A stretch of 20,459 nt of DNA from an uncultured Spirochaetota bacterium (GTDB lineage: Bacteria; Spirochaetota; Spirochaetia; SZUA-6; Fen-1364), in contig CAVUXE010000017.1 of NCBI GenBank assembly GCA_963745235.1, positions 1 through 20,459 on the forward strand. Direction: 5' to 3'. This document shows, in pieces, positions 1 through 20,459 of this stretch; position 1 is the stretch's first letter; the number at the start of each line of letters is the position of its first letter. The position numbers and the translations under genes were made by a program. The notes under the pieces are model-generated. The model did no database searches, was not told the DNA's origin, and worked only from the letters and a program-made list of their open reading frames with translations.

Positions 1-219
1 TTTGTCGAAACCCTTAACGAAATTCGGAATGATTTGGGTGGGCGCGTTGCTTCGTCTCGCCTTGTTGTCAACGGCCTGAATCGTTCAATGCCGGTTCATC
101 TGTCCTACGCCGATTCTCTCGCAGGAAGGGGCGGGAAGTTTTCATCATCCCGCAATCAGCAAGAATAACCAACGCGCAAACGGATCATGTTTTCCTCGCC
201 GAATATGCTCCCGCCGATA
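1..219. repeat. Terminal direct repeat, copy 1 (circular contig overlap)
   Basis: Matches 20240-20459 except for 2 substitutions (cgttcAatGccgg vs cgttcGatCccgg) and one A indel (ggaaggggc vs ggaaaggggc). Confidence 0.97.
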
Positions 220-263
220 AACCGCTAAATGAGTATGCACGTCTCGCCGAGGCTGTCGGATGA
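1..263 (+). CDS. parA: 3' part of the ParA partition ATPase, continuing across the circular junction from 19768
   Basis: Using the end-of-window copy of the overlap, the frame reads FVETLNEIRNDLGGRVASSRLVVNGLNRSIPVH...QSARITNAQTDHVFLAEYAPADKPLNEYARLAEAVG*. The TGA at 261-263 overlaps the ATG of the next gene. Confidence 0.85.
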
Positions 264-517
264 GTGAAAGACTACACCGCAAACCAAAGGCGACGGATAC
301 GGCCCAAAGAGCCTCGATGGACGTTGACTCGCGCGGGCTCGCCCCTCGACCCGAGGTGATTCCAGAGGCGGAGACAAATATGAAGCCCGTCTCTTTTTAT
401 ATTGATCCCGCCGATTATAAGGCGTTGAAAATTGTCGCGGCGGACCTGGGCTTAGGCATAGGGGCGGGAATGAGGTTCGCAATCCGTGACTTCCTAAAGA
501 GAAAGGGCGCGCGCTAG
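260..517 (+). CDS. Ribbon-helix-helix DNA-binding protein, putative type Ib centromere-binding partner of ParA (ParG-like)
   Basis: ATGA overlap with the parA stop. Flexible N-terminus followed by the beta-strand/helix pattern KPVSFYIDPADYKALKIVAADLG...MRFAIRDFL. Confidence 0.7.
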   Translation: MSERLHRKPKATDTAQRASMDVDSRGLAPRPEVIPEAETNMKPVSFYIDPADYKALKIVAADLGLGIGAGMRFAIRDFLKRKGAR

Positions 518-535
518 CAATCTCTCTTTGGGCAC

Positions 536-898
536 CTATTCGAGGAACTTTCGATAATCCACGCCAAGAACCTTACCGAGCTTGCGCGCCATTGCGAGGC
601 CGATCACGCGCCGATCGTTCTCGATTGCGGAGAGATTTGGATACTTCGTTCCAACGGCATGGGCGAGTTTGACGAGTGTCATTCCGGCCCGTTCGCGATA
701 CGCACGGACAAGCCTTCCTGGCGTTTTTGCGGCCTTTATTTCCTTCGCGAGGGCGGACGTCTTCCACTCCACAGCCTCGCTCTCGTCATCAACGAGGACG
801 GCATCGGGCAGGCTCTTCTTGAGGAGGGCCGCGACCGTGGCTGCACCCTCACCTGTGAGACTTACGTTAATATGGCGCGTCTTCTCGACTACCAGCAT
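536..898 (-). CDS. XRE-family HTH antitoxin (HigA-like)
   Basis: C-terminal HTH_3 pattern VRAYRERAGMTLVKLAHAVGTKYPNLSAIENDRRVIG. Lies downstream of and overlaps a RelE-like gene. Confidence 0.85.
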   Translation of the reverse strand: MLVVEKTRHINVSLTGEGAATVAALLKKSLPDAVLVDDESEAVEWKTSALAKEIKAAKTPGRLVRAYRERAGMTLVKLAHAVGTKYPNLSAIENDRRVIGLAMARKLGKVLGVDYRKFLE

Positions 899-1130
899 AA
901 TACACCTCTATATCCTTCGAATCCGTTTCGTTGTACCAACATGCCACCCATGAATAGGCTAGATGACAATGATACTTCGACTTTCCGAGCGAGGAGAAAT
1001 TCGGCCACGTCGTTTGTATCGGTCCCTTCGCCTCGAGGTCTTCAGCCAACTCATCGAAGAGAATGCGAACCGACTCAGGAGCTTTCGAGAGCTTCTTTAA
1101 GGCGGTTTTCCTCACCGTCACCCGGTACAC
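867..1130 (-). CDS. RelE/HigB-superfamily type II toxin
   Basis: 87 aa, MYRVTVRKTALKKLSKAP...NFSSLGKSKYHCHL...IEVYYAGSREDAPY. Toxin-first order with an XRE gene. Confidence 0.8.
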   Translation of the reverse strand: MYRVTVRKTALKKLSKAPESVRILFDELAEDLEAKGPIQTTWPNFSSLGKSKYHCHLAYSWVACWYNETDSKDIEVYYAGSREDAPY

Positions 1131-1135
1131 GCCTA

Positions 1136-1164
1136 AATGTATCTCTTGTGATACATAATGTCAA
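1136..1164 (-). promoter_or_regulatory. sigma70 promoter of TA operon 1 with an operator palindrome
   Basis: Minus strand TTGACA-17 nt-TACATT, 5 nt before the GTG start. Overlapped by the palindrome ATGTATC-N6-GATACAT (1137-1156). Confidence 0.7.
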
Positions 1165-1206
1165 GAAAAAACGGAAGGGAATCGAGAACACCACCCCTAT
1201 TTCCGA

Positions 1207-1235
1207 TTGACAAGACATTCCATATATGGAATATT
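1207..1235 (+). promoter_or_regulatory. Promoter/operator of TA operon 2
   Basis: TTGACA-17 nt-AATATT containing the perfect 16-bp palindrome ATTCCATATATGGAAT (1217-1232). Confidence 0.65.
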
Positions 1236-1245
1236 CATGTATAGG

Positions 1246-1635
1246 ATGCACCGCCACAAAGAGGTAACTCCTACGGAAGAATGGGAGGTCGAGTATTCTG
1301 ACGAGTTCGGCCTCTGGTGGGATTCACTCACTGAGAGTGAGCAAGACGACGTGGCAGCAGTCGTAGAAGTTTTACAGAAGGTTGGTCCGACTTTGAGGCG
1401 GCCTCTTAGTGGCAGTATTGAGGGATCGCGCTATCCGAATATGAAGGAGCTTGTCATTCAACACGCAGGTAGCCCGTATCGGGTGCTGTATGCTTTTGAC
1501 CCTCGCCGAATCGCGATACTTCTTGTCGGAGGCAATAAGACAGGAAACGATCGCTGGTACGAAGAATTCGTACCACAGGCAGACAGGATTTACGGTGACC
1601 ATCTGAAAGCGGTGGAAAAGGAAGGATTACTATAA
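1246..1635 (+). CDS. higB: HigB/RelE-like (Gp49-like) type II toxin; start uncertain (1237 or 1246)
   Basis: WEVEYSDEF..WW..L...GPTLRRP.SGSIEGSRYPNMKEL...PYRVLYAFDPRRIAILLVGGNK. The TTG at 1207 is the -35 box, so it is unlikely to be the start. Confidence 0.88.
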   Translation: MHRHKEVTPTEEWEVEYSDEFGLWWDSLTESEQDDVAAVVEVLQKVGPTLRRPLSGSIEGSRYPNMKELVIQHAGSPYRVLYAFDPRRIAILLVGGNKTGNDRWYEEFVPQADRIYGDHLKAVEKEGLL

Positions 1636-1970
1636 TGGCAAAGAACTTTGCTGCTCTGATTAATAAGATGCCTGCGCCACGGCAGGCTAGAATCAAAGCC
1701 AAAGCGAATGCACTTCTCAAGGGAATGGCTTTGAATGAATTGCGTGAAGCGCTCAATCTCACCCAGGAGGAGCTGGCAACCACCCTAAAGGTTAAGCAAG
1801 CTGAGATTTCTAAGCTCGAACATAGGTCGGATATCTACCTGAGTACTTTAAGAAGGATTATTGAGGCAATGGGTGGGACGCTTGAGATAGTGGCGCGTAT
1901 GCCGGATGGTCCGGTTACAATACAGATGTTCAGAAAGGTGAGAAGTAGTCGTGGAGTCCGTATTAGTTAA
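1635..1970 (+). CDS. higA: HigA-like XRE HTH antitoxin
   Basis: TAATG coupling to the toxin. LNELREALNLTQEELATTLKVKQAEISKLEHRSDIYLSTLRRIIEAMGGTLEIVA. Confidence 0.9.
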   Translation: MAKNFAALINKMPAPRQARIKAKANALLKGMALNELREALNLTQEELATTLKVKQAEISKLEHRSDIYLSTLRRIIEAMGGTLEIVARMPDGPVTIQMFRKVRSSRGVRIS

Positions 1971-1997
1971 GACAGTCTTGGGCGAAACGATAGGCCT

Positions 1998-2025
1998 CAT
2001 GCCGATAAGCCGCTTCCGGTCTACT
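1998..2025 (+). other. dif-like recombination site candidate S1
   Basis: CATGCCGATAA-GCCGCT-TCCGGTCTACT (11-6-11), intergenic, 27 nt after the higA stop. Confidence 0.5.
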
Positions 2026-2244
2026 CCAGTAAGGACGAGCCTGTCTATGGGGAGCGGGACAGGCCTTGCGGCCTTGCTGACTCCAACGCTTCCCCATCCG
2101 TTGAACAAGAAATAAAGAAGCGCGAACGAAAGAGAAGGAGAGGGTGTAGCTTCGGATGTTTCTCGACCAACACGCCGCCGAGTGATTCGCGCCGCTGTCC
2201 AGGGGTGATTCACAGGCTAAGACAGTCTTCGATATTCTCCCCTC

Positions 2245-3279
2245 ATGTCAGAAGCACTGAAGGAACAATGGAGAGATCTGTTCGCCGCCGCCGAGGCTTT
2301 CCGGGAGCTCGGCCCCTGGGCATGGATGGACGACAGCATGGTTTTCGGAGTGGCGGATGGGAACCATGGACAGATTGCCTGGTGCTGTGTTCTGGGCCTG
2401 AGAGGGGAGGTTTTCGGGTTGGCCGCCTACCTTGGCTCCGCGGGGCTTAGCATCCACAGCAGAATCCAGGTTGGCGAACTGAGGGCAGAGGACGATGAAA
2501 TCCGTTATGGGTTTCCGTGCCTCATGGTGTCGTTTGAAAACCGCCAGGGACTGGAAGCCAGCGATCTTGCGCGCATAAAATCGCTCGGCCTCACCTTTCG
2601 GGGGCGCAACGGTTGGCCGCAATTTAGGAGTCATCGACGTGGATGGTACCCTTGGCGTCTCGATGGATCGGAGGTCGTTTTCTTTACTGAAGTACTGCAG
2701 CAAGCCTCTGCGGTATGCTTGCGGTTACGAGCCGAGCCGCAACTGCTGGAGCCACCACGGGCGAGGGAGCTTTTCGTTCGCGTGATGGCAGGGGATGGGG
2801 GGTGGACCGATCAGTGGACAAAACCAGTTCCCTCCCCTGTTGTACCACTTCAAGAATCCGTAGTGGACGAAACTGAGGCCGCAAGACTGAAAGGCTCGAC
2901 GGCCAGACAGGAAGGGATCTGGGAAGCGGACCTTTTTTACGTGCCCACTCCAACACGAGAGTCACCAGGTGAACGACCTTACTACCCTGTGGCCATGTGC
3001 TGGGTCGATCAACATAGCGGGCTGAGCTTGGGCTTTGAACTTCTTGAGCAGGCGGATGATCCTGACCTGAAAGCCTGGGCGTTGAACAAGCAGTTGCTCG
3101 AACTCGTAAAAAAGCACTCCATGATCCCACTGGCCATCCATGTCCCGCGACGGACTCTTGCAGCGGCGCTAGAGAAGGTGGCCGCGATCCTTGGATGTGA
3201 GCTATCTGCATCGAAGCGCCTGCCCGCACTGAAAGAGCTCAAGGCGAGCCTGTTCCAACGCTTCGCTGGTGGTAGGTGA
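2245..3279 (+). CDS. Conserved hypothetical protein, 344 aa (resembles DUF7309/DUF6930-type proteins, from memory)
   Basis: Long ORF with the pattern W..LF.AA..F..L.PW.WM.D...FGV...C.VLG..GE.FGLA.Y.G..GL and G...WPQFRS...G.YPW. Upstream TTCACA-18-TATTCT. Confidence 0.8.
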   Translation: MSEALKEQWRDLFAAAEAFRELGPWAWMDDSMVFGVADGNHGQIAWCCVLGLRGEVFGLAAYLGSAGLSIHSRIQVGELRAEDDEIRYGFPCLMVSFENRQGLEASDLARIKSLGLTFRGRNGWPQFRSHRRGWYPWRLDGSEVVFFTEVLQQASAVCLRLRAEPQLLEPPRARELFVRVMAGDGGWTDQWTKPVPSPVVPLQESVVDETEAARLKGSTARQEGIWEADLFYVPTPTRESPGERPYYPVAMCWVDQHSGLSLGFELLEQADDPDLKAWALNKQLLELVKKHSMIPLAIHVPRRTLAAALEKVAAILGCELSASKRLPALKELKASLFQRFAGGR

Positions 3280-3306
3280 TAGGAGGAGCCTTTCGATCTG
3301 AGTACA

Positions 3307-3334
3307 GCAGCTTATAATCGGCGATCGGTCTACT
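3307..3334 (+). other. dif-like recombination site candidate S2
   Basis: GCAGCTTATAA-TCGGCG-ATCGGTCTACT (11-6-11), 27 nt after the stop at 3279. Confidence 0.5.
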
Positions 3335-3602
3335 TGAGGAAGCCTAAGGGGGCGTGCCTCAAAGGGAAAGCCTGGCATCCCAAGCCTAAACCAAAAATGG
3401 GGCCGGTGCGGGACGCGGAAAACACTGCACCACCCGGGCAGGGAAGGCGTGGCGTACCAGAAATCGCGACGCTGTGTCCGTCTTGACGCGGCCCGCCGAA
3501 GGTATATGATGCCGGAAAGTTTTTCGCTGCTCTTCGTCGGCCCGTCCGCGCATCCTGTCAAACACCCACAACCGACAAGGAAAAGCCCAAGGGAGAAAGC
3601 GT

Positions 3603-4559
3603 ATGAAGAAACTATTGATGATTTTGTCGGCCTGCTTGTTCCTTACTCCCGTAGCCTTCGCTCAAGACTTCATCTCGCTTTTGCAGACTGGTACACCGGA
3701 GCAATTACAGACGGCAATAGCTGGAGGGGCAAAGGTCAATGACAAGATCACCGGTAGGACGCCCCTGATGATCGCGGCAGAGAAAAACCCAAAACCCGAG
3801 GTCATCACCACCTTGTTGAAGGCCGGGGCGGGACTGAACGACGAGTCCACTGAAGTCGCAACACCCTTGATGTATGCCGCGCGGAACCCGAACCCCGAGG
3901 TTATCTCTGTCCTCTTGAAGGCCGGGGCGAAGGATCGCCCGAACATTCCGCCCGGCATGGCGGCTGTCTGGACGGCTTTGATGTGGGCAGCGGGGTACAA
4001 CCCGAACCCCGAGGTCATGGCGACGTTGCTGAAGGCCGGGGCGAGAATTGACGAAAAAGATGGGGACAACGAGACAGCTCTGCTATGGGCGGCCAGGTAC
4101 AACGCGAATCCCGAAGTCATTACTACCCTGTTGAATGCCGGTGCCAAAATTGACGACAGAGCTGACAATCGCATGACGCCCTTGATAGTGGCAGCTGCGC
4201 GGAACCCGAACCCCGAGGTCATTGTGACGTTACTGAAGGCTGGGGCGAGAATTGACGACAGAGAAGGCAAAGGCATGACACCCCTGATGGAGGCAGCGAT
4301 GGCCAACAGCCCCGAGGTCATTTCCATCCTTCTGAAGGCCGGGGCGAAACTTGATGATAAAGACCCGAGCGGTCGAACTCCCTTGATGTGGGCGGCATGG
4401 CAGAACCATAACCCCAAGGTGGTCATGGTCCTTCTGAACGCGGGGGCAGACGGTAAGCTGAAATGCGATGACAAAACAGCCTTCGACTATGCCGCAGGAA
4501 ATGACAAGCTGCAGGGTACGGACGCATACGAGGCGCTGCGGACGGCGGCAGGGAAATAG
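3603..4559 (+). CDS. Secreted ankyrin-repeat protein
   Basis: Signal peptide MKKLLMILSACLFLTPVAFA and about 7-8 repeats of TPLM.AA..NPNPEVI..LLKAGA.ID. RBS GGAG. Promoter TTGACG-16-TATGAT at 3483-3510. Confidence 0.95.
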   Translation: MKKLLMILSACLFLTPVAFAQDFISLLQTGTPEQLQTAIAGGAKVNDKITGRTPLMIAAEKNPKPEVITTLLKAGAGLNDESTEVATPLMYAARNPNPEVISVLLKAGAKDRPNIPPGMAAVWTALMWAAGYNPNPEVMATLLKAGARIDEKDGDNETALLWAARYNANPEVITTLLNAGAKIDDRADNRMTPLIVAAARNPNPEVIVTLLKAGARIDDREGKGMTPLMEAAMANSPEVISILLKAGAKLDDKDPSGRTPLMWAAWQNHNPKVVMVLLNAGADGKLKCDDKTAFDYAAGNDKLQGTDAYEALRTAAGK

Positions 4560-4633
4560 GTGAGCGTCCTGTTATCAGGAGCGCCGACCTTACATGGGAC
4601 GCCGTTCGCCGGCTGTCAAATTTCCCCGGCCGC

Positions 4634-4662
4634 ACTGCCTATAACTATGCCTTCGGTCTACT
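4634..4662 (+). other. dif-like recombination site candidate S3
   Basis: ACTGCCTATAA-CTATGCC-TTCGGTCTACT (11-7-11; the CC could be a homopolymer error), between the ankyrin and hydrolase genes. Confidence 0.45.
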
Positions 4663-4829
4663 TCATCGAGCCAATACTCGGTGCTTGGGAAAGCTGCCTC
4701 GCAACTGCGAATCCCCTTTGTCGGCGGTATCCAAAGAGCAAGAAAACCGAGGGCCTGGTCCTCGAGAACGATGTTCTCGATGAGCGTAAGCGATTTGACC
4801 AGCTTTTCGCGATTGACTATTTACAAACC

Positions 4830-5570
4830 ATGAAAGCCGGGTATCTGGATGTGGGCAAACTTCACATGTACTACGAAATCCATGGCAGGGGCGATCCTCT
4901 TCTCATGCTGCACGGCGAATTCGCTGCGACAGGGATGTTCTCATTGGTGACGCCACAGCTCAGGAGAACCCGTAGAGTCATCTTGGTCGATCAACAAGGT
5001 CACGGTCGTACGGGTGATATCGACCGTCCCCTCAGTTTCAAGCAAATGGCGGAAGATACGGCTGCCCTTCTCAAGCAACTTTCTATTGAGAAAGTCGACG
5101 TTTTTGGTTACAGCGGAGGGGGTACAGTTGCGCTTCAACTCGCTGTCGAGCGTCCCCACTTGGTAAGAAGGCTGGCGTTGGCTTCGGCAATCTACGATGA
5201 ACATGGATACTACCCGGGCGTGATGGAACAACTCAAAAACCCCGTACCGGACGCTTTCCCCTTGCCGTTGCGAAAAGCCTACGAAGGAGTCGCTCCTAAG
5301 CCCGGGGACTGGAAGAATCTCGTATACAAAAGTGCAGAAATGGCAAGGAATCCGGCAACGGCCGGATTCCTTGAACGTTCTCAATTGCAGGAAATCGTTG
5401 GACCGACACTCGTCATTATCGGAGACAAGGATTTCATAGATCCTGACTATGCTGCGAATATGGCAGAAGCCCTGCATACGGAGTTGGTTATTCTACCAGG
5501 TGATCATTCGTCATATGTAGCGGAACAGCCTATCATGCTACTTGCCGCGCTCAACGACTTCTTCGGATGA
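4830..5570 (+). CDS. Alpha/beta fold hydrolase
   Basis: MYYEIHG.G.PLLMLHG, VDQQGHGRT, nucleophile elbow GYSGG, acid in GDKD, His in PGDH. The domain begins at ATG 4830, not 4560. Confidence 0.92.
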   Translation: MKAGYLDVGKLHMYYEIHGRGDPLLMLHGEFAATGMFSLVTPQLRRTRRVILVDQQGHGRTGDIDRPLSFKQMAEDTAALLKQLSIEKVDVFGYSGGGTVALQLAVERPHLVRRLALASAIYDEHGYYPGVMEQLKNPVPDAFPLPLRKAYEGVAPKPGDWKNLVYKSAEMARNPATAGFLERSQLQEIVGPTLVIIGDKDFIDPDYAANMAEALHTELVILPGDHSSYVAEQPIMLLAALNDFFG

Positions 5571-5735
5571 GGAACCTGTTTTAGAGCTCCGATTCCCATC
5601 CATCTTCGCGCGACCTCATAGTGGTCCGCATTGAAAAACTCTCTCCTCTAAACGTTTCTGATAAGGAATCGGGCACTCTATGAGACTTTCACTTCACATC
5701 CTGTGAAGCATCTTCTCGGAAACCGGATTTGGGAT

Positions 5736-6149
5736 CTATTGCTTTGTCTGACTGCCGCGTAACAGCTCCCAGAATGCTCTGGGAGATAGAATCAAGAGCG
5801 GTGTCTCGCTCGATACGGAAAGGAGATCATCATCTCCGGTCACTAGCACCTCAGCGCGACCAGCAATCGCCGAGGCCAGTATCCAACGGTCGGCAGGATC
5901 ACGAACAGGAACCTCGCTCGGTTTCTGTGGCTTCGGTACGAGTTTGACGACACCGAACACCGCTTTTGCGACCGCCACCTGTTCCTCGGGCAGTTTGAGC
6001 TTACGCGTAAGAGCCCGTTCGAACTCCGTCATGATCACGTCATTCAAGATCAACTCATGCTCGGCTAGGACAGTGCGAAGGACATCCGCACACAATCCCC
6101 GTGTGGCAAAAGCCGCCACAAGTACGTTTGTGTCTAGGCAGACCCTCAA
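5736..6149 (-). CDS. vapC: PIN-domain (VapC-like, PIN_3 type) toxin
   Basis: MRVCLDTNVLVAA, RDPADRWILASAIAGRAEVLVTGDDDLL. Start overlaps the antitoxin stop. Confidence 0.92.
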   Translation of the reverse strand: MRVCLDTNVLVAAFATRGLCADVLRTVLAEHELILNDVIMTEFERALTRKLKLPEEQVAVAKAVFGVVKLVPKPQKPSEVPVRDPADRWILASAIAGRAEVLVTGDDDLLSVSSETPLLILSPRAFWELLRGSQTKQ

Positions 6150-6367
6150 GAAACCACTCGGAACACGTCCTCGTCTGTGAGGTAGCCCCGGGCTTCGGCA
6201 AATGGCATGATTTGGCGGCGGGCTTCTTCGAACTGGAGCACCGATAGTTGCCGTCGGAGTGCCTCGCGCGCGACGGCGCTTCGGGACCGGCCGGTTCGCT
6301 TGGCAAGACGATCAAGCTGAAGCTCCATATCCGGGTCAAGCCGGATGGTTATGGCGGCAGTTTTCAT
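6146..6367 (-). CDS. CopG/RHH antitoxin (VapB-like)
   Basis: MKTAAITIRLDPDMELQLDRLAKRTGRSRSAVAREALRRQL...LTDEDVF. TTGCAA-18-TACAAT (TGn-extended) ends 7 nt before ATG 6367. Confidence 0.88.
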   Translation of the reverse strand: MKTAAITIRLDPDMELQLDRLAKRTGRSRSAVAREALRRQLSVLQFEEARRQIMPFAEARGYLTDEDVFRVVS

Positions 6368-6490
6368 GTATGACATTGTATCACGGTCGGTAGTGAGTTT
6401 GCAAGGGAGGGGGGATCAGCCCTGTCAGTTCAACTTCCGCTATCTTGCCTTCTGTCGATTGGATAGAATGTCACTCCAGAAGGAAACGAA

Positions 6491-7943
6491 ATGAAGCTGC
6501 CGTCAAAGCGTCGCGCCGCGAAGGCCGCCCTGCTGGCCTTCCTAGCCCTGACTATTTGCGCGCCATTCGCGCATGCGCAGTTGAGCCGTATGGCGGCGGG
6601 AGCCGAGGTGATCAATTCGCTTGCTGTCACCGCCGCGATCTGGGGAGCGCCCCTCGTCACTATGTTCAATCTCCGCTACAACGACGTGGTAGGACCGGCG
6701 GCAAAGGCCGCCCCAAACTCCATCTGGCGGGAGGCGGACATTTCCACCCCGCAAGTTGCCGAAGAGGCGGGCTACGTCACGCCAAAATGTGAACACGGTC
6801 TATGGTTTCGGCTTCCTCGATCTGGGGTCCCAGCCGCAGGTGCTGAGCGTACCCGATTCCGATGGGCGCTACTACATGGTCGAGATCGTCGACATGTGGA
6901 CAAACGCCTTCGCCTACGCGGGCGGCGTTGAGACGGGGTACAAAGGCGGAACCTTCGTCCTCGCTGGTCCCGGGTGGCAGGGGCCCCTTCCGGATGGCGT
7001 TCGACGCGTCGACTGCCCGGCGCGCTGGGTCATGATCCAGCCACGGGTCCATGTCGGCGGACCGGAAGACCTGGCGGCGGCGGAGAAAGTGCTGCATGCC
7101 ATAACTGTCACGGGCCTGGCCGAGTTCACGGGCCACCCGGCGTCGCCTGCGCCCGCTTATGCCTACGTGGCGCCAAACCGGAAAGATCCTAAACTGCCCG
7201 TCAGTGCCCTTGATTACCGCGACCCGCTGCAGTTCTGGGAGATTCTATCCGCGGCCATGAACGAAAACCCGCCGCCGTCCGATCAGCTATCAGCACTTGT
7301 GCCCCTCTTCGCGCCCCTCGGGCTAGCGCCGGGGAGGAGCTGGGACCGCACTAAGATGAACCCGCTGGTCCTACAGGCCATGGCCAAGGCCGCAGCTGAC
7401 ATCGGGCCCATCTTGGCCGCCTTGGGCGGCAACCACATCCGCAACGGCTGGGAAATCCCGCCGACAACCATGGGCGACTTCGGGACGGACTATCTAACTC
7501 GCGCCGTCATCGCCCGTAACGGTTTGAGCGGCAACACTCCAAAAGAGGCTATCTACTACCTCGCCTATACAGACAGTGCTGGTCAAGAGCTTTCAGGCTC
7601 CCAGGGCTACACTCTGACCTTTAACGAGACGCCGTCGGTTGTCGCGCCCGGCTTCTGGTCCGTGACAATGTACGACGCCGTCAACGATTACCCGATCTCC
7701 AATCCAATAAACCGCTACTCGCTGGGGAGCGACAATGCGGGCATGCAGCACAATCCCGACGGCAGTCTGACAATCTACCTGCAACGGTACACTCCGGGCA
7801 CTGACAAGGCGGCCAACTGGCTGCCCTGCCCACCGGGGCGCTTTTTTCTCGCTCTCCGCGCCTACGCGCCGGCGAAGGCGATGGTCAGGTCTCTGACCGA
7901 CCCTGCGGCCTACGAGCCGCCGATCATCGCCGTGGCGAAATAG
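6491..7943 (+). CDS. Exported DUF1254/DUF1214-domain protein (about 483 aa), split by a +1 frameshift at AAAA 6784-6787
   Basis: Signal peptide, AAIWGAPLV. Removing one A restores TPNVNTVYGFGFLDL. Also VPDSDGRYY.V...DMWTN, FWSVTMYD, NPINRYSL, DGSLTIYLQ, NWLP.P.G.F.L.LRAY. Confidence 0.88.
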
Positions 7944-8505
7944 TCGGGCGGCCTCAGGACCTTGCTGCGCCCCAAGCAACTGACCTGGGTACTTGGCTAC
8001 AGTCACGGCGGAGTAGGCAGAAGAGGTTCTATCTCCCGCCAAAGACTATCAGGAACAAGTCCCCCTTACTTCGTAGCGCTCTCATAGTTGAAGGCATTAT
8101 CCTCACGGTTTGCGCATTCGGCGCGCAGGTGTGATTACCCATTCTGTCGATTTCCAGGAGTGCATGCTTTCCCGCTGACAATGCCTTTCTGCTCCTCTGC
8201 CCTCTCCTCTGTGACGTGAGGCATTTTGGCTATCTTACGGAGAGGAGGAATAGAATTACGGATGTAGAGAACTTCAATTTGACTCCGACTCTGTGAAAAC
8301 GCGCCAGACAGGCGCAACAGTGTAGGGAGGAAGCGAAAATGAAGTACATGCTGATGAGCTTCGCAAGGAGGCTTTCGAGATGGCAATGGCCCCAATCTGG
8401 CTTGACGAGGGTCGCGAATACGACAAAACTGGAGTTGGAGAGAGAGGGATTCCAATAGACAGCACGAATTGCAGGTCAAATGGGAAATCCAAGAGGAGGT
8501 GTCAT

Positions 8506-9831
8506 ATGAGGCGTATTTTTGTCTTGGGTGCCGTCTCCATTTTCGTGCTCATGACAATGCCGCTGCTTGCTGCCCCCGGTCCGGGCGGATACCCGGCCTA
8601 TACCGGCGAGCCGGTGGAATTGACAGAGTGGGCATGGACCAGTAACGAGAACTTCTCCAACGATCTTTTCACAAAGGCATACCCGGACATCACGATCAAG
8701 TGGACGAACAACGGTGTCCCCTATGCTCAGGTCTTGACGGCGACCGCCGCCGGAAGCGGGCTGCCCGACGTGATCATGAGCGAATACACGTATGCCCCCC
8801 AATTCATGACGTATGGCAGCTTCCAGGAAATCAACAAGTGGGTACCCCGCGACCTGTACCTCAAGTACTATCCTGAGGTTACGCTGAAGTGGACGGCCAT
8901 GGACGGCAAGATTTACGGCACGCCCCAGGACAGCGGGGCGGCGACCATGGTTTACCGCAAGGATATCTTTGACAAGTACAATCTATCAGTACCCAAGACG
9001 TGGGCTGATTTCGAGAAGCAGGTCACCAAGCTGCACGACGCGGATCCTAGCATCAACGGGCTGTCTTTCCCCGCGAATTGGGTGCTTGGGCCCATGGGAT
9101 TCGTGTGGCAGGCAGGAACCAAGCTGTTCGACTACGCGAACGGCAAGTGGTACATCAATTTCACCAGCCCGACCGCCATGAAGGTCTTCAACTTCTGGGG
9201 AAAGATGATCCGGAGCAAGCTGGTCAACGGCGACAACTGGTGGAACGCGGACTGGTACAAGGAGCTGGCGGACGGCAAGGCCGCCATGGTCGTGTCCGGT
9301 GGATGGTACCCCGAGTGGCTCCAGTTGAACTGCAAGGTGCCTGACGGACTCTGGCGGGTTGCGCTGGTTCCGCAGTGGGACGCCTCGAAGCCTCAGAACG
9401 GCGAAATGGGCGGATCCGGTTTTTACGTGAGCAGCCAAAGCAAGAACCCGGAAGCTGCGGCACTCTTTGTTCTCTGGCTGAACTCGCATAAGGATTCCCT
9501 CGTGCAGCTCCACGACAAGAGCCAGCTTCCCATCCTCTGGTCCAATACGTTCACGAAAGTGCTGGCGCCTGAGCTGGCAAACCAGCCCTATCCGTATTTC
9601 GGCGGACAGAAAGTCACGCCCGTCAGCGTAGAGGCAATGAAGCAAGTGAAAACTGCCTTCACGGCGATCCCGATCATGGACTACGTGTCCTCGAGCTACA
9701 ACGACGAGTTCCAGAAGTTCCTCAGCGGAGCAGAGGACATCACCGCCTTCGTGAACAACTGGCAGGACAATGTCGTCGCGTTCATGAAGAAGCAGGGATT
9801 GAACAACCTCGTGGTAGGATCTTTGCCGTAA
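8506..9831 (+). CDS. Sugar ABC transporter substrate-binding protein (CUT1 family)
   Basis: RBS AGGAGG before ATG 8506, signal peptide, AAGSGLPDV, DGKIYGTPQD, YRKDIFDKY...PKTWADF, GGSGFYV...SKNPEAA. Confidence 0.93.
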   Translation: MRRIFVLGAVSIFVLMTMPLLAAPGPGGYPAYTGEPVELTEWAWTSNENFSNDLFTKAYPDITIKWTNNGVPYAQVLTATAAGSGLPDVIMSEYTYAPQFMTYGSFQEINKWVPRDLYLKYYPEVTLKWTAMDGKIYGTPQDSGAATMVYRKDIFDKYNLSVPKTWADFEKQVTKLHDADPSINGLSFPANWVLGPMGFVWQAGTKLFDYANGKWYINFTSPTAMKVFNFWGKMIRSKLVNGDNWWNADWYKELADGKAAMVVSGGWYPEWLQLNCKVPDGLWRVALVPQWDASKPQNGEMGGSGFYVSSQSKNPEAAALFVLWLNSHKDSLVQLHDKSQLPILWSNTFTKVLAPELANQPYPYFGGQKVTPVSVEAMKQVKTAFTAIPIMDYVSSSYNDEFQKFLSGAEDITAFVNNWQDNVVAFMKKQGLNNLVVGSLP

Positions 9832-9877
9832 GGGAACAGCGCTGAAAGCGCACCGCCAGATTTTCAACGCAGTCATC

Positions 9878-9912
9878 GGGCTGCCCCGGGAGTTGAACTC
9901 CCGAGGCAGCCC
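9878..9912 (+). terminator. Intercistronic stem-loop after the binding-protein gene (mRNA stabiliser or partial terminator)
   Basis: GGGCTGCCcCGGGAGT-tga-ACTCCCGaGGCAGCCC: 16-bp stem with one mismatch and a pyrimidine tail. Confidence 0.6.
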
Positions 9913-10003
9913 CCTCTTTCTGCCGCTTGTGCGAACGTCCGCTTCCAACCGGTCCGGCGGACGCGTGGGAAGCGGCTTCCGGCGGTTCAGCGGAAAGGCA
10001 GAC

Positions 10004-10867
10004 ATGAGGCGGTTTCAAACGGTCAGAGCGTATCTGTTTCTCCTTCCCTTTCTGGTGTTTTTCGTCCTCGTAACCGCATATCCCGTTCTCTACGGAGGAT
10101 ACCTCTCCCTGTTCGGACAGCACGGGGCGAAAATGTGGTTCGTGGGACTGAGCAATTTCAAGTCCGCGTTCACGGACCCGCTGTTCTGGCAAGGGTTCGG
10201 GATGCCGGTTTTCCTGCTCCTCGTCCAGGTCCCCGGCATGATCGTGATTGCGATCTTCATCGGGCTCCTCTACGAGAGGATCAGACACTCAGTGGTGTAT
10301 CGACTCATCTTCTACCTTCCCTATGCAATGCCCGGAGTCGTAGCGGGGATCCTCTGGTCCTACATTTTCTCCCAATCCATGTCCCCCCTCGTCCCGCTGT
10401 GGAAGCTGTTCGGCGCGGCCAAGCCGATATTCATCACCCTCTCGAGCGTGCGCTGGATACTTCTCATCATCATTCTCTGGGAATGGACGGGATATACTTC
10501 GCTCATCGTCTATTCCACGCTGGTCTCCATTCCCAAGGAACTAGGCGAGGCGGCGGAGATGGACGGCGCCACCTGGTCCAAGGTGGCGTACTACATCAAA
10601 GTGCCGCTCCTCAGAAACACGGTCTTCGTCCTTTTCATTTTCAATTCGATCGGCGCCATGCAGGTCTTCAATGAGCCCAGGATGGTGAATATACTCCTGA
10701 CCCTCCCCCAGAACTACACGCCTGCGATGTACCTCTACAATCAGGCGTTTGCGTATGGCTCCTTCACCTATTCGATCGCGATGGGGCTCGTTCTGGCCGC
10801 GGTCATATTCGTCATCTCCTTCTTCTTCATGAGACAGTCCATGAAGGAATTAGATGTCCATGCGTGA
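10004..10867 (+). CDS. Sugar ABC transporter permease (MalF/UgpA-like)
   Basis: AYLFLLP, FVGLSNF, R.IFYLP, EAA motif ELGEAAEMDGAT. ATG 10004 preceded by AAAGG. Confidence 0.93.
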   Translation: MRRFQTVRAYLFLLPFLVFFVLVTAYPVLYGGYLSLFGQHGAKMWFVGLSNFKSAFTDPLFWQGFGMPVFLLLVQVPGMIVIAIFIGLLYERIRHSVVYRLIFYLPYAMPGVVAGILWSYIFSQSMSPLVPLWKLFGAAKPIFITLSSVRWILLIIILWEWTGYTSLIVYSTLVSIPKELGEAAEMDGATWSKVAYYIKVPLLRNTVFVLFIFNSIGAMQVFNEPRMVNILLTLPQNYTPAMYLYNQAFAYGSFTYSIAMGLVLAAVIFVISFFFMRQSMKELDVHA

Positions 10868-10873
10868 AAGGCG

Positions 10874-11701
10874 GTGGAGATGAAAGCCTCACATCGCGTC
10901 AGGTTCGAAGTCGTCGCGATACTCCTTGCCCTCTATTTTCTCCTCCCCTTTTATTGGCTCGTGCAGAGCTCGACGAAGGACATCGAGCAGCTCATGCAGG
11001 GCACATTTGTTCCCGGATTCCCCAACCACTTCATCGACAATCTCCTTGGCGTTTTCGCGTATAACCATGGCTTGTTCATTCACTGGCTGCTCAACTCATT
11101 TCTCTACTCCGGTGTGGGCTCCGTCGCGGGAACCTTCTTCGCGGCCATGGCCGGGTTCGCGTTCCGGAGGTACCGCTTCGTCGGCCGCAAGTTCCTCTTC
11201 ATCCTCATCCTTGGATTCGCGCTGGTCCCGGGTTTCGCCACGACGCTCCCGCTGTTTATCGAATTCAAGAGCTTCCATTTCCTGAACACGGCCTGGTCCG
11301 TCATCGTTCCCTCCGTGCTGAACGTATTCGGCGTCTACCTCATGGCGGTGTACTGGAACCAGGTTCCCGAGGAGATGTTCGATGCCGCCATGATGGACGG
11401 CACGAGGGAATTGTCGATCTTCCTGAGGATCGGGCTCCCCACCATCCTGCCTGGTGTTACAACCGTCCTTCTCCTTTCATTCGTGGCAATCTGGAACAAC
11501 TATTTCCTCGCGCTCATCATGTTGAACCGCTACGAAGCATTCCCCCTGATTCTGGGGATAACGACGATCAGTTCAGCCTCGGGGTGGCCGGTCTACAATC
11601 TGACCCTGATGGGCGCCTTCCTCACCGCGCTGCCGCTGCTCATCCTTTTCACCACGCTGCAGAGGTTCCTCGCACCTCAACTGACGGGATCGATCAAATG
11701 A
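10874..11701 (+). CDS. Sugar ABC transporter permease (MalG/UgpE-like)
   Basis: NSFLYS, AMAGFAF.R..F.GR, EAA-type motif EMFDAAMMDG, F...WNNYF. Confidence 0.93.
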   Translation: MEMKASHRVRFEVVAILLALYFLLPFYWLVQSSTKDIEQLMQGTFVPGFPNHFIDNLLGVFAYNHGLFIHWLLNSFLYSGVGSVAGTFFAAMAGFAFRRYRFVGRKFLFILILGFALVPGFATTLPLFIEFKSFHFLNTAWSVIVPSVLNVFGVYLMAVYWNQVPEEMFDAAMMDGTRELSIFLRIGLPTILPGVTTVLLLSFVAIWNNYFLALIMLNRYEAFPLILGITTISSASGWPVYNLTLMGAFLTALPLLILFTTLQRFLAPQLTGSIK

Positions 11702-11835
11702 CGCGACCCTTCATGTTGGCCGCGGACGGGAGAAATCCACCTCAAAGGGCCAAGCTGTTTCTTCACCGCTTAATATCGGTTTGGGTCTTTGGGGGCGATA
11801 GTTTTTCGATGGACTACCCCTTTTCACCTTAAGAG

Positions 11836-13437
11836 GTAACTGTTCAGCTGGTCTGAAGACAGTCAGTCAGGGTTAGGTCTTTTTCAAACGCATTCATGAG
11901 AGCGTCAATAACCGATAGGCCCTGCTTTCTGATCGTTGAGATATAACTTCGTATCCGACAGAATGAGAGCGCTCCCCCATTGCTTCGGAATGCCCCGGAT
12001 ACTTTCTGCTGGACCCTCATCATTCTTATATCTCGTTCTGCCAAATTATTGTCGAAGTCAACTCTGAAATCGGTCATGTATCGCAGGGTCTCCTCGCGTA
12101 GTCGTTCAAGTCTTTCCAACAGATTGCGTGCTTTGCTGCGCTTGATCCGGCCCCGTTTTCCGGGGCTGTCTGCCCGATGAGGCGATGGGTTGGCTTTCAT
12201 ACCACTTGCGATGATCGCTTTGTAGCGGCTCTCATATTTGCGAATGTCGCAGAGGGGTAGTTTCTTCTTCCCTGTGCGTTTTGCCTGCTCCACAGTTTGC
12301 TTGCTCTCCAGAAGAAGGCCGATCATTTGCTGCGCCCACACTTGGCCACCCGGTTCATAGACCGCCGTGAGTTCTCGAATGTGATGTGCGTTGCACAGCG
12401 AATGCGAGCACCTATATTTCATGTAGGGTTTCCAATTATCATGAACCGCGTTGCCTTTCAGCCGCGGCAGAATTCCTATCTGGTCTGTGGCGGCCGTCCC
12501 GCGCCTCTGATGAGGATAGTAGTAGGTGAACTCCTGAGTGCCCGCCCCGTGCAGCCAGTGCAGTTTGCCGTTGATGCTCAAGCCGGTCTCATCAAAGTGC
12601 ACCACTTTCGCCTGAATCAGTTTCTCCTTGATCTGCTCCACAACACCCTCGACTCGTTGCGCACACCGCCGATCGATACTGGCCAGCGTGCCAACGCTGA
12701 GGGGAATGGCGAACAGATCAGCGAAGGCTTGGGCGGCTCGATCGTAGGAAAGAAATCCATAGTTTTTTAGATACACTGCAAATGCCTTCAGCCGTGGACC
12801 GTACTGTGTTTTGTGACTTACCCCGAGTGGGAACACCGCTACCGAAAACTCGTGGCAGTGGGGGCAGCGCTTGATCTGGGCACGGTGTTCGGTCACATCC
12901 ACGGCGATGGGCGGAATATCGAAGACTTGTCGTGACTCATACCCTCGCGGCTTTTGCTGTTGCAGCGACTTGCCGCATCCCTGGCACACTTTGACTTCAT
13001 GAATCATCACCTGCTGCGGGTGTTCGACCATGGACAACGTTGTTCCCTCGTGCCCTTGCTGACCGCCAGGTTTTTTCCCGCTGGATTCTCGTCTCGTATG
13101 AATCCGTCGATGCAAGCCATCACTGGAGGGAGGCTTATCGCTGTTATGACTGTCCTTGCTGTTCTTCTCCTCCAGCGCTTTGATTCTTTGCGTTAACCTC
13201 TTGATCTGGTCTACCACCTGGTCGATGGTGTTGTCGTGCTGATCCTGTAGATACTCGATGAGAGAAACGATAGCCTCAGGGCCTGCCTTGTATGCATTCA
13301 GAATTTGCTCGCGAGGGATTCGCGGCAGATGATAGTCCTTTTCCTCTCCCATGCAACTGAGCGTGACGGACTTTTTGAGTTTCCGGAATACTTAACATCC
13401 GTCCGGTATTTCACCTCCCGGGGAGCTGAACAGTTAC
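11836..13437 (-). mobile_element. IS66-family insertion sequence, single-ORF type (ISBst12-like group), 1602 bp
   Basis: Perfect 14-bp terminal inverted repeats GTAACTGTTCAGCT (11836-11849 and 13424-13437). 8-bp target duplication CTTAAGAG / TTTAAGAG (7/8). Confidence 0.92.
11844..13352 (-). CDS. IS66-family DDE transposase
   Basis: SKDSHNSDKPPSSD, KKPGGQ.GH.G, zinc finger C..C...C..C, HFDETG, VHDNW, LCNAHHIREL, DNNLAERDIR...KVSG.FR. Confidence 0.96.
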   Translation of the reverse strand: MGEEKDYHLPRIPREQILNAYKAGPEAIVSLIEYLQDQHDNTIDQVVDQIKRLTQRIKALEEKNSKDSHNSDKPPSSDGLHRRIHTRRESSGKKPGGQQGHEGTTLSMVEHPQQVMIHEVKVCQGCGKSLQQQKPRGYESRQVFDIPPIAVDVTEHRAQIKRCPHCHEFSVAVFPLGVSHKTQYGPRLKAFAVYLKNYGFLSYDRAAQAFADLFAIPLSVGTLASIDRRCAQRVEGVVEQIKEKLIQAKVVHFDETGLSINGKLHWLHGAGTQEFTYYYPHQRRGTAATDQIGILPRLKGNAVHDNWKPYMKYRCSHSLCNAHHIRELTAVYEPGGQVWAQQMIGLLLESKQTVEQAKRTGKKKLPLCDIRKYESRYKAIIASGMKANPSPHRADSPGKRGRIKRSKARNLLERLERLREETLRYMTDFRVDFDNNLAERDIRMMRVQQKVSGAFRSNGGALSFCRIRSYISTIRKQGLSVIDALMNAFEKDLTLTDCLQTS

Positions 13438-13585
13438 TTTAAGAGAACACTTCGTTGGCGCAGCGAGGCTTCAGCGCGGGCAGCGCGTTTTTCAAGAGCC
13501 TCATCTGGGCCCTTGCGCCTCTGCAAACAGCTAGGCGAACGCAAAATCCCGCCAAACGGGACGCGTGGCGGGCCTTGGTGAGGTT

Positions 13586-13605
13586 CTATGCCGAATTCGG
13601 CATAG
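13586..13605. repeat. Perfect 20-bp palindrome downstream of the recombinase
   Basis: CTATGCCGAATTCGGCATAG, flanked on both sides by GAGGTT. Confidence 0.8.
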
Positions 13606-13632
13606 GAGGTTTTCCGAAGGCCTGCCGCGTCA

Positions 13633-14482
13633 TTACATCCCCCCAAACAGCTCCTCGTCGCTGAACGCATCCCGCACGTAGTAGCGCAACGTGGTCGCTT
13701 CATCGGAATGCCCGAGCAACCTCGAGACTGCCTTGATCCTCTTCGTTGCCGCCAGTAGATCTGTCGCCCTGCTGTGCCGCAGCACGTGCGCCGAGACAGC
13801 CCGCCCCAGCACCCGCCGAGCAGCCCGCGCAATCTCCCTTGAGATGTATTCCCTCTTGAAGTGCTGCCCTTGCCGTGACTGAAACAGGTAGGTGCCCTCA
13901 GGGTACACCGCCAGGATCCGCCTGTAGAGCTCGGCGGGGATCCTCGAGGTTCTTTCCTTGTCGCCCTTGCCGTAGAGCCGCAGCTCCACGGCACCATTGG
14001 TGCTGTTCACTTTGACCTGGTCCCGCCGAACGCCGAGCCCTTCAGAGACTCGAGCTCCCGTGACATACAACGTCTCGGCGATCAGCCTCACACGGAGGGG
14101 CAACGCCTCGAGGAGCATAGTGCGTTCCTCGGGAGAAACGACGGTCACCTCCGGCGGCGCCTTCTTCACCGCGGGGATCTCCCCCAGCGCTCCGCGGATG
14201 AGCGAGATCTCCTTGGCAGGGAGGCCCAAGCGCTCTGCTGCCTGGAGGAAGGCTTTGCGGCCGGCGGCCAGGGCCTGGTTGACGGTGGCCGCGGAGCGCG
14301 CTCGGCGGAGCTGGTGGATGTAAGCGGCAAAGCCATCGACGGTCACCTCCTGGCCGCTCTCAAGAAAGGCTCTGAGAGCCGTGCGGTAGGCCGCCGTGGT
14401 GAGGGCGCCAGCGCCTTTGACCCTCCAGGAGGGCGGAAGCCAGGTTGGTTGCAGGGCGGGCCTTGGTGGGGGTATTAGGCAT
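13633..14482 (-). CDS. Tyrosine recombinase (XerC/D-like); probable start 14482 with a +1 frameshift near 14421-14423
   Basis: Catalytic R (TGARVSE), K (GKGDKER), HxLR (HVLRHS), H (LLGHS), Y (TTLRY). The frame stays open upstream of 14346 (VKGAGALTTAAYRTALRAFL), and removing one G joins it to MPNTPTKARPATNLASALLE. Confidence 0.9.
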
Positions 14483-14496
14483 AGGACATCCCTAGA

Positions 14497-14524
14497 ATGT
14501 CACATAAATACTGTTATGTGTACT
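14497..14524. other. dif-like tyrosine-recombinase core site S0
   Basis: ATGTCACATAA-ATACTG-TTATGTGTACT: 11-6-11 layout with inner palindrome CACATAA/TTATGTG, 14 nt upstream of the recombinase start. Compare E. coli dif GGTGCGCATAA-TGTATA-TTATGTTAAAT. Confidence 0.75.
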
Positions 14525-14763
14525 ACTGAGACAGGCGAGGACCTTTCAGTGCCTGTCGAAGGGGGTGGACATTCTCTCCTTTGTGAAAGCGACTATCTTT
14601 GCTCACTTGCTGTTTTGTTTAAATGAATCGTTTCTTGGAGACAGATTCCTGTAATCGCCGTCGCGGCCCATCGAAGTCGAATCAACGAGACGGATTTGAG
14701 TTTCCCCCTTGAGCCGTCCTTAGAATGGCGACGCGCAAGCATCGAGACCAGGATGCCCCTGGC

Positions 14764-15240
14764 TCATTCCAACCCCAGCTTCTGCCTCGTCGCGTGGTAC
14801 AGCCGCGCGATTGGAGGATAGTTCGCGGTCCCCTCAGAGACGAGGCCCAGGAGGATCTGGTACGCGCCCGAGTAGTCCCCTGTGTTGAAGAGTCGCTTGG
14901 CCTCGGCGAAGCGGGCAAGGCTTACAGAGGAGAGGGAGCTTGCCTCAGGGCTGCCTTCCTTCAGGAGGATGGTTCTGCGGAGAGCAAGGGCCGCAGCGTT
15001 GTCGTGATTGAGCTTGATTGCGACATCCAAGTCTTTCAGAGCTGGGTCGAAGGTCCACAGGTTTGCGGGATCATATTCTTCCCGCGCCCTGGACAAGGCC
15101 TGGTTTGATTGCGCAATCTGCGCCGCCGAAAGGGGACTGATGCGAAACCCCAGGCTGATTTCCAGCTCCTGGGTAGCGTCCTTTAGGGGCCGGTAGTTCG
15201 GCAGGACGTCCTGGTAGTCCTTCAGGGCAAAGTACAGGCG
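14764..15240 (-). pseudogene. C-terminal fragment of a helical/TPR-like protein abutting, or fused to, the relaxase
   Basis: LYFALKDYQDVLPNY..LK.A..ELEISLG...ALKDLDVAIKLNHDNAAA...AKRLFNTGDYSGAYQIL looks like real coding sequence. It has no start of its own; the upstream part of the ORF is an alternative frame of the relaxase. Confidence 0.6.
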
Positions 15241-16031
15241 ATCCCGCTGGCTTCCATCTCCTCGATCGCCCTGCCCTTGTGCACCCCGGGCACATGGTTT
15301 AGCTCGCGCGCTCGGCTGAGGTCTCCCCGCTCGAGGGCTTCCCCGAGCTGCACTGCGTTTCTCCTGTTGTCGATATGCACGTCTTTGTGTCCGACAAGCT
15401 GCAAGGCGTTGTTGCATGCTTTCTCCCACGCGGGGTGGGCTTCCCTCACCAGGTCGCGGCTGTGCCATTCAAGACTTGCTGTCTTTTTCTTTGCAAACCC
15501 CTCCGGTGTAATGTCTCGGTCAGTCGTTAGAACGTGAGCGTGAAAATTTCTCGCGTCGTTCTTTTCGTTTGGCTCGTGGATCACGTACTGCGCCACCATG
15601 CCCTTCTCCACCAGGTAGTCCTTGAGGAAGCTTCGCACCAGGTGCTCCGCCTCCTGCTTGCCGAGCTCGCAGGGGATGGGGAGCATCCATTCGCGCCCCG
15701 TGATGGCGTTGGACTTGCCCCCTGCGTGCTCGGCGTCGTTCCAAAGCCGCCCCGTGCACTCGCGGTATAGCCCCTTGTCGCTGGGGTCGACGTCCTTCAA
15801 GTATTCGGGCGCGTTCTCAGGGGCAATGATGCCCCGCGCGATGACCTGCTCCTCCCCGCGGTCGCCAAACTTGTAGTCGTGGGCCTCAAGGAACCTGTCC
15901 GCTTCCAGGTGCAAGTCCATGCGGTTGTGGTAGGCGGCTATTCCCACGGTGGTCATGGGCCTGTGGGTCTTGCCGATTGAGCGTGATCGCTGGATGGCCC
16001 GAACGCTGGGGTGGAGAGACTTGGTTTTCAT
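15222..16031 (-). CDS. mobA: MobA/MobL-family (MOBQ) relaxase, nuclease domain only
   Basis: Motif I GIAAY (catalytic Tyr), LWNDAE, REWMLPIP.EL, motif III VIH...NFHAHVLTTDR, W...CN..L, IDNR, P.VH.G....ME..GI. RBS AAGGAG. Confidence 0.9.
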   Translation of the reverse strand: MKTKSLHPSVRAIQRSRSIGKTHRPMTTVGIAAYHNRMDLHLEADRFLEAHDYKFGDRGEEQVIARGIIAPENAPEYLKDVDPSDKGLYRECTGRLWNDAEHAGGKSNAITGREWMLPIPCELGKQEAEHLVRSFLKDYLVEKGMVAQYVIHEPNEKNDARNFHAHVLTTDRDITPEGFAKKKTASLEWHSRDLVREAHPAWEKACNNALQLVGHKDVHIDNRRNAVQLGEALERGDLSRARELNHVPGVHKGRAIEEMEASGIACTLP

Positions 16032-16136
16032 GGACTTTCTCCTTCTTCTCTGATAGCGTATGATACACGCGGCCGAAGAGGCCAGCGTGGGGCATAAGCG
16101 CCATGGGGTATTAGGGGGCCAGTGGCCCCCTAACGC

Positions 16137-16173
16137 ATGGAAGTGCCATGGGCACTTCTGTTAATTGCGCTCC
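16137..16173 (+). other. Candidate MOBQ oriT, predicted nic between 16169 and 16170
   Basis: Inverted repeat GAAGTGCC-atg-GGCACTTC, then TGT-TAATTGCG^CTCC. The MOBQ core is TAA(A/G)TGCG^CCCT. Lies between the divergent mob genes. Confidence 0.65.
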
Positions 16174-16241
16174 GACTACAAGCCACACAATAGCACTCCG
16201 TGCAAAATAGCGCAATGCGCTTGTGTGGCTTGTAGTCGGAG
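16170..16241. repeat. Perfect 21-bp inverted repeat with a 30-bp spacer
   Basis: CTCCGACTACAAGCCACACAA (16170-16190) and TTGTGTGGCTTGTAGTCGGAG (16221-16241). Confidence 0.9.
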
Positions 16242-16473
16242 GGCCGCGCCCCCCTCGGGTCCCTTCTGTGTCGGGTTCCTACACTGAGGCCCCCGCGAAG
16301 TGTAGGCGACACGGAAGGCGAGGCGGGCGCGGCCTAAGATTCGTCTTCGACTTTGCGGGGTGGTACTAGGTATGCGGCAGGGCGCCTGATCGTTCGCTAC
16401 AGCCCCGCCACGCGCCTTGGCCGGCGGCTTTCCGGGCGGCTATGCCGTCGAAACAGCTTACCAGGAGAAAAAC

Positions 16474-16899
16474 ATGCCTGAGCTCAAAGCCCAGATCGAA
16501 GAGGTAGAAAAGAAGCTTCAATCCGAGCGGGTCGCCGCCAACCAGGCCAAAGACCCAAAGGAGAAGGCCGGCCACCTGCGAGTGATCAAGCGCCTCTATG
16601 CCAAGCTCGCCCAGCTACAGATCGTGGGGGTGGTCCGCGCCGAGCGGGCTTCCAAGGTCGATGCGGCAAAGCTGCGCGCCCAGCGCTCGCACTTCATGTA
16701 CGTGGTCATGGGCGAGCTATTGAAGAAGGCCCGCGGGGATGAAGGCATCAAGAGCCTGATCAATCGGGCGGTGTCGTGGATCGGAAATCCAAAGGAAAAA
16801 GAGAAGGCTGTCAAACAGCTATCGCTTCTGCAGGCTGAATGGGCAAAGCCTGCAAAGCCCAAGGCACCTCCACCAAAGCCGCCGGAGTCAAAGCGATAG
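16474..16899 (+). CDS. Basic helical protein, putative mobilisation accessory protein (MobC/MobS position)
   Basis: RBS AGGAGA before ATG 16474. Divergent from the relaxase across the oriT. R..RSH....MGELL resembles the MobC/TraD-like pattern. Confidence 0.6.
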   Translation: MPELKAQIEEVEKKLQSERVAANQAKDPKEKAGHLRVIKRLYAKLAQLQIVGVVRAERASKVDAAKLRAQRSHFMYVVMGELLKKARGDEGIKSLINRAVSWIGNPKEKEKAVKQLSLLQAEWAKPAKPKAPPPKPPESKR

Positions 16900-16974
16900 G
16901 ATACCCGCCTGCGGCGACAGGTGGAACCAACGAGGTGTGGATCCCCCCAAGGGGGGCCGCCCGCCCACCGATCC

Positions 16975-17307
16975 TTACCCCTCAGGGTCCTCGATACCGT
17001 CCCCGCTGGAATCCAAACCCTCCACGGGCGGGAAAGGTCCTTTCGCCGCCACCGCGTTGTAGATCATGCGGGTGAATATCTCGTTAGGCCGCTGCTTGCG
17101 GCAGTACAACTGCACAAACCGCTCCCACATCGCCGTGTCGATGATAAACGACACCCCTCGTAATCCTGGATGCGCTTCTTGCCACCTCTGGTGGCGCCGC
17201 TGGTTCTTTCGTTGCGTCTTTGTTAATCCCTGACTCGGCTGCTCGTGCTCTCCCTGCACTGGCTTTGCCTTTTCTGGCTCTGGGTATTTGATCAGCTCAC
17301 CCTTCAT
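16975..17307 (-). CDS. Hypothetical protein with a possible RHH domain, in the rep operon
   Basis: GGAGG before ATG 17307. RGVSFIIDTAMWERFVQLY...NEIFTRMIYNAV fits a beta-alpha-alpha pattern. Confidence 0.55.
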   Translation of the reverse strand: MKGELIKYPEPEKAKPVQGEHEQPSQGLTKTQRKNQRRHQRWQEAHPGLRGVSFIIDTAMWERFVQLYCRKQRPNEIFTRMIYNAVAAKGPFPPVEGLDSSGDGIEDPEG

Positions 17308-17498
17308 CCCTTCCCTCCAACCCTCCCGCCCTCTTATGCATGCTGCTGTGCTTGTTGCTTTTCGTTGTACCACTCTCCCGCAAACTCTCCCTCGTAGACC
17401 TCTTCCCCCTCAACACAACCCGTCCCCCTCCACTCCGCTATAGTCCTCTTCCCACACATACTCGGAAAACAAGTACAGCTGCTCACGCTTCATTTCAC

Positions 17499-18394
17499 TC
17501 ACTCCCTCACCCTCTTCCAGGGCAGGCCAGCTATTGCCGCCTCGAGCCGTGCCGCACTCTGCGGATCACTCTGTTCGGCCAGGACCTTCTCCCGTTCGGC
17601 TTTCCGCTCCCGTTCTCCCTCTTCCCTCTCGCGTCTTTGATGCTCTTGCTCGCGATCTCGCGATACTCGGTCTCGGGATGCTTTACGCCACTTCAGAAAG
17701 TCCCGCGGAAAGAAGGTCACCCTCTCGGGCGCCGTTTCGACACATGTAGCGAAAGCCTGAATAAGCTCTTCCTCGGGGATGCCGCTACGGGTAAGCTCTG
17801 CGATGCCCTCCGACCAGTCCCTCCCGACCACCAGGGGAGCTTTTCGAGCTTGGGCCTCTTGTTTTATACGCGTAAGCAAAACAGAGAGAGAGGGAACGGA
17901 CTTCGGTACGGGTGTACGTCTTGGGAGGGATAGCCTTGCCGCGGGCCGGTGCACGCGCTCCCCTCTCTTTTGGTTTTCTGGATCTAGTTCAGATTGAATA
18001 TAGTTCGTGTGATCATGGCTCACAGGGGGCTGTGATTCACGATCACAGGGGGTGTCCTCCTGGGCGACAGGGGGGTACTTATGGGCTTCAGGGGCATGAG
18101 CTGGTAGACGTTGGAAGTCACACCGCCGTCGGGGCGAAATCGGGCGCTACGCTTGAGATAGCCCCGGGACTCCAGGCGAGTGAGGCTGCGCGCTACGGTC
18201 TCTCTGGCGCATCGGGCGAGCTTGCCTATCGTGGCCATGGAGGGCCAGCAGGTGCCCTCCCCGTCTGCGTGCTTGGCTATGGCCAAGTACACCAGGATAT
18301 CGACACGGCTGAGAGTCTGGTCCTCGAGGATGATGTTTTCGATGAGCGTAAAGGGTAGACGTCGACGCTCTACTCCGACGGAATCACTTTGCAT
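17499..18394 (-). CDS. Replication initiator with an N-terminal HTH_36-like winged helix (about 298 aa); frameshift near 18089-18094
   Basis: RBS GGAGG before ATG 18394. FTLIEN.IL.D..LS....VYLAI..HAD..G.CWPS..TI.......ETV.RSL..LE..GYL....R.......SNVYQL. Adding one base joins it to KYPPVAQEDTPCDRESQPPVSHDHTNY and ORF 17499-18023. Confidence 0.78.
18008..18075. repeat. Three intragenic iteron-like repeats (candidate replication origin)
   Basis: TGTGAtcatggcTCACAGGGGG (18008), TGTGAttcacgaTCACAGGGGG (18031), TGTCctcctgggcGACAGGGGG (18053). Period 23 and 22 bp. Confidence 0.7.
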
Positions 18395-18448
18395 GGTCCC
18401 CTCCAGAGGCATGGCGCTCGGGACATACTTCAAGCGCTGATTTTTTGC

Positions 18449-18477
18449 TTGACGTTCCGGAGGGTTTGTGCTACTGT
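18449..18477 (+). promoter_or_regulatory. sigma70 promoter antisense to the rep leader
   Basis: TTGACG-17 nt-TACTGT with a TGn extension. Confidence 0.65.
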
Positions 18478-18483
18478 CGGATT

Positions 18484-18556
18484 TACCAGAAGCGACAGTA
18501 GCATTGCCCACCAGGGCGCAAGCATAGCCCCCGAGAGACTCGGGGGTTTTGCGTTT
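18484..18556 (+). ncRNA. Putative antisense counter-transcript of about 70 nt controlling rep
   Basis: Bounded by the promoter at 18449-18477 and the terminator at 18528-18558, with no convincing ORF between them. Complementary to the predicted rep 5' leader. Confidence 0.55.
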
Positions 18557-18558
18557 TT
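18528..18558 (+). terminator. Rho-independent terminator
   Basis: CCCCCGAG-aga-CTCGGGGG followed by TTTTGCGTTTTT. Confidence 0.75.
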
Positions 18559-18635
18559 AGGCTGTTCGACGAACAGCGCGTGTTATTCGATTAAGGATTT
18601 TCCTATCGGCTTGACCCCTCCCAAGATCATCAAAC

Positions 18636-18664
18636 AGCATACAACGCCGGCGTGCATCTTGCAA
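18636..18664 (-). promoter_or_regulatory. Putative rep promoter
   Basis: Minus strand TTGCAA-17 nt-TATGCT, giving a leader of about 235 nt. Confidence 0.55.
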
Positions 18665-18700
18665 CACTTACCGCTTCGGCTTTGATTTGAGTAACCTCGG

Positions 18701-19606
18701 CTACTCCTCGGAGAAGTAGTCGGCGTCTACCTTCTTCACCTCGTAAGACTGGATTTTTGAAACACCCACGCCGTGATCGACCATCAGCCTCGAAAGCGTC
18801 TGCCCGTCGATCAGGACTATCTTGCTGTCGATTCTATCAACGAAATCAATCGCATCTTTAGAGAATCCAGACGTTGTGATGAATACGCCCTTCTTAGCTC
18901 GATTCCCGCCTAACGCACCGACAAACTTCTGAATTTCGGGGCGCCCAACAGTAGCGTCCCAACGCTTTGCTTGGATGTAGATCACGTCCAACCCGAGTCG
19001 ATCCTCTTTAATAATCCCATCGATTCCCCCATCTCCCACATGGCCTACTGCCTGCCCAGCGTCGTGAAGGTTCCCGCCGTACCCCATATTGACGAGAAGC
19101 TCGACGACGATGCGCTCGAAAAAAGCTGGCGATGCGACCTTGACTTGTTCAAGGACATCAGCTTCGAGGTCGGCGCGTAGTCTTTGATAGGCAGCATCAA
19201 ACGCTTCCTCTGGGGTCTCCGCTGACGCGGACGCTTCTTTTTTCTCCTCGCCCTGGTTGTGGTGAAGATCACGGAAAGCGACGAACTCAGGAAACTGCTC
19301 AAGGAAGTGGATATCGATACGCTCAGGCCTGGAGGAAAGAACGGCCTTGCCTTTCTCGGACAGTCGGAAGAAACCTCTTCGGACCGAGTCAATTAGACCA
19401 GCCTTCGCCATGTAGGTCCGCGCCCAACCTGCTCGGTTCCTGATCACCGTCTGCTGGCCACTGGGGAGCATTGTTTGGCGCTCATTAGGGGTGAGCCCAA
19501 ACTCCTCCGACAAGGCGGCTATCGCTTCTTCAAGCTTGTGCTCTTTCTCGTCAGAGAGGAATCGAAGGAGCGGGAGCATCAACGTTTGGTAATCTGGTAT
19601 TGGCAT
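18701..19606 (-). CDS. mrr: Mrr type IV (modification-dependent) restriction endonuclease
   Basis: Mrr_N MPIPDYQTLMLPLL...LPSG......NR.GWARTY..KAGL. Mrr_cat FFE..V..LL..MGYG, DGGIDG, IYIQAKRW, GVFITTS.FS, LIDG. Confidence 0.96.
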   Translation of the reverse strand: MPIPDYQTLMLPLLRFLSDEKEHKLEEAIAALSEEFGLTPNERQTMLPSGQQTVIRNRAGWARTYMAKAGLIDSVRRGFFRLSEKGKAVLSSRPERIDIHFLEQFPEFVAFRDLHHNQGEEKKEASASAETPEEAFDAAYQRLRADLEADVLEQVKVASPAFFERIVVELLVNMGYGGNLHDAGQAVGHVGDGGIDGIIKEDRLGLDVIYIQAKRWDATVGRPEIQKFVGALGGNRAKKGVFITTSGFSKDAIDFVDRIDSKIVLIDGQTLSRLMVDHGVGVSKIQSYEVKKVDADYFSEE

Positions 19607-19767
19607 GGGTCAAGATTAGCACAAGCTAACCGTTACGAGCATGCTTCCAGCCACAGAGCCAAGGATAGCCTCCTCTTGAATATATATCGTTTCAGTATTA
19701 TTGTACAAGTTAAACGATGGTTATTAACAATAGGAACACTATAGGATCGATAGAGGAGGGATAGAAC

Positions 19768-20459
19768 TTGAAAACCATAGCCGTATGGGTAGCGAAAGGC
19801 GGGACGGGCAAGAGCTCGACGACAGGAAACCTGGTTTACGAGCTTCGGAAGCGGGGGCGCGTCCTGGCTATTGATGCCGATCCGCAGGGCAACCTTTCAT
19901 CATGGATACACCCGAAACAATTCGAGCATGGAGCTAGCCGATGTACTCACAGGAGCCGTGCAGCTGGCAGACGCTATCCTATCCGTGAGGGAAGGGCTCG
20001 ACCTACTTCCAACATTCGCCATTGGGGGTGGCTTGAAGGAATGGGCGGAGACAAAGCTATACGGGAAGCCACAGGCCTTCACGCGCCTCATTCGAGACAT
20101 ATCCGGCCTTGGATACGAGTACACCGTTTTTGATATGAGTCCAGGGGCATCGCTCCTGGAGCGCTCCATTGTTGCAGCAGTTGACGAAGCTCTACCGATT
20201 CTTCGGCCTGAAATTTTTTCCGTTGACGGACTAGAAGTGTTTGTCGAAACCCTTAACGAAATTCGGAATGATTTGGGTGGGCGCGTTGCTTCGTCTCGCC
20301 TTGTTGTCAACGGCCTGAATCGTTCGATCCCGGTTCATCTGTCCTACGCCGATTCTCTCGCAGGAAAGGGGCGGGAAGTTTTCATCATCCCGCAATCAGC
20401 AAGAATAACCAACGCGCAAACGGATCATGTTTTCCTCGCCGAATATGCTCCCGCCGATA
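19768..20459 (+). CDS. parA: ParA/Soj partition ATPase, 5' part; +1 frameshift at GG 19930-19931; continues to base 263
   Basis: Deviant Walker A KGGTGKSS and IDADPQGNLS. After removing one G the frame reads ELADVLTG...LDLLP...YEYTVFDMSPG. RBS GAGGAGG, TTG start. Confidence 0.9.
20240..20459. repeat. Terminal direct repeat, copy 2
   Basis: Matches 1-219. This copy keeps the parA frame intact. Confidence 0.97.

Follow-up and report, generated by a model that had tools for sequence, protein, structure and literature searches.

Directly repeated dif-like sites and the gene modules between them on a plasmid of an uncultured spirochaete

The DNA analysed here (20,459 nucleotides in all, hereafter the window) lies on a plasmid of an uncultured Spirochaetia bacterium and carries three sites in direct repeat, S1 to S3, with arms similar to those of the host lineage's chromosomal dif. 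Homology to other replicons stops at S2 and S3, in agreement with the original prediction that such sites bound cargo modules. The explanation that we favour, and hold to be probable, is that S1 to S3 are plasmid-borne Xer-type dif-like sites and that the modules between them have been moved by Xer recombinases, most likely the XerC/XerD pair of the host. The plasmid owes its host assignment to a binned genome with 5.87% contamination. Features of the window are collected in Table 1.

Table 1. Sites, genes and other features of the window
Feature	Position	Strand	Sequence or match
Gene pair preceding S1: higB-like (Gp49/DUF891), higA-like (HTH)	1207-1970	+	Pfam
Promoter-like site, higBA	1207-1235		
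S1, dif-like site	1998-2025	+	CATGCCGATAA / GCCGCT / TCCGGTCTACT
Promoter-like site, DUF7309 gene	2209-2236		
Cargo of module S1-S2: DUF7309 and DUF6930 protein, 344 aa	2245-3279	+	Pfam 1.1e-51, 8.2e-27
S2, dif-like site, left border of ankyrin module	3307-3334	+	GCAGCTTATAA / TCGGCG / ATCGGTCTACT
Promoter-like site, ankyrin gene	3483-3510		
Cargo of module S2-S3: ankyrin-repeat protein, 318 aa	3603-4559	+	Pfam Ank_2 6e-58
S3, dif-like site	4634-4662	+	ACTGCCTATAA / CTATGCC / TTCGGTCTACT
Segment after S3, seen only in the window's form of the plasmid	4663-6432		
Remnant of a rep gene, 41 nt	4749-4789		
Alpha/beta hydrolase	ATG near 4830, ends 5570	+	
vapC/vapB	5736-6376	-	
Candidate fourth, degenerate dif-like site	6433-6460	+	ACTTCCGCTAT / CTTGCC / TTCTGTCGATT
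Xer-like tyrosine recombinase gene	13633-14482	-	Pfam Phage_integrase 2.3e-21
S0, near-palindromic dif-like site just upstream of the recombinase gene	14497-14524	+	ATGTCACATAA ATACTG TTATGTGTACT

Likeness of the sites to the chromosomal dif of the lineage

The sequences of S1 to S3, their orientation on the plus strand and their distances from the preceding stop codons were all reproduced on re-reading the window (stop codons at 1970, 3279 and 4559 are followed by S1, S2 and S3 after 27, 27 and 74 nt, respectively), and the sites as first described are confirmed as real and far above chance. S1 and S2 have an 11-6-11 layout and S3 an 11-7-11 layout, with the arms and centre of Xer/dif sites (11-bp arms, a central region of 6-8 bp, inner ATAA / TT..); the final base of S1 is C in contigs from three of the four sequencing runs compared. 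Scored with a matrix built from 18 similar sites, all outside the window's contig (the plasmid-site matrix), S3, S1 and S2 reach 35.0, 24.4 and 23.7 bits, respectively, and the motif withstands comparison with simulated sequence, since none of 300 sequences simulated from the plasmid with a first-order Markov model attains 20 bits. The exact 9-mer CGGTCTACT, a word chosen post hoc, occurs three times against a mean of 0.07 over 100 shuffles, none of which reaches three; with one mismatch allowed, the excess is not significant (seven occurrences against 3.08 expected, with six of 100 shuffles reaching seven).

A site that occurs once per genome in 25 of 40 related Spirochaetia genomes, ACTTCCGATAA-N6-TTCTGTCTACT, is read here as the likely chromosomal dif of the host lineage. 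Each of these 25 relatives has exactly one such site, with near-identical arms and an A+T-rich centre; written with its centre, the chromosomal dif is ACTTCCGATAA-TAGATA-TTCTGTCTACT, and we take its left arm to resemble that of Bacillus dif. The pattern ATAAN{6,7}TTCNGTCTAC matches 27 of the 40 relatives, spanning eight families, against five genomes in a backward-read control. In the plasmid's own genome the single such site lies in an intergenic gap (C99:126430-126457), around which GC skew is weak and the cumulative curve shows only a broad plateau, and in the closed genome G030 the site stands at 2.84 Mb, near the change of GC skew from plus to minus at 2.9-3.1 Mb as seen at coarse sampling.

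The right arms of S1 to S3 match this chromosomal site at 10 of 11 positions and the left arm of S3 matches it at nine of 11, which accords with the earlier description of the sites as dif-type, with 11-bp arms around a centre of 6-7 bp. A second, fully independent matrix, made only from the chromosomal sites of the 25 related genomes (the chromosomal-dif matrix), gives S3 a score of 30.9 bits, the third best in the genome, where the control is without matches of at least 25 bits. With the same matrix S1 attains only 15.9 bits, in a range where the reversed-genome control yields 12 matches of at least 14 bits, and S2 remains below 14 bits, so that both rest mainly on the right arm and ATAA; likeness to the host dif is thus marginal for S1 and lies in the right arm only for S2. 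The poor match of the left arms of S1 and S2 to the chromosomal arm counts against our preferred explanation. Taken by their sequences, S1 to S3 are dif-like sites. The degenerate fourth candidate (Table 1), which is without breakpoint support, scores 21.1 bits with the chromosomal-dif matrix, for which the threshold of at least 20 bits returns 17 matches in the genome and three in the control, and only 15.9 bits with the plasmid-site matrix.

Module borders and arrays on other replicons

In the independent metagenome contig L074 the ankyrin module matches that of the window, beginning inside S2 where ATAA meets the centre and running through S3 (92% identity over 1361 nt by BLAST, nearly identical beside the site). 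L074 departs from the window in the left arm of S2 and in all that precedes it, where it has an HTH module and a cydAB module instead, each bordered by further co-oriented sites. The ankyrin module is accordingly found, in the window's contig (C17) and in L074, in different plasmid contexts with its borders at sites, as is characteristic of dif modules. S3 is both the right border of this module and the left border of the segment that differs between plasmid variants. Past it, another flank is present in L074, in the contig pair C26 and C87, and in runs of three studies (contigs of X1, X2 and X3); C26 ends at 4662, the contigs of X1 to X3 diverge after 4663, directly past S3, and contigs of X1 and X4 diverge after 4652, which is the border between the central region and the right arm of S3. 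Depth of the compared contigs over 4807-5874 is 0 in X1, X3 and X4 and low in X2, which indicates lack of cover and is not proof of absence.

The expectation that homology ends at the sites is thus borne out at S2, in one comparison, and at S3; no breakpoint was seen at S1, contigs of all four runs compared crossing S1 and S2 unchanged. The segment swapped between plasmid variants has its right end at about 15239, inside mobA and not at a site. Contig C8 carries an 89% identical copy of the DUF7309 gene, also with a dif-like site downstream; homology is lost at the stop codon, approximately 40 nt short of that site, without a site-level breakpoint, and on the other side about 170 nt past S1, which again counts against the explanation that we prefer. 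On large contigs of relatives (L079-L082), genes homologous to the DUF7309 and ankyrin genes have no dif-like site within 1.5 kb and thus add no breakpoints. This, the unchanged crossing of S1 and S2 and the end inside mobA likewise speak against our explanation.

The modules take the form of right arm, promoter, gene or genes, and left arm. That each holds a single gene, as originally proposed, is true of S1-S2 and S2-S3 (the ankyrin-repeat protein of the latter having a hydrophobic N-terminus); modules elsewhere hold two to seven open reading frames.

Similar sites recur on other replicons. The plasmid's own genome together with six outside loci contains 48 sites of at least 20 bits against one in the control, and the chromosomal-dif matrix finds 11 matches of at least 25 bits in the genome and none in its reversed counterpart; apart from the chromosomal site, these 11 lie on contigs of G+C 0.55-0.57, as compared with 0.61 for the genome. 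Nine replicons have several sites of at least 20 bits (C81, eight; C8, six; C74 and L074, four each; C17 and C34, three each; C3, C19 and C30, two each), and within each of them all sites lie on one strand, so that the proposed direct repetition holds for 34 of 34 sites without exception. Twenty-seven of the 34 sit -12 to 200 nt past the stop codon of a co-oriented open reading frame (random positions: 616 of 1800). Arm spacing across the site family ranges from 5 to 7 bp, with one site of 5, and this variation, together with the G+C-rich centres, differs from the chromosomal TAGATA and counts against our preferred explanation. Identical centres of unrelated sites were noted in three independent pairs among approximately 44 unique sites, which is above chance by rough estimate only. 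A scan of viral contigs with ATAAN{6,7}TTCGGTCTACT returned 69 single matches, a number within chance by estimate; only five reach 27 bits and none stands in an array as on the spirochaete plasmids.

Acting recombinases and competing explanations

In the mechanism that we propose, the left arm (11 bp ending in ATAA) would be the XerC side of the site and the right arm (11 bp, TYCGGTCTACT) the XerD side, the two imitating the chromosomal dif of the host lineage around a G+C-rich centre of 6-7 bp, and the sites, set head to tail, would divide the accessory region into modules. Xer-type recombinases may then pair two sites on separate molecules, the partner being a one-site module circle or another plasmid, and strand exchange at the borders of the central region, with integration or with formation of a cointegrate and its later resolution, would give rise to direct repeats and to sites of hybrid origin; of each site, the left arm would remain with the gene before it and the right arm would move with the module after it. 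Central regions of paired sites need to match, and the unlike centres of neighbouring sites (GCCGCT, TCGGCG and CTATGCC) should prevent self-deletion of the array. We infer that such a system may be active at present. The most likely acting enzymes are host XerC/XerD rather than the plasmid recombinase. The binned genome, which is 85.7% complete, encodes a XerD-like protein (C52:242895-243755; 322 bits against a XerD cut-off of 329.6) and a second Xer-like protein (C9:231568-232437; 184 bits against a XerC cut-off of 335).

The other candidate enzyme is the Xer-like recombinase of the plasmid family itself, which could act at S1 to S3 in the manner of an integron integrase with S0 as its home site, a possibility that we consider unlikely. 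S0 and S1 to S3 agree in their 11-6-11 layout, in having ATAA on the inner side and in ending with GTNTACT. On C38, C82 and C103, and also in two further Spirochaetia genome bins, homologous genes adjoin sites that keep the arms of S0 and vary in the centre. C81 has an S0-like site immediately upstream of its recombinase gene, a good dif-like site (23584-23612) some 23 nt past that one, and another about 700 nt further along, a layout reminiscent of integrons; next to recombinase homologues of approximately 53-61% identity, the adjoining sites are more dif-like and asymmetric. In genomes G007, G012 and G016 the recombinase family is present together with sites whose centres are G+C-rich, a co-occurrence that is expected anyway because both are plasmid-borne, and the relatives are too few for co-occurrence of recombinase family and sites to separate the two candidate enzymes. 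Against this reading, the arms of S1 to S3 fit the chromosomal dif better than they fit S0, for which the plasmid-site matrix gives no more than 15.2 bits, and the array in the window begins approximately 7.7 kb from S0. Contig C8, with six sites, encodes only distant tyrosine recombinases, the nearest sharing approximately 32% identity in a fragment; since these six sites occur without a close homologue, the arrays do not depend on the plasmid recombinase family. C19 and C94 likewise carry sites without a close homologue, and in G017, which has a site, a homologue is missing at E<=1e-40. The suggestion in the original prediction that the array may be driven by the plasmid's own recombinase has thus proved weak.

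A further point against it as the driver is that the copy in the window has its N-terminal 20 or so codons in another frame in the assembly, although possibly through assembly error; intact homologues measure 279 and 285 aa. Its best NCBIfam match is of XerA type (111.8 bits against a cut-off of 220) and it falls below the cut-off of every curated family. No close relative is found in PLSDB: identity stays under 60% in each of the 643 matching records, and Brachyspira plasmids (31% identity) give the best E-values. Its role is probably plasmid dimer resolution. It is doubtful that the plasmid recombinase, by itself or together with the host's XerD at the invariant right arm, serves as the dedicated integrase of a Xer-based cassette platform, from which modules of one to few genes leave as one-site circles and re-enter any dif-like site; each module could leave in this way because all sites are in direct orientation. 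Such a platform would amount to a functional analogue of the integron made from dimer-resolution machinery, and might be widespread in plasmids never scanned against the dif of their own host.

A different and rather improbable account takes the sites for ordinary cer/psi-like dimer-resolution sites that were piled up when small plasmids fused at these sites and deletions followed, the modules being relics of these fusions and not units moving one at a time. The rep-gene remnant 84 nt past S3 would fit this account, as would the ends of the swapped segment at S3 and inside mobA, which are those anticipated for a site-specific fusion resolved by homologous recombination. Yet the modules of the window are without replication genes, replicons hold up to eight sites, most of them directly past a co-oriented gene, and the ankyrin module alone is common to two otherwise different arrays with both of its ends at sites. 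Moreover, cer and psi are flanked by conserved accessory sequence, and none is seen beside the present sites. In favour of this account, work on Acinetobacter prefers fusion to excision, according to passages of one report (PMC11705084).

That the motif has no part in recombination, and reflects chance likeness, transcription termination or some other regulatory or RNA function at the 3' ends of genes, is disfavoured and highly improbable: the sites do sit just past stop codons, and two of the three are weak with the independent matrix, but simulations never attain their scores, no stem plus T-run is present at S1 to S3, an Rfam search of the window returned no family, neither conservation nor a dyad was found outside the 28-29 bp of the sites, breakpoints coincide with S2 and S3, and the arms match a chromosomal site that occurs once per genome.

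Relation to known systems

Judged by its sequence features, the spirochaete array appears to be a variant of the dif-module system of Acinetobacter with direct instead of alternating sites. Passages of three reports (PMC13141974, PMC6449649, PMC11705084) describe features shared by the two: several 28-bp dif-like sites per plasmid that mimic the host dif, toxin-antitoxin and adaptive genes as cargo, occurrence of the same module in different plasmids, an arm on the XerD side that is better conserved than that on the XerC side, and varying centres. In Acinetobacter the pdif sites ('xrs', of XerC/D type) alternate in orientation, giving C and D modules, and modules between direct repeats are described as exceptional in the part of PMC13141974 that treats them, whereas here every site is direct. 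Differences extend to the host, a Spirochaetia bacterium from peat, soil and sediment and not Acinetobacter, to the backbone, which by Pfam comprises HTH_36 Rep, MobA and ParA and not Rep_3/OrfX, and to the centres, which are of 6-7 bp with a single one of 5.

Plasmids on which several dif-like sites shuffle modules have so far been treated as an Acinetobacter peculiarity; a 2019 study calls pdif sites characteristic of that genus and reports none from Psychrobacter and Moraxella plasmids (PMC6449649). Multi-site dif modules outside Acinetobacter were not met with in the portions of the literature searched, which included PMC13141974, PMC11705084, PMC6449649 and PMC3025954, sources whose supplementary lists may cover other genera. 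The movement of Acinetobacter modules is disputed because their sites stand in inverted orientation, which prevents excision of a single module. Comparable cassettes, even one with direct repeats, were not excised in assays (PMC11705084), a result that counts against our preferred explanation. The window presents the same principle in an unrelated, uncultured lineage with a lineage-specific dif sequence, and its strictly direct orientation is the arrangement that permits simple excision and integration. If confirmed, module shuffling on borrowed host dif machinery would be a general route of gene exchange among plasmids, detectable only by scanning each plasmid against the dif of its own host, and the spirochaete plasmids would be natural material for studying why direct arrays of dif-like repeats stay stable.

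Other mobile elements share part of this organization. IMEX such as CTX-phi, TLC-phi and the gonococcal genetic island are integrase-less elements between direct dif-like repeats that may stack in tandem, and their sites are hybrid with one degenerate arm. Their target is the chromosomal dif, and as phages or islands they bring replication or transfer genes of their own, whereas the array described here is on a plasmid, with one to few cargo genes per module, and the chromosomal site on C99 is single.

With integron cassettes the array has in common its head-to-tail arrangement of a gene followed by a recombination site at the 3' end, and accretion by insertion of one-site circles is plausible. 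Integron attC sites are folded, with long imperfect inverted repeats and a conserved core, and the cassettes are without promoters of their own; the sites here are double-strand dif-type sites of 28-29 bp with no outer dyad, and promoter-like sequences lie inside the modules. The plasmid recombinase, unlike an integron integrase, is not beside the array in the window, and it scores 73.3 bits against a cut-off of 265 with the IntI-type model TIGR02249. S0 and its neighbouring gene resemble in layout XerS/difSL, XerH/difH and archaeal XerA/dif, in which a small Xer-like enzyme is likewise encoded immediately downstream of a near-palindromic 11-6-11 site, and differ from them in that the pair is plasmid-borne.

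Dif-like sites of the plasmid and of the host chromosome

As judged from sequence comparison, we regard it as fairly likely that S1, S2 and S3, the dif-like sites between the cargo modules of the window, are plasmid Xer-type sites which imitate the dif (dimer-resolution site) of the host chromosome and bound modules, with host XerC/XerD as the likely enzymes. All three have the sequences first ascribed to them and lie 27 nt past the stop codon of the higA-like gene, 27 nt past that of the DUF7309 gene and 74 nt past that of the ankyrin gene, respectively. The 9-mer that they share is found three times against an expectation of 0.07; its count with one mismatch permitted is unremarkable. A matrix of 18 similar plasmid sites, all from outside the window, scored S3 at 35.0, S1 at 24.4 and S2 at 23.7 bits, and returned no match of at least 20 bits in 300 simulated plasmids. 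Terminator-like structure was looked for at S1-S3 and found at none of them.

Positions of sites, genes and repeats (window coordinates unless a contig is named)
Feature	Position	Remarks
S1	1998-2025	+ strand
S2	3307-3334	+ strand
S3	4634-4662	+ strand
Further candidate site	6433-6460	
S0	14497-14524	beside recombinase gene
Candidate chromosomal dif of host	C99:126430-126457	ACTTCCGATAA-TAGATA-TTCTGTCTACT
Exact 12-nt direct repeat	1968-1979, 2218-2229	TAAGACAGTCTT
Promoter-like matches within modules	2209-2236, 3483-3510	
47-nt element	4567-4613	ankyrin stop to S3
41-nt rep-like piece	4749-4789	88% identical to 18311-18351 (rep N-terminal coding part)
DUF1254/DUF1214 protein	6491-7943	Pfam; split between frames
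IS66-family element	11833-13438	terminal inverted repeats
Tyrosine recombinase	13633-14482	Pfam; split between frames
MobA/MobL relaxase (mobA)	14764-16031	Pfam; split between frames
Candidate oriT	16167-16244	34-nt inverted repeat, 85% complementary, 10-nt loop
Iteron-like tandem repeats	18008-18074	three of 22 nt (TGTGAT...ACAGGGGG)
ParA (parA)	19768-20458	Pfam; split between frames

Exact CGGTCTACT words number 35 in the genome, 10 of them with ATAA at the correct distance, of which only seven are unique because contig C26 duplicates the window. The pattern ATAA.{10,13}GT[CG]TACT matched 22 times, against five in the reversed genome. Aligned copies share only about 28 bp, namely (A)CTGCCYATAA, a G+C-rich centre of 5-7 bp and TTCGGTCTACT, with no conservation outside this stretch. 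Three relatives hold one copy each under a pattern fixing only ATAA and the 9-mer, and the left arm TG(C/T)CC, which the pattern left unspecified, is present there too. The copy on the 229-kb contig C99 stands out by its A+T-rich centre.

The pattern ATAAN{6,7}TTCNGTCTAC matched in 27 of 40 relatives from eight families of the order, and in five genomes in the backward-read control. In 25 of these 27 relatives a site of the form ACTTCCGATAA-T(A/G/C)(G/T/A)(A/C)TA-TTCTGTCTAC(T) was found just once per genome, mostly on large contigs. Its occurrence once per genome, arms conserved across the order, 11-6-11 layout and intergenic position in the host's own genome make it a candidate for the chromosomal dif of this Spirochaetia order, as does its location in a closed relative, at 2.84 Mb, near the change of GC skew from + to - (between 2.9 and 3.1 Mb at coarse sampling). 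Textbook dif sites carry a TTATG-type right arm, from which that of the candidate differs. Its ACTTCC left arm is in line with a 2011 survey that, in the portion consulted, used a Firmicutes profile to predict dif sites in spirochaetes (PMC3025954). A matrix of the 25 once-per-genome sites only gave 11 matches of at least 25 bits in the host genome against none in the control; S3 was third best at 30.9 bits, S1 reached 15.9 and S2 less than 14 bits, and a further candidate site in the window scored 21.1 bits. The label "dif-like" is right for S1-S3, the closest model being the host's own dif rather than S0, the near-palindromic site beside the plasmid recombinase gene.

Direct arrays and module borders

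A matrix of plasmid-type sites was run over the genome, minus duplicate C26, and six outside loci. It found 48 sites of at least 20 bits, many belonging to the training set, against one in the reversed control. Replicons with at least two such sites are C81 (eight), C8 (six), C74 and the metagenome contig L074 (four each), the window and C34 (three each), and C3, C19 and C30 (two each). On every one of them the sites occupy a single strand (by our arithmetic, probability 2^-25 under random orientation), and the head-to-tail array seen in the window holds on every multi-site replicon scanned. Twenty-seven of 34 sites fall between -12 and 200 nt past the stop of a co-oriented ORF, compared with 34% of random positions. 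Cargo elsewhere comprises the cytochrome bd oxidase genes cydAB, a RES/Xre toxin-antitoxin pair with another DUF7309 gene, a chemoreceptor, an adenylate cyclase with a cytochrome P460-like protein, and an oxidoreductase-MarR fusion.

The check called for in the original prediction, whether homology ends at the sites, came out positive at S2 and S3 but not at S1 or at the DUF7309 copy on C8. C26, from the same assembly, corresponds to the window from 15267 round to 4662, its end falling on the final base of S3. Contigs from three studies (runs X1, X2 and X3) agree with the window as far as 4663, beyond which their sequence is that of the C87 end, and another variant, in X1 and X4, leaves it after 4652, past the S3 centre, for a different, degenerate right arm. 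L074 has four co-oriented sites with the ankyrin module last; its match to the window starts at the ATAA of S2 and stops at the last base of S3, beyond which C87-type flank follows, while its S2 left arm and all upstream sequence are unrelated and the first two centre bases differ. These breakpoints imply that the left arm remains attached to the gene upstream and that the right arm travels with the downstream module, the split that strand exchange at the borders of the Xer central region would predict. In each of the four runs compared, contigs cross S1 and S2 without change. C8 shares the DUF7309 gene (89%) and also has a site following it; homology stops at the gene end, with no site-level breakpoint. 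No dif-like sites were found near chromosomal-context homologues of the DUF7309 and ankyrin genes in relatives.

The second plasmid variant in the assembly (C26, C87, C103) has 15239 round to 4662 in common with the window at 98-99.9% identity and carries, from S3 to mobA, a LuxR-type regulator, an acyltransferase, a pantothenate-kinase-like gene and a 79% identical recombinase. Opposite S3, the swapped segment ends at about 15239, within mobA, where there is no site; this fits fusion at a site resolved by homologous recombination.

The 12-nt direct repeat brackets 250 bp containing S1, one copy overlapping the higA stop and its partner lying in the conserved DUF7309 leader. The 47-nt element, able to fold into small hairpins, has copies of about 90% identity on C19, C31, C11 and some eight relatives, and adjoins dif-like sites inconsistently. 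The 41-nt piece, 84 nt past S3, is all that contigs with rep genes of other plasmids match there, and may be a relic of plasmid fusion.

Candidate recombinases

Two Xer-like genes are present in the host genome: one is XerD-like, at 322 bits against a cut-off of 329.6, and the other scores 184 bits to the XerC model. The plasmid recombinase, small and Xer-like, stays under every curated cut-off, with an XerA-type model (111.8 bits) and PDB entry 4a8e as best matches and close relatives in Spirochaetia genome bins. S0 lies 15 nt from its first ATG and has conserved arms and a variable centre at six loci in three genomes; together they look like a self-contained dimer-resolution unit. Homologues of 53-61% identity (L113, L114, L117; C30, C70, C11) have dif-like sites that are different and more asymmetric, placed immediately before their start codons or overlapping them, for example AGGTTCCCTAA-GTCAAG-TTATGTCTACC, and site and recombinase appear to change together.

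At S1-S3, host XerC/XerD seem considerably likelier to act than the plasmid recombinase. Action of the latter, which the original prediction had entertained and we now think rather improbable, would agree with the layout on C81, where a dif-like site adjoins an S0-like site with a short module beyond, and with the more dif-like sites beside the 53-61% identical homologues. The arms of S1-S3, however, fit chromosomal dif better, arrays are present on contigs without a close recombinase homologue, and the window copy of the gene shifts frame near codon 20. This frameshift may be an assembly error, given that all four runs compared carry one base more than the window after each of positions 125 and 4623 and that parA, mobA and the DUF1254/DUF1214 gene are also split; the assembly probably carries single-base indel errors, so all four genes may in reality be intact.

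Known systems and the plasmid backbone

In the parts of the literature consulted, the closest described system is that of the Acinetobacter dif-module (pdif, xrs cassette) plasmids, which likewise have several dif-like sites per plasmid with variable centres, and toxin-antitoxin and adaptive genes in modules that recur in different plasmids. In Acinetobacter, the portion consulted reports, orientation alternates from site to site and a single module is unable to excise (PMC13141974), whereas the spirochaete sites are all direct; lineage, dif sequence and plasmid backbone are unrelated. The text consulted of a 2019 study describes Psychrobacter and Moraxella plasmids without pdif sites and calls pdif characteristic of Acinetobacter (PMC6449649). 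Our literature search returned no report of multi-site dif modules from any other group. Integrons share the head-to-tail logic but differ in site type and integrase. IMEX share direct dif-like repeats but sit at chromosomal dif, whereas the spirochaete array is plasmid-borne. Going by its sequence features, the array is to be likened to dif modules and IMEX and would stand outside both the Acinetobacter C/D-module scheme and integrons. The integron-like array originally proposed is supported in part: the site type (matrix scans), direct arrangement (orientation) and module borders (S2/S3 breakpoints) stand.

The window makes up contig C17 in full, within a 5.85-Mb genome bin of 104 contigs. 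Positions 1-219 recur at 20240-20459 (98.6% identity, one 1-base indel), which shows it to be a complete plasmid, circular and about 20.2 kb long; its G+C content, 0.564, is lower than the 0.612 of the genome. Beyond the genes in the table, Pfam scans identified an HTH_36 Rep-like protein adjoined by the 22-nt repeats, an Mrr-type endonuclease, a higBA-like Gp49/HTH pair, a DUF7309+DUF6930 protein, an ankyrin-repeat protein, an alpha/beta hydrolase, a vapBC-like PIN/RHH pair, three ABC-transporter components and an IS66-family transposase. Near-identical copies of region 1900-4800 occur in runs of eight studies (soil, peat, bog, freshwater sediment). Copies of the IS66-family element, 99-100% identical, are present on C6, C15, C7, C34 and C5, and C48 carries one that is split; the element appears to have been active recently. 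The relaxase gene starts about 140 nt downstream of the candidate oriT, and the 22-nt repeats, which look like iterons, abut the rep gene end.
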